Shown here: piece by piece, positions 1 to 64,000 of the stretch | Numbering within the stretch: the stretch's first letter is position 1 | Layout of the letters: the number at the start of each line of letters is the position of its first letter | Assembly: GCF_030013595.1 (NCBI RefSeq) | Contig: NZ_CP122768.1 | Reading direction: 5' to 3' (one strand) | Source of the DNA: Escherichia coli | Lineage (GTDB): Bacteria > Pseudomonadota > Gammaproteobacteria > Enterobacterales > Enterobacteriaceae | Length of the DNA: 64,000 nucleotides | Translations under genes and position numbers: made by a program | The notes under the pieces: model-generated | Told to the model about the DNA's origin: nothing | The model's database searches: none | Seen by the model: only the letters and a program-made list of their open reading frames with translations

Positions 1-453
1 GAAGATGTGGCGGTCCGCTTTCCGGTTGCAAAAGAACTGGGTGCGACGGCTGTAGTAAATGGTTCTACCGAAGATGTGGTGGCGCGCTGCCAGCAAATTT
101 GTGGCAAAGACAATCTGGGACTGGTGATTGAATGCTCCGGTGCCAATATCGCATTGAAACAAGCCATCGAAATGCTCCGCCCGAACGGGGAAGTGGTACG
201 CGTTGGAATGGGCTTCAAACCTCTTGATTTCTCGATTAATGACATTACCGCCTGGAACAAAAGCATCATTGGGCATATGGCCTATGACTCCACCTCATGG
301 CGTAACGCTCTCCGGCTATTAGCCAGCGGCGCTATCAAAGTCAAACCGATGATCACGCATCGTATCGGCCTGTCGCAATGGCGCGAAGGGTTTGATGCGA
401 TGGTCGATAAAACCGCAATCAAAGTGATCATGACTTACGACTTTGATGAATAA
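1..453 (+). CDS. ydjL: Zn-dependent alcohol dehydrogenase family protein, C-terminal part (5' end outside window)
   Basis: Open frame from base 1 to TAA at 451-453; translation resembles the C-terminal Rossmann/cofactor domain of MDR dehydrogenases; synteny upstream of ydjK. Confidence 0.8.
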   Translation, partial: EDVAVRFPVAKELGATAVVNGSTEDVVARCQQICGKDNLGLVIECSGANIALKQAIEMLRPNGEVVRVGMGFKPLDFSINDITAWNKSIIGHMAYDSTSWRNALRLLASGAIKVKPMITHRIGLSQWREGFDAMVDKTAIKVIMTYDFDE

Positions 454-479
454 CTACTCTCCTGAAGGAACGTTATCGC

Positions 480-1859
480 ATGGAACAGATAACAAAACCG
501 CATTGTGGTGCACGGCTGGATCGCTTACCGGATTGCCGCTGGCATTCGTCAATGTTTGCTATCGTCGCGTTTGGCTTGCTTGTCTGCTGGAGTAATGCCG
601 TTGGTGGCTTGATCCTCGCGCAGCTGAAAGAGTTGGGCTGGACAGATAATTCCACCACTGCCACATTCTCAGCAATCACGACCGCCGGAATGTTTCTCGG
701 TGCGCTGGTTGGCGGCATCATCGGTGACAAAACCGGTCGCAGAAATGCGTTCATCCTCTATGAGGCCATTCATATTGCCTCGATGGTGGTCGGTGCTTTT
801 TCACCGAATATGGATTTCCTTATTGCCTGCCGTTTTGTGATGGGCGTTGGGCTGGGAGCTTTACTGGTGACGCTGTTTGCTGGTTTCACCGAATATATGC
901 CCGGTAGAAATCGCGGAACGTGGTCCAGTCGGGTTTCTTTTATTGGCAACTGGTCATATCCGCTCTGTTCATTGATTGCGATGGGACTCACGCCGCTGAT
1001 TAGTGCAGAGTGGAACTGGCGAGTACAACTGCTTATCCCTGCAATATTGTCGCTTATCGCTACGGCGCTGGCCTGGCGCTACTTTCCTGAATCCCCGCGC
1101 TGGCTGGAATCGCGCGGACGGTATCAGGAAGCCGAGAAAGTCATGCGGAGTATAGAAGAAGGCGTCATACGCCAGACGGGAAAACCTTTGCCGCCCGTGG
1201 TTATTGCTGATGACGGTAAAGCGCCACAAGCGGTGCCGTATTCAGCCTTACTGACAGGAGTATTACTGAAACGCGTGATATTAGGTTCTTGTGTGCTGAT
1301 TGCCATGAACGTTGTGCAGTACACACTAATTAACTGGTTGCCAACGATATTCATGACCCAGGGGATTAATTTAAAAGACTCGATTGTTTTAAATACCATG
1401 AGTATGTTTGGCGCGCCATTTGGTATTTTTATTGCCATGCTGGTGATGGATAAAATTCCGCGTAAAACAATGGGTGTGGGGCTATTAATCCTGATTGCGG
1501 TGCTCGGATATATCTATTCACTGCAAACCAGTATGTTGCTCATAACGCTGATTGGTTTCTTCCTGATTACTTTCGTCTATATGTACGTTTGCTATGCCTC
1601 GGCAGTGTATGTCCCTGAGATCTGGCCGACAGAAGCCAAATTACGTGGCTCCGGTCTGGCGAATGCAGTAGGGCGAATCAGTGGTATTGCCGCACCTTAT
1701 GCCGTTGCAGTGCTGCTCAGTAGTTATGGCGTAACGGGAGTCTTTATTCTTCTGGGGGCGGTTTCAATTATTGTCGCAATTGCTATCGCCACCATTGGAA
1801 TTGAAACCAAAGGTGTCTCCGTTGAAAGTTTAAGTATTGATGCAGTAGTCAATAAATAA
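480..1859 (+). CDS. ydjK: MFS transporter (sugar porter-like)
   Basis: 459-aa ORF, multi-TM hydrophobic profile, MFS motifs (GxxxDKxGRR); synteny. Confidence 0.85.
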   Translation: MEQITKPHCGARLDRLPDCRWHSSMFAIVAFGLLVCWSNAVGGLILAQLKELGWTDNSTTATFSAITTAGMFLGALVGGIIGDKTGRRNAFILYEAIHIASMVVGAFSPNMDFLIACRFVMGVGLGALLVTLFAGFTEYMPGRNRGTWSSRVSFIGNWSYPLCSLIAMGLTPLISAEWNWRVQLLIPAILSLIATALAWRYFPESPRWLESRGRYQEAEKVMRSIEEGVIRQTGKPLPPVVIADDGKAPQAVPYSALLTGVLLKRVILGSCVLIAMNVVQYTLINWLPTIFMTQGINLKDSIVLNTMSMFGAPFGIFIAMLVMDKIPRKTMGVGLLILIAVLGYIYSLQTSMLLITLIGFFLITFVYMYVCYASAVYVPEIWPTEAKLRGSGLANAVGRISGIAAPYAVAVLLSSYGVTGVFILLGAVSIIVAIAIATIGIETKGVSVESLSIDAVVNK

Positions 1860-1875
1860 TACTGGTGGATTCAAA

Positions 1876-2919
1876 ATGAAAAATTCAAAAGCAATATTGC
1901 AGGTGCCGGGCACAATGAAAATTATTTCAGCAGAAATACCTGTGCCTAAAGAAGATGAAGTTTTGATTAAAGTGGAATATGTCGGTATTTGTGGTTCAGA
2001 TGTACATGGTTTCGAATCAGGCCCGTTTATTCCGCCTAAAGACCCAAATCAAGAAATTGGCCTGGGTCATGAATGCGCCGGGACGGTTGTGGCTGTGGGA
2101 AGCCGTGTGCGCAAATTTAAAGCGGGGGATCGGGTAAATATCGAACCTGGCGTTCCTTGCGGTCACTGTCGTTACTGTCTGGAAGGCAAATATAACATCT
2201 GCCCGGACGTTGATTTTATGGCGACACAACCTAACTACCGCGGCGCATTAACGCACTATCTGTGTCATCCGGAGAGCTTTACTTACAAACTGCCCGACAA
2301 TATGGACACGATGGAAGGGGCGCTGGTGGAGCCTGCCGCAGTCGGGATGCATGCAGCGATGCTGGCAGATGTTAAACCGGGTAAGAAGATAATTATTCTG
2401 GGAGCGGGTTGTATTGGTTTGATGACGTTGCAAGCGTGCAAATGCCTGGGAGCTACGGATATTGCCGTCATTGATGTACTGGAAAAACGTCTGACAATGG
2501 CGGAACAGCTCGGCGCGACAGTGGTTATTAACGGCGCAAAAGAAGACACTATTGCACGCTGTCAGCAATTTACCGAAGAAATGGGCGCAGATATTGTTTT
2601 CGAAACAGCGGGTTCTGCGGTCACCGTTAAACAGGCACCTTATCTGGTAATGCGCGGCGGTAAAATTATGATTGTTGGTACTGTACCGGGCGATTCGGCA
2701 ATCAATTTCCTCAAAATCAATCGCGAAGTCACTATCCAGACAGTATTCCGCTATGCCAATCGTTATCCGGTCACGATTGAAGCTATTTCCACAGGGCGAT
2801 TCGATGTGAAATCGATGGTGACACATATTTACGATTATCAGGATGTACAACAGGCATTTGAAGAGTCGGTTAACAACAAACGCGACATTATTAAAGGCGT
2901 TATTAAAATTAGCGATTAA
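1876..2919 (+). CDS. ydjJ: Zn-dependent sugar-alcohol dehydrogenase (MDR family)
   Basis: 347-aa ORF with GHECAG zinc motif and GxGxxG NAD fold; synteny. Confidence 0.85.
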   Translation: MKNSKAILQVPGTMKIISAEIPVPKEDEVLIKVEYVGICGSDVHGFESGPFIPPKDPNQEIGLGHECAGTVVAVGSRVRKFKAGDRVNIEPGVPCGHCRYCLEGKYNICPDVDFMATQPNYRGALTHYLCHPESFTYKLPDNMDTMEGALVEPAAVGMHAAMLADVKPGKKIIILGAGCIGLMTLQACKCLGATDIAVIDVLEKRLTMAEQLGATVVINGAKEDTIARCQQFTEEMGADIVFETAGSAVTVKQAPYLVMRGGKIMIVGTVPGDSAINFLKINREVTIQTVFRYANRYPVTIEAISTGRFDVKSMVTHIYDYQDVQQAFEESVNNKRDIIKGVIKISD

Positions 2920-2939
2920 TTAATACGGGAGAACAGAAT

Positions 2940-3776
2940 ATGCTCGCAGATATCAGATATTGGGAAAACGATGCCACAAATAAACATTATGCAATTGCCC
3001 ATTTTAACGTATGGAATGCAGAAATGTTGATGGGCGTTATCGACGCAGCCGAAGAAGCGAAATCACCGGTTATTATTTCTTTTGGTACAGGTTTTGTCGG
3101 GAACACCTCATTTGAAGATTTCTCTCACATGATGGTATCAATGGCAAAAAAAGCAACGGTGCCGGTAATAACTCATTGGGATCATGGTCGGAGTATGGAA
3201 ATTATTCATAACGCCTGGACTCATGGTATGAATTCATTAATGCGTGATGCTTCCGCATTTGATTTCGAAGAAAATATTCGTTTAACCAAAGAGGCTGTTG
3301 ATTTCTTCCATCCGCTGGGTATTCCGGTAGAGGCAGAATTAGGGCATGTCGGTAATGAAACCGTTTATGAAGAAGCGCTGGCGGCCTATCACTATACCGA
3401 TCCTGACCAGGCGGCTGAATTTGTTGAACGTACGGGCTGTGACTCATTGGCTGTCGCCATCGGCAACCAGCATGGGGTTTATACGTCAGAGCCACAATTG
3501 AATTTTGAGGTCGTCAAACGCGTACGCGATGCCGTTTCTGTTCCGCTGGTTTTGCACGGCGCATCGGGGATCAGTGATACCGACATTAAAACTGCAATTT
3601 CGTTGGGTATCGCGAAAATCAACATTCATACGGAGCTCTGTCAGGCCGCAATGGTAGCAGTGAAAGAAAACCAGGATCAGCCTTTCCTGCATTTAGAACG
3701 TGAAGTACGTAAAGCTGTAAAAGAACGGGCATTGGAAAAAATTAAACTGTTCGGTTCTGATGGCAAAGCGGAATAA
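2940..3776 (+). CDS. ydjI: class II (metal-dependent) ketose-bisphosphate aldolase family protein
   Basis: 278-aa ORF resembling class II FBP/tagatose-BP aldolases; synteny. Confidence 0.85.
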   Translation: MLADIRYWENDATNKHYAIAHFNVWNAEMLMGVIDAAEEAKSPVIISFGTGFVGNTSFEDFSHMMVSMAKKATVPVITHWDHGRSMEIIHNAWTHGMNSLMRDASAFDFEENIRLTKEAVDFFHPLGIPVEAELGHVGNETVYEEALAAYHYTDPDQAAEFVERTGCDSLAVAIGNQHGVYTSEPQLNFEVVKRVRDAVSVPLVLHGASGISDTDIKTAISLGIAKINIHTELCQAAMVAVKENQDQPFLHLEREVRKAVKERALEKIKLFGSDGKAE

Positions 3777-3780
3777 TGAT

Positions 3781-4728
3781 ATGGATAATCTCGACGTTAT
3801 TTGTATAGGTGCCGCTATTGTTGATATTCCATTGCAACCGGTCAGTAAAAATATCTTTGATGTGGATTCTTATCCTCTTGAAAGAATCGCAATGACCACC
3901 GGGGGTGATGCAATAAATGAAGCAACAATTATTTCTCGTCTGGGCCATCGCACAGCATTAATGAGTCGTGTTGGTAAAGATGCCGCCGGGCAATTTATTC
4001 TCGACCATTGCCGCAAAGAGAATATTGATATTCAAAGCCTGAAGCAGGACGTCAGCATAGATACCTCAATTAACGTTGGACTGGTGACGGAGGATGGCGA
4101 GCGGACGTTTGTCACAAACCGTAACGGCAGTCTGTGGAAATTGAATATTGACGATGTTGATTTTCCGCGGTTTTCTCAGGCGAAATTATTATCTCTGGCC
4201 AGTATTTTCAACAGTCCTCTATTGGATGGTAAAGCGCTAACAGAAATTTTTACGCAAGCTAAAGCCCGGCAGATGATTATCTGTGCCGATATGATCAAAC
4301 CGCGGTTGAATGAAACGCTGGATGATATTTGCGAAGCATTGAGTTATGTCGATTATCTGTTTCCTAATTTTGCCGAGGCAAAATTACTCACCGGGAAAGA
4401 GACACTGGATGAAATTGCTGACTGCTTTCTTGCGTGCGGCGTAAAAACGGTGGTGATTAAAACGGGTAAAGACGGCTGCTTTATCAAGCGTGGTAACATG
4501 ACGATGAAGGTGCCGGCGGTCGCAGGAATAACCGCCATCGACACTATTGGCGCAGGCGATAACTTTGCTTCTGGCTTTATAGCGGCTCTGTTAGAAGGCA
4601 AAAATCTGCGTGAATGCGCACGCTTTGCCAATGCAACGGCGGCTATCTCGGTTCTAAGCGTCGGTGCCACCACCGGTGTAAAAAACAGAAAGCTGGTCGA
4701 ACAATTGCTGGAAGAATACGAAGGATAA
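3781..4728 (+). CDS. ydjH: PfkB/ribokinase-family sugar kinase
   Basis: ORF 3760-4728; internal ATG at 3781 gives the 315-aa length recalled for K-12; GAGD motif near C-terminus. Confidence 0.85.
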   Translation: MDNLDVICIGAAIVDIPLQPVSKNIFDVDSYPLERIAMTTGGDAINEATIISRLGHRTALMSRVGKDAAGQFILDHCRKENIDIQSLKQDVSIDTSINVGLVTEDGERTFVTNRNGSLWKLNIDDVDFPRFSQAKLLSLASIFNSPLLDGKALTEIFTQAKARQMIICADMIKPRLNETLDDICEALSYVDYLFPNFAEAKLLTGKETLDEIADCFLACGVKTVVIKTGKDGCFIKRGNMTMKVPAVAGITAIDTIGAGDNFASGFIAALLEGKNLRECARFANATAAISVLSVGATTGVKNRKLVEQLLEEYEG

Positions 4729-4737
4729 TGAAGGCAA

Positions 4738-5718
4738 ATGAAAAAGATACCTTTAGGCACAACGGATATAACGCTTTCGCGAATGGGGTTGGGGACATGG
4801 GCCATTGGCGGCGGTCCAGCATGGAATGGCGATCTCGATCGGCAAATATGTATTGATACGATTCTTGAAGCCCATCGTTGCGGCATTAACCTGATTGATA
4901 CTGCGCCAGGATATAACTTTGGCAATAGTGAGGTTATCGTCGGTGAGGCGTTAAAAAAACTGCCCCGTGAACAGGTTGTAGTAGAAACCAAATGCGGCAT
5001 TGTCTGGGAACGAAAAGGGAGTTTATTCAACAAAGTTGGCGATCGGCAGTTGTATAAAAACCTTTCCCCGGAATCTATCCGCGAAGAGGTAGAAGCCAGC
5101 TTGCAACGTCTGGGTATTGATTACATCGATATCTACATGACGCACTGGCAGTCGGTGCCGCCATTTTTTACGCCGATAGCTGAAACTGTCGCAGTGCTCA
5201 ATGAGTTAAAGGCCGAAGGGAAAATTCGCGCTATAGGCGCTGCTAACGTCGATGCTGACCATATCCGCGAGTATCTGCAATATGGTGAACTGGATATTAT
5301 TCAGGCGAAATACAGTATCCTCGACCGGGCATTGGAAAGCGAACTGCTGCCGCTATGTCGTGATAATGGCATTGTGGTACAGGTTTATTCCCCGCTAGAG
5401 CAGGGATTGTTGACCGGTACCATCACTCGTGATTACGTTCCGGGCGGCGCTCGGGCAAATAAAGTCTGGTTCCAGCGTGAAAACATGCTGAAAGTGATTG
5501 ATATGCTTGAACAGTGGCAGCCACTCTGTGCTCGTTATCAGTGCACAATTCCCACTCTGGCACTGGCGTGGATATTAAAACAGAGTGATTTAATCTCCAT
5601 TCTTAGTGGGGCTACTGCACCGGAACAGGTACGTGAAAATGTCGCGGCATTGAATATCAACTTATCGGATGCAGACGCAACATTGATGAGGGAAATGGCA
5701 GAGGCCCTGGAGCGTTAA
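4738..5718 (+). CDS. ydjG: aldo-keto reductase
   Basis: 326-aa ORF with AKR-like sequence; synteny. Confidence 0.85.
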   Translation: MKKIPLGTTDITLSRMGLGTWAIGGGPAWNGDLDRQICIDTILEAHRCGINLIDTAPGYNFGNSEVIVGEALKKLPREQVVVETKCGIVWERKGSLFNKVGDRQLYKNLSPESIREEVEASLQRLGIDYIDIYMTHWQSVPPFFTPIAETVAVLNELKAEGKIRAIGAANVDADHIREYLQYGELDIIQAKYSILDRALESELLPLCRDNGIVVQVYSPLEQGLLTGTITRDYVPGGARANKVWFQRENMLKVIDMLEQWQPLCARYQCTIPTLALAWILKQSDLISILSGATAPEQVRENVAALNINLSDADATLMREMAEALER

Positions 5719-5854
5719 ATACTCAACACGATTCACCTCTGTTTCTGTGAAAACTGTGATGAAAATCTGTGATTCAAACAGGTTATTTTGAAAGTAAACA
5801 TCGGTTATGCGATAATCGCGCTAATGTGATGTAAAAAGATACAGGGGTGTAATC

Positions 5855-6613
5855 GTGGCGGCAAAAGACAGGATTCAGGCAATTAAGCAAATGGTTGCCA
5901 ACGATAAAAAGGTGACAGTCTCAAATTTGAGTGGGATTTTTCAGGTAACCGAAGAAACCATTCGCCGCGATCTTGAGAAGCTGGAAGATGAAGGCTTTTT
6001 GACCAGAACCTATGGTGGTGCTGTTTTAAATACAGCGATGTTGACGGAGAATATCCATTTTTATAAGCGCGCTTCATCGTTTTATGAAGAGAAGCAGCTT
6101 ATTGCACGCAAGGCACTACCCTTTATCGACAATAAAACCACCATGGCAGCCGATTCCAGTAGTACCGTAATGGAATTGCTCAAATTGTTACAGGACCGTA
6201 GTGACCTGACGTTGCTAACCAACTCGGCGGAAGCGATTCATGTTCTGGCTCAGTCAGAAATTAAAGTCGTTTCAACGGGTGGGGAACTAAACAAAAATAC
6301 ACTTTCCCTGCAAGGAAGAATTACTAAAGAGATCATCAGCCGCTACCATGTCGATATCATGGTAATGAGTTGTAAAGGTCTAGATATTAACAGCGGCGCG
6401 CTGGACTCTAACGAAGCGGAAGCTGAAATCAAAAAGACAATGATCCGTCAGGCGACAGAAGTTGCGTTATTGGTTGATCACTCTAAGTTTGATCGCAAAG
6501 CTTTTGTCCAGTTAGCTGACTTTAGTCATATTAATTACATAATAACTGATAAATCACCGGGTGCAGAGTGGATAGCATTTTGCAAAGACAATAATATCCA
6601 GCTGGTGTGGTAA
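5855..6613 (+). CDS. ydjF: DeoR-family transcriptional regulator
   Basis: 252-aa ORF, GTG start at 5855, N-terminal HTH and DeoR C-terminal sugar-phosphate-binding domain. Confidence 0.85.
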   Translation: MAAKDRIQAIKQMVANDKKVTVSNLSGIFQVTEETIRRDLEKLEDEGFLTRTYGGAVLNTAMLTENIHFYKRASSFYEEKQLIARKALPFIDNKTTMAADSSSTVMELLKLLQDRSDLTLLTNSAEAIHVLAQSEIKVVSTGGELNKNTLSLQGRITKEIISRYHVDIMVMSCKGLDINSGALDSNEAEAEIKKTMIRQATEVALLVDHSKFDRKAFVQLADFSHINYIITDKSPGAEWIAFCKDNNIQLVW

Positions 6614-6729
6614 TTTAAGCACACGTTGTCAATATTATTTGTTCCTGCGCCTGGAAATAAAATGATGATAAAGATGCGGCAAGTGAATTTGCCGCAATTG
6701 CTACCTTTTTAGCAAATCCGAGGCACCTA

Positions 6730-8088
6730 ATGGAACAATATGATCAAATTGGCGCAAGACTGGACCGCTTGCCTTTGGCCCGGTTTCATTATCGTATATT
6801 TGGTATTATAAGCTTTAGTCTGTTATTAACGGGTTTTTTGAGTTATTCAGGCAATGTTGTTTTAGCAAAGCTGGTAAGCAATGGATGGTCAAATAATTTC
6901 CTCAATGCCGCCTTTACCTCGGCATTAATGTTTGGTTATTTCATCGGCTCTCTTACCGGTGGGTTCATCGGTGATTATTTTGGGCGGCGCAGGGCTTTTC
7001 GCATAAATCTTCTCATCGTCGGTATTGCGGCAACAGGGGCCGCTTTTGTCCCTGATATGTACTGGCTCATCTTCTTTCGCTTCCTGATGGGCACAGGAAT
7101 GGGGGCGCTGATTATGGTTGGCTATGCTTCGTTTACGGAGTTTATCCCCGCGACGGTGCGTGGAAAATGGTCCGCGCGGCTCTCATTTGTCGGTAACTGG
7201 TCGCCCATGTTGTCTGCGGCGATAGGCGTGGTGGTTATCGCTTTTTTTAGTTGGCGGATAATGTTTCTGCTGGGTGGTATTGGCATACTGTTAGCCTGGT
7301 TTCTCTCAGGTAAATACTTTATTGAGTCGCCTCGATGGTTGGCGGGGAAAGGACAAATCGCAGGTGCAGAAAGCCAACTTCGTGAAGTAGAGCAGCAAAT
7401 TGAAAGAGAGAAGAGTGTTCGTTTACCCCCGCTTACTTTGAATCAGAGCAACAGCAAGGCTAACATAATCAATGGTACTTTCTGGCTGCTGTTTAAAGGG
7501 GAAATGTTACGACGTACATTAGTCGCGATTACTGTTTTAATTGCAATGAACATTTCACTTTATACCATCACCGTATGGATACCGACCATATTTGTTAACT
7601 CCGGCATTGATGTCGATAAATCAATATTAATGACTGCTGTTATTATGATTGGCGCTCCGGTAGGAATATTTATTGCGGCATTAATTATTGATCATTTTCC
7701 TCGTCGATTATTTGGCTCCGCCTTACTTATTATTATTGCCGTGTTAGGCTATATCTATTCAATTCAGACTACAGAGTGGGCGATTTTAATCTATGGCCTG
7801 GTGATGATCTTCTTTTTATACATGTATGTTTGCTTCGCGTCGGCGGTTTATATCCCGGAGCTTTGGCCAACGCATTTACGCCTGCGCGGTTCAGGTTTCG
7901 TTAATGCCGTCGGACGGATCGTCGCGGTCTTCACGCCTTATGGCGTTGCGGCACTATTAACGCATTATGGGTCAATTACGGTGTTTATAGTGCTTGGCGT
8001 GATGTTAGTGCTCTGTGCGCTGGTTCTCTCCATTTTTGGCATCGAAACGCGGAAGGTGTCATTGGAAGAGATTTCTGAGGTGAATTAA
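6730..8088 (+). CDS. ydjE: MFS transporter, paralog of ydjK
   Basis: 452-aa ORF sharing N-terminal and motif similarity with the ydjK product (LDRLP...GxxxDxxGRR). Confidence 0.85.
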   Translation: MEQYDQIGARLDRLPLARFHYRIFGIISFSLLLTGFLSYSGNVVLAKLVSNGWSNNFLNAAFTSALMFGYFIGSLTGGFIGDYFGRRRAFRINLLIVGIAATGAAFVPDMYWLIFFRFLMGTGMGALIMVGYASFTEFIPATVRGKWSARLSFVGNWSPMLSAAIGVVVIAFFSWRIMFLLGGIGILLAWFLSGKYFIESPRWLAGKGQIAGAESQLREVEQQIEREKSVRLPPLTLNQSNSKANIINGTFWLLFKGEMLRRTLVAITVLIAMNISLYTITVWIPTIFVNSGIDVDKSILMTAVIMIGAPVGIFIAALIIDHFPRRLFGSALLIIIAVLGYIYSIQTTEWAILIYGLVMIFFLYMYVCFASAVYIPELWPTHLRLRGSGFVNAVGRIVAVFTPYGVAALLTHYGSITVFIVLGVMLVLCALVLSIFGIETRKVSLEEISEVN

Positions 8089-8140
8089 ATCTTTCGTTGA
8101 TGGCGTCAATTGCCAGATGTACCACTGACGTGTTTTATCT

Positions 8141-8171
8141 GGCCTACAATGGCAGTACAGAATTGTAGGCC
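8141..8171. terminator. inverted repeat (GGCCTACAAT ... ATTGTAGGCC) between convergent ydjE and pncA; candidate bidirectional terminator or REP-like unit
   Basis: 10-bp perfect inverted repeat read directly at 8141-8150 and 8162-8171. Confidence 0.4.
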
Positions 8172-8180
8172 AGCATAAAA

Positions 8181-8822
8181 TTACTCCTGCGTCTCTTCCC
8201 AGTCTGCCAGCGTATATAGCGTTGCCCCAGCTGCTGACATCTCCATAAACGCGTGCGCACTGTCCTGTGGCTGGATATTCACACCACGACAACCATCGGT
8301 AATCACATTAACCTTATAACCTAACTGTAACGCGTCCAGTACGGTAAACTTCACGCAATAGTCAGTAGCCAGGCCCATAATGATCAATTCATCGATTTCA
8401 TGATCGCGTAACCAGTCATCGAGCGTGGTTTTCTGCCGACGGCCGTTATCAAAAAAGGCACTGTAACTGTCAACTAAAGGATTTTCGCCTTTATGGAACA
8501 CCGCTGCGATCGCTTTTTGGTTCAGTAACGGATGTAATTGTGCGCCTTCACTGTTCTGCACACAGTGATCTGGCCAGAAGGTTTGTGGCAAACCGTCGAG
8601 TTGGCCTGGCGTATAAGGCTCTACACCGTGCTGACTGGCAAAACTGCCGTGATTCGCCGGGTGCCAGTCCTGACTGGCGATAACCGCTTCACCGCGCGAC
8701 TGGCACCAGTCAATCAGGCGGTTAGCGACATCCACCGTACTGTCACCTTCCGGCACGGCGAGCGCGCCACCAGCACAGAAATCATTTTGTAAATCGACCA
8801 GTAACAGGGCGCGAGGGGGCAT
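8181..8822 (-). CDS. pncA: nicotinamidase / pyrazinamidase
   Basis: ORF 8181-8840; Met at 8822 gives 213 aa starting MPPRALLLVDLQNDF; isochorismatase-fold catalytic residues. Confidence 0.9.
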   Translation of the reverse strand: MPPRALLLVDLQNDFCAGGALAVPEGDSTVDVANRLIDWCQSRGEAVIASQDWHPANHGSFASQHGVEPYTPGQLDGLPQTFWPDHCVQNSEGAQLHPLLNQKAIAAVFHKGENPLVDSYSAFFDNGRRQKTTLDDWLRDHEIDELIIMGLATDYCVKFTVLDALQLGYKVNVITDGCRGVNIQPQDSAHAFMEMSAAGATLYTLADWEETQE

Positions 8823-8832
8823 TGCAGTCTCC

Positions 8833-9849
8833 TTAATCATCCGGCGTCAGTTCGCCGCGCAGGTTTTGGCTCATGGCCTTGCGAATGGTTTCAGTATCCA
8901 GTTCCTGGCTAAGCAGGTAATGCAGTTTGGTTAGTGTGGCTTCTACAGTCATATCTGCACCGCCAATAACGCCGGCATGGGCGAGGGCGTTACCGGTGGC
9001 ATAACCACCCATGTTCACTTTACCGGACATACATTGTGTCAGGTTGACCACCACAATACCGCGATCGCTGGCTTCTTGTAATTCCTGCAGGAAGGCTTTG
9101 TTTTGTGGCGCATTACCCACGCCATATGAGCGCAGAATCAATGCTTTCACCGGTTGGCGCAGAAAATTGCGCACGACGTCAGCAGAAATCCCTGGATAAA
9201 TCGTCACTACGCCAATCGGTTGTGGGGTGATTGGATGAACGATCAATTCCCCTTCACCGTGCGGGGCGGGTGGCGTATTCAAACGACGAATATGGATACC
9301 TGCTTCCAGTAACGGAGGAAGGTTTGGAGAGGCAAACGCATCAAAACCATCGGCATGGGCTTTGGTGGTACGGTTGCCACGATAAAGTCGATTATTAAAA
9401 AAGAGAGTTACTTCGTTGATAGGATAATTCGCCGCAACGTACAACGCATTCAGCAGATTAATTTGTCCGTCAGAGCGTAACTCAGCTAGCGGGATTTGTG
9501 ACCCTGTCACAATAACCGGTTTACCGAGATTCTCGAGCATGAACGACAGCGCAGAGGCGGTATACGCCATCGTGTCGGTGCCGTGCAGAATGACAAAACC
9601 ATCATAGTCGTCATAATGCACTTTAATATCTTCAGCAATATGCTGCCAGTCTTCTGGCGTCATATCTGAAGAGTCCATCAGCGGCGTATATTCATGAATG
9701 GTGAAATCTGGCATCTCCGGGCGATGGAATTCCGGCATCAGCGCCAGTTGGCGCTGTAGATGACCTGACACCGGAATATAACCCTGCTCGGAACGCTGCA
9801 TCCCGATGGTCCCGCCCGTGTAGGCGACGTAAATTGATTTCTTTTGCAT
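8833..9849 (-). CDS. ansA: L-asparaginase I (cytoplasmic)
   Basis: ORF track is 5'-extended; start MQKKSIYVAYTGGTIGM at 9849 gives 338 aa; asparaginase TGGTIG motif. Confidence 0.9.
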   Translation of the reverse strand: MQKKSIYVAYTGGTIGMQRSEQGYIPVSGHLQRQLALMPEFHRPEMPDFTIHEYTPLMDSSDMTPEDWQHIAEDIKVHYDDYDGFVILHGTDTMAYTASALSFMLENLGKPVIVTGSQIPLAELRSDGQINLLNALYVAANYPINEVTLFFNNRLYRGNRTTKAHADGFDAFASPNLPPLLEAGIHIRRLNTPPAPHGEGELIVHPITPQPIGVVTIYPGISADVVRNFLRQPVKALILRSYGVGNAPQNKAFLQELQEASDRGIVVVNLTQCMSGKVNMGGYATGNALAHAGVIGGADMTVEATLTKLHYLLSQELDTETIRKAMSQNLRGELTPDD

Positions 9850-10014
9850 GATATTGATATGAATGATATCGAAAGAGCAAAAGTATATACGTGAGGCAGG
9901 GGGAGCGCACCTGATACTATGCGGATAAGGAAATATGGGGCGAGACAGCGGGAAGAGGATTCGTCGAGGTAAAAAAAATGTGGCCGACGATCTGTCGGCC
10001 ACTCAGTACAAGAC

Positions 10015-20747: not shown

Positions 20748-22282
20748 TAGCGGAGTCCTTGTCTGACATAACCGACCCATTTTGCGACTAACGCGGTCAG
20801 GGCAAAAATAATAAGCGGCAACAGTAGTTGCCATAAAGCCTGGGCGGCGAGAATACCGTTGCTGCCGCCGCTGCTTAATGCCACCGCTTCAGTGGTGAGC
20901 GTCGGAAAACGCCCCGCGCCCAGCCACAGCGTCGGCATATACTGTGCAATACTGACTGAAAATCCCACCGCGAAGACAATCAGCGCAGGGCGTAGCATGA
21001 GTGGGCATTTCACGTAAAAGAAGATTGTGGCCCGCGACCAGCCCAGTGTTTGCGCAATCAAAATTAACCGTGAATCAATGCGCTGCCAGGCGGGTTGCAG
21101 GATAAACAGCATCCACGGCATTACCCACAGCAGATGCCCCCAGACCACCGCCGTCCAGCTCCCATCCAGGTTCAGCCAGAGCGCCAGCGTGTACTGGCCT
21201 GCCACCAGTGGCAGAGCGGGTAATAAAATGGGCAACCATAGCCAGAAGTGCCGACGTGACGATCCCCATTCCAGCCACGCCAGTATCAGGAATAAAGCGA
21301 TAAACGTCGCGGTAAGTCCCATCGTCAGGCTATTGATGAGCGCTTCACTATTGATCGTCGACTGATCCGCGAGGATCGCCAACAGAACCACACACAGCAC
21401 ACCGGTCAAGGGTAAAAAACTCGCCAGCGTAATGCCTGGCAATAAAGGCGTGGCAGGCTTACGAACGCCATCTACGCGGGGAATAGTACGCCGCCAGCTA
21501 CGCCATAGCAGATAGCCCAGCAAAACGTAGGCGGCGAGTAACAGCATCAGCAGCAGGCTGGCGAGTGCGCCTTTCGTTTGTTGATCGGCGTCGCCCTGAG
21601 TTAACCACTGCCAGCTAATTACTGCCAGCGTCGGGGGATTACCTGGCCCAAGGATAATCGCCACATCCACGACCGACAGCGACCAGGCGACAATCGCCAG
21701 CATCGCCATTGCCAGTGCAGGTGCGACGGAGGGCAACAACAGCCAGTTCAGGCATTGCCAGCGGCTGTAGCCCAGCGAATCCAGTACAATAACTTGCTGC
21801 AACAGCCGTTTTTCGCTCAATACTGCCGCTAAGATCCACAGCAGAAATGCGCTTTCTTTCACTGCAAGGGTGAGGCCCAGACCGATGCCAAATCGGTCCA
21901 TTGGCGGAGTGAAATACGGGAAATAGTCATAAAGCAGCCCTCCGTCAGCAAAGAGCAGAAGGGCGCTGGTGGCAAAAGCCACATGGGGAATGGCGAGCAG
22001 CCACGGCAGACGGGCGCACATACGCTGCCATTTCGGCCCAGGGCACAGCGCCACAATCACCAGCAGGGCAATCAACAACGCCCCGACCGCCGCGATGGTT
22101 GTCGACACCAGCGTTGCCAGTAATGCCTGCGGTAACTGTGGATCGGCAAATAACGCCTGCCAGTGTGTCAACGACAAAGCAGGCGATATCAGCGTGAGAG
22201 CTGCCGGGATCAGCGGTGCATAAATCACCGCCACCATCGCCCACAGCAAAAAGATTAATGCGTACCGTAACGGCGTAACCAT
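20747..22282 (-). CDS. ynjC: ABC transporter permease (fused double domain)
   Basis: 511-aa polytopic membrane ORF; stop shares a base with the ynjD start. Confidence 0.8.
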   Translation of the reverse strand: MVTPLRYALIFLLWAMVAVIYAPLIPAALTLISPALSLTHWQALFADPQLPQALLATLVSTTIAAVGALLIALLVIVALCPGPKWQRMCARLPWLLAIPHVAFATSALLLFADGGLLYDYFPYFTPPMDRFGIGLGLTLAVKESAFLLWILAAVLSEKRLLQQVIVLDSLGYSRWQCLNWLLLPSVAPALAMAMLAIVAWSLSVVDVAIILGPGNPPTLAVISWQWLTQGDADQQTKGALASLLLMLLLAAYVLLGYLLWRSWRRTIPRVDGVRKPATPLLPGITLASFLPLTGVLCVVLLAILADQSTINSEALINSLTMGLTATFIALFLILAWLEWGSSRRHFWLWLPILLPALPLVAGQYTLALWLNLDGSWTAVVWGHLLWVMPWMLFILQPAWQRIDSRLILIAQTLGWSRATIFFYVKCPLMLRPALIVFAVGFSVSIAQYMPTLWLGAGRFPTLTTEAVALSSGGSNGILAAQALWQLLLPLIIFALTALVAKWVGYVRQGLR

Positions 22283-23421
22283 TCTTGTTCCAGTGCATTC
22301 ACCCATCCTGCGTGCGGTTCAGCCAGTACCGGCGGCAGATCCTGCGGCATTCTTGATTGCAATATTTCGCGCTGCTCGTCAGGCAGTTTTTGCGGATCGA
22401 GAACAGAAGGATCGCCCCAGACAGCGGGATCTGCTTTACGCAGTTGCGCATCGGGTGAGAGCAGGAAATTGGCAACTACCTTCGCCGCAGCACTAGCATT
22501 CGCGTTGGCTGGAATGGTGACGAAATGCACGTTGCCAATCATCCCCTCGCGAAAGCCAAAACTGTAACTGCTGGCGGGTAAATCGCCGCTGGCGATTTTT
22601 TGCTGCGCATGAGCAGGATTAAAGGTCAGCGACAGGCGCAATGTGCCGGCTTTCAGCAGAGCATCCATCCGCGCGGGCGAAGGCGGGAAATCCTTTCCTT
22701 CGCGCCATAAATACGGATGCAGCGCATCAAGAAATTGCCACAAGGGCGCAGTGACACGGGCGAAAGTCGCATCGTCCGGAGCTTCTTTTAATGCGGCGGG
22801 ATCGGGCGTCAGCATAATCAGCAACTGTTCAAGAAACGCCGTGCCGGTAAAGTCCGGTGGGCGCGGATAGGTAACCGTGCCAGGATTGGCTTTAGCAAAC
22901 TCCAGCAACGCTTGCGGCGTTTGTGGTGGCTGTGGCGTAACATCGCGGCGGGCGATAAACGTCAGTTGTGCGCCACCCCAGGGCGATTCAGCCCCTTCTG
23001 TAGGCACTGAAAAATCTTCCCGCACCGGCAGCTGTGTGTCGACATAGCGCCAGTTGGGCAGAGTCTCTGCCCAGTCGGTTTGCAGTAAATTAGCCTCTTT
23101 TAAGGTGCGGAAGTTTTCGCCGTTCACCCAGAGCAGATCCACCGAACCGCCTGTTTTGCGTCCGGCAGCAGCTTCGGTCTGAATGCGCTTCACCGCGTCT
23201 GCGGCATCCGCGAGACGAACAATCTTCAGGTTTATAGCGTAATGGGTTTTCATCTCGCCGCTAACCCAGTCGAGATAGCGGTTAATTGCCGTATCGCCGC
23301 CCCAGGCGTTAAACCAGACGGTTTGCCCTTTGGCGTCGTTTTTGATTTCCTGCCAGTCACTGGCATGTGTTGCCAAAGAAAACAGCGATAACAATCCCAG
23401 CAACCACCCACAATGGCGCAT
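22255..23421 (-). CDS. ynjB: ABC transporter periplasmic substrate-binding protein (thiamine/iron-type fold)
   Basis: Signal peptide then SBP-like sequence; 3' end overlaps the ynjC start by about 28 nt; start at 23421 or 23424. Confidence 0.8.
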   Translation of the reverse strand: MRHCGWLLGLLSLFSLATHASDWQEIKNDAKGQTVWFNAWGGDTAINRYLDWVSGEMKTHYAINLKIVRLADAADAVKRIQTEAAAGRKTGGSVDLLWVNGENFRTLKEANLLQTDWAETLPNWRYVDTQLPVREDFSVPTEGAESPWGGAQLTFIARRDVTPQPPQTPQALLEFAKANPGTVTYPRPPDFTGTAFLEQLLIMLTPDPAALKEAPDDATFARVTAPLWQFLDALHPYLWREGKDFPPSPARMDALLKAGTLRLSLTFNPAHAQQKIASGDLPASSYSFGFREGMIGNVHFVTIPANANASAAAKVVANFLLSPDAQLRKADPAVWGDPSVLDPQKLPDEQREILQSRMPQDLPPVLAEPHAGWVNALEQEWLRRYGTH

Positions 23422-23978
23422 CATCTCTCCTTAAGAACGTTTTCAGGAATACGGCACAGCCCCTGAGCGGGAATGTCCATGGCAGAATTAAAACGGGCTG
23501 ACAGGTTTTGCAGGCCGATCAATACCGTCAGTTCGGTGAGCGCCTGGGCGTCAAAATGCGCAGCCAGTCGGGTACGCAGGGCATCATCGACCGTTGGCGG
23601 CGTTACGCTTGCGGCTTCGGCGTACTCCAGCGCCAGCCGTTCTTCATCGCTAAAGAGCGGGCTTTGCCGCCAGTCAGCCACTGCCAGCAGTTTATCGGTG
23701 CTGCCAGTGCGCTCGGCGACTTTCATACTGGTGATATCCACGCAAAACTCACACAGACACATTTGCGCAATGCGCGCGCTGACAAGCGATCGTACTACCG
23801 GATCGAGCGGTGAGCGTTTGCGCTCCAGCCAGCCGACAAACATCGACACCAGATAAAAGATAAACGGAATTCGCCCCCACCAGCGAATCGGGCTTAGCAC
23901 CTCGCCGTAATGGCGACGATGCAGCCACGCCTGCGGACGTAAAATGAAAGGAATTTTGCTAAGCGGCGGTAAACCCAT
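23421..23978 (-). CDS. ynjA: carboxymuconolactone decarboxylase / AhpD-like family protein
   Basis: 185-aa ORF with CxxC-type motif region (CLCEFC); precise start uncertain. Confidence 0.75.
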   Translation of the reverse strand: MGLPPLSKIPFILRPQAWLHRRHYGEVLSPIRWWGRIPFIFYLVSMFVGWLERKRSPLDPVVRSLVSARIAQMCLCEFCVDITSMKVAERTGSTDKLLAVADWRQSPLFSDEERLALEYAEAASVTPPTVDDALRTRLAAHFDAQALTELTVLIGLQNLSARFNSAMDIPAQGLCRIPENVLKER

Positions 23979-24685
23979 CAGGCATTCCTCTTCTGGCGCT
24001 CAAGCCATATTTTCTTCGCCATAAAAATCACCACGGTCAGGGCAAACAGAATAAACAGTCCGGTGACAAACCAGAAAGTACCGCCTGTTAACATGCTGCC
24101 CGCCCAGGAATAAACAATAGTCGCTGGTAACTGACCAAGCCCGGTGGCGATAAAAAACGAGCGAAAACGTATTGAAGTCAAACCGGCAGCATAGCTGATT
24201 GGATCGAAAGGGACAAAAGGCAATAACCGACAGACCAGAATGGTGTGTTTGCCGTAGCGAGTGAAAAAGCCGTCCATACTGTCAAGCACGGTTTTGCCGG
24301 TTAATTTTTCCACCACTTCGCGGCCCATCACTCTGGCGATAAAAAAGCACAGCGCCGCGCCGGCCATCGAACTGGTCCACGACAGTAAGCCGCCCCAGAA
24401 CGCGCCAAACAGCGACGCATTGGCAAAGGTGATCAAAAACGCAGGTAGCGGTGCAGCAATGGCCTGTAAAATCATCAACAAGAACGAGACAACTGCCGCC
24501 AGTGCGCCGTAAGACTGAATAAAGCGTTCTATACCCTGTTGGTCCACGGCGGCAAACGCCGCAACGCTGCGATTGATAAACTCATGGACGCCGGGAAGCA
24601 GCGCCCATGCCAGCAGCATAGCGAACAACAGGATGATGAGGGTTATACGGTAATACCAGATTTTTCGCGATTGCATCTTCATCAT
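23978..24685 (-). CDS. ydjZ: TVP38/TMEM64 (DedA-like) inner membrane protein
   Basis: 235-aa polytopic ORF; paralogous to ydjX. Confidence 0.8.
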   Translation of the reverse strand: MMKMQSRKIWYYRITLIILLFAMLLAWALLPGVHEFINRSVAAFAAVDQQGIERFIQSYGALAAVVSFLLMILQAIAAPLPAFLITFANASLFGAFWGGLLSWTSSMAGAALCFFIARVMGREVVEKLTGKTVLDSMDGFFTRYGKHTILVCRLLPFVPFDPISYAAGLTSIRFRSFFIATGLGQLPATIVYSWAGSMLTGGTFWFVTGLFILFALTVVIFMAKKIWLERQKRNA

Positions 24686-24699
24686 CCTTTATTCTGGCT

Positions 24700-25377
24700 T
24701 TATTCGGTGATTTTAAAGGTAACCGTTGCCAGCGTGTTATCCGCCGGGAGAACCGAGGCATTGCCTTTGAATTTAACTTCACCTCGTTTTTCAACCGCAC
24801 CATAAGTGTATGTTGCATTGCTGACGATGCCGACCGGGCAGCTATCCAGACACACCAGGCAGCCCGTTTTCTTCTCTTCTGCTGCCGTTAAATTACCGCC
24901 AAAGCGCATGTCCAGTTTCTTGCCATTACTGTCAACAATCACTTCATCGAAGGAATACGCTTTTGCCGCCCCTTGCCAGTTGACCGAAATATCCAGTTTG
25001 CTGCCTGTGACATGAGTCGTTTCTTTATTATCCATCGTCATGTTTTCGCCCGGTGTACCACCTGCCTCTTTCAGGGCTTCATAAAATGCTTTCGGGGTCG
25101 CATAACCCATAAACAGCGATTTATGTCCGTTGGAGCCATCTTTAAACACAATACCGTGACGAGTGTCGTCGGTGAGGAAACGACCATTAATTTGCACCAG
25201 CATGGTTACCGTATGGTTATTAGCATCGACACGCAGCGGTTGGCTGTTCGAAAGTTCGTCGTATTCCACTTTTGCCGCCGCATTCTCTTTTTGATCGCAG
25301 CCGCTAAGCCCGGCAACAGCCAGTAAGCAGAGTGCAGTCAGTCCTTTTTTCCATGACACTGAATAATGTTGCAACAT
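24700..25377 (-). CDS. ydjY: predicted lipoprotein of unknown function
   Basis: ORF track 5'-extended; start MLQHYSVSWKKGLTALCLLAVAGLSGC (lipobox) at 25377 gives 225 aa. Confidence 0.75.
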   Translation of the reverse strand: MLQHYSVSWKKGLTALCLLAVAGLSGCDQKENAAAKVEYDELSNSQPLRVDANNHTVTMLVQINGRFLTDDTRHGIVFKDGSNGHKSLFMGYATPKAFYEALKEAGGTPGENMTMDNKETTHVTGSKLDISVNWQGAAKAYSFDEVIVDSNGKKLDMRFGGNLTAAEEKKTGCLVCLDSCPVGIVSNATYTYGAVEKRGEVKFKGNASVLPADNTLATVTFKITE

Positions 25378-25381
25378 CGTT

Positions 25382-26092
25382 CTATCCTTCATTTTTGGGG
25401 TGAGTAAGTGGGCTGCGGCGAGAAGCAGACAGATCCACATGTTTGTGTCGGGCATAGAGTTTGGCGAGCTGGACGAGAATAAACAGCGCCATGCCCGCCA
25501 GACAGAGTTGTAATATAAAGCGCAGCGTAATGCCTTCATTGGCGAGATCGCTTGCCATCACGGTATAAATAACAATACCGGGCAGGGTTGTGAGTGCCGA
25601 AATAAGGGTATAAGGCCAGAAGGTGATTGTGGTTAATCCGTAAGCGTAATTTTGAATATTGTAAGGAAACAACGGGATTAAGCGGGTCAGAATAAGAAAA
25701 TCAATACCGTTACGCGCAATGCCTTTTTCAATGGCCTGAAAGGTATGGCTATGGCCAACGTATTTCAGCAGTAAATCACGTCCCAGCCAGCGCGCCAGCA
25801 GGAATGAGCACGAGGAGGCCAGCGTGGCGGCAATTAATGATAGTAGTGTCCCTAAGAGCGGGCCAAAAACTATTCCTCCAGCGATCACCAGTATGCTTCC
25901 TGGTAACAGAAAGAGGGTGGCAATGATGAATAACAGAATATAGAGGCTATAACCGAACAATCCGCTCTGGCGAATGAGTGTCAGTAAGTGAGGTAAATCG
26001 GTGAGCAGCTCGAATAAACAGAAAGCGTGGAAAGCGTAAATGACCAGCGCAAAAATAAGACAGGCAAAAAGAAATTTACGCTCAGCGTTCAT
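25382..26092 (-). CDS. ydjX: TVP38/TMEM64 (DedA-like) inner membrane protein
   Basis: Start MNAERKF at 26092 gives 236 aa; membrane profile. Confidence 0.8.
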   Translation of the reverse strand: MNAERKFLFACLIFALVIYAFHAFCLFELLTDLPHLLTLIRQSGLFGYSLYILLFIIATLFLLPGSILVIAGGIVFGPLLGTLLSLIAATLASSCSFLLARWLGRDLLLKYVGHSHTFQAIEKGIARNGIDFLILTRLIPLFPYNIQNYAYGLTTITFWPYTLISALTTLPGIVIYTVMASDLANEGITLRFILQLCLAGMALFILVQLAKLYARHKHVDLSASRRSPLTHPKNEG

Positions 26093-26258
26093 CGTGGAGT
26101 TTCCTATATCAAACTTGATAATAGAGAAGTGGTCAGACAACTAAAAACGCAGTGACGGTATAACAAAGGGCGGCAGGCAACAAATCATTACTGACAGTTT
26201 GTTGATTTTTCTCAAGGTTAATTCTCCTGACCCAGTTTGAGCCAGGAGAACAGCTAAA

Positions 26259-27065
26259 TTAGCGGCGGAAGGTCGCCCAGACGGGGGCGTGATCGGACGG
26301 TTTTTCCATGCTGCGGATTTCATAGTCGATGCCCGTTTCTACGCAACATTCTGCCAGCGGTTGGCTGGCGAGAAGCAGGTCGATACGCAGACCTCGGTTA
26401 TCGTCAAAACCTTTTGAGCGGTAATCAAACCATGAGAAACGATCGGCTGTTTGCGGATTCGCATGGCGGAAGGTATCGACCAACCCCCAGCTCATCAGTC
26501 TCTCCATCCATTCGCGTTCCTCCGGAAGGAAAGAACATTTTCCGGTACGCAGCCAGCGTTTACGGTTCTCTTCGCCAATGCCAATATCCAGGTCGCCAGG
26601 ACTAATATTCATATCGCCCATAATCAGCACCGGATTTTCACGCTTGAGTTCGGTTTCCAGGTAGTTTTGCAGATTCTGATAAAACTGCGCCTTTGCCGGG
26701 AATTTTATCGGATGGTCGCGGCTTTCACCCTGCGGGAAGTAACCGTTGATCACGGTAACATTGCCCAGCGTCGAGGGGATTTCCGCCATAATAATTCGCC
26801 GTTGCGCCTCTTCGTCATCACCCGGAAAACCGCGACGCACGGCAATCGGCGTCTCTTTGGTCAGCAGCGCCACGCCATAATGGCCTTTCTGCCCGTGATA
26901 AAACACGTTGTAGCCGAGCTTCGCCACCTCTTCGAGTGGAAACATATCGTCATGAACTTTTGTCTCCTGCAGGCCAATCACATCCGGTTGGTGCTTTTCG
27001 ACGATGGCTTCAAGCTGGTGAGGTCTGGCGCGCAGGCCGTTGATATTAAAAGAGACAAATTTCAT
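26259..27065 (-). CDS. xthA: exodeoxyribonuclease III
   Basis: Start [17 protein letters not shown] at 27065 gives 268 aa; AP endonuclease family. Confidence 0.95.
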
Positions 27066-27422
27066 AGTCGCTGCCATTTATTCAGATAAAGAGTGCGTGG
27101 ATGGTAGCAGAATTTCGCTTTGCGTACCGCCTGTTGTTAAGTGATTTGATCGATAGTTGTTAATGATGTCAACGATGGCGCAAAAAATGCCCGCTTTTGG
27201 TGCGCGCTGCGTCAGAATGGCGCAGTAATTTCCAGTAAATTTCGTCAATGATCACAATTCCAGAATTATATTTTACTTCTGCATAACATTGCGTTTTTTA
27301 TTCTTTTTATTCACCCACATCGCAAACGTATTCACTTTATATGCACTTTAAATGCATATGGTTTGGTTATAACTGCTTGATTTCCAGTTAGCCTCCGCGA
27401 TTTATGCACTTTTATCACTGGC

Positions 27423-27438
27423 TGGCACGAACCCTGCA
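27423..27438 (+). promoter_or_regulatory. sigma54 (-24/-12) promoter of the ast operon
   Basis: TGGCACGaaccCTGCA read directly; GG and GC 12 nt apart, about 70 nt upstream of the astC ATG; the ast operon is known to be NtrC/sigma54- and sigmaS-dependent. Confidence 0.65.
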
Positions 27439-27474
27439 ATCTACATTTACAGCGCAAACATTACTTATTATTAA

Positions 27475-33538
<6,064 letters not shown>

Positions 33539-33866
33539 TACTTACGCGCAGAAATCATTCTGCGGGTATTAAGTTACTTTCTTATAAATTAATACAGATT
33601 AATCCTGGTTATTTGCTTTATTTATCACCAGTCATCCGGTATAGTTCTTCATAATCTCTGCAAAATCATCGTGTTGTAATATTCCCTCATCACTCTCCAT
33701 CAAATTTTCTTTTTTCTCCATAATTGGCGCAAAAGTGTTTTTTACACTTTCATTGTTTTACTGTTGCTCTGATTAATTGACGCTAAAGTCAGTAAAGTTA
33801 ATCTCGTCAACACGGCACGCTACTTAAGAAAGCCGTAATAAATAACTGAAAGGAAGGATATAGAAT

Positions 33867-34352
33867 ATGCGTAAATTAACTGCACTGTTTGTTGCCTCTA
33901 CCCTGGCTCTTGGCGCGGCTAACCTGGCCCATGCCGCAGACACCACTACCGCAGCACCGGCTGACGCGAAGCCGATGATGCACCACAAAGGCAAGTTCGG
34001 TCCGCATCAGGACATGATGTTCAAAGACCTGAACCTGACCGACGCGCAGAAACAGCAGATCCGCGAAATCATGAAAGGCCAGCGTGACCAGATGAAACGT
34101 CCGCCGCTGGAAGAACGCCGCGCAATGCATGACATCATTGCCAGCGATACCTTCGATAAAGCAAAAGCTGAAGCGCAGATCGCAAAAATGGAAGAACAGC
34201 GCAAAGCTAACATGCTGGCGCACATGGAAACCCAGAACAAGATTTACAACATCCTGACGCCGGAACAGAAAAAGCAATTTAATGCTAATTTTGAGAAGCG
34301 TCTGACAGAACGTCCAGCGGCAAAAGGTAAAATGCCTGCAACTGCTGAATAA
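33867..34352 (+). CDS. spy: periplasmic ATP-independent chaperone Spy
   Basis: 161-aa ORF with signal peptide and LTDAQKQQIREIMKGQRDQM-type helices. Confidence 0.95.
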   Translation: MRKLTALFVASTLALGAANLAHAADTTTAAPADAKPMMHHKGKFGPHQDMMFKDLNLTDAQKQQIREIMKGQRDQMKRPPLEERRAMHDIIASDTFDKAKAEAQIAKMEEQRKANMLAHMETQNKIYNILTPEQKKQFNANFEKRLTERPAAKGKMPATAE

Positions 34353-34373
34353 TCTTTCAGCCAAAAAACTTAA

Positions 34374-34437
34374 GACCGCCGGTCTTGTCCACTACCTTGC
34401 AGTAATGCGGTGGACAGGATCGGCGGTTTTCTTTTTT
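34374..34437 (+). terminator. spy rho-independent terminator (long GC hairpin followed by TTTTCTTTTTT)
   Basis: CCGCCGGTCTTGTCCAC ... GTGGACAGGATCGGCGG followed by a T-run. Confidence 0.55.
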
Positions 34438-34476
34438 GTTCTCAAACAGATGCAAAAAAAGCCTGATCGCCACTAA

Positions 34477-35977
<1,501 letters not shown>

Positions 35978-35990
35978 TGTTGACTCCGAA

Positions 35991-36010
35991 TGCTGGTTAT
36001 CTATCCAGTG
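35991..36010 (-). promoter_or_regulatory. LexA (SOS) box upstream of cho
   Basis: Reverse complement reads CACTGGATAGATAACCAGCA (CTGG-N8-CCAG variant), 14 nt upstream of the cho start; cho is an established SOS gene. Confidence 0.6.
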
Positions 36011-36141
36011 TAACAGGCGGGGAGCGATTAAAAAAGAGGCGGGTTGATGACAAAGGTTACACCGTCTGACGTGCTACGCCTGTCAGGCCTATTCGACTCC
36101 TGCAATATATTGAATTTGCATAGTTTTGTGGGGCGAATAAG

Positions 36142-36167
36142 GCGTTCACGCCGCATCCGGCGTGAAC
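36142..36167. repeat. REP-like palindrome in the cho-nadE intergenic region
   Basis: CGTTCACGCCGCATCCGGCGTGAAC inverted repeat. Confidence 0.45.
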
Positions 36168-36206
36168 AAAGTACTCTTTTTCGCACAAACCAATATGTGC
36201 AAATTA

Positions 36207-37034
36207 TTACTTTTTCCAGAAATCATCGAAAACGGTAATTGGCGGACGGCGTTTATGTTCGGTTTTCAGATACCAGTTCTCTATTGTTCTGGCGACCTGT
36301 TCAGGTAGGTTTTTCCCTTCCAGATAGTCGTCAATATTGTCATAGGTCACGCCGAGTGCCACTTCATCTGGCAGAGAAGGGCGATCATCTTCCAGATCGG
36401 CCGTTGGGGCTTTCTTATAAAGGTGTTTCGGGCAACCTAATGCCGCCAGTAACTGTTTACCCTGGCGTTTGTTGAGACGATACAGCGGATTAATGTCCGT
36501 ACCGCCGTCACCATATTTAGTGAAGAATCCGGTAATGGCTTCTGCTGCATGATCGGTGCCCACCACGACACCGCTGGTCATACCCGCAATGCTATATTGT
36601 GCTTTCATCCGCTCACGCGCTTTTTCATTGCCACGGACAAAATCGCTCAGTTCAATGCCTGCTTCCCGCAATGCCTGCTCGCTGGCCAATACCGCGCCCT
36701 TGATATTAACGGTTAATACGCGATCCGGTTGAATAAAGGCAATGGCATCCTGGCAATCTTGTTCGTCGGCCTGAACACCATAGGGCAGGCGTACGGCAAT
36801 AAATTGCAGCGATTCGTTGCCGGTTTCCTGGCGCAGCTCATTAATCGCCATCTGGCACAGCTTTCCGGCAAGCGTGGAGTCCTGACCGCCGCTGATCCCG
36901 AGCACCAGTGATTTAATGAACGGATAAGTTTGCAGGTAGCTTTTCAGAAAATCGACACTACGACGAATTTCCTCTTCAGCATTAATCTGCGGTTTTGCGC
37001 CCAGCGCCTTTATTATTTGTTGTTGCAATGTCAT
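36207..37034 (-). CDS. nadE: NH3-dependent NAD+ synthetase
   Basis: 275-aa [20 protein letters not shown] with SGGQDS PP-loop motif. Confidence 0.95.
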
Positions 37035-37235
37035 TGAACCCCTCCAGACAGAAAAGACAAAACTTCCTTAAAGCTAACCCGTTGCTACTGAAACGACAAG
37101 CGACAGCGGGTTGAATGGTGGTTAAAACGTCATACAGGAATCCTCTGAAAGCGGAGCCGTTTCGTTCACGGGCTTGAAAAAGCGCCCAATGTATTCCAGG
37201 CTTATCTAACACGCTGATAAACAAGAGGACGGAAT

Positions 37236-37574
37236 ATGAACAAGAATATGGCAGGAATTCTGAGTGCAGCGGCGGTATTAACCATGCTGGCGGGTTGTAC
37301 GGCTTATGATCGTACCAAAGACCAGTTTGTACAGCCTGTGGTGAAAGACGTCAAAAAAGGCATGAGCCGGGCGCAGGTTGCACAAATTGCGGGTAAACCT
37401 TCGTCTGAAGTGAGCATGATCCATGCTCGTGGTACTTGCCAGACCTACATCCTGGGTCAACGTGATGGTAAAGCAGAAACCTACTTTGTCGCGTTAGATG
37501 ATACCGGACATGTCATCAACTCCGGTTATCAGACCTGTGCTGAATACGACACTGATCCACAGGCTGCGAAGTAA
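37236..37574 (+). CDS. osmE: osmotically inducible lipoprotein E
   Basis: 112-aa ORF with lipobox (LAGC). Confidence 0.9.
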
Positions 37575-37606
37575 TCACTTCGCCTGAAAGCTTGAGTTAC
37601 AACGGA

Positions 37607-37632
37607 AACCGGCCATTGCGCCGGTTTTTTTT
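37607..37632 (+). terminator. osmE rho-independent terminator
   Basis: AACCGGCcattgcGCCGGTT followed by TTTTTT. Confidence 0.6.
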
Positions 37633-37671
37633 GGCCTGAGTTCTTAATTATCTTCGCGAATTATTTGCCCG

Positions 37672-37693
37672 AAATGTGAAGAGGGTCATAACC
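37672..37693. promoter_or_regulatory. candidate CRP site in the chbB promoter region
   Basis: aaaTGTGAagagggTCATAacc, close to the TGTGA-N6-TCACA consensus; the chb operon is known to be CRP/NagC/ChbR controlled. Confidence 0.45.
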
Positions 37694-37872
37694 GCAGGTC
37701 AAGGAGAGACAATTTATAAGGTCAAAGAAATACTATTGCTCAGGTCTATACCGTATACTCCTTTCAGCCACAAAAAAAGTCATGTTGGTTTCGCAAGTTA
37801 CCCAGAGCATGGAAGCAGGTTAAGGCTTGCGGAGTGTCTGGCTGACAGATAATCGTCGATGAGGGCAGTTTT

Positions 37873-38193
37873 ATGGAAAAGAAACACATTTATCTGTTTT
37901 GTTCTGCGGGCATGTCTACCTCTTTACTGGTATCAAAAATGCGCGCACAGGCAGAAAAATATGAAGTTCCGGTCATTATTGAAGCATTTCCGGAAACACT
38001 GGCTGGTGAAAAAGGTCAGAATGCCGATGTCGTGTTATTAGGGCCGCAGATTGCTTATATGTTGCCCGAAATCCAGCGTTTGTTACCCAACAAACCGGTT
38101 GAAGTAATTGACTCGCTGCTTTATGGCAAAGTCGATGGTTTAGGCGTGCTTAAGGCTGCGGTTGCAGCGATTAAAAAAGCCGCAGCAAATTAA
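37873..38193 (+). CDS. chbB: PTS chitobiose-specific EIIB component
   Basis: 106-aa [23 protein letters not shown] (EIIB-Lac family, active-site Cys). Confidence 0.95.
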
Positions 38194-38277
38194 TTTATTT
38201 TAAATTTTCCCGTCAAAGAGTTATTTCATAAATCAATACCGTAATATTTAAATTGCGGTTTTTAAGGGTATTTTTCT

Positions 38278-39636
38278 ATGAGTAATGTTATTGCATCGCT
38301 TGAAAAGGTACTCCTCCCTTTTGCAGTTAAAATAGGAAAGCAGCCACACGTTAATGCAATCAAAAATGGCTTTATTCGCTTAATGCCGTTAACCCTTGCG
38401 GGGGCCATGTTTGTATTAATTAACAACGTTTTTCTAAGCTTTGGGGAGGGGTCGTTTTTTTATTCCTTAGGTATTCGCCTGGATGCCTCAACCATTGAAA
38501 CACTTAATGGTCTGAAAGGTATTGGCGGCAACGTATATAACGGAACATTAGGGATAATGTCTTTAATGGCACCGTTCTTTATTGGCATGGCGCTGGCAGA
38601 AGAGCGTAAAGTCGATGCGCTGGCGGCTGGGTTGTTATCCGTTGCAGCATTTATGACCGTCACCCCATACAGTGTCGGTGAGGCCTATGCGGTTGGCGCA
38701 AACTGGTTAGGTGGGGCGAATATCATCTCCGGGATTATTATTGGCCTGGTGGTGGCAGAAATGTTTACCTTTATTGTCCGCCGCAATTGGGTCATTAAAT
38801 TGCCCGATAGCGTACCTGCTTCAGTATCGCGTTCCTTCTCGGCTTTAATTCCCGGCTTTATTATTCTTTCCGTGATGGGGATTATTGCCTGGGCGTTGAA
38901 TACCTGGGGCACCAACTTCCATCAGATCATTATGGATACCATCTCAACCCCACTGGCATCGTTGGGTAGCGTGGTGGGCTGGGCCTATGTGATCTTTGTT
39001 CCACTGCTCTGGTTCTTCGGTATTCATGGTGTGCTGGCGCTGACCGCACTGGACAACGGCATTATGACGCCTTGGGCGCTGGAAAATATCGCGACCTATC
39101 AGCAATATGGTTCCGTCGAAGCGGCGCTGGCAGCCGGTAAGACCTTCCATATCTGGGCCAAGCCGATGCTGGACTCCTTTATTTTCCTTGGGGGCAGTGG
39201 TGCGACTTTGGGTCTGATCCTGGCTATCTTTATCGCTTCTCGCCGTGCTGATTATCGTCAGGTGGCAAAACTGGCGCTGCCGTCCGGCATCTTCCAGATT
39301 AACGAACCGATTCTGTTTGGTCTGCCAATTATCATGAACCCGGTGATGTTTATTCCGTTTGTACTGGTACAACCGATTCTGGCGGCAATCACCCTCGCAG
39401 CGTACTACATGGGCATTATTCCTCCGGTGACCAATATTGCACCGTGGACCATGCCAACCGGTCTGGGAGCCTTCTTTAACACCAACGGTAGCGTCGCCGC
39501 ATTGCTGGTCGCACTCTTCAACCTTGGTATCGCAACGTTAATTTATCTGCCCTTTGTTGTGGTCGCTAACAAAGCACAAAACGCGATTGATAAAGAAGAG
39601 AGCGAAGAAGATATCGCTAACGCCCTGAAATTTTAA
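38278..39636 (+). CDS. chbC: PTS chitobiose-specific EIIC component
   Basis: 452-aa polytopic EIIC-Lac family ORF. Confidence 0.95.
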
Positions 39637-39686
39637 TCGATGCCGGTACGGGTAATCGTGCCGGTAAGAAAAGAGAGGAACGATGT

Positions 39687-40037
39687 ATGATGGATCTCGA
39701 TAACATTCCCGATACGCAAACAGAAGCTGAAGAGCTGGAAGAAGTGGTGATGGGACTTATCATCAACTCCGGACAAGCGCGCAGCCTGGCGTATGCGGCA
39801 CTGAAACAGGCGAAGCAGGGCGATTTTGCCGCAGCAAAAGCGATGATGGATCAGTCACGGATGGCATTGAATGAAGCGCATCTGGTACAGACGAAACTGA
39901 TTGAAGGCGATGCGGGCGAAGGTAAGATGAAAGTGAGTCTGGTGCTGGTCCACGCTCAGGATCATTTAATGACGTCCATGCTTGCGCGTGAACTGATTAC
40001 AGAATTAATTGAGCTTCATGAAAAACTGAAGGCATAA
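39687..40037 (+). CDS. chbA: PTS chitobiose-specific EIIA component
   Basis: 116-aa helical EIIA-Lac family ORF. Confidence 0.9.
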
Positions 40038-40044
40038 GGAGTCG

Positions 40045-40887
40045 ATGATGCAGCCAGTGATTAACGCGCCGGAAATTGCCACTGCCCGAGAACAGCAGTT
40101 GTTTAATGGCAAAAATTTCCATGTGTTTATCTATAACAAAACTGAGAGTATCAGCGGACTGCATCAGCACGACTATTATGAATTTACTCTGGTATTAACC
40201 GGGCGTTATTTCCAGGAGATTAACGGTAAGCGCGTGTTACTGGAACGGGGCGATTTTGTTTTTATTCCGTTAGGTTCGCACCATCAAAGTTTTTATGAGT
40301 TTGGTGCCACGCGCATATTGAACGTTGGGATCAGTAAACGCTTTTTTGAGCAGCATTACCTGCCGTTGTTGCCTTATTGCTTTGTCGCTTCACAGGTATA
40401 CCGGACCAATAACGCTTTTCTCACCTATGTGGAAACAGTGATTTCTTCATTGAATTTCCGCGAAACAGGGCTGGAAGAGTTTGTTGAGATGGTTACTTTT
40501 TATGTCATTAACCGTTTACGTCATTACCGCGAAGAACAGGTGATTGATGATGTACCGCAGTGGCTGAAAAGTACGGTAGAAAAGATGCATGATAAAGAGC
40601 AGTTTAGTGAATCGGCGCTGGAGAATATGGTGACGTTGTCAGCCAAATCACAGGAATATTTGACGCGGGCGACTCAACGATATTATGGCAAAACGCCAAT
40701 GCAGATTATTAATGAAATCCGTATTAATTTTGCCAAAAAACAACTGGAAATGACCAACTATTCAGTGACGGATATTGCGTTTGAGGCCGGTTATAGTAGC
40801 CCGAGTTTGTTTATTAAAACGTTTAAGAAATTAACGTCCTTTACGCCTAAGAGCTATCGTAAGAAATTGACTGAATTTAATCAGTAA
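40045..40887 (+). CDS. chbR: AraC-family dual regulator of the chb operon
   Basis: 280-aa ORF with N-terminal cupin-like and C-terminal AraC HTH domains. Confidence 0.9.
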
Positions 40888-40990
40888 GTCGTTATACCTG
40901 ACAATTCACATATCTGTCCTGTTGCTGGATTATTTATGTCCGGGGGGCAGATATGCCAGATATCAGTATTCTGTACTGAAGGGAGAAATT

Positions 40991-42343
40991 ATGAGCCAGA
41001 AATTAAAAGTCGTCACTATTGGTGGCGGGAGCAGCTATACCCCGGAGTTACTGGAAGGATTTATTAAGCGTTATCACGAATTGCCGGTCAGCGAATTATG
41101 GCTGGTGGATGTCGAAGGTGGCAAAGCTAAACTGGATATTATTTTCGATCTCTGCCAACGGATGATTGATAACGCTGGCGTCCCGATGAAGCTTTATAAA
41201 ACGCTGGATCGCCGCGAAGCATTGAAAGATGCTGATTTCGTTACTACCCAACTGCGCGTAGGCCAATTACCGGCGCGCGAACTGGATGAACGTATTCCAT
41301 TAAGTCATGGTTATCTTGGTCAGGAAACCAACGGCGCGGGCGGTCTGTTTAAAGGTCTGCGTACCATTCCGGTGATTTTTGACATCGTAAAAGATGTCGA
41401 AGAACTTTGTCCGAATGCATGGGTGATTAACTTCACTAACCCGGCGGGAATGGTCACTGAAGCCGTTTATCGTCATACCGGATTTAAACGCTTTATCGGC
41501 GTGTGTAATATTCCGATCGGCATGAAGATGTTTATTCGCGATGTTCTGATGCTGAAAGACAGCGATGATTTATCTATCGATCTGTTCGGCCTCAACCATA
41601 TGGTGTTCATTAAGGATTTGCTGGTAAATGGCAAATCTCGCTTTGCCGAATTACTTGATGGTGTGGCATCCGGGCAGTTAAAAGCATCTGGCGTTAAAAA
41701 TATTTTCGATCTGCCATTTAGCGAAGGCTTAATTCGTTCTCTGAATCTGTTGCCGTGTTCTTATTTGCTTTATTACTTCAAGCAAAAAGAGATGCTGGCT
41801 ATTGAAATGGGCGAATACTACAAAGGCGGCGCACGAGCACAGGTAGTACAGAAAGTCGAGAAACAACTTTTTGAGCTGTATAAAAACCCGGAGTTGAAAG
41901 TTAAGCCGAAAGAACTGGAACAGCGCGGTGGGGCTTATTACTCTGATGCAGCGTGCGAAGTGATCAACGCTATCTACAACGACAAGCAAGCTGAACATTA
42001 CGTTAATATCCCGCATCATGGGCATATTGATAATATTCCGGCAGACTGGGCGGTAGAAATGACCTGTAAACTGGGGCGCGATGGCGCGACGCCACATCCG
42101 CGCATTACGCATTTCGATGATAAAGTGATGGGGCTGATTCACACCATTAAAGGCTTCGAGATTGCTGCCAGCAACGCCGCACTTAGCGGAGAATTTAACG
42201 ATGTGTTACTGGCGCTAAACCTTAGTCCGTTGGTGCATTCCGATCGCGATGCTGAGCTGCTGGCACGCGAGATGATTCTGGCGCACGAGAAATGGCTGCC
42301 AAATTTTGCCGACTGCATCGCAGAGCTTAAAAAAGCACATTAA
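40991..42343 (+). CDS. chbF: 6-phospho-beta-glucosidase (GH4, NAD/Mn-dependent)
   Basis: ORF track 5'-extended; start MSQKLKVVTIGGGSSYTPEL at 40991 gives 450 aa. Confidence 0.95.
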   Translation: MSQKLKVVTIGGGSSYTPELLEGFIKRYHELPVSELWLVDVEGGKAKLDIIFDLCQRMIDNAGVPMKLYKTLDRREALKDADFVTTQLRVGQLPARELDERIPLSHGYLGQETNGAGGLFKGLRTIPVIFDIVKDVEELCPNAWVINFTNPAGMVTEAVYRHTGFKRFIGVCNIPIGMKMFIRDVLMLKDSDDLSIDLFGLNHMVFIKDLLVNGKSRFAELLDGVASGQLKASGVKNIFDLPFSEGLIRSLNLLPCSYLLYYFKQKEMLAIEMGEYYKGGARAQVVQKVEKQLFELYKNPELKVKPKELEQRGGAYYSDAACEVINAIYNDKQAEHYVNIPHHGHIDNIPADWAVEMTCKLGRDGATPHPRITHFDDKVMGLIHTIKGFEIAASNAALSGEFNDVLLALNLSPLVHSDRDAELLAREMILAHEKWLPNFADCIAELKKAH

Positions 42344-43114
<771 letters not shown>

Positions 43115-43124
43115 GTAAGGTGGT

Positions 43125-43152
43125 AAGGTCACTCCCCAGGGGGCGTGACCTT
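43125..43152. terminator. inverted repeat between convergent chbG and katE (candidate bidirectional terminator)
   Basis: AAGGTCAC-tccccagggggc-GTGACCTT. Confidence 0.4.
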
Positions 43153-43160
43153 ATCCATAT

Positions 43161-45422
43161 TTACGCCGGGATTTTGTCAATCTTAGGAATGCGTGACCAC
43201 ACGCGGTGTGCTGCCATCAGCGTTAACAGTTCATCCATAAAACTACCATCGGCGCTGTCAGCTTCCACAATCCCTTCTTCACCCTGGTCAGCGATCTTGA
43301 TTGTTGCTTTAAACTTGCGCGCGTCTCCTGCCAGCGCAATCGGTTTAAGGTGTTTGTAGGCTTCCATCAGGTAGTAGTTGGCATCGCCGTTGTCAGCGAT
43401 ATCCGCGATATTGCCGCAAGGGACAATAACCGCATCGACCGTCAGCGAAGGCGCTCCGGCAAAGGTAGCGGCTATAGGCAGCACCGTACCGTCATCCGCA
43501 GTCACTTCACCCATTCGGGAGTAGAGCAGTTTGGCATGAACGCCTTTGGCCTTCAGCGCCTTGAGAATGGTCAGAAGGTCTGCCGATCTCACTTCATCAT
43601 TAAGCAAAATCGCTACCACGCGACCTTTTACATCACCGTCAGGAATGGCGTACAGACTTAAGGATGGATCCTTTTTCAGACAGTTGACGTCCGGAGGCGG
43701 GGTGATATTCAGCTGGTCGTCCGTCAGCTCGATACCGAGATTTTTCGCCACCGCCTGGGCCAGAGTGAGATCAATATGCGCCAGCTGGTCAACAACGCGC
43801 TCACGAATATACGGACGAACTACTTTGCTTAACTCAAAACTGAAACCATCGACAATATGGCGCTGCTCGAATGGCGTCTGACTTAGCCAGAACAGACGCG
43901 GATGGGAATAATATTCGCCAAACGATGGGCTGCGCTCGCGAACTTTATTGCCTTCCACGCGCTCCTGGTATGATTCAAAACCGCCGCGTTTCGGCCCCGG
44001 CGGTGTTTCGCGCGGCCAGTTATCGTTGATCGAGTTCGGTTCATAATTCGCCGGGTTAGTGTCGATCCCCATACGATGCATGCCGTCACGCTGGAAATTA
44101 TGGTAAGGGCAGGTCGGGCGGTTAATCGGAATCTCATGGAAATTCGGCCCACCAAGACGACTGATTTGTGTATCGGTATAGGAGAACAAACGTCCCTGCA
44201 ACAGGGGATCGTTGGTGAAGTCCAGACCAGGAACAATATGACCTGGATGGAATGCTGCTTGTTCGTTTTCGGCAAAGAAGTTATCCGGATTGCGATTGAG
44301 CACCATTTTGCCGACACGCTGAACGGGCACCAGTTCTTCCGGGATAAGTTTAGTTGGATCAAGAAGGTCGAAGTCGAACTTAAATTCATCTTCCTCAGGA
44401 ATCAACTGGAAGCCCAGTTCGTATTCCGGAAAATCGCCTGCTTCAATCGCTTCCCACAACTCGCGGCGGTGGAAGTCCGGGTCACGTCCGGTTAGTTTTT
44501 GTGCTTCATCCCAAACGAGTGAGGCTTTACCTGCCAGTGGTTTCCAGTGGAAACGTACGAACGTTGCCTTCCCTTCGGCATTAATCAGGCGGAAGGTGTG
44601 AATACCGAAGCCTTCCATGGTGCGGTAACTGCGCGGGATCCCGCGATCCGACATCGCCCACATCACGTTGTGCAGAGTTTCAGGTTGCAGAGAAACATAA
44701 TCCCAGAAAGTATCGTGGGCGCTTTGCCCTTGTGGAATTGCCCAGTGTGGTTCTGGTTTTACCGCATGAACAAAATCAGGGAATTTATGCGCATCCTGGA
44801 TAAAGAAGATTGGCGTGTTATTGCCAACAAGGTCAAAAATACCCTCTTCGGTATAGAACTTGGTGGCAAAGCCACGGATATCACGCACGGTATCGGCAGA
44901 GCCAGCACCACCCTGAACGGTAGAGAACCTAACAAATACTGGGGTGATTTTGTTCGGATCTGAGAGGAAATCCGCTTTGGTGATATCGCTTAAGCTTTTA
45001 TATGGCTGGAAATAACCGTGAGCGGCTGATCCGCGTGCATGAACAATACGTTCCGGGATGCGCTCATGGTCAAAGTGAGTGATTTTCTCGCGCAGAATAA
45101 AATCTTCCAGCAGCGTTGGACCACGGTTACCGGCACGCAGTGAGTTTTGATCGTCGGCGATGCGTACGCCCTGATTAGTGGTCAGCGCATAATTTTCACT
45201 GCCTTTGCGTACGTCTTCCAGAGAATTAAGTTTTTCGTTACGCGTATCAGGGGCTTTCAGGCTACCTGGGGCGGTAGGTTGTGCACCTGGCGGTGTTGGT
45301 TCAGTCGCTGGACGATGAGATCCGTCCTCAGGTGCCAGTGAGTCCATCCCCGGTTTCGCTTCGCTGGAATCGTGTAGTGGTGACTGGTGCTGATGTGGGT
45401 TCTTTTCGTTATGTTGCGACAT
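43161..45422 (-). CDS. katE: catalase HPII
   Basis: 753-aa [32 protein letters not shown]; large-subunit monofunctional catalase. Confidence 0.95.
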
Positions 45423-45625
45423 TGAACTCGTCTCCTTAATTTATTACTGAAAGGGCCGCTGTTTTGGTCAAAAAACCCTCTAACTATAGACCATCAGCCA
45501 GATCCCGCTTCGGAGACTATTCTGGAAACGGTGTTATGAAATACACGCAAAGCGGGACGTATGGGGGCTAGATCGGCTAAACTACAGTTTTTCTGATTTT
45601 TAATATGCGTTTAGTGAAGCCAGTA

Positions 45626-45868
45626 ATGAAGAAACCGCTCCGCCAGCAAAACCGCCAGATTATTAGCTATGTCCCACGCACGGAACCCGCGCCGCCAGAA
45701 CATGCGATAAAGATGGATTCGTTTCGTGATGTCTGGATGCTACGTGGCAAATATGTTGCGTTTGTACTGATGGGAGAGTCATTTCTGCGCTCACCGGCGT
45801 TTACTGTGCCTGAATCCGCCCAGCGTTGGGCAAATCAGATCCGCCAGGAAGGGGAAGTGACTGAGTAA
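45626..45868 (+). CDS. cedA: cell division modulator CedA
   Basis: Start MKKPLRQQNRQIISYV at 45626 gives 80 aa. Confidence 0.85.
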   Translation: MKKPLRQQNRQIISYVPRTEPAPPEHAIKMDSFRDVWMLRGKYVAFVLMGESFLRSPAFTVPESAQRWANQIRQEGEVTE

Positions 45869-46028
45869 GGATTACGTACCTCCCGGTTCTGCCGGGAGTT
45901 ACATGGCCTGAAATTCTGTATTTCATTGCTACATTCATTCAAACCACCTGTAACAAAAAGCTGCCTTTGACGATCTATTGCTATAAATAAGTGAACTTTT
46001 TTCTTTAATTGTTTATTTATTTTAAAAT

Positions 46029-46037
46029 GGTTAAGTT
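46029..46037. repeat. 9-bp target-site duplication (left copy) GGTTAAGTT flanking IS10
   Basis: Identical 9-mer immediately outside both IS10 termini. Confidence 0.85.
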
Positions 46038-46083
46038 CTGATGAATCCCCTAATGATTTTGGTAAAAATCATTAAGTTAAGGT

Positions 46084-46152
46084 GGATACACATCTTGTCA
46101 TATGATCAAATGGTTTCGCGAAAAATCAATAATCAGACAACAAGATGTGCGA
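46084..46152 (-). ncRNA. IS10 RNA-OUT antisense RNA (approximate, placed from known IS10 architecture)
   Basis: Known IS10 organisation: pOUT antisense transcript covering the tnp start region; coordinates inferred, not measured. Confidence 0.4.
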
Positions 46153-47353
46153 ACTCGATATTTTACACGACTCTCTTTACCAATTCTGCCCCGAATTACA
46201 CTTAAAACGACTCAACAGCTTAACGTTGGCTTGCCACGCATTACTTGACTGTAAAACTCTCACTCTTACCGAACTTGGCCGTAACCTGCCAACCAAAGCG
46301 AGAACAAAACATAACATCAAACGAATCGACCGATTGTTAGGTAATCGTCACCTCCACAAAGAGCGACTCGCTGTATACCGTTGGCATGCTAGCTTTATCT
46401 GTTCGGGCAATACGATGCCCATTGTACTTGTTGACTGGTCTGATATTCGTGAGCAAAAACGACTTATGGTATTGCGAGCTTCAGTCGCACTACACGGTCG
46501 TTCTGTTACTCTTTATGAGAAAGCGTTCCCGCTTTCAGAGCAATGTTCAAAGAAAGCTCATGACCAATTTCTAGCCGACCTTGCGAGCATTCTACCGAGT
46601 AACACCACACCGCTCATTGTCAGTGATGCTGGCTTTAAAGTGCCATGGTATAAATCCGTTGAGAAGCTGGGTTGGTACTGGTTAAGTCGAGTAAGAGGAA
46701 AAGTACAATATGCAGACCTAGGAGCGGAAAACTGGAAACCTATCAGCAACTTACATGATATGTCATCTAGTCACTCAAAGACTTTAGGCTATAAGAGGCT
46801 GACTAAAAGCAATCCAATCTCATGCCAAATTCTATTGTATAAATCTCGCTCTAAAGGCCGAAAAAATCAGCGCTCGACACGGACTCATTGTCACCACCCG
46901 TCACCTAAAATCTACTCAGCGTCGGCAAAGGAGCCATGGGTTCTAGCAACTAACTTACCTGTTGAAATTCGAACACCCAAACAACTTGTTAATATCTATT
47001 CGAAGCGAATGCAGATTGAAGAAACCTTCCGAGACTTGAAAAGTCCTGCCTACGGACTAGGCCTACGCCATAGCCGAACGAGCAGCTCAGAGCGTTTTGA
47101 TATCATGCTGCTAATCGCCCTGATGCTTCAACTAACATGTTGGCTTGCGGGCGTTCATGCTCAGAAACAAGGTTGGGACAAGCACTTCCAGGCTAACACA
47201 GTCAGAAATCGAAACGTACTCTCAACAGTTCGCTTAGGCATGGAAGTTTTGCGGCATTCTGGCTACACAATAACAAGGGAAGACTTACTCGTGGCTGCAA
47301 CCCTACTAGCTCAAAATTTATTCACACATGGTTACGCTTTGGGGAAATTATGA
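46145..47353 (+). CDS. IS10 transposase
   Basis: Intact 402-aa ORF MCELDILHDSLYQFCPELHLKRLNSLTLACHALLDCKTLTLTELGRNLPTKARTKHNIKRIDRLLGN..., recognised as the IS10/Tn10 transposase. Confidence 0.9.
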   Translation: MCELDILHDSLYQFCPELHLKRLNSLTLACHALLDCKTLTLTELGRNLPTKARTKHNIKRIDRLLGNRHLHKERLAVYRWHASFICSGNTMPIVLVDWSDIREQKRLMVLRASVALHGRSVTLYEKAFPLSEQCSKKAHDQFLADLASILPSNTTPLIVSDAGFKVPWYKSVEKLGWYWLSRVRGKVQYADLGAENWKPISNLHDMSSSHSKTLGYKRLTKSNPISCQILLYKSRSKGRKNQRSTRTHCHHPSPKIYSASAKEPWVLATNLPVEIRTPKQLVNIYSKRMQIEETFRDLKSPAYGLGLRHSRTSSSERFDIMLLIALMLQLTCWLAGVHAQKQGWDKHFQANTVRNRNVLSTVRLGMEVLRHSGYTITREDLLVAATLLAQNLFTHGYALGKL

Positions 47354-47366
47354 GGGGATCTCTCAG

Positions 47367-47375
47367 GGTTAAGTT
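47367..47375. repeat. 9-bp target-site duplication (right copy) GGTTAAGTT
   Basis: Exact direct repeat of 46029-46037. Confidence 0.85.
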
Positions 47376-47494
47376 TTGCTAATCATGATGAGCTATTTTT
47401 GATAGTACATCCTGTGGCGTCGCTCTTAAACTTATATTGTAAATGACTTAGATTTAAATGAGATAATAATTTTGTTAACAATATGAGGCGGGAG

Positions 47495-48298
47495 ATGCTT
47501 TCTACAAACTTAATACAGAGTAATTATGGTGATTTAAATATTAAAAGCCTGGCTTTCGACTCTTTTAAAGAAAGGCTGCAGTCTACTATGACAGCACTCA
47601 CTTTCTTTATATCAACGGGTCAATGTGACTGCGATGAAATAGCAGAATCAAACTTTAATTATATGATTGCCTATATGTCTAACATTAACTATGATGCCTC
47701 AAAGCTAGGAGCGCCAGCACTTAGTTTTGATACATATCTGCAGGACAATGTTAAATATAGAGTAATAATTAATAATCTTTATGGTAGTGAAATTAGGATA
47801 AGAGGTATTAATGAGAATTTTGTTGGGATGGATTTTACCTGTGAATTCCGACCAGAAAAAATGACCAATTTGATCAATATAAAAAACAGGTTGGTTATTC
47901 ACTATTTAAGAACGATATACTATGAACAAAATTATATACATCCTGTTGGGAGCATTTTTGCTGCGATTCAAAAAAATGAGAGTCTCCTAAAGTTTCCTTC
48001 GGTAATATCAATGCTTAATGTCAATCTTCTTTTTAATCCACTGAATCTTCCGGGAATGGGAAGTGGTGTGCTTGAAGAGATTATGAGTATTTCAGATAGT
48101 TCACTTAGAAAACGTCTTGGGTATGAGGTTTTAAGCTTCTCGCTACAAGCACATTCATTGAGTCAGGAATGTATCGATAAGTTAGCCATTTTTTTCGCTG
48201 ACGATCTGTTTAAATATGAGTCAGTATGCATCGCCGCGATGGAACATTTAAAAAGTAAGGCAACGGCCCCTATACAAAACGGACCGTTGCCAGCATAA
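47495..48298 (+). CDS. ydjO: uncharacterised protein, AT-rich ORFan
   Basis: ORF 47483-48298; Met at 47495 gives 267 aa; no recognisable domain; low GC. Confidence 0.7.
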   Translation: MLSTNLIQSNYGDLNIKSLAFDSFKERLQSTMTALTFFISTGQCDCDEIAESNFNYMIAYMSNINYDASKLGAPALSFDTYLQDNVKYRVIINNLYGSEIRIRGINENFVGMDFTCEFRPEKMTNLINIKNRLVIHYLRTIYYEQNYIHPVGSIFAAIQKNESLLKFPSVISMLNVNLLFNPLNLPGMGSGVLEEIMSISDSSLRKRLGYEVLSFSLQAHSLSQECIDKLAIFFADDLFKYESVCIAAMEHLKSKATAPIQNGPLPA

Positions 48299-48301
48299 GA
48301 A

Positions 48302-49693
48302 TTAACGGTGTGCCAGTTCGGCGTCGTCTTCGCTATCCAGAATGGCTTTATCGGTTTGCTTCAGCCACTGGCTGGTCAGCGTGCCAGCGGTCATCGAGCC
48401 ACTAACGTTTAGCGCCGTACGCCCCATGTCGATAAGCGGTTCAACGGAGATTAACAGCGCCACCAGGGTAACTGGCAGGCCCATCGCAGGCAGCACAATC
48501 AGTGCGGCGAAAGTTGCACCACCACCGACACCGGCAACGCCTGCGGAACTAACGGTAACAATACCGACCAGCGTCGCAATCCACATCGGGTCCATCGGGT
48601 TAATGCCAACCGTAGGCGCAACCATCACCGCCAGCATCGCCGGATACAAACCGGCACAGCCGTTCTGACCAATGGTTGCACCGAAAGAGGCGGCGAAACT
48701 GGCGATGGATTCAGGAACACCCAGACGACGCGTTTGTGCTTCCACATTCAGTGGGATAGACGCAGCACTGGAACGGCTGGTAAAGGCAAACGTCAGTACT
48801 GGCCATACCTTACGGAAGTACTTCAGTGGGCTCACGCCATTAATACCCAGCAGAAGGCCATGCACTGCAAACATAATCAGCAGACCGAGGTAGGACGCGA
48901 CAACGAAACTTCCCAGTTTGATGATGTCTTGCAGGTTAGAACCTGCAACCACTTTGGTCATTAGTGCCAGAACGCCGTAAGGGGTCAACTGCATGACCAA
49001 GCGAACCAGTTTCATCACCCAGCTTTGCAGGGTATCGATAGCGGTTAAGACGCGTTCACCTTTCGGCGCATCATCCTTCAGCAGTTTCAGCGCAGCTACA
49101 CCGAGGAATGCGGCAAAAATTACCACGCTGATAATTGACGTCGGATTGGCTCCGGTCAGATCGGCAAACGGGTTTTTCGGGATAAAGGACAAGACCAGCT
49201 GCGGAACGCTCAGGTCAGAGACTTTACCAACATAGTTACTTTCGATGGCGTTCAGACGTGCAGTTTCTGCACCTCCCTGAACCAGACCTTCAGCCGTCAA
49301 ACCAAACAGGTTGGTGACCAGCACACCGACCAGCGCCGCAATCAGCGTGGTAAACAAAAGCGTACCGATGGTCAGAAAACTGATTTTGCCTAACTGAGAT
49401 GCGTTATGCAGACGGGCAACCGCGCTCAGAATAGAGGCGAAGACTAACGGCATAACGATCATTTGCAGCAGTTGAACATAGCCGTTACCAACGATGTTAA
49501 ACCACTGTACAGAATCTTTAAGTACCTGGCTGTCAGAACCATAAATGGTATGCAGGGCAAGGCCAAAAACCACACCCATCACCAGACCCACCAGCACTTT
49601 TTTCGCCAGACTCCACTGTTTATGGCGGGTCTGAGCCAGCGCAAACAGCAGTACAACGAACACCACTATGTTCGCAATTAATGGAAAGTTCAT
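48302..49693 (-). CDS. tcyP: L-cystine transporter, dicarboxylate/amino acid:cation symporter family
   Basis: 463-aa polytopic [20 protein letters not shown]; known as ydjN/tcyP. Confidence 0.9.
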
Positions 49694-49825
49694 CCCCGTT
49701 CTCCTGATCTTATTATTTCTATCACTGCGTAGCAGTCATAGTGTTGGCGCAAGATTAACAGAACTGTGAGCTGGCTCTTATATTCAAATGGAATTGCTTA
49801 TTCCAGAAAGGTGATTTTTGCCTTT

Positions 49826-50416
49826 TTAGTATTCAACCTGATGCTTAATAAGCCGATGAAACTGGATCTGCAAGGTATTGATCATTTGCGATGACCAACG
49901 AACAGCGCTGTTTTCGGGTAATGAATGAGGCATCCATACCGACCAGACAAATAATGCCATGCAGATAAAACGTTCCAGTTGGTTGCCCTTTTGGGGAACC
50001 AGGATAGGCAAGCGGAAACGCCAGCGGCATGGCCAGAGCAGTGGAACACCGGCGGGTGTCAGCATATCGGCAAGTATGTGGCTTAAATAACCCAGCACCA
50101 TTCCTTGTAGCGCATCAGCCGGAATGAACCAGCCTTCCGGAACCTTAAGGTAAAAGGTTGCCAGCAGCGCAAATACCGCCAGCAGACTGTGGGTAAAACC
50201 ACGATGCCCAAAAGCGCGGGCGATCGGTTTTGATATCCACTTTAATCGCTGCCCAAGAAACGACTTTGGGTGATCGATGTCCGGTAACAAACACGTCAGG
50301 ATTGCGGAAGGGACAATATGCCACCAGTCACCCTGTGCCAGCACGGGCGTCAGCTCGGCATTTTTGGCAAATACCGCACAAGCAATAGAAAAGAGAAGGT
50401 GACCTTCCGCCGTCAT
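49826..50416 (-). CDS. ydjM: LexA-regulated inner membrane metal-dependent hydrolase family protein
   Basis: Start MTAEGHLLFSIA at 50416 gives 196 aa; LexA boxes immediately upstream. Confidence 0.85.
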   Translation of the reverse strand: MTAEGHLLFSIACAVFAKNAELTPVLAQGDWWHIVPSAILTCLLPDIDHPKSFLGQRLKWISKPIARAFGHRGFTHSLLAVFALLATFYLKVPEGWFIPADALQGMVLGYLSHILADMLTPAGVPLLWPCRWRFRLPILVPQKGNQLERFICMALFVWSVWMPHSLPENSAVRWSSQMINTLQIQFHRLIKHQVEY

Positions 50417-50430
50417 GATAAAACTCACTA

Positions 50431-64000: not shown

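Follow-up and report, generated by a model that had tools for sequence, protein, structure and literature searches.

The first 8,088 nt of the 64,000-nt stretch of Escherichia coli DNA analysed here (the window) carry the known ydjLKJIHG-ydjF-ydjE cluster of this species, a partly characterised locus whose detection is real but ordinary. With a probability of roughly 0.7, we interpret it as a horizontally shared, self-contained cassette that breaks down an acidic sugar, probably C7-C9, present in animal guts. The first-pass annotation of this DNA is partly supported by our analysis, being mostly right but dated. Its view that no physiological substrate has been firmly established agrees with the literature searched, in which no paper gives the cluster a physiological substrate or assigns a role to YdjL, YdjJ, YdjK, YdjE or YdjF, and in which the functions of the operon's enzymes were described as "only partially determined" as of 2022 (PMC9602453). 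The label "orphan" no longer applies in full, because the kinase and the aldolase were screened in vitro in 2019, a check that the annotation had itself proposed, and PDB structures exist for YdjI, YdjH and YdjJ.

Gene content and chromosomal position

The open reading frame calls, which agree with how E. coli records are annotated in RefSeq, place the 3' end of ydjL and the complete ydjK, ydjJ, ydjI, ydjH, ydjG, ydjF and ydjE on the plus strand at positions 1-8088 (Table 1). The start of ydjL lies 624 nt ahead of the window, which therefore covers just the final 150 codons of the gene; the ydjL promoter and the 5' two-thirds of the gene (the first 208 codons) lie outside. The chromosomal order is yeaC-ydjLKJIHGFE-pncA-ansA-sppA, the cluster thus being located between yeaC and pncA as in strain K-12. 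Position, the eight genes and their order are all shared with K-12, which identifies the genes as orthologues of b1769-b1776. Compared with the cluster of K-12 MG1655 (b1776-b1769), nucleotide identity is 97.9% over positions 1-8088, gene order and gene lengths are identical, and the differences are allelic only.

Pfam profiles back every family to which the eight co-oriented genes had been assigned, and the architecture proposed for them (uptake, redox, phosphorylation and aldol cleavage under DeoR control) is compatible with all of our findings. The gaps between successive genes from ydjL to ydjE are 26, 16, 20, 4, 9, 136 and 116 nt. The tight spacing that had also been noted is therefore true of ydjL to ydjG only (4-26 nt), whereas ydjF and ydjE are set off by the two long gaps.

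Table 1. Features of the ydj cluster and its right edge (coordinates of the 64-kb window)
Feature	Position	Strand	Basis
ydjL, 3' part (last 453 nt/150 codons), Zn-dependent medium-chain dehydrogenase	1..453	+	Pfam ADH_zinc_N 84.7 bits; RefSeq
ydjK, MFS transporter, 459 aa	480..1859	+	Pfam MFS_1/Sugar_tr
ydjJ, Zn-dependent dehydrogenase, polyol/sorbitol-dehydrogenase branch, 347 aa	1876..2919	+	Pfam ADH_N + ADH_zinc_N
ydjI, class II (Zn) DHAP-dependent aldolase, 278 aa	2940..3776	+	Pfam PF01116; PDB 6OFU
ydjH, PfkB-family sugar kinase, 315 aa	3781..4728	+	Pfam PfkB 248.8 bits; PDB 3H49/3IN1
ydjG, NADH-dependent aldo-keto reductase, 326 aa	4738..5718	+	Pfam Aldo_ket_red 223.9 bits; NF049922
Two direct TCTGTG repeats 22 nt apart (5744-5749, 5766-5771), predicted YdjF autoregulation sites	5744..5771	+	Conservation
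Putative sigma-70-like ydjF promoter (TTGAAA, 17 nt, GATAAT, upstream TG)	5788..5816	+	Consensus match only
ydjF, DeoR/GlpR-family transcription regulator, 252 aa, GTG start	5855..6613	+	Pfam HTH_DeoR + DeoRC
GC-rich hairpin TGCGGCAAGTGAATTTGCCGCA between ydjF and ydjE, possible ydjF terminator	6675..6696	.	Terminator scan, - strand
ydjE, second MFS transporter, 452 aa	6730..8088	+	Pfam MFS_1/Sugar_tr
REP-like palindromic element 3' of ydjE, right edge of the 9.1-kb polymorphism	8117..8173	.	Alignment to cluster-less genome

Distribution and conservation

Among 5,426 complete genomes of E. coli, 79.9% have the cluster and 1,091 lack it as a clean indel, which makes it a presence/absence polymorphism of 9.1 kb. 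In a cluster-less genome (L004), homology restarts with 81% identity at the REP-like element (14117-14173 of record L001, corresponding to window positions 8117-8173). Strain KTa005 has an IS1-mediated deletion in the cluster, and O157:H7-lineage records have an IS3 insertion in it and contain one MFS gene without the ydjE name. The cluster is thus dispensable in E. coli, being absent from 20% of genomes and IS-disrupted in some lineages. These losses would also fit a cluster that is cryptic and decaying in E. coli, left over from a horizontally acquired cassette and without present physiological role, as would the nonsense mutation at ydjL codon 119 (TGG to TAG; outside the window) in the two RefSeq records closest to the window, the GC content of the cluster (46.1% versus 50.2% in the remaining window) and the lack of a known growth substrate. 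We consider such a remnant unlikely, however, because none of the seven complete genes in the window is disrupted and each is as long as in K-12, 80% of genomes retain the cluster at 97-100% nucleotide identity, its promoter is turned on specifically in the mouse gut (PMC6561318), and its proteins are strongly conserved across phyla.

The gene order L-(K)-J-I-H-G-(F) is kept, with varying transporters, in 82 loci from Pseudomonadota, Bacillota, Actinomycetota, Synergistota and Fusobacteriota. The same order in five phyla indicates that the cluster is more than a chance assembly and argues for functional coupling of its genes. YdjI in these loci is 73-98% identical to that of E. coli. Gene-by-gene comparison of three loci gave 58-89% identity for the other cassette proteins, with YdjL the most conserved (84-89%). 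The hosts are mostly gut bacteria.

Aldolase and kinase

YdjI matches profile PF01116 with 298.9 bits over profile positions 8-277 of 277 and PDB entry 6OFU ("YdjI aldolase") with an E-value of 5e-186. The residues DH 81-82, H179 and H207, read by eye in WDHG, NQHG and LHGASG, are those that we take, by AgaY numbering, to be the zinc ligands. The full-length profile match and the metal-site residues identify YdjI as a class II metal-dependent ketose-phosphate aldolase, and PMC11194214 describes two zinc positions in 6OFU. Among NCBIfam models, YdjI passes only the broad subfamily TIGR00167 and no fructose- or tagatose-1,6-bisphosphate aldolase equivalog (246.5 against a cut-off of 343 for TIGR01859; 226.6 against 443.6 for TIGR01858). 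YdjH is a member of the PfkB/ribokinase family, with 248.8 bits to PF00294, GAGD at 257-260 and GG at 41-42; its PDB entries, 3H49 and 3IN1, are titled "uncharacterized sugar kinase ydjH".

The two enzymes were screened in vitro in 2019 in work on the K-12 cluster by Huddleston, Raushel, Holden and co-workers (Huddleston & Raushel, Biochemistry 58:3354; Huddleston et al., Biochemistry 58:3340). According to two further papers, both prefer C7-C9 2-keto sugars ending in a carboxylate (PMC9602453, PMC11194214); YdjH favours long-chain monosaccharides with a carboxylate terminus (PMC9602453), and YdjI converts octuluronate-1-phosphate to DHAP and L-arabinuronate (PMC11194214, PMC9602453). The top in vitro substrate, L-glycero-L-galacto-octuluronate, has no known natural source (PMC9602453), and the best YdjI substrate is said to have "no natural abundance" (PMC9602453). 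The "sugar or polyol" substrate of the first-pass annotation needs qualifying in this respect, since the favoured compounds are sugars, but acidic higher-carbon ones and not a plain sugar or polyol. The primary papers of 2019 reportedly found that YdjH phosphorylates the C1 hydroxyl, that catalytic efficiencies are modest (10^3-10^4 M-1 s-1) and that hexose and hexitol phosphates perform poorly in comparison with acidic higher sugars. Such modest efficiencies, if as reported, and a top substrate without known natural occurrence suggest that the true substrate may differ.

Dehydrogenases and transporters

Catalytic motifs are intact in YdjL, YdjJ and YdjH, and those of YdjG and YdjI were checked by eye. 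YdjL and YdjJ each contain the catalytic zinc ligands, the structural-zinc Cys4 loop and the GxGxxG motif of Zn-dependent medium-chain dehydrogenases: CG 39-40, GHE at 60 (His61), loop C92-C106 and GTGPLG at 182 in YdjL (full protein of record L001, as the N-terminal motifs fall outside the window), and CG 39-40, GHE at 64, loop C95-C109 and GAGCIG at 176 in YdjJ. The cluster had been described as built from paralogous pairs; this suits the two transporters better than the dehydrogenases, which are only 27% identical to each other and each have their own orthologue, 54-98% identical, in distant phyla. Because YdjJ scores 254 bits to a ketose reductase and only 125 bits to YdjL, their pairing was overstated. 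YdjJ is nearer to animal sorbitol dehydrogenases than to YdjL, and judged by sequence the two fall into separate branches of the Zn-dehydrogenase superfamily. In a PDB search, YdjJ corresponded to 5VM2, followed by a ketose reductase and sorbitol dehydrogenases, and the solved proteins nearest to YdjL were L-threonine 3-dehydrogenases. YdjL remains far below the cut-offs for that enzyme (217 bits versus 380 for NF003808; 202 versus 458 for TIGR00692), and the L-idonate 5-dehydrogenase model, with a cut-off of 469, gives 175 bits for YdjJ and 117 bits for YdjL.

YdjK and YdjE, 44% identical over their full length, appear from this comparison to be a genuine but old paralogous pair, and among NCBIfam models both come nearest, though below cut-off, to the aromatic acid/H+ symporter family. 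YdjK is present in most other-phylum cassettes (50-78% identity), and ydjE is confined to cassettes of Enterobacterales and Agarivorans; elsewhere, its slot is occupied by an SDF-family (sodium:dicarboxylate symporter) transporter or an ABC transporter of the branched-chain-amino-acid type. Both the nearest relatives of YdjK and YdjE and these occupants of the second slot point to an anionic substrate. The sugar-type ABC systems (SBP_bac_1) in some Lachnospiraceae cassettes do not specifically point to one.

Comparison with known pathways

The cluster resembles the gat, aga and kba systems in its class II aldolase (YdjI scores 171 bits to AgaY, 1GVF, and 171 bits to KbaY), its Zn medium-chain dehydrogenase (YdjJ, 139 bits to GatD, 4A2C) and its DeoR-family repressor, the counterpart of GatR and AgaR (YdjF, 153 bits to the AgaR model). 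Unlike them, it lacks both PTS uptake and a partner subunit for the aldolase (GatZ/KbaZ), uses a PfkB kinase with no second kinase for a bisphosphate, reaches no equivalog cut-off and prefers C7-C9 uronate-type ketoses in vitro. A conventional hexitol or ketohexose route of the gat, aga or sorbitol-like type, leading from polyol to ketose to phosphate and ending at a tagatose/fructose-bisphosphate-type aldolase, would explain the RefSeq name of YdjI ("ketose-bisphosphate aldolase") and its subfamily match, the affinity of YdjJ to ketose reductase and sorbitol dehydrogenases, and the extra ribulose-phosphate-3-epimerase-family gene, typical of ketose-phosphate pathways, in approximately 30 other-phylum cassettes. 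It is nevertheless as improbable, in our judgement, as the decaying remnant: besides the differences in aldolase score, PTS and second kinase, the published screening data favour C7-C9 sugars with a negatively charged terminus, and the transporters are akin to organic-anion families.

In the L-galactonate (LgoD/YjjN) and L-idonate (IdnD) routes, Zn-dehydrogenases oxidise an aldonate to a keto-uronate or keto-aldonate, which sets a precedent for the presumed first ydj step, where a polyhydroxy acid would likewise be the substrate of a medium-chain dehydrogenase. These routes differ from ydj in proceeding through isomerase, dehydratase and KDG steps and not through a 1-kinase and a DHAP aldolase.

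YdjG is the only cluster member that passes a specific NCBIfam model, the equivalog NF049922 "NADH-dependent methylglyoxal reductase YdjG" (627.4 bits; cut-off 550). This name denotes an in vitro activity and not a proven physiological role, and methylglyoxal reduction is a frequent side activity among aldo-keto reductases, which counts against reading the locus as a detoxification system. The idea of an aldehyde/methylglyoxal detoxification and stress module, with YdjG reducing methylglyoxal, the dehydrogenases acting on other reactive carbonyls and the transporters exporting the products, could also draw on gut methylglyoxal, discussed as a possible trigger, and the higher osmotolerance upon ydjK overexpression (PMC6561318) and on the over-representation of ydj genes in lactic-acid-resistant E. 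coli (PMC9602453), but it is the least probable of the alternatives, since it needs neither a PfkB kinase nor a DHAP-dependent aldolase, both of which are always linked to the oxidoreductases in five phyla and have defined sugar-acid specificities in vitro.

For the catabolism of an acidic sugar, we propose the following steps, inferring the roles of YdjL, YdjJ, YdjG, YdjK and YdjE from family membership only. An organic-anion substrate would be imported by YdjK and/or YdjE and converted by YdjL and YdjJ, possibly with YdjG, into a 2-ketose with a terminal carboxylate, the sorbitol-dehydrogenase-like YdjJ probably oxidising the hydroxyl adjoining the terminal CH2OH. YdjH would then phosphorylate the 2-ketose, and the zinc aldolase YdjI would cleave the ketose-1-phosphate to DHAP and a shorter aldehydo-acid, in line with the in vitro activities reported in the literature (octuluronate-1-phosphate for YdjI). 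The aldehyde may finally be reduced or oxidised by YdjG or a dehydrogenase and enter known sugar-acid routes.

Regulation

YdjF consists of a DeoR helix-turn-helix domain (PF08220, 62.6 bits) and a DeoRC sensor domain (PF00455, 167.8 bits), reaches no NCBIfam equivalog cut-off and is encoded after ydjG in most other-phylum cassettes. It is listed as an uncharacterised DeoR regulator (PMC4797297), and no experimental study on it was found in the literature searched. For ydjL, CRP activation (PMC8085971) and Rho-dependent attenuation/termination in the leader (bioRxiv 10.1101/2020.07.18.207399) have been described. The ydjL promoter is also one of the two most consistent triggers induced in the healthy mouse gut (PMC6561318), which, together with gut bacteria as the main hosts, argues for the relevance of the cassette in this habitat.

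Upstream of ydjF, the block ACCTCTGTTTCTGTG...AAATCTGTGATTCA is kept in Citrobacter, Klebsiella and Budvicia, and Symbiopectobacterium and Agarivorans retain only ACCTCTGTTT and the second TCTGTG. The block has its core in common with the AAACACAGA motif that precedes ydjL orthologues; TCTGTG/CACAGA occurs only 17 times in the 64-kb window. In the 263-nt regions ahead of ydjL orthologues, AACACAGA was found at a mean of 0.65 per region, compared with 0.02 in the background, with occurrences in Pseudomonadota, Bacillota and Actinomycetota. An exact match to the operator motif is absent from approximately half of the F-containing loci, and many loci are close kin, which leaves these counts non-independent. 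The conserved AAACACAGA motif is thus a candidate YdjF operator. YdjF is predicted to repress the ydjL and ydjF promoters via AAACACAGA/TCTGTG half-sites and may be released by a phosphorylated intermediate, by analogy with other DeoR-family regulators, for which sugar phosphates are typical effectors. The function of the hairpin downstream of ydjF is uncertain because the plus-strand T-run is set apart from the stem. The ydjF promoter candidate matches the consensus at 10 of 12 positions and is the best in the 9.5-kb region scanned (L001 11788-11816).

Gene content and integrity of the ydj cluster

The ydjLKJIHG-ydjF-ydjE cluster (window 1-8088) is a real and correctly described feature, yet it is an already-known and partly characterised locus. 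Because the locus, its protein families and the open status of its substrate are already documented, nothing in it is new as a finding of the scan. The first 10,000 bases of the window differ at three positions (3/10,000) from the RefSeq record NZ_CM149870.1, which derives from a pig isolate, and belong to an E. coli chromosome. The cluster itself is 97.9% identical to that of K-12 MG1655. From ydjL to ydjG, the genes are separated by 26, 16, 20, 4 and 9 nt, and gaps of 136 and 116 nt precede ydjF and ydjE. The seven complete genes are unbroken and of K-12 length, and each of the protein families named in the first-pass annotation is backed by Pfam. The Zn ligands and GxGxxG motif of both YdjL and YdjJ and the GAGD motif of YdjH were detected by regular-expression checks, and the DH/His/His site of YdjI and the aldo-keto reductase tetrad of YdjG were recognised in the sequences by eye. 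The description of a co-oriented cluster of intact complete genes from these families is thus borne out.

Features of the ydj cluster and its flanks. L001 is a locus that spans the cluster and includes the DNA upstream of the window (L001 14117-14173 = window 8117-8173); other positions are those of the window.
Feature	Position	Strand	Remarks
Inverted repeat GTAAAACGCAGAT-catt-ATCTGTGTTTTAC	L001 5268-5297		upstream of ydjL, outside the window; overlaps a promoter-like site
ydjL (last 453 nt only)	1-453	+	Zn-dehydrogenase; gene start 624 nt before the window
ydjK	480-1859	+	MFS transporter
ydjJ	1876-2919	+	Zn-dehydrogenase
ydjI	2940-3776	+	class II aldolase
ydjH	3781-4728	+	PfkB kinase
ydjG	4738-5718	+	aldo-keto reductase
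Two TCTGTG repeats, 22 nt apart	5744-5749 and 5766-5771		just upstream of the ydjF sigma-70-like site
Sigma-70-like site TTGAAA-17-GATAAT	5788-5816		best of the region
ydjF	5855-6613	+	DeoR regulator
ydjE	6730-8088	+	MFS transporter
REP-like palindrome GGCCTACA...TGTAGGCC	8117-8173		downstream of ydjE; right boundary of the 9.1-kb indel
pncA, ansA, sppA		opposite strand	next after ydjE

In the two nearest RefSeq records (pig isolates HCP5S3_I2 and LCP30S3_I5), codon 119 of ydjL, which lies outside the window (L001 5731-5733), is changed from TGG to TAG, and the gene is annotated there as a pseudogene. It is unbroken in strains C4, SW4848 and K-12.

The proposal that the cluster is built from paralogous pairs is only half borne out. 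The transporters YdjK and YdjE are 44% identical over their full length; the dehydrogenases YdjL and YdjJ share just 27% identity and fall on separate branches of the Zn-dehydrogenase superfamily. YdjJ corresponds to the crystal structure 5VM2, and its next nearest relatives are a ketose reductase (254 bits) and sorbitol dehydrogenases (225 bits). The nearest relatives of YdjL are L-threonine 3-dehydrogenases, with YdjJ ranking merely sixth (125 bits). Separate YdjL and YdjJ orthologues are present in nearly all related cassettes of other phyla. Because each has its own orthologues across phyla, the two are probably distinct and anciently separate enzymes rather than a duplicated pair.

Presence and absence of the cluster within E. 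coli

The cluster was found in 4,335 of 5,426 complete genomes (79.9%), at least 80% of it being covered in 4,242 of the 4,335 carriers, and was wholly absent from the other 1,091. With a chimeric query in which msrB-yeaC was joined to pncA-ansA, the yeaC-side and pncA-side flanks adjoined in approximately 1,092 genomes. At the empty site inspected in one of these genomes, approximately 88 unrelated bases separate the stop codon of yeaC from a REP-like element that is also found downstream of ydjE; this palindrome, with 81% identity, is the sole sequence common to the cluster region and the empty site. From the adjoining flanks and the REP-like element in the empty site, it follows that the whole unit, including the promoter region (L001 5006-14116, 9.1 kb), is a clean presence/absence polymorphism. 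The GC content of the cluster is 46.1%, versus 50.2% elsewhere in the window. Other lesions involve IS elements: an IS1-associated deletion in strain KTa005 takes out ydjL through most of ydjE, and records of the O157:H7 lineage (H64-H66) carry an IS3-family insertion inside the cluster, one MFS gene there being no longer named ydjE.

The cassette in other bacteria

YdjI homologues with at least 79% identity are very numerous in public data. From look-ups of genomic context and a single scan across species-representative genomes, we collected 82 loci, almost all of which keep the gene order L-(K)-J-I-H-G-(F). The hosts among the Enterobacterales are Escherichia, Citrobacter, the Klebsiella oxytoca group, Raoultella, Yokenella, Budvicia, Symbiopectobacterium and Enterobacillus. 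Further hosts are Gilliamella and Agarivorans; many Lachnospiraceae, other Clostridia, Veillonella, Megamonas, Anaerococcus and Erysipelotrichaceae; and Atopobiaceae (Actinomycetota), one Synergistaceae genome and Sebaldella termitidis (Fusobacteriota). Phylum membership was checked for Sebaldella, Parafannyhessea (Atopobiaceae) and the Synergistaceae genome, and the other hosts are presumed to belong to the phyla to which we assign them. The sole clear break of the conserved order that we saw is in Gilliamella from the bee gut (L083 and L084), where K-L-I-F and G-H-J are divergent blocks on opposite strands.

In a gene-by-gene comparison with Sebaldella, Agarivorans and one Lachnospiraceae locus, the identity to the E. 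coli proteins was 58-89%, YdjL ranking highest (84-89%); the cassette proteins are under strong constraint. The GC content of the cassette tracks that of the host, and the transfers were therefore not very recent.

The constant core consists of the five enzymes, and the transporters differ between loci. YdjE occupies the slot after ydjF in the Enterobacterales and Agarivorans only. The same slot holds a sodium:dicarboxylate-symporter-family protein in 29 loci and a branched-chain-amino-acid-type ABC system in approximately 12 loci and in Caproiciproducens, and a sugar-type ABC system replaces YdjK in some Lachnospiraceae. This carrier mix suits organic anions better than neutral sugars, in line with the carboxylate preference observed in vitro and with the weak NCBIfam matches of YdjK and YdjE to aromatic-acid/H+ symporters. 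In addition, a gene of the ribulose-phosphate-3-epimerase family (approximately 230 aa) is present in 30 loci (L049 and 29 others; L093 6447-7127), in most cases with the ydjL orthologue on one side and that of ydjK on the other. Its carriers are cassettes of Bacillota and Actinomycetota. The E. coli cluster lacks the gene, and a ketose-phosphate epimerisation step may there be supplied from elsewhere or may not be needed. Aminotransferase, RraA-like, PxpB-like and LysR genes adjoin the cassette in six to seven Clostridia loci; they vary in side and strand, look like a separate neighbouring cluster and were therefore not used as cassette partners.

Candidate regulatory sequences

The palindrome in the ydjL promoter is GTAAAACGCAGATCATTATCTGTGTTTTAC. 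Copies of its half-site, AAACACAGA, often two or three of them, also lie upstream of the ydjL orthologues of Pseudomonadota, Bacillota and Actinomycetota. The sequence AACACAGA occurs 0.65 times per 263-nt region upstream of these orthologues versus 0.02 times in surrounding DNA, counts that include many mutually related loci and approximately half of loci with no exact match. Citrobacter, Klebsiella and Budvicia keep the TCTGTG block upstream of ydjF, and Symbiopectobacterium and Agarivorans keep part of it, namely the second repeat; the hexamer has only 17 occurrences in the 64-kb window. On this sequence evidence, we predict that the inverted repeat with its half-sites and the TCTGTG repeats are candidate YdjF operators for the operon and for ydjF itself. 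In a scan of the region, promoter-like sites were no commoner than in shuffled sequences, and terminator-like sites were only about two SD above them.

Activation of ydjLKJIHG by CRP has been predicted (PMC8085971). When the TTGTGATCTGAGTTGTA stretch upstream of ydjL was inspected by eye for a CRP site, the left half-site alone fitted the consensus. Rho-dependent termination has been reported in the ydjL leader or ORF (bioRxiv 10.1101/2020.07.18.207399), and the ydjL promoter, silent in culture, was among the two triggers switched on most consistently in the healthy mouse gut (PMC6561318).

Pathway and substrate

The in vitro screen of the kinase and aldolase that the first-pass annotation had proposed was already carried out in work published in 2019. 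This work is that of Huddleston and Raushel (2019, Biochemistry 58:3354) on YdjH and Huddleston et al. (2019, Biochemistry 58:3340) on YdjI. Structures have been deposited for YdjI (PDB 6OFU), YdjH (3H49 and 3IN1) and YdjJ (5VM2). As summarised in two later papers, YdjH and YdjI favour long-chain monosaccharides that end in a carboxylate, and the top YdjI substrate is L-glycero-L-galacto-octuluronate(-1-phosphate), which is formed from DHAP and L-arabinuronate and has no known natural abundance (PMC9602453, PMC11194214). The functions of the operon are described there as 'only partially determined'. YdjG is the sole cluster protein that passes a specific NCBIfam model, that of an NADH-dependent methylglyoxal reductase. 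The one model passed by YdjI is that of the broad 'ketose-bisphosphate aldolase' subfamily, and nothing specific was passed by YdjL, YdjK, YdjJ, YdjH, YdjF or YdjE. A published list places YdjF with the uncharacterised DeoR regulators (PMC4797297). The literature searched yielded no substrate assignment after 2019 and no study of YdjF. The statement that the physiological substrate is not firmly established therefore still holds for that literature, which gives no definitive substrate and pathway for the full set of members.

The best-supported model is a catabolic route for an acidic higher-carbon sugar. YdjK and/or YdjE would import the sugar, and YdjL, YdjJ and perhaps YdjG, judging from their families, would tailor its redox state to give a 2-ketose with a terminal carboxylate. 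YdjH, whose activity is reported in vitro, would phosphorylate the ketose, reportedly at C1, and YdjI, which catalyses such a cleavage in vitro, would split the product into DHAP and a shorter aldehydo-acid, to be handled by an oxidoreductase, plausibly the aldehyde-reducing YdjG. DeoR-family regulators typically sense sugar phosphates; by analogy, YdjF may repress the operon until a phosphorylated intermediate builds up. An ordinary hexitol/tagatose-type pathway or an aldehyde-detoxification module is less consistent with the data, and so is a decaying cryptic remnant: these three readings fit more poorly with the invariant linkage of kinase, aldolase and oxidoreductases, with the specificities published for YdjH and YdjI, with the intact genes and with the gut-specific induction.

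As to which acidic sugar is used, a conjecture of our own, to which we give a low probability, is that the natural substrates are 3-deoxy-2-ulosonic acids such as Kdo or KDN-type nonulosonic acids, with attack starting at the end distal to the carboxylate. Kdo is a C8 sugar of lipopolysaccharide and plant rhamnogalacturonan II. A dehydrogenase would oxidise the penultimate hydroxyl (C7 of Kdo), YdjH would phosphorylate the terminal CH2OH, YdjI would free DHAP and a 2-keto-3-deoxy aldehydo-acid, and YdjG would reduce the aldehyde to a 2-keto-3-deoxy-aldonate. In Fischer projections drawn by the nomenclature rules, Kdo read from C8 is left-right-right (D-fructose-like) at C3'-C5', as in L-glycero-L-galacto-octuluronate, and KDN read from C9 is left-right-right-left at C3'-C6', matching that compound at four centres. 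This stereochemical match supports the idea, which would explain the chain-length preference and carboxylate terminus, the need for three oxidoreductases, and both the gut induction and the host range, which takes in gut bacteria and degraders of plant polymers. The screens of 2019 may have excluded it already.

The ydj cluster belongs to those multi-gene catabolic operons of E. coli K-12 that still lack a known physiological substrate. Naming this substrate would close a gap in the metabolic map of a model organism and reveal a nutrient contested by many gut bacteria. Practical handles are the five-phylum cassette with its swapped transporters, the accessory epimerase-family gene, the candidate YdjF operator and the promoter induced in the mouse gut.

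Other features of the window

The gdhA gene (window 15780-17123, - strand) is an intact ORF of 447 aa; according to its annotation, it is frameshifted in the otherwise near-identical NZ_CM149870.1, so that either the window comes from a different assembly or the record has errors. Window 39001-64000 matches complete E. coli genomes at approximately 98% identity at best, in four to six pieces, and parts of it have multiple matches per genome and matches to plasmids (IS-like repeats). The genes annotated under these matches include katE, chb/cel genes, tcyP, thrS, pheT and the type III effector gene espL1.

Follow-up and report, generated by a model that had tools for sequence, protein, structure and literature searches.

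CpxR- and BaeR-controlled promoters

Regulation of spy by CpxR and BaeR is textbook knowledge, and for years the spy promoter has served as a reporter and been studied by footprinting. The gene product, Spy, and CpxP are paralogues, each of them strongly induced by the Cpx system. The promoter examined here is thus an ordinary and heavily studied one, and its basic biology was already known.

The closest described site is the CpxR box of the cpxP/cpxR intergenic region, of the pattern GTAAA-N5-GTAAA, with a 5-bp spacer and a 10-bp period. In a motif table for Salmonella (PMC6361445, S2), all five boxes with two clear half-sites use the N5 spacing, and the 15-mer GTAAAACAACGTAAAG is given as the cpxRA motif. 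For cpxP, a passage of PMC9753035 citing Yamamoto & Ishihama 2006 counts three CpxR-P sites, of which one runs to five nucleotides beyond the start. BaeR sites are described by the consensus TTTTTCTCCATDATTGGC, from Nishino 2005 as quoted in PMC3799227 and PMC3915751, and by the nonamer TCTNCANAA, from Yamamoto 2008, likewise quoted second-hand.

Expression and binding data are also available for spy. Under ethanol, spy shows a log2 fold change of -3.0 when cpxR is knocked out and of -5.8 when baeR is knocked out (PMC7657598), which bears out the dependence on both regulators that the initial annotation of this DNA had named. In the ChIP-exo data of the same study, obtained in MG1655, spy carries two BaeR peaks and no CpxR peak.

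The spy locus and its TAAAGT repeat

The window, the 64-kb stretch of E. coli DNA that was analysed, contains the astE-spy intergenic region, which holds a short direct repeat. Here astE ends at 33538, and the spy coding sequence occupies 33867..34352 on the plus strand. ORF translation and the locus annotation agree on the 161-aa periplasmic chaperone Spy with its ATG at 33867, as had been proposed for the downstream gene. A 331-bp intergenic query matched 5423 of 5426 complete E. coli genomes, annotated upstream of spy. Alignment with E. coli K-12 MG1655 shows complete identity between 33763 and the spy ATG; upstream of 33763 the two sequences differ by four SNPs and a 1-bp indel in a T run.

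The direct repeat TAAAG-tcag-TAAAG, annotated at about 33783-33800, is present within CGCTAAAGTCAGTAAAGTTAATC, which sequence inspection places at 33781-33803. Its true unit is the hexamer TAAAGT, which recurs with a 9-bp period (33784-33789 and 33793-33798). These copies begin 83 and 74 bp upstream of the spy ATG, and the annotated distance of "roughly 70 bp" suits the proximal one.

TAAAG-N4-TAAAG occurs once in the 64-kb window. Taken as a repeat, however, TAAAGT is not beyond chance, because 52% of dinucleotide shuffles of this AT-rich intergenic region (328 bp, 34% GC) contain some 6-mer repeated at an offset of 7-13; the real region contains four. The observation is therefore real and partly confirmed, but as a repeat it is without significance. 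What does exceed chance is conservation, and of the proximal TAAAGT copy only.

Conservation across the Enterobacteriaceae

Spy loci were collected from one genome per species, and the 260 bp upstream of the ATG were aligned. The resulting 79 sequences represent more than 20 genera, among them Escherichia, Citrobacter, Salmonella, Enterobacter, Klebsiella, Raoultella, Kosakonia, Phytobacter, Cedecea, Buttiauxella, Lelliottia, Yokenella, Siccibacter and Franconibacter. Throughout this set, conservation of the promoter is strong between the BaeR box and the beginning of the 5' UTR, with zero indels in the stretch 33769-33817.

The two copies of the hexamer differ sharply in this alignment. At the proximal copy (33793..33798, plus strand), the columns read T 100%, A 100%, A 99%, A 100%, G/C 90/10% and T 100%. 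TAAA[G/C]T is thus found in 78 of 79 sequences, a single genus has TATAGT, and free variation at 33793-33798, looked for in the 79 orthologous promoters, was not seen. The preceding base, G33792, which makes GTAAAGT in E. coli, is G in 82% of sequences, C in 11% and T in 6%. The distal copy (33784..33789, plus strand), just downstream of the sequence TTGACG, is poorly conserved, with T 84%, A 62%, A 91%, A 92% and G 47%. Compared with GTAAA it carries a mean of 1.7 mismatches, and several genera have lost the half-site altogether, with CTTCT, CTGGC, CACAA, AAGAA or CTGAA in its place. Already in the cryptic Escherichia clades and E. albertii it reads TAAAC, and the exact TAAAG-N4-TAAAG is retained in just 15 of the 79 sequences.

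Within the repeat, then, only the proximal copy is under selection, with T-A-A-A-S-T fixed and the upstream G free to vary. As judged from these columns, that pattern suits a -10 hexamer better than a CpxR half-site. Since TTGACG and the block CGTCAACACG, which flank the repeat, are essentially invariant, the repeat would be embedded in the core promoter.

One entry in the collection of spy loci is unusual. The metagenome-assembled genome Citrobacter sp. HRGM_Genome_0066 has two spy loci, on DXKH01000113.1 and DXKH01000075.1. One is E. coli-like, with 99% Spy identity and a promoter of the E. coli pattern, and the other is Citrobacter-like, which suggests a mixed bin.

An upstream CpxR box and a geometry shared with cpxP

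The principal candidate CpxR box of spy, GTAAAACAATGAAAG, lies at 33747..33761 on the minus strand, inverted relative to the gene and 22-37 bp upstream of the repeat. It has the canonical 5-bp spacer and matches 8/10 half-site bases. In the 79 sequences its ten half-site positions are 97-100% conserved, and both leading G residues are 100% conserved. By direct comparison, it is near-identical to the CpxR box of the cpxR-cpxP intergenic region, GTAAAACAACGTAAAG.

A gapless alignment of the spy and cpxP promoters on this box reveals a common layout. The gap from the box to GTAAA[G/C]T is exactly 30 nt in both genes (GTAAAGT in spy, GTAAACT in cpxP), and TCGT begins 5 nt after that element in each. 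TAAAGT of spy and TAAACT of cpxP therefore occupy the same position relative to the CpxR box. Overall identity is 36/85 (shuffle p = 0.0006), part of which is supplied by anchoring on the box. By analogy, the shared 30-nt geometry suggests that the element is a -10 hexamer, which may at the same time be a weak auxiliary site for CpxR.

A third minus-strand GTAAA abuts the box at 33739-33748 (GTGTAAAAAA; TTTTTTACAC on the plus strand). It is well conserved, with its G present in 80% of sequences, and its distance of 6 bp from the GAAAG half-site does not give the phasing of a dimer site.

The probable core promoter of spy

On balance, the repeat probably lies in the core of the stress-inducible sigma-70 spy promoter, with the proximal TAAAGT as its most likely -10 element and activation from the upstream boxes, and would not be the main response-regulator site. 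The assignments of the -10, the start and the protein bound at each site are our reading of the sequence and its conservation. Under this explanation, the proximal TAAAGT (33793-33798) would serve as the -10 hexamer and CTGAYT (33769-33774) as a weak -35. The distal copy (33784-33789) would be ordinary A/T-rich spacer in which the hexamer recurs by chance in E. coli. With TAAA[G/C]T as the -10, the first transcribed base would be the C/G of TCGT (about 33805/33806 in spy), which would put the centre of the CpxR box near -52. CpxR-P would bind GTAAAACAATGAAAG, the inverted and invariant box, with its centre some 52-57 bp upstream of the start.

Several features of the alignment bear on this assignment. 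TAAAGT has the TAnnnT form of a sigma-70 -10 element, and its T1, A2 and T6 are 100% conserved in the 79 sequences. The TATAGT of a single genus also speaks for a -10, since it is nearer to the -10 consensus and further from GTAAA. The candidate -35 lies 18 bp upstream of TAAAGT, at 33769..33774 on the plus strand, and reads CTGATT, or CTGACT in many genera. Its columns are conserved (C 92%, T 91%, G 95%, A 96%, T/C 53/42%, T 99%), and it matches the -35 consensus at 3-4/6 positions. The nearer-consensus TTGACG (33777..33782, plus strand; 5/6 to the -35 consensus, 78-79 of 79 at each position) stands just 10 bp from TAAAGT, a distance fixed in 79/79 sequences. A sigma-70 consensus scan of the region returned no promoter at its threshold.

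TTGACG could instead pair, through a 16-bp spacer, with TAATCT at 33799..33804 on the plus strand. TAATCT would then be the -10 abutted by TAAAGT, and transcription would begin near 33811. With TAAAGT as the -10, TAATCT would be the discriminator instead. Either start, about 33805/6 or about 33811, falls in the block CGTCAACACG (33805..33814, plus strand; 94-100% per column), where the 5' UTR is expected to begin. This alternative core has the better -35, but its -10 lacks the critical T6 in 13/79 species. Position 2 of TAATCT is A in 91% (7/79 without A2) and position 6 is T in 84%, and GAATAG, AAATAG, TAATCC and TATTAA are among the variants. The conservation data thus favour TAAAGT over TAATCT as the putative -10. 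Against TAAAGT, the invariance of TTGACG 10 bp upstream has no explanation, and GTAAAGT is also a perfect extended CpxR half-site.

TTGACG and TAAAGT, both invariant and 10 bp apart, cannot both serve one sigma-70 promoter. Their coexistence points either to a pair of core promoters that overlap with an offset of about 6 bp, and that BaeR and CpxR perhaps use in different ways, or to the site of another factor. A comparison with the mdtA and acrD promoters, with TTGACG considered as part of a BaeR-specific architecture, gave no consistent geometry.

Possible CpxR binding at the core promoter

In a second reading, compatible with the -10 assignment, CpxR-P would bind with low affinity to the region, or at any rate to GTAAAGT, as an auxiliary site overlapping the core promoter. 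Such a site would modulate or limit transcription at high CpxR-P, or help to position RNA polymerase. Because a third CpxR-P site is reported for cpxP, reaching +5 (PMC9753035), a weak site over the equivalent region of spy is possible, and the geometry common to the two promoters points in the same direction. At cpxP, the ChIP-exo peak of CpxR (4105757-4105803) falls on GTAAACT and the start region, and not on the canonical box. Moreover, GTAAAGT equals the extended half-site of the cpxP box, and CTAAA-N4-GTAAA, at 9/10 bases, ranks 6th in the window once the N4 spacing is permitted.

Other evidence weakens this reading. The study that reports the cpxP peak gives no CpxR peak at spy (PMC7657598), the distal half-site is unconserved, and the 9-bp period departs from the canonical 10 bp of the N5 boxes in the Salmonella table. 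In addition, the G of the proximal GTAAA is 82% conserved, as opposed to 100% in the upstream box. Auxiliary CpxR-P binding, with either of the effects named, is accordingly a tentative proposal and rather unlikely.

A stricter version holds that GTAAA[G/C]T is doubly used in spy and cpxP, as -10 hexamer and as CpxR half-site, 30 nt from the main box; this is doubtful. If it were true, CpxR-P bound at the upstream box would bring in polymerase, and abundant CpxR-P would contend with sigma-70 for the -10. The Cpx response would then have a built-in limiter.

The repeat as a proposed activator site

The initial annotation had likened the repeat to GTAAA-N5-GTAAA with a spacing 1 bp shorter. The spacing is correctly described. 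CTAAA (33783-33787) and GTAAA (33792-33796) are two GTAAA-like pentamers in direct orientation, separated by 4 bp and matching 9/10 half-site bases. In the canonical N5 register, the sequence reads GCTAA-AGTCA-GTAAA and matches 8/10. As a CpxR motif the repeat is mediocre, and the score of 9/10 needs the non-canonical 4-bp spacer. A search of the window for GTAAA-N5-GTAAA at <=2 mismatches gives 81 matches, where 57.5 would be expected. A small weight matrix derived from the published Salmonella boxes was non-discriminating; in the N5 register it gave both spy candidates low scores, at ranks 59 and 195 in the window. Scanning for the motif recovers the repeat, but it also recovers the canonical-N5 box upstream at 33747-33761.

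It is very unlikely that the two TAAAG copies, with their unusual 4-bp spacer, bind a CpxR dimer and act as the functional activator site of spy. The likeness to GTAAA-N5-GTAAA and the Cpx regulation of spy speak for this reading. Against it stands a better candidate box upstream, with canonical spacing and invariant sequence, and the period of the repeat is 9 bp where that of GTAAA-N5-GTAAA is 10 bp. Only the proximal half is kept among the 79 sequences, and several genera lack the distal copy yet have the rest of the promoter. Even in the proximal half, G at 82% beside an invariant TAAA[G/C]T is a pattern better suited to a -10 hexamer. Position also argues against such a site. The repeat lies between TTGACG and the start region, which is unsuitable for an OmpR-family activator, and no usable -10/-35 hexamers follow it at the right distance. 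Relative to the start that we infer, it neither lies upstream of the -35 nor replaces it, as an activation-compatible site would.

The resemblance therefore holds for the proximal GTAAAGT, an extended CpxR half-site, and breaks down for the spacing, the distal half, the core-promoter position and the presence of a better box upstream. Taken together, the earlier interpretation is partly supported: it appears to have named the right regulon and a CpxR-like proximal copy, and to have been mostly wrong about the identity of the element. This judgement rests on comparative sequence evidence and on second-hand statements in the literature.

BaeR boxes and ChIP-exo peaks

The BaeR sites of this promoter lie elsewhere. 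The proximal BaeR box, TTTTTCTCCATAATTGGC (33711..33728, plus strand), matches TTTTTCTCCATDATTGGC with zero mismatches and contains TCTCCATAA at 33715-33723. This match is unique in the window and absent from shuffles, and the box is conserved across genera in spy upstream regions. Two distal nonamers, TCTTCATAA (33646-33654) and TCTGCAAAA (33657-33665), occupy 33646..33665 on the plus strand, so that the second-hand nonamer TCTNCANAA has three plus-strand matches upstream of spy (33646, 33657 and 33715). The distal-to-proximal nonamer spacing of ~70 bp recurs in Citrobacter, Enterobacter, Klebsiella and Buttiauxella. BaeR-P would bind the box at 33711-33728 together with the distal nonamers at 33646-33665. 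Within 33770-33866 no match to TTTTTCTCCATDATTGGC or TCTNCANAA was found, all matches being upstream, and the suggestion that the repeat might be a BaeR-type site is unsupported.

When the peak coordinates are carried over by the MG1655 alignment, BaeR peak_2 (1825823-1825843) falls at about 33650-33670, on the distal nonamers, and peak_1 (1825677-1825711) falls at 33781-33815, on the repeat and the start region. Because two different regulators, BaeR at spy and CpxR at cpxP, give like peaks on the core promoter, such core-region peaks suggest an RNA-polymerase-associated footprint or cross-links, and we do not count them as a sign that either regulator recognises the repeat. The weakest reading, that the repeat is a BaeR site or a chance repeat functionless in both copies, draws on peak_1 and on the frequency of short repeats in AT-rich DNA, and it is scarcely credible given that the repeat is unlike either BaeR motif, that polymerase cross-linking better explains the peak, and that a proximal copy invariant in 79 species is not functionless.

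The upstream start and the 5' UTR

A published start exists further upstream. Kim et al. 2012 (PMC3415461, supplement) list a spy start at NC_000913.2 1823864, with 152 reads, 215 nt upstream of the MG1655 ATG. It maps to window position 33653, 8 nt downstream of a TATAGT -10 at 33640-33645; among the spy starts listed there, only this upstream one appears and none in the inducible core region. The Cappable-seq supplement contains no start near spy. Literature searches by site sequences returned nothing relevant, and searches by promoter names or start-site mapping returned nothing. The block GGTATAGT-TCTTCATAA around the upstream start is conserved across genera. The start itself falls inside the distal BaeR nonamer and adjoins BaeR ChIP-exo peak_2, and BaeR binding at this nonamer might influence the 33653 promoter.

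The beginning of the 5' UTR contains a small conserved hairpin at 33812-33836. CGGC (33813-33816) pairs with GCCG (33832-33835), the stem can be extended by A33812-T33836, and the length of the loop differs between genera, from about 4 to about 30 nt. Compensatory G-C to A-U changes occur at one pair in 4/26 sequences and at another in 1/26. The hairpin may act as a 5'-terminal stabiliser.

The 5' UTR also contains a published CpxR motif call. An in-silico weight-matrix study (PMC6361445, S2/S3) gives GTAAAAATAACTGAA, 16 bp upstream of the ATG, as the motif of Salmonella spy. It corresponds to GTAATAAATAACTGA at 33835-33849 in the window, in the 5' UTR beside the ribosome-binding site, and this location led us to reject it as a CpxR activator site of spy. 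The call shows how unreliable motif-only assignment is for this promoter.

Implications for annotation and design

The importance of these findings is small, and their useful outcome is a corrected annotation, in which the repeat is no longer taken for the activator site. Function would instead reside in the upstream inverted CpxR box, the BaeR boxes and the invariant TAAAGT, which probably acts as the -10. Designers of stress biosensors based on spy or cpxP should leave the box-N30-TAAAsT geometry and the conserved bases of the 5'-UTR hairpin unaltered.

Comparison with known systems

Set beside the CpxR box of the cpxP/cpxR intergenic region, the spy repeat is likewise a direct repeat of A-rich pentamers at a Cpx-regulated gene. 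In its proximal GTAAAGT, the extended half-site of the cpxP box GTAAAACAACGTAAAGT recurs unchanged. Unlike that box, the spy repeat has a 4-bp spacer, an unconserved CTAAA as its distal half and a location in the core promoter, not upstream of the -35. In addition, spy has a separate, canonical and invariant CpxR box on the minus strand at 33747-33761. The BaeR boxes, of the TTTTTCTCCATDATTGGC and TCTNCANAA types, share the promoter with the repeat and are conserved across genera, yet they lie 55-140 bp upstream of it and have no sequence in common with it.

There is also a likeness to an activator-dependent sigma-70 promoter. TAAAGT has the critical A2 and T6 of the -10 consensus TATAAT, invariant in 79 species, a weak candidate -35 (CTGAYT) lies 18 bp upstream, and the activator boxes lie further upstream. 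It differs in that TAAAGT matches TATAAT at just 4/6 positions and in the invariant, near-consensus TTGACG 10 bp away, a distance at which the two are unable to pair. The third CpxR-P site of cpxP offers the last parallel, as GTAAA[G/C]T likewise stands 30 nt downstream of the main box, over the putative -10 and start, and is followed by TCGT. The spy counterpart is known from its sequence, whereas the cpxP site is known from the second-hand statement in PMC9753035.

Follow-up and report, generated by a model that had tools for sequence, protein, structure and literature searches.

A LexA operator overlapping the apparent promoter of the Escherichia coli excinuclease gene cho and its conservation across Enterobacteriaceae

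The 64-kb stretch of Escherichia coli DNA analysed here, referred to as the window, carries a 20-bp site at the 5′ end of cho that is very probably the LexA operator of this SOS-inducible gene, covering its −10 element and start and acting by occlusion. Cho is a UvrC-like nuclease of nucleotide excision repair. The operator is already known and has appeared in lists of the LexA regulon since 2000-2001. The main gain of the present study is therefore a comparative confirmation of the site in 79 of 79 enterobacterial loci, with little import beyond correct annotation. The overlap of the operator with a conserved extended −10 element adds a small anatomical refinement, which is new but minor. The features discussed below are collected in Table 1.

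Table 1. Features of the cho locus, with positions numbered as in the window
Feature	Position	Strand	Basis
Gene order astE-spy-ves-cho-nadE-osmE	E. coli chromosome		RefSeq annotation
Sigma-28 (FliA) promoter of ves, AACGTAAATCACCCGAGTTGCCGATAAC	34476-34503	+	Exact match to FliA ChIP-seq site (PMC4183435)
ves, HutD-family protein, 191 aa, convergent with cho	34555-35130 (RefSeq start)	+	ORF, RefSeq, NCBIfam NF008488 (428 bits), Pfam HutD
Overlap of ves and cho coding 3′ ends, 41 bp, tail to tail	35090-35130	both	ORF and RefSeq coordinates
cho (ydjQ), excinuclease Cho, 295 aa, GTG start at 35977-35975	35090-35977	−	ORF, RefSeq, NCBIfam
Shine-Dalgarno sequence GGAG, 6 nt before the GTG of cho	35984-35987	−	Sequence and 86-95% conservation (box positions +24 to +27)
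LexA operator (SOS box) of cho, CACTGGATAGATAACCAGCA	35991-36010	−	Sequence, matrix score, published box, conservation
Predicted cho transcription start, about A36000	35999-36001	−	Inferred from the usual 7-nt spacing after the −10 hexamer
Extended −10 element TGtTACACT, overlapping box bases 1-4 (promoter role inferred)	36007-36015	−	Box-anchored profile
GCCTC-TTTTTT, conserved tail of the nadE terminator	36030-36040	−	Alignment; T-run 74-100% conserved
REP/BIME-type repeat cluster between nadE and the cho promoter	36060-36170	−	Strong hairpins, z = −4.1
nadE, upstream of cho in the same orientation	36207-37034	−	ORF, RefSeq

The gene downstream of the site is identified from its protein sequence as cho, encoding a homologue of UvrC, by an equivalog model and the RefSeq name. 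A Pfam search of the protein at E ≤ 0.001 returned no match, and NCBIfam was therefore used, which settled the identity. The excinuclease Cho equivalog model NF007833 matches with 579.2 bits against a cut-off of 367 and covers residues 1-287. Models of UvrC match the N-terminal part alone, with scores under the UvrC cut-offs. The locus is close to universal in the species: a 1.9-kb query around the site finds matches with coverage of 80% or more and 95-100% identity in 5,424 of 5,426 complete E. coli genomes, and RefSeq names the genes in the matching genomes ves, cho and nadE.

The site is an imperfect 20-bp palindrome, with a CTG-N10-CAG core at 35993-36008 and a centre, GATAGATAAC, that is 70% A/T. 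A spacer of 13 nt (TTCGGAGTCAACA), which includes GGAG, separates it from the GTG start codon. The first-pass annotation had placed a LexA box at 35985-36015 on the cho strand, 14 nt upstream of the cho start, and both statements hold, the distances agreeing within counting convention. Its title, however, assigned the box to the 3′ junction of ves and cho. This was a misplacement, as the box belongs to the 5′ end of cho, with some 860 bp between it and the junction, and the two are separate features.

The CTG-N10-CAG core on its own is poor evidence for LexA sites and should be read with caution. It occurs 28 times in the window, where dinucleotide shuffles lead one to expect 12.3 and never gave as many as 28. 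The excess probably reflects codon usage, both CTG and CAG being frequent as codons. Because the bare core is uninformative, a position weight matrix was used as the test instead; it was symmetrised and built from 17 published boxes (Table 4 of PMC3009722), with the cho site left out. Under this leave-one-out matrix the cho box scores 19.3 bits, ranking first among the roughly 64,000 20-mer positions of the window and falling inside the range of validated LexA boxes scored in the same way (13.8-28.1 bits). Among 500 simulated 64-kb sequences generated with a first-order Markov model, 19.3 bits or more was reached anywhere in 4.

Conservation across species provides further evidence for the site. 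Cho was the query in one scan of GTDB species genomes, which gave 80 loci at 69-98% protein identity, drawn from Escherichia, Salmonella, Citrobacter, Enterobacter, Klebsiella, Kosakonia, Raoultella, Cedecea, Buttiauxella and other genera, and 79 of these Enterobacteriaceae loci, at 69-95% identity, have an intact 5′ end and were usable. Each of the 79 has a LexA box upstream of cho, with best scores of 15.3-24.9 bits, situated 11-16 nt (mostly 12-14) from a start codon that is GTG in 75 of them. Outside this spot, these loci contain 437,991 other 20-mers, of which none attains 15 bits. When 78 loci are aligned on the box, the resulting profile has ACTG at positions 2-5 and CAG at positions 16-18 conserved at 100%; in the right arm, 10 bp from the left one, an A is also conserved at 97%. 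The centre of the box, the flanking spacer and the DNA farther upstream vary freely.

The same picture emerges within E. coli. The box is unchanged in four strains, K-12 included, and all polymorphisms among them spare the box, the −10 element and the Shine-Dalgarno sequence. K-12 MG1655 carries the 20-mer and its flanks as they stand here, at the same position before the same gene. Two substitutions upstream of the box, both in unconserved intergenic DNA, distinguish it from the window strain: the first falls in the promoter spacer, the second on the upstream side of the T-run of the nadE terminator.

LexA dependence and UV induction of cho are documented in the literature. A 25-mer, TACACTGGATAGATAACCAGCATTC, is given upstream of cho among the UV-induced genes of MG1655 (PMC3009722), and it is identical to the window sequence. 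A review of the SOS response lists cho (ydjQ) under 'known SOS box' with reference to Fernandez de Henestrosa 2000 and Courcelle 2001 (PMC6590174); statements on the cho box in PMC6590174 and PMC11228462 credit its first description to these two studies. The box has a heterology index of 7.5, and cho expression is 5.1-fold lexA-dependent (PMC11228462). In that study AZT does not induce cho (0.77-fold by RNA-seq), with lexA dependence still present. LexA is also stated to normally regulate cho in PMC3820734, and according to a 2026 preprint, UV raises cho expression 2.4-fold in exponential phase and 36.6-fold in stationary phase. In Salmonella, ydjQ has a single box with a heterology index of 6.69 and rises 3.3-fold with nalidixic acid; fluorescence from a ydjQ::gfp fusion was not detectable. 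Of these observations, the AZT result and the silent fusion count against the operator. cho is not among the LexA promoters treated in a single-cell preprint. The earlier proposal that cho is SOS-induced through LexA is thus supported by the matrix score, the conservation in all 79 loci, the identity of Cho, and published UV induction and lexA dependence.

The geometry of the site suggests how LexA may act on it. An invariant TG-n-TA lies directly 5′ of the box and, with box bases 1-4, forms TGnTAyACT; in the box-anchored profile of 78 loci, T at −5 is conserved at 96% and G at −4, T at −2 and A at −1 at 100%, followed by the invariant ACT. In the window this corresponds to an apparent extended −10 element, with TG at 36015-36014 and the hexamer TACACT at 36012-36007. 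A sigma-70 consensus scan of 34300-37300 found no promoter, because no −35 hexamer matches at cho. The −35 position of the putative promoter is occupied by the T-run at 36035-36030, after a GC-rich segment. The promoter bound by LexA would accordingly be of the −35-less, extended −10 type. Its geometry predicts a start near 36000, which would place the box at about −10 to +10. Since the operator would then lie over both the −10 element and the start, promoter occlusion is the likely mode of repression.

In the proposed mechanism, a LexA dimer would occupy the CTG and CAG half-sites, 10 bp apart, covering the −10 element and the likely start, so that RNA polymerase would be excluded from the cho promoter. 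DNA damage would lead to RecA-stimulated self-cleavage of LexA and thereby free the promoter. The freed promoter would give an mRNA with a very short leader, as implied by the 13 nt between box and start codon; we estimate this leader at about 23 nt, with GGAG as Shine-Dalgarno sequence ahead of the GTG start.

Other LexA operators are situated over or near −10/+1, including those of ruvA and of Salmonella SOS genes, whose boxes often overlap the transcription start (PMC8072944). They share the CTG-N10-CAG dyad with cho. The ruvA box, CGCTGGATATCTATCCAGCA, resembles the cho box in its CTGGAT...ATCCAG character and scores 19.1 bits, compared with 19.3. However, cho is distinguished from these operators by its apparent extended −10 promoter without a recognisable −35 element and by a box unusually close to the start codon.

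The putative cho promoter, lacking a −35 hexamer, is placed right over the tail of the nadE terminator. Where genera have no REP insertions, the alignment shows a clean hairpin, GGCGGC-N4-GCCGCC-TCTTTTTT, a short distance past the stop codon of nadE, and this hairpin with its T-run appears to be the nadE terminator. In E. coli the 5′ arm of the terminator has apparently been displaced by the REP cluster. In the predicted fold, the whole cluster is bridged by pairing between an upstream GAAAAAGAG and CUCUUUUUU (36030-36040, 36173-36182). The cluster also contains a match to the Rfam sRNA family ES036 (CssrF) at 36085-36127 on the minus strand, with 44.3 bits against a gathering score of 37.6, located between two REP-like hairpins. 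The matching stretch is a dispersed repeat, with a median of 4 and a maximum of 15 places in each E. coli genome, and so resembles the central motif of a REP/BIME-type element more than an sRNA gene particular to this locus. Nothing relevant on ES036/CssrF was found in the literature.

Three other readings of the site were weighed against an operator that occludes the local promoter. LexA might serve mainly as a roadblock for read-through transcription that originates at nadE or at a promoter farther upstream. nadE does lie upstream on the same strand, the REP cluster disrupts its terminator stem in E. coli, and a canonical −35/−10 pair was not detected at cho. Against this, a conserved extended −10 element is found exactly at the box, and in most genera the conserved GC stem and T-run upstream resemble a working nadE terminator, so that we consider a predominant roadblock role very unlikely. 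Conservation could also stem from the cho promoter alone, that is, from the −10 region and the start, given that the invariant TGnTAyACT extends into the left arm of the box. The fully conserved CAG and the 97% conserved A of the right arm, exactly 10 bp away, would then go unexplained, as would the dyad symmetry and the lexA-dependent expression, which makes a promoter without a LexA site highly improbable.

The remaining reading, a chance CTG-N10-CAG devoid of LexA function, draws on the abundance of the bare core, which exceeds that in shuffled sequence. It is difficult to reconcile with the highest matrix score in the window, a score rarely seen in simulations, or with a position and half-sites that are kept in every usable locus, across many genera, while the neighbouring DNA drifts; a published cho SOS box and LexA-dependent expression weigh against it as well. 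Score, conservation and published box together effectively refute a chance match, and its probability is negligible. A LexA operator acting by occlusion of the cho promoter remains the reading that we favour.

The other end of cho is organised differently. The first-pass annotation described ves and cho as convergent, with 3′ ends overlapping by about 40 bp, and the coordinates give 41 bp. No terminator-like site was found at the junction, and given this coding overlap, overlapping (antisense) ves and cho mRNAs are unavoidable in E. coli. The annotation went on to suggest that transcription of one gene may interfere with that of the other. This is supported in part, as the ExcludonFinder catalogue, which is derived from RNA-seq coverage and defines membership of the excludome from at least 50% of 58 transcriptomes, includes cho-ves among the convergent excludons of E. 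coli (PMC12288877). Neither the length nor the presence of the overlap is conserved, however. The two genes overlap by 4-73 bp in 52 of the 79 loci, a number that includes 14 loci with the 41-bp overlap (Escherichia, Citrobacter) and 16 with an overlap of 23 bp. A gap of 3-48 bp separates them in 5 loci, ves lies about 1.7 kb from cho in 3, and in 19 (Salmonella, Klebsiella, Raoultella and others) ves was not found in the cho flank. The junction showed no conserved structure, with fold z-scores of only about −2.

The site in front of ves is an exact match to the FliA ChIP-seq site assigned to this gene (PMC4183435), which places ves, convergent with the SOS-regulated cho, in the flagellar late-gene regulon. 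In a functional excludon, SOS-induced cho and sigma-28-driven ves would repress each other through polymerase collision or the action of RNase III on the RNA duplex. The 41-bp coding overlap without a terminator-like site, the catalogue entry, the FliA promoter and the occurrence of an overlap in 52 loci are all compatible with such a device. The variable length of the overlap, the gap in 5 loci, the distance or absence of ves from the flank in 22 loci (Salmonella and Klebsiella among them) and the lack of conserved structure at the junction weigh against it, and the variable overlap together with the frequent absence of ves beside cho argues against a conserved mechanism. A coverage criterion, moreover, flags any expressed gene pair with overlapping coding sequences. 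Mutual repression at this junction is thus unlikely.

Like the other catalogued convergent excludons (PMC12288877), cho-ves consists of convergent genes with overlapping transcripts; unlike excludons that involve only UTRs, its coding sequences overlap too. A functional excludon is defined by mutual exclusion and dependence on RNase III; cho-ves is a candidate for one. We judge it quite improbable that in Escherichia and Citrobacter the pair works as an excludon linking the SOS response with the sigma-28 programme of late flagellar genes. If such an excludon did operate, cho transcription would silence ves, or FliA-driven ves would damp cho, and this might contribute to the uneven induction of cho by AZT (none) and by UV in exponential and stationary phase (2.4-fold and 36.6-fold).

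The one strong hairpin near the junction, CCCTGCGGTTG-TAAAA-GCCGCAGGG on the minus strand (35044-35071), is a perfect, GC-rich one of 11 bp. It falls within the ves coding sequence, towards its 3′ end and some 19 nt past the stop codon of cho, and is not followed by a U-tract. The hairpin is kept with G-U changes in other Escherichia and is absent from Citrobacter and Enterobacter. It was rejected as a conserved junction element, being specific to Escherichia.

Elsewhere in the window, two overlapping LexA-box matches at 50431-50468 lie directly upstream of the ydjM ORF (49826-50428, minus strand). These sequences, TACTGTACGCATAGACAGTT with 16.6 bits and CACTGTATAAAAATCCTATA with 12.9 bits, rank second and third in the window by the LexA matrix. 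ydjM is an SOS gene with a heterology index of 9.0 and 8.6-fold lexA-dependent expression (PMC11228462). A further candidate, CACTGGATAGATTATTAGCA at 51977-51996, agrees with the cho box over its first 12 nt. It was rejected as a LexA box because the CAG arm is missing and the score is 6.5 bits. It is located at the 3′ end of a pair of minus-strand ORFs spanning 51971-52830, which overlap in different frames (52045-52830, 261 aa; 51971-52264, 97 aa). The arrangement suggests that these two ORFs are the N- and C-terminal parts of one gene, split by a frameshift or as a pseudogene in this strain, or by a sequencing error.

Two RNA matches complete the survey of the window. A full-length Rfam match to RNA-OUT (46083-46152, minus strand, 98.8 bits) indicates an IS10/Tn10-type insertion sequence in this strain. 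The Rfam phenylalanine leader peptide/attenuator matches at 61343-61467 on the plus strand with 74.4 bits.

Follow-up and report, generated by a model that had tools for sequence, protein, structure and literature searches.

The closest described relatives of the element analyzed here are the two IS10 arms of the transposon Tn10 on plasmid R100 (NC_002134.1), which served as our reference: IS10-Right, at 43950-45278, and IS10-Left, at 36132-37460. A further comparison is offered by BM28, a heat-evolved derivative of K-12, in which the copies of the element were named IS10R by their authors (PMC10044804). In NCBI annotation the same element appears as ISVsa5, its protein being entered as 'IS4-like element ISVsa5 family transposase' (WP_001339197.1). 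ISVsa5 differs from IS10R in name only, and this accession is carried both by the R100 IS10R transposase, which matches the protein described below at 402/402 residues, and by the 100% identical copy of BM28.

The window, by which we mean the whole 64-kb stretch of Escherichia coli DNA that was analyzed, contains one complete IS10 on the plus strand at 46038-47366, a span of exactly 1329 bp. Its length equals that of IS10-Right of R100, with which it shares 1328/1329 bases and all 402/402 transposase residues, the sole base difference lying at nucleotide 203 and being synonymous. The two also have in common their ends, the antisense RNA-OUT, the Dam sites, and a 9-bp duplication; the difference is one of setting, as the window copy is a lone simple insertion sequence in a chromosome, whereas IS10-Right of R100 is an arm of Tn10. 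IS10-Left of R100 has the same architecture as the window copy but is more distant from it (98.8% identical, 1313/1329), with 16 base differences that include nucleotides 24, 25, 27, 47, 83, and 107 in the outside-end and regulatory region, and with four amino-acid differences in the transposase. The BM28 copy, in turn, is identical to the window copy at 1329/1329 bases, and many other chromosomal and plasmid copies of IS10 are likewise 100% identical to it. Judged by these base comparisons, the window copy is of the IS10-Right type and not of the IS10-Left type.

Dissection of the element bears out this assignment to IS10. The 23-bp terminal inverted repeat of the outside end occupies 46038-46060 (plus strand), and the IS10 outside end sequence, CTGATGAATCCCCTAATGATTTT, has its single exact match in the 64-kb window at this point, with 0 expected by chance. 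The inside end, CTGAGAGATCCCCTCATAATTTC, closes the element as its reverse complement at 47344-47366 (minus strand). The two ends agree at 17/23 terminal positions, and the window contains no further end of either type. Beside the outside-end repeat, at element nucleotides 30-42 (46067-46079, plus strand), is the IHF-like sequence AATCATTAAGTTA, one mismatch from WATCAANNNNTTR, which we take to be the IHF site of this end. GATC occurs twice in the whole element, once in the -10 region of pIN (nucleotides 67-70, 46104-46107) and once in the inside end (nucleotides 1320-1323, 47357-47360). The Dam site in the pIN region of IS10 ties transposase expression to hemimethylation. RNA-OUT is encoded on the minus strand at 46083-46152, where the Rfam model RF00240 matches over its full length (1-70) and scores 98.8 bits (gathering score, 41). 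The RNA covers the transposase ATG at 46145, and the pOUT start coincides with the 5' end of the RNA, at 46152, from which transcription runs toward cedA.

The transposase gene itself (46145-47353, plus strand) encodes 402 amino acids, beginning at element nucleotide 108 and ending, with its stop, at nucleotide 1316, 13 bp short of the end of the element. Its product matches Pfam PF01609 (DDE_Tnp_1; E = 2.4e-24) and the IS4-family equivalog NCBIfam NF033591, the latter at 404 bits (cut-off, 152). The residues D97, D161, and E292 of the catalytic triad are present, together with Y285, R288, and K299; the numbering of the triad and of the signature Y-(2)-R-(3)-E-(6)-K follows the IS10 literature. 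Near-identity to IS10R, the characteristic ends, the 9-bp duplication, a DDE transposase, RNA-OUT, and both Dam sites were thus each found when the copy was examined as a member of IS10 within the IS4 family, and nothing observed contradicts the identification. All IS10-defining features that can be read from sequence are present in the window copy, among them the parts by which IS10 moves and those by which it holds itself in check. Given its identity to active IS10-Right, the element is presumably competent for transposition, with excision by way of hairpin intermediates followed by integration. A sequence-only reading of the same DNA had described a complete 1329-bp IS10 with imperfect ends of the IS10 type, an intact 402-aa transposase whose ATG lies 108 nt from the outside end, and Dam sites located in the pIN region and at the inside end, and it was right in all of these, with ends and length agreeing base for base.

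The target site gives direct evidence of how the element arrived. Two copies of the 9-mer GGTTAAGTT bracket it, at 46029-46037 on the left and 47367-47375 on the right, and their identity extends over exactly 9 bp, with the 10th base breaking the match; agreement at 9/9 bases would arise by chance at one fixed pair of positions with a probability of ~4e-6. Deletion of the element and one repeat copy restores a 288-bp spacer between cedA and ydjO that is identical at 288/288 positions to that of strain HCP5S3_I2, the closest complete genome. The alignment to MG1655 suggested by the sequence-only reading likewise reveals an empty spacer of 288 bp, with six substitutions, no insertion sequence, and GGTTAAGTT unoccupied at the same place. 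Because the duplication is exact and the empty site is exactly reconstituted, this is a genuine, simple transposition event. The earlier claims of an exact 9-bp direct repeat at these positions, of a continuous AT-rich spacer upon excision, and of bona fide transposition rather than an artefact all hold up against the relative.

Whether the copy might instead belong to a composite Tn10, as an arm or a remnant, or be an IS10 put in the wrong place during assembly, deserves consideration, as Tn10 is the usual vehicle of IS10 and as assemblies often collapse or misplace this repetitive element. In Tn10, tetR and tetA(B) lie between two IS10 copies in inverted orientation, and the duplication sits at the outer ends of the pair. 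Against both possibilities, the 9-bp repeat brackets a single insertion sequence exactly, and its excision yields the spacer of the relative without a single mismatch. A second IS10 end, such as a composite Tn10 would supply, is absent from the 64-kb window, and tet genes are found neither in the window nor in the relative, which is collinear with it but for two insertion sequence differences. We therefore regard a Tn10 arm or an assembly error as highly improbable. With one outside end, one inside end, and a duplication around a single element, the window element is a simple insertion of one IS rather than a piece of Tn10.

The reading that we favor, and hold to be very probably correct, is a recent and ordinary cut-and-paste insertion of an intact IS10 of the Right type into the spacer between cedA and ydjO in a natural E. 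coli strain. A single intact element would have entered GGTTAAGTT within this AT-rich spacer (33% GC) by the usual non-replicative route, with staggered cleavage of the target across 9 bp followed by gap repair giving rise to the direct repeat. The site itself is an undistinguished one. Compared with the target consensus NGCTNAGCN, GGTTAAGTT agrees at 4/6 specified positions, each half-site having a single mismatch, in keeping with the partial match to the target preference that had been noted from the sequence. Its left half-site reads GTT where the consensus has GCT. As cited in PMC2744996, Bender and Kleckner reported that T at the position of the consensus C lowered the insertion frequency >1000-fold in another tested context. 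With only 4/6 positions matched and T for the consensus C in the left half-site, GGTTAAGTT is a non-preferred, sub-optimal target, compatible with an ordinary insertion outside a hotspot.

To place the event in time, we turn to the relatives of the strain. HCP5S3_I2, a pig-faeces isolate from the UK, is collinear with the window at 99.87-99.96% identity, with ~33 small differences over ~62.7 kb and only two structural ones: the window alone has the IS10, and the relative alone has an IS200/IS605 copy, which lies between osmE and chbB. Since the site is empty in this ~99.9% identical genome, the insertion is, by sequence comparison, recent, and it would postdate the split from relatives that differ by ~0.05%. 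The distribution of the junctions agrees with this. With queries that joined 250 bp of flank to 250 bp of the element, one for each junction, the insertion was found in 0/5426 complete E. coli genomes; the few matches covering the full query proved to be split ones, due to IS10 copies at other positions of the locus. Exact 40-mers across the junctions are also absent from the metagenome contigs searched and from GTDB species-representative genomes. The earlier proposal that the insertion is strain-specific is thereby upheld: the position is new, while the element itself was already known. That proposal had leaned on the absence of IS10 from MG1655, which is borne out for the cedA-ydjO locus, where MG1655 has no insertion sequence.

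The same relatives bear on the suggestion, also made from the sequence, that the strain may descend from a laboratory lineage in which Tn10 was used. The K-12 derivatives BM28, ER2796, and ET12567 do have IS10 copies, which lends the idea some initial appeal. Yet the window is only 96.6-98.0% identical to MG1655 across alignable blocks, which rules out a K-12 origin of the strain, and stands at ~99.9% to pig-faeces isolates. Moreover, IS10 is common in natural E. coli, with sequence matches in 1967/5426 complete genomes (36%), a near-complete copy in 1174 of these, and matches in 3172 plasmid records, so that a laboratory history is not needed to account for its presence. An ORF of the espL1 type, found in both the window and the pig isolate, also speaks against a laboratory lineage. 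We accordingly set the suggestion aside as very unlikely, in favor of a natural strain that acquired a common element.

Comparison with HCP5S3_I2 brought out several other features of the window. The ORF of the espL1 type encodes 632 amino acids on the minus strand at 55628-57526, between yniD and thrS, and is collinear with a gene of the relative that is annotated as the type III secretion effector EspL1; it fits a natural, non-K-12 background. In the osmE-chbB spacer, at ~37626-37633, the window is without the ~0.7-kb insertion of an IS200/IS605-family tnpA element that the relative carries (L006, 38029-38732), a second insertion sequence polymorphism between two ~99.9% identical genomes. 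The yniA gene, on the minus strand (ORF 52045-52830), is frameshifted relative to HCP5S3_I2 and encodes 261 aa instead of 286 aa, owing to a run of six A residues at 52391-52396 where the relative has seven; it is either a pseudogene or the product of a homopolymer sequencing error. Conversely, the window has an extra base at 16374, in gdhA, and at 40110, in chbR, and these single-base indels leave both genes as 'frameshifted' pseudogenes in the annotation of the relative, where they are probably assembly errors. Two Rfam matches above their gathering scores, the ES036 (CssrF) small RNA at 36085-36127 (minus strand, 44.3 bits) and the Phe leader at 61343-61467 (plus strand, 74.4 bits), are expected chromosomal features.

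What the insertion does to its neighbors is a separate question. Upstream lies cedA (45605-45868, plus strand; NF007510, 187 bits), whose stop is 169 bp before the element, and downstream lies ydjO (47495-48298, plus strand), a gene of 267 aa and 35% GC that has no family assignment. A gap of 128 bp separates the element from the annotated ydjO ATG (47495), or 116 bp if an in-frame ATG farther upstream (47483) is taken as the start, so the distances given earlier, 169 bp from the cedA stop and about 120 bp to the ydjO start, are sound. The transposase gene points in the same direction as both neighbors. Sequence able to form a hairpin on either strand follows cedA at 45879-45898, but neither strand has a T-run after it, and it is not among the calls of the terminator scan. 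The spacer as a whole is listed among H-NS-associated 'promoter islands' (PMC3661553), and the sole published promoter call for ydjO, with the hexamers ATGACT-16-AATAAT and an H-NS flag, comes from a genomic SELEX catalogue (PMC3946193).

That published site is intact in the window. ATGACT-16-AATAAT lies at 47443-47470 on the plus strand, 76 bp downstream of the element, where the promoter scan found it as the only sigma-70-like match in 45400-47600. The sequence-only reading had supposed that the insertion may displace the native promoter of ydjO; with the site 76 bp downstream of the element, the core promoter would have remained attached to its gene, and displacement probably did not occur. 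What has moved is the upstream 169 bp of AT-rich spacer (33% GC), now 1.3 kb distant from ydjO, and it is possible that the loss of this half-spacer affects the gene. The outward promoter of IS10, pOUT, reads from the outside end into adjacent DNA and activates adjacent genes (PMC2744996). Here it starts at 46152 on the minus strand and faces the 3' end of cedA, in antisense, and then katE, in sense, away from ydjO; transcription of this kind could possibly occur. As cedA, the transposase gene, and ydjO are all co-oriented, read-through into ydjO from cedA or from the weak transposase promoter, for which the sequence-only reading had allowed, is conceivable, though nothing supports it. With the coding sequences of cedA and ydjO intact and the ydjO core promoter just downstream of the element, the effect on the neighbors is most likely small.

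These regulatory possibilities raise the further one that the insertion was selected for changed expression of a neighbor, through relief of ydjO from H-NS or read-through into it, or through pOUT by way of an antisense transcript of cedA or an extra transcript of katE. In its favor are the H-NS association of the spacer and the H-NS flag of ydjO; activation of adjacent genes by pOUT is documented, and with a sub-optimal target, selection could favor recovery of an insertion there. Nevertheless, pOUT is directed away from ydjO and the core promoter of that gene is kept. Three further independent IS10 insertions, all in one shared orientation, fall within the same 1.1 kb.

Two of these interrupt ydjO at codon 175 with a copy of the IS10R type, in the K-12 derivative BM28 (L001, 3396-4724; duplication TGCTTAATA) and in Br_112_kylling, a Brazilian isolate (L002, 3396-4724; duplication TGCTTAATG). 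Although they occupy the same position, their duplications and flanks differ, and the two thus look independent on sequence grounds. The third, in 2017.06.05CC, is of the IS10-Left type and lies on the cedA stop codon (L003, 2581-3909; duplication GACTGAGTA). All three have the orientation of the window copy, each of their 9-bp duplications matches the consensus at 4/6 positions, and none of the three strains shares the junction of the window copy. Their consequences are disparate, two breaking ydjO and one striking the stop codon of cedA, so that they have no regulatory outcome in common. Their number, too, is unremarkable: from the 4436 chromosomal IS10 places in genomes of ~5 Mb, chance alone would place about one insertion in 1.1 kb, and three do not amount to a significant excess. 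Taken together, we consider it unlikely that the insertion was selected for an effect on neighboring expression, and we retain an ordinary transposition event as the explanation.

The same counts speak to a regional hotspot for IS10, which we rejected: three independent events in the collection do not significantly exceed the ~1 expected, and the copies do not constitute independent samples. A related reading, that the AT-rich, H-NS-associated 'promoter island' of the cedA-ydjO segment may be a regional warm spot, is one to which we give little credence. Its appeal lies in the tally of four independent IS10 insertions, the window copy included, at three positions in the segment and in one orientation, with the ydjO position hit in two unrelated backgrounds. 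If the warm spot were real, local DNA structure or nucleoid proteins would be steering IS10 beyond its 9-bp consensus, or, as an alternative cause, there would be recurrent selection on ydjO or cedA.

For the strain, the insertion is a clean polymorphism of recent date, potentially of use for marking the lineage, and the presence of a potentially active IS10R points to Tn10 or tet(B), or to more copies of IS10, elsewhere in its genome. Beyond the strain its significance is slight, as this is a textbook element in a new but unremarkable position that leaves cedA, ydjO, and the reported core promoter of ydjO intact. The wider point for IS10, and a weak one, is that several of its copies have landed independently in this 1.1-kb AT-rich segment.

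Follow-up and report, generated by a model that had tools for sequence, protein, structure and literature searches.

ydjO beside a recent IS10 insertion in Escherichia coli: an Escherichia-restricted gene on an AT-rich cassette between cedA and tcyP

Introduction

An AT-rich open reading frame that begins just downstream of an IS10 copy raises two linked questions, namely what the gene is and whether the transposon has changed its expression. Such an arrangement is found in a stretch of 64,000 nucleotides of E. coli DNA (contig NZ_CP122768.1), referred to here as the window. The initial annotation described the gene, ydjO, as a motif-less ORFan in an AT-rich segment of the kind seen in horizontally acquired, H-NS-silenced DNA, and proposed that IS10 could relieve this silencing or supply transcription.

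In effect, ydjO is an already catalogued, Escherichia-only gene with an uncharacterised function, and the locus is mostly ordinary. The best overall explanation, considered probable if far from certain, is that of a dispensable, Escherichia-restricted gene carried on an AT-rich cassette and kept near-silent, next to a recent IS10 insertion of small effect. The evidence for each part of this explanation, together with the alternatives, is discussed below.

Identity and neighbourhood of ydjO

The gene corresponds to E. coli ydjO (b1730), and RefSeq annotates the same 804-nt gene in related genomes. Its product is equal in length to K-12 YdjO, with which it shares 94.8% amino acid identity over 267 residues (14 residues differ), while identity at the DNA level is about 96.5%. 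As expected of an orthologue, it lies between cedA and tcyP and is convergent with tcyP. The K-12 gene, whose product is listed as 'protein YdjO' and is uncharacterised, has the cedA/tcyP position, the promoter and the length in common with the gene of the window. The difference is the IS10 element, whose end is located 128 bp from the ydjO ATG, close to the initial estimate of about 120 bp.

The list of open reading frames contains a longer frame from the ATG at 47483 (47483-48298, plus strand, 271 aa), and the annotated start is the ATG at 47495. The region first assigned to the gene is delimited by the first base after the target duplication (47376) and the last base of the stop codon (48298). 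The presence of a 267-aa open reading frame in AT-rich DNA after IS10 was confirmed by direct count, which gives a GC content of 0.351 for ydjO, compared to 0.496 for the window and 0.44 for IS10. Across positions 47250-48150, GC content remains at 0.32-0.36, with flanks of about 0.50; ydjO DNA (0.35 vs 0.50) has the AT-richness typical of a xenogeneic island.

The features of the locus are listed in Table 1. Beyond tcyP, ydjM and then hxpB follow. ydjO stands alone among core genes, and its surroundings contain neither an integrase nor a partner gene nor defence genes. The AT-rich cassette on which it resides is ~1.1 kb long, begins within the last cedA codons and ends 3 bp before the tcyP stop. 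Its left edge is marked by the cedA hairpin, CTCCCGGT-TCT-GCCGGGAG, which is specific to ydjO-carrying haplotypes. The left part of the spacer is now parted from ydjO by IS10.

Table 1. Positions of genes, IS10 components and regulatory features at the cedA-tcyP locus of the window
Feature	Positions	Strand	Remarks
katE	43161-45422	-	window gene order
cedA	45605-45868	+	last codons QEGEVTE*, derived variant linked to ydjO-carrying haplotypes
cedA terminator hairpin, CTCCCGGT-TCT-GCCGGGAG	45880-45898	+	dG -20.7 kcal/mol, z -3.6
cedA/ydjO spacer, left AT-rich part	45899-46037	.	E. coli-specific; 'promoter island' in K-12; no counterpart in the E. albertii cassette
Target duplication GGTTAAGTT, left copy	46029-46037	.	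9 bp
IS10	46038-47366	+	1329 bp; outside end 46038, inside end 47366; imperfect terminal inverted repeats
RNA-OUT (pOUT transcript)	46083-46152	-	Rfam RF00240, 98.8 bits, E 1e-20, gathering score 41
IS10 transposase	46145-47353	+	402 aa, intact, co-directional with ydjO
Weak inside-end outward promoters pIII, OUTIIp (IS10 nt 1000-1230)	47037-47267	+	placed by literature; no match in consensus scan
Target duplication GGTTAAGTT, right copy	47367-47375	.	9 bp
19-bp block ATGAGCTATTTTTGATAGT	47388-47406	.	identical in E. coli, P0005-type allele and E. albertii; candidate cis-regulatory site
ydjO sigma-70 promoter ATGACT-16-AATAAT	47443-47470	+	intact; literature promoter located in the window
ydjO Shine-Dalgarno GAGG	47485-47488	+	6 nt before ATG; kept as GAGG/AAGG across spacer alignment
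ydjO CDS	47495-48298	+	267 aa, 804 nt; stop codon ends at 48298
A7 run in ydjO	47970-47976	+	frameshift hot spot; extra A in strain M15
H-NS high-affinity motif TCGATAAATT	48168-48183	.	two overlapping 9/10 matches; window-wide count not significant
T7 run in ydjO	48188-48194	+	frameshift hot spot; T6 in O157:H7 86-24 and W409
tcyP intrinsic terminator hairpin, then U-rich tract	48259-48291	-	within last ydjO codons; dG -22.4, z -3.6
tcyP (ydjN)	48302-49693	-	convergent with ydjO; stop codons 3 bp apart

Origin and distribution of the cassette

The distribution of the gene was examined in 5,426 complete E. coli genomes with an empty-site query, in which the cedA end was joined to the tcyP end. 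This junction was matched as one place, representing an empty site, in 1,128 genomes (about 21%), and ydjO DNA at a coverage of at least 80% was found in 4,239. For most genomes among the matches listed, the query gave a single alignment with ~46 bp separating cedA and tcyP, and this short spacer contains one bidirectional terminator common to both genes. About 50 further enterobacterial species, including those of Citrobacter, Salmonella, Enterobacter, Kluyvera and Atlantibacter, likewise have an empty site, as do E. whittamii and additional lineages of Escherichia; outside Escherichia, the exact empty site is present in each of the enterobacterial genera sampled. The cassette is present in some genomes and absent from others, and relatives that are without it have the empty site intact. 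The empty site in E. coli and in other species therefore identifies the ~1.1-kb AT-rich segment as an insertion, and the description of ydjO as an ORFan in acquired-looking DNA is supported, the latter by composition and by these empty sites.

The C-terminus of CedA provides a further marker of this event. Cassette carriers, both E. coli and E. albertii, end in QEGEV[T/A]E, as opposed to QENEVEE at the Escherichia empty sites that were read. That the E. albertii cassette, too, comes with the derived form of the cedA end (QEGEVAE*) speaks for one common origin. In the proposed scenario, a single insertion event would have placed the cassette between cedA and tcyP, two convergent core genes, and delivered its own cedA terminator, the promoter region and ydjO, and the last ydjO codons would double as the tcyP terminator.

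Relatives of YdjO

Matches to YdjO among 5.8 billion protein clusters were restricted to Escherichia and Shigella, even when a two-clade profile was used. With this profile, 125 E. albertii sequences were retrieved as one cluster (P0067). In the E. albertii type strain, an AT-rich open reading frame after cedA was found via a cedA scan across GTDB species, and a full-length E. albertii ydjO-like frame of 257 aa (L143:2938-3711) was obtained from a metagenome scan. The E. albertii protein is encoded, as in E. coli, on an AT-rich cassette at the cedA/tcyP locus in a stop-to-stop arrangement with tcyP, and it shares the motifs FISTG, FNYMIA, EKM and NxLVI with E. coli YdjO. The 19-bp upstream block is also common to both species, whereas the cedA terminator hairpin differs and the upstream spacer is about 165 bp long in E. 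albertii vs 290 bp in E. coli.

The divergence of the gene is strong relative to its surroundings. Between E. coli and the E. albertii type, identity is 34% for YdjO, compared to 93% for CedA and 98% for TcyP. The corresponding dN values are 0.675 for ydjO, 0.030 for cedA and 0.012 for tcyP, which means that dN of ydjO is 20-50x that of its neighbours. As judged by sequence comparison, the E. albertii proteins at the same locus appear to be the only relatives of YdjO.

Other searches gave no further relatives. A YdjO scan of GTDB species representatives returned no match, and peptide patterns missed the E. albertii type strain. The phmmer search against 1.84 billion representatives yielded E. 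coli fragments and the sequence P0035 only; it missed the E. albertii clade, and its negatives are not airtight. No YdjO relatives were found in viral contigs, phage genomes or true plasmids, and three apparent 'plasmid' matches were actually 4.8-4.9 Mb chromosomes. P0035 (26% identity, E 3e-33) was rejected as a distant homologue; the contig on which it lies reproduces the E. coli ydjO/tcyP region with A and G exchanged for each other, differing from the E. coli locus by 489 A-to-G and 355 G-to-A changes. Similarly, YahL and YjfZ, 'conserved signature proteins' of similar length, were discarded as paralogues, as BLASTP gave no alignment or only alignments with E>2.

Coding constraint and decay of alleles

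At the composition of this segment, ~7% of random codons are stops, and by our own arithmetic the chance of a 267-codon open frame is ~3e-9. Moreover, comparison of seven alleles, one of them very divergent, gave dN/dS values of 0.14-0.27 in the ydjO frame. In four other frames the values were 0.71-2.28, and the antisense frame whose third codon positions coincide with those of ydjO gave 0.23-0.44. In the allele alignment, 81 of the 160 variable columns are third codon positions. Such frame-specific purifying selection means that ydjO encodes a protein. ydjO, although an ORFan, is thus a genuine protein-coding gene under protein-level constraint.

At the same time, ydjO is dispensable and often lost or broken. 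Of 61 full-length alleles from metagenomes, 35 are intact, 10 carry Q261*, which costs YdjO just 7 residues, 7 carry R119*, and the rest are frameshifted. The ydjO pseudogenes of O157:H7 86-24 and W409 have lost one T from the T7 run, and that of strain M15 has gained an A in the A7 run as well as a stop codon. In the YdjO protein clusters, 8,291 full-length member sequences stand against several thousand truncated ones. Overall, about a quarter of ydjO alleles are broken. Three metagenome alleles (L121-L123) that seemed to be divergent lineages ('86%' and '79%' identical) proved to be double-frameshift pseudogenes.

Allele decay of this extent, the absence of the gene from 21% of genomes, repeated IS hits (PMC3486847) and searches that gave no homologues or confident fold would be expected if ydjO were non-functional everywhere, a decaying remnant whose frame is still open through too little time. 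This reading is exceedingly improbable. The frame-specific dN/dS holds over dS of up to 0.88, and E. albertii, despite 66% amino acid divergence, has kept the upstream block and the Shine-Dalgarno sequence as well as an open frame; the number of full-length cluster members speaks against it as well. A dispensable gene that is nevertheless constrained at the protein level accounts better for these observations.

A rare E. coli allele, referred to as P0005-type, is a mosaic in which codons 1-165 differ from the window allele with dS 0.88, compared to dS 0.03 in the C-terminal third and 0.03-0.08 in the genomic flanks. In its divergent N-terminal part, dN/dS is about 0.2, with no sign of diversifying selection. 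This pattern reflects either old allelic lineages exchanged by recombination or an unusually fast evolution of ydjO.

Predicted protein and possible function

Profile libraries did not assign YdjO to any family. E. coli YdjO had no match at E<=10 in Pfam, NCBIfam, PADLOC or PHROGs, the E. albertii sequences matched only E2_bind in Pfam (E 0.061, noise), and searches of the PDB by sequence and by profile yielded nothing beyond a designed helical repeat (E 0.02-0.08, noise). The initial description of a protein without a recognisable motif agrees with these results, and neither remote-homology nor structure searches provided a homology-based function.

AlphaFold2 models, built from the few sequences available, were of low confidence, with a mean pLDDT of 44.1 for a 6-allele alignment and 43.2 after E. 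albertii sequences had been added. The first model contains a C-terminal helical bundle (residues ~190-257, pLDDT 63-83), and the second an N-terminal helix with a beta-sheet (residues ~20-110, pLDDT 44-63). YdjO is predicted to be a soluble protein of mixed alpha/beta type, within no recognisable family. A functional study of YdjO was not found in the literature. SNPs in ydjO have been related to H2 production in long-term evolution lines, a link that is correlative only (PMC10997342). Because the gene evolves fast, is retained patchily and is reported to be bound by H-NS, the best guess is that YdjO is an accessory protein of use under certain conditions and has no housekeeping role.

A more specific proposal is that ydjO is an H-NS-silent conflict gene, acting in phage or plasmid exclusion or as a toxin-like effector, with recognition by the N-terminal two-thirds and an effector or oligomerisation role of the C-terminal helical bundle. 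The elevated dN relative to the neighbours, deep allelic lineages including the mosaic P0005-type allele, patchy presence with frequent loss, restriction to one genus and the reported H-NS binding at the locus (PMC3661553) are all consistent with such a role. This proposal is nonetheless quite unlikely, as PADLOC and PHROGs gave no match, the gene stands alone among core genes without an integrase, partner or defence neighbours, dN/dS is low even in the divergent N-terminal part, and no fold evidence points to it. The broader description of YdjO as an accessory protein is retained here.

The IS10 insertion

The element upstream of ydjO is identified as IS10, of the IS4 family, by its length, inverted repeats, 9-bp duplication, transposase and RNA-OUT at the outside end. 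It agrees at 100% identity with the IS10R copy in strain BM28 and is the sole copy in the window. When IS10 and one duplication copy are subtracted, the window sequence matches that of pig isolate HCP5S3_I2, where GGTTAAGTT is present in one copy, at 1523/1523 positions, and none of the 5,426 complete genomes carries IS10 at the present site. The insertion is therefore recent and probably neutral.

The locus has been hit repeatedly by insertion sequences. Other IS10 copies break ydjO in BM28 and O177:H21, and one lies at the cedA stop codon in strain 2017.06.05CC. In O104:H4 outbreak strains, ydjO is interrupted by an IS element (PMC3486847; see also PMC10044804 for IS interruption of ydjO). 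All four IS10 copies seen in the locus are co-directional with ydjO, which could be a hint of selection or the result of target asymmetry only. Taken as a whole, the pattern of insertions is suggestive of a zone where IS elements are tolerated and not of selected activation. The present copy, strain-specific and very recent, would have landed in such a tolerated spot.

Regulatory elements upstream of ydjO

In K-12, the ydjO/cedA spacer counts among 78 'promoter islands' and is listed as an H-NS target linked to predicted foreign genes (PMC3661553, Table 1); as a class, these islands bind RNA polymerase but give little transcription (PMC3661553). The island 1811053_320 ydjO/cedA described by Panyukov and Ozoline 2013 (PMC3661553) is the counterpart of positions 45899-47494 minus IS10, and differs from the window in that here IS10 splits the island. 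The sigma-70 promoter of K-12 ydjO, ATGACT-16-AATAAT, is listed with an HNS mark (PMC3946193), and a binding peak of the RpoS holoenzyme lies within K-12 ydjO (PMC5493296). In the window, the -35 hexamer of this promoter starts 77 bp right of the IS10 end.

With respect to H-NS, the initial annotation is supported for K-12, where ChIP data summarised in the literature mark the protein at the locus (PMC3661553, column H = K; PMC3946193, HNS mark); for the present strain, silencing is a matter of analogy. The count of H-NS motifs in the window, 9 vs 6 expected, is not above chance. The K-12 literature and the geometry of the locus together suggest that ydjO is near-silent in the present strain, as reported for the K-12 cassette.

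The 19-bp block ATGAGCTATTTTTGATAGT begins 13 bp after the target duplication and is invariant in 77 E. coli-type sequences. When the spacers are aligned, this block and the Shine-Dalgarno region are shared by all lineages, and E. albertii is seen to be without the initial ~170 bp present in E. coli, the part which IS10 has cut off. It follows from this alignment that every conserved cis-element stays attached to ydjO.

Effect of IS10 on ydjO expression

The location of RNA-OUT on the minus strand places the outside end, with pIN and pOUT, on the cedA side of the element, so that pOUT reads toward cedA and katE. It is not oriented into ydjO, which lies on the plus strand at the opposite (inside) end of IS10. 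The idea that the element supplies transcription to ydjO through its well-known promoter is not supported as stated. In activation by pOUT, as described for otsBA in rpoS mutants (PMC2744996), the same element is inserted close to a promoter and pOUT reads into the activated gene, while in the window it reads away from ydjO. Because the strong promoter points the other way, an effect of IS10 is less likely than was initially implied.

Weaker outward promoters, pIII and OUTIIp, have been reported within IS10 nt 1000-1230, reading out of the inside end (PMC11481808, PMC4574204). No promoter directed at ydjO, whether hybrid or carried by IS10, was detected in a relaxed consensus scan, and no terminator-like site was found on the plus strand between 47267 and 47495. 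Some read-through from the inside end into ydjO is possible.

The H-NS-silenced bgl operon is activated by insertion of IS1 or IS5 upstream of its promoter. The bgl case resembles the present one in that an insertion sequence lies about 80-130 bp upstream of a promoter in an AT-rich, H-NS-silenced locus. It differs in the IS family and in that, in the window, a large AT-rich H-NS target stays downstream of the element. Relief of ydjO silencing by IS10 is doubtful; to the right of the element, 930 bp of AT-rich DNA are still contiguous with the conserved block and the promoter native to ydjO.

It may still be proposed that IS10 activates ydjO and was selected for doing so, with transcripts from pIII, OUTIIp or pIN crossing the 128-bp spacer and with silencing lifted both by transcription through H-NS-coated DNA and by separation from the upstream AT tract. 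The transposase gene and ydjO are co-directional, outward promoters are reported at both ends of IS10 (PMC4574204, PMC11481808), no terminator-like site intervenes, all four IS10 copies share one orientation, and the insertion, ~110 bp upstream of the start site expected at about 47477, would have a geometry like that of IS1 and IS5 at bgl. Activation of this kind is rather unlikely, however, as the strong pOUT faces the other way and the 3' part of IS10 contains no consensus promoter. Moreover, the insertion is unique to the present strain when compared with the 5,426 genomes, two of the three other IS10 events at the locus disrupt ydjO, as expected for a neutral sink, and the conserved cis-elements and AT-rich DNA are intact, E. 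albertii being naturally without the part that was cut off.

The favoured explanation is that of an insertion with little consequence. IS10 leaves the promoter, the 19-bp block and the Shine-Dalgarno sequence of ydjO untouched, and at most weak read-through from pIII, OUTIIp or pIN would reach the gene. The net effect of IS10 on ydjO, the size of which we infer, is most likely small, and the insertion is probably neutral.

A highly unlikely, speculative extension would combine the conflict-gene proposal with activation by IS10. YdjO may found an undescribed, Escherichia-restricted conflict family, active in phage or plasmid exclusion or toxin-like, whose ancient alleles recombine at the cedA/tcyP slot, whose expression is gated by H-NS and the 19-bp element, and whose representative in the present strain is switched on by IS10 read-through.

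Conclusions

A further IS10 insertion beside a y-gene that is already known, in a region whose H-NS binding is known too, matters little as such. The importance of the findings lies in what they indicate about the gene and its use. The 34%-identical counterpart in E. albertii means that ydjO is not strictly confined to E. coli and Shigella, which bears on its proposed use as a diagnostic 'signature' (PMC11057252), and the absence of the gene from about 21% of complete E. coli genomes is a further limit on such use. For the regulation of ydjO, the 19-bp block ATGAGCTATTTTTGATAGT offers a concrete handle toward its regulator. Additionally, the present strain and the IS10-free HCP5S3_I2 form a natural isogenic pair for the question of whether the inside end of IS10 wakes an H-NS-silenced gene.

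Possible regulatory reach of the IS10 element

The IS10 copy lying between cedA and ydjO may exert its larger regulatory consequence on cedA or katE rather than on ydjO. Transcription from its strong promoter pOUT, which gives rise to RNA-OUT, would run through cedA in the antisense direction first and then, about 615 bp further, enter katE, an RpoS-dependent gene, in the sense direction. No terminator-like site was found on the minus strand from pOUT down to position 45500 and, since the promoter reads out toward these two genes, the main effect of the insertion is perhaps to be sought there.

Each of the four IS10 copies observed in the cedA–ydjO segment points in the same direction as ydjO. 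In BM28, a K-12 laboratory derivative, and in an O177:H21 human isolate not related to it, the element interrupts ydjO after the identical 525 nt (codon 175) and in the same orientation, with the target duplication TGCTTAATA as read in BM28. Codon 175 thus looks like a hot spot at which IS10 has inserted recurrently.

Positions of the features discussed
Feature	Sequence	Position	Strand	Direction
RNA-OUT of IS10 pOUT	window	46083-46152	minus	out of outside end
Predicted pOUT path through cedA to katE	window	45423-46152	minus	
19-bp block	window	47388-47406		
ydjO/tcyP stop codons	window	48296-48304		
IS10 in ydjO, BM28	L001	2620-3948		
IS10 in ydjO, O177:H21	L145	~1419-2747		
YdjO counterpart, E. 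albertii	L143	2938-3711		
YdjO counterpart, E. albertii	L019	3440-3822		
Mosaic ydjO allele (P0005)	L011	4001-4804		
Retained ydjO codons, MOD1-EC7003	L017	3357-3452		
Sequence in place of ydjO, HH45	L010	~860-1025		

Boundaries of ydjO

Within the 19-bp block upstream of ydjO that is shared with E. albertii lie a partial palindrome (CTAT-N5-ATAG) and a mini-ORF of four codons, ATG AGC TAT TTT TGA. At the other end of the gene, the stop codons of ydjO and tcyP lie only 3 bp apart and ydjO lacks a terminator of its own, so that its transcripts would enter tcyP in the antisense direction. Both ydjN (tcyP) and ydjO were among the genes responding in a serum transcriptome (PMC4145685), a joint response that overlapping convergent transcription may cause.

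Mosaic and reduced alleles

The P0005 allele is a mosaic in a genome whose flanks are ordinary E. coli. Its divergence from the window allele is very high in the promoter-proximal spacer and in codons 1-165 (dS 0.88, 67% amino-acid identity), and its last third is nearly identical to that allele. In Escherichia sp. MOD1-EC7003, ydjO is mostly deleted; the 32 codons retained at its end include the tcyP terminator hairpin, and their retention is therefore consistent with selection on that terminator. Strain ES4 lacks katE, cedA and all of ydjO except its last 67 bp, while IS1 copies with gene fragments adjoin tcyP, which points to an IS1-mediated deletion. In strain HH45, cedA and tcyP are separated not by ydjO but by an odd stretch of about 165 bp that is poly-T, poly-C and GC-rich; it may stem from faulty assembly or from a replacement of another kind.

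Database records and species distribution

The 26% identical homologue P0035 is spurious: its source, the public Logan contig SRR33321306, is the E. coli ydjO/tcyP region in which A and G have systematically changed places, and a false homologue thereby enters protein databases. Three PLSDB 'plasmids' carrying ydjO (NZ_CP134663.1, NZ_CP141089.1 and NZ_OL790696.1) are evidently misfiled chromosomes, each of 4.8-4.9 Mb.

The E. albertii YdjO cluster P0067 (125 members) was absent from the results of an exhaustive phmmer search against 50%-identity representatives but was recovered by a later profile search; negatives from this representative library are therefore incomplete. The E. albertii counterpart is intact, with 257 aa and 34% identity, and occupies the same cedA/tcyP slot, so ydjO is not strictly confined to E. 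coli and Shigella. This goes against the specificity claimed for the use of ydjO as a 'conserved signature protein' (PMC11057252); moreover, among complete E. coli genomes, about 21% are without the gene.
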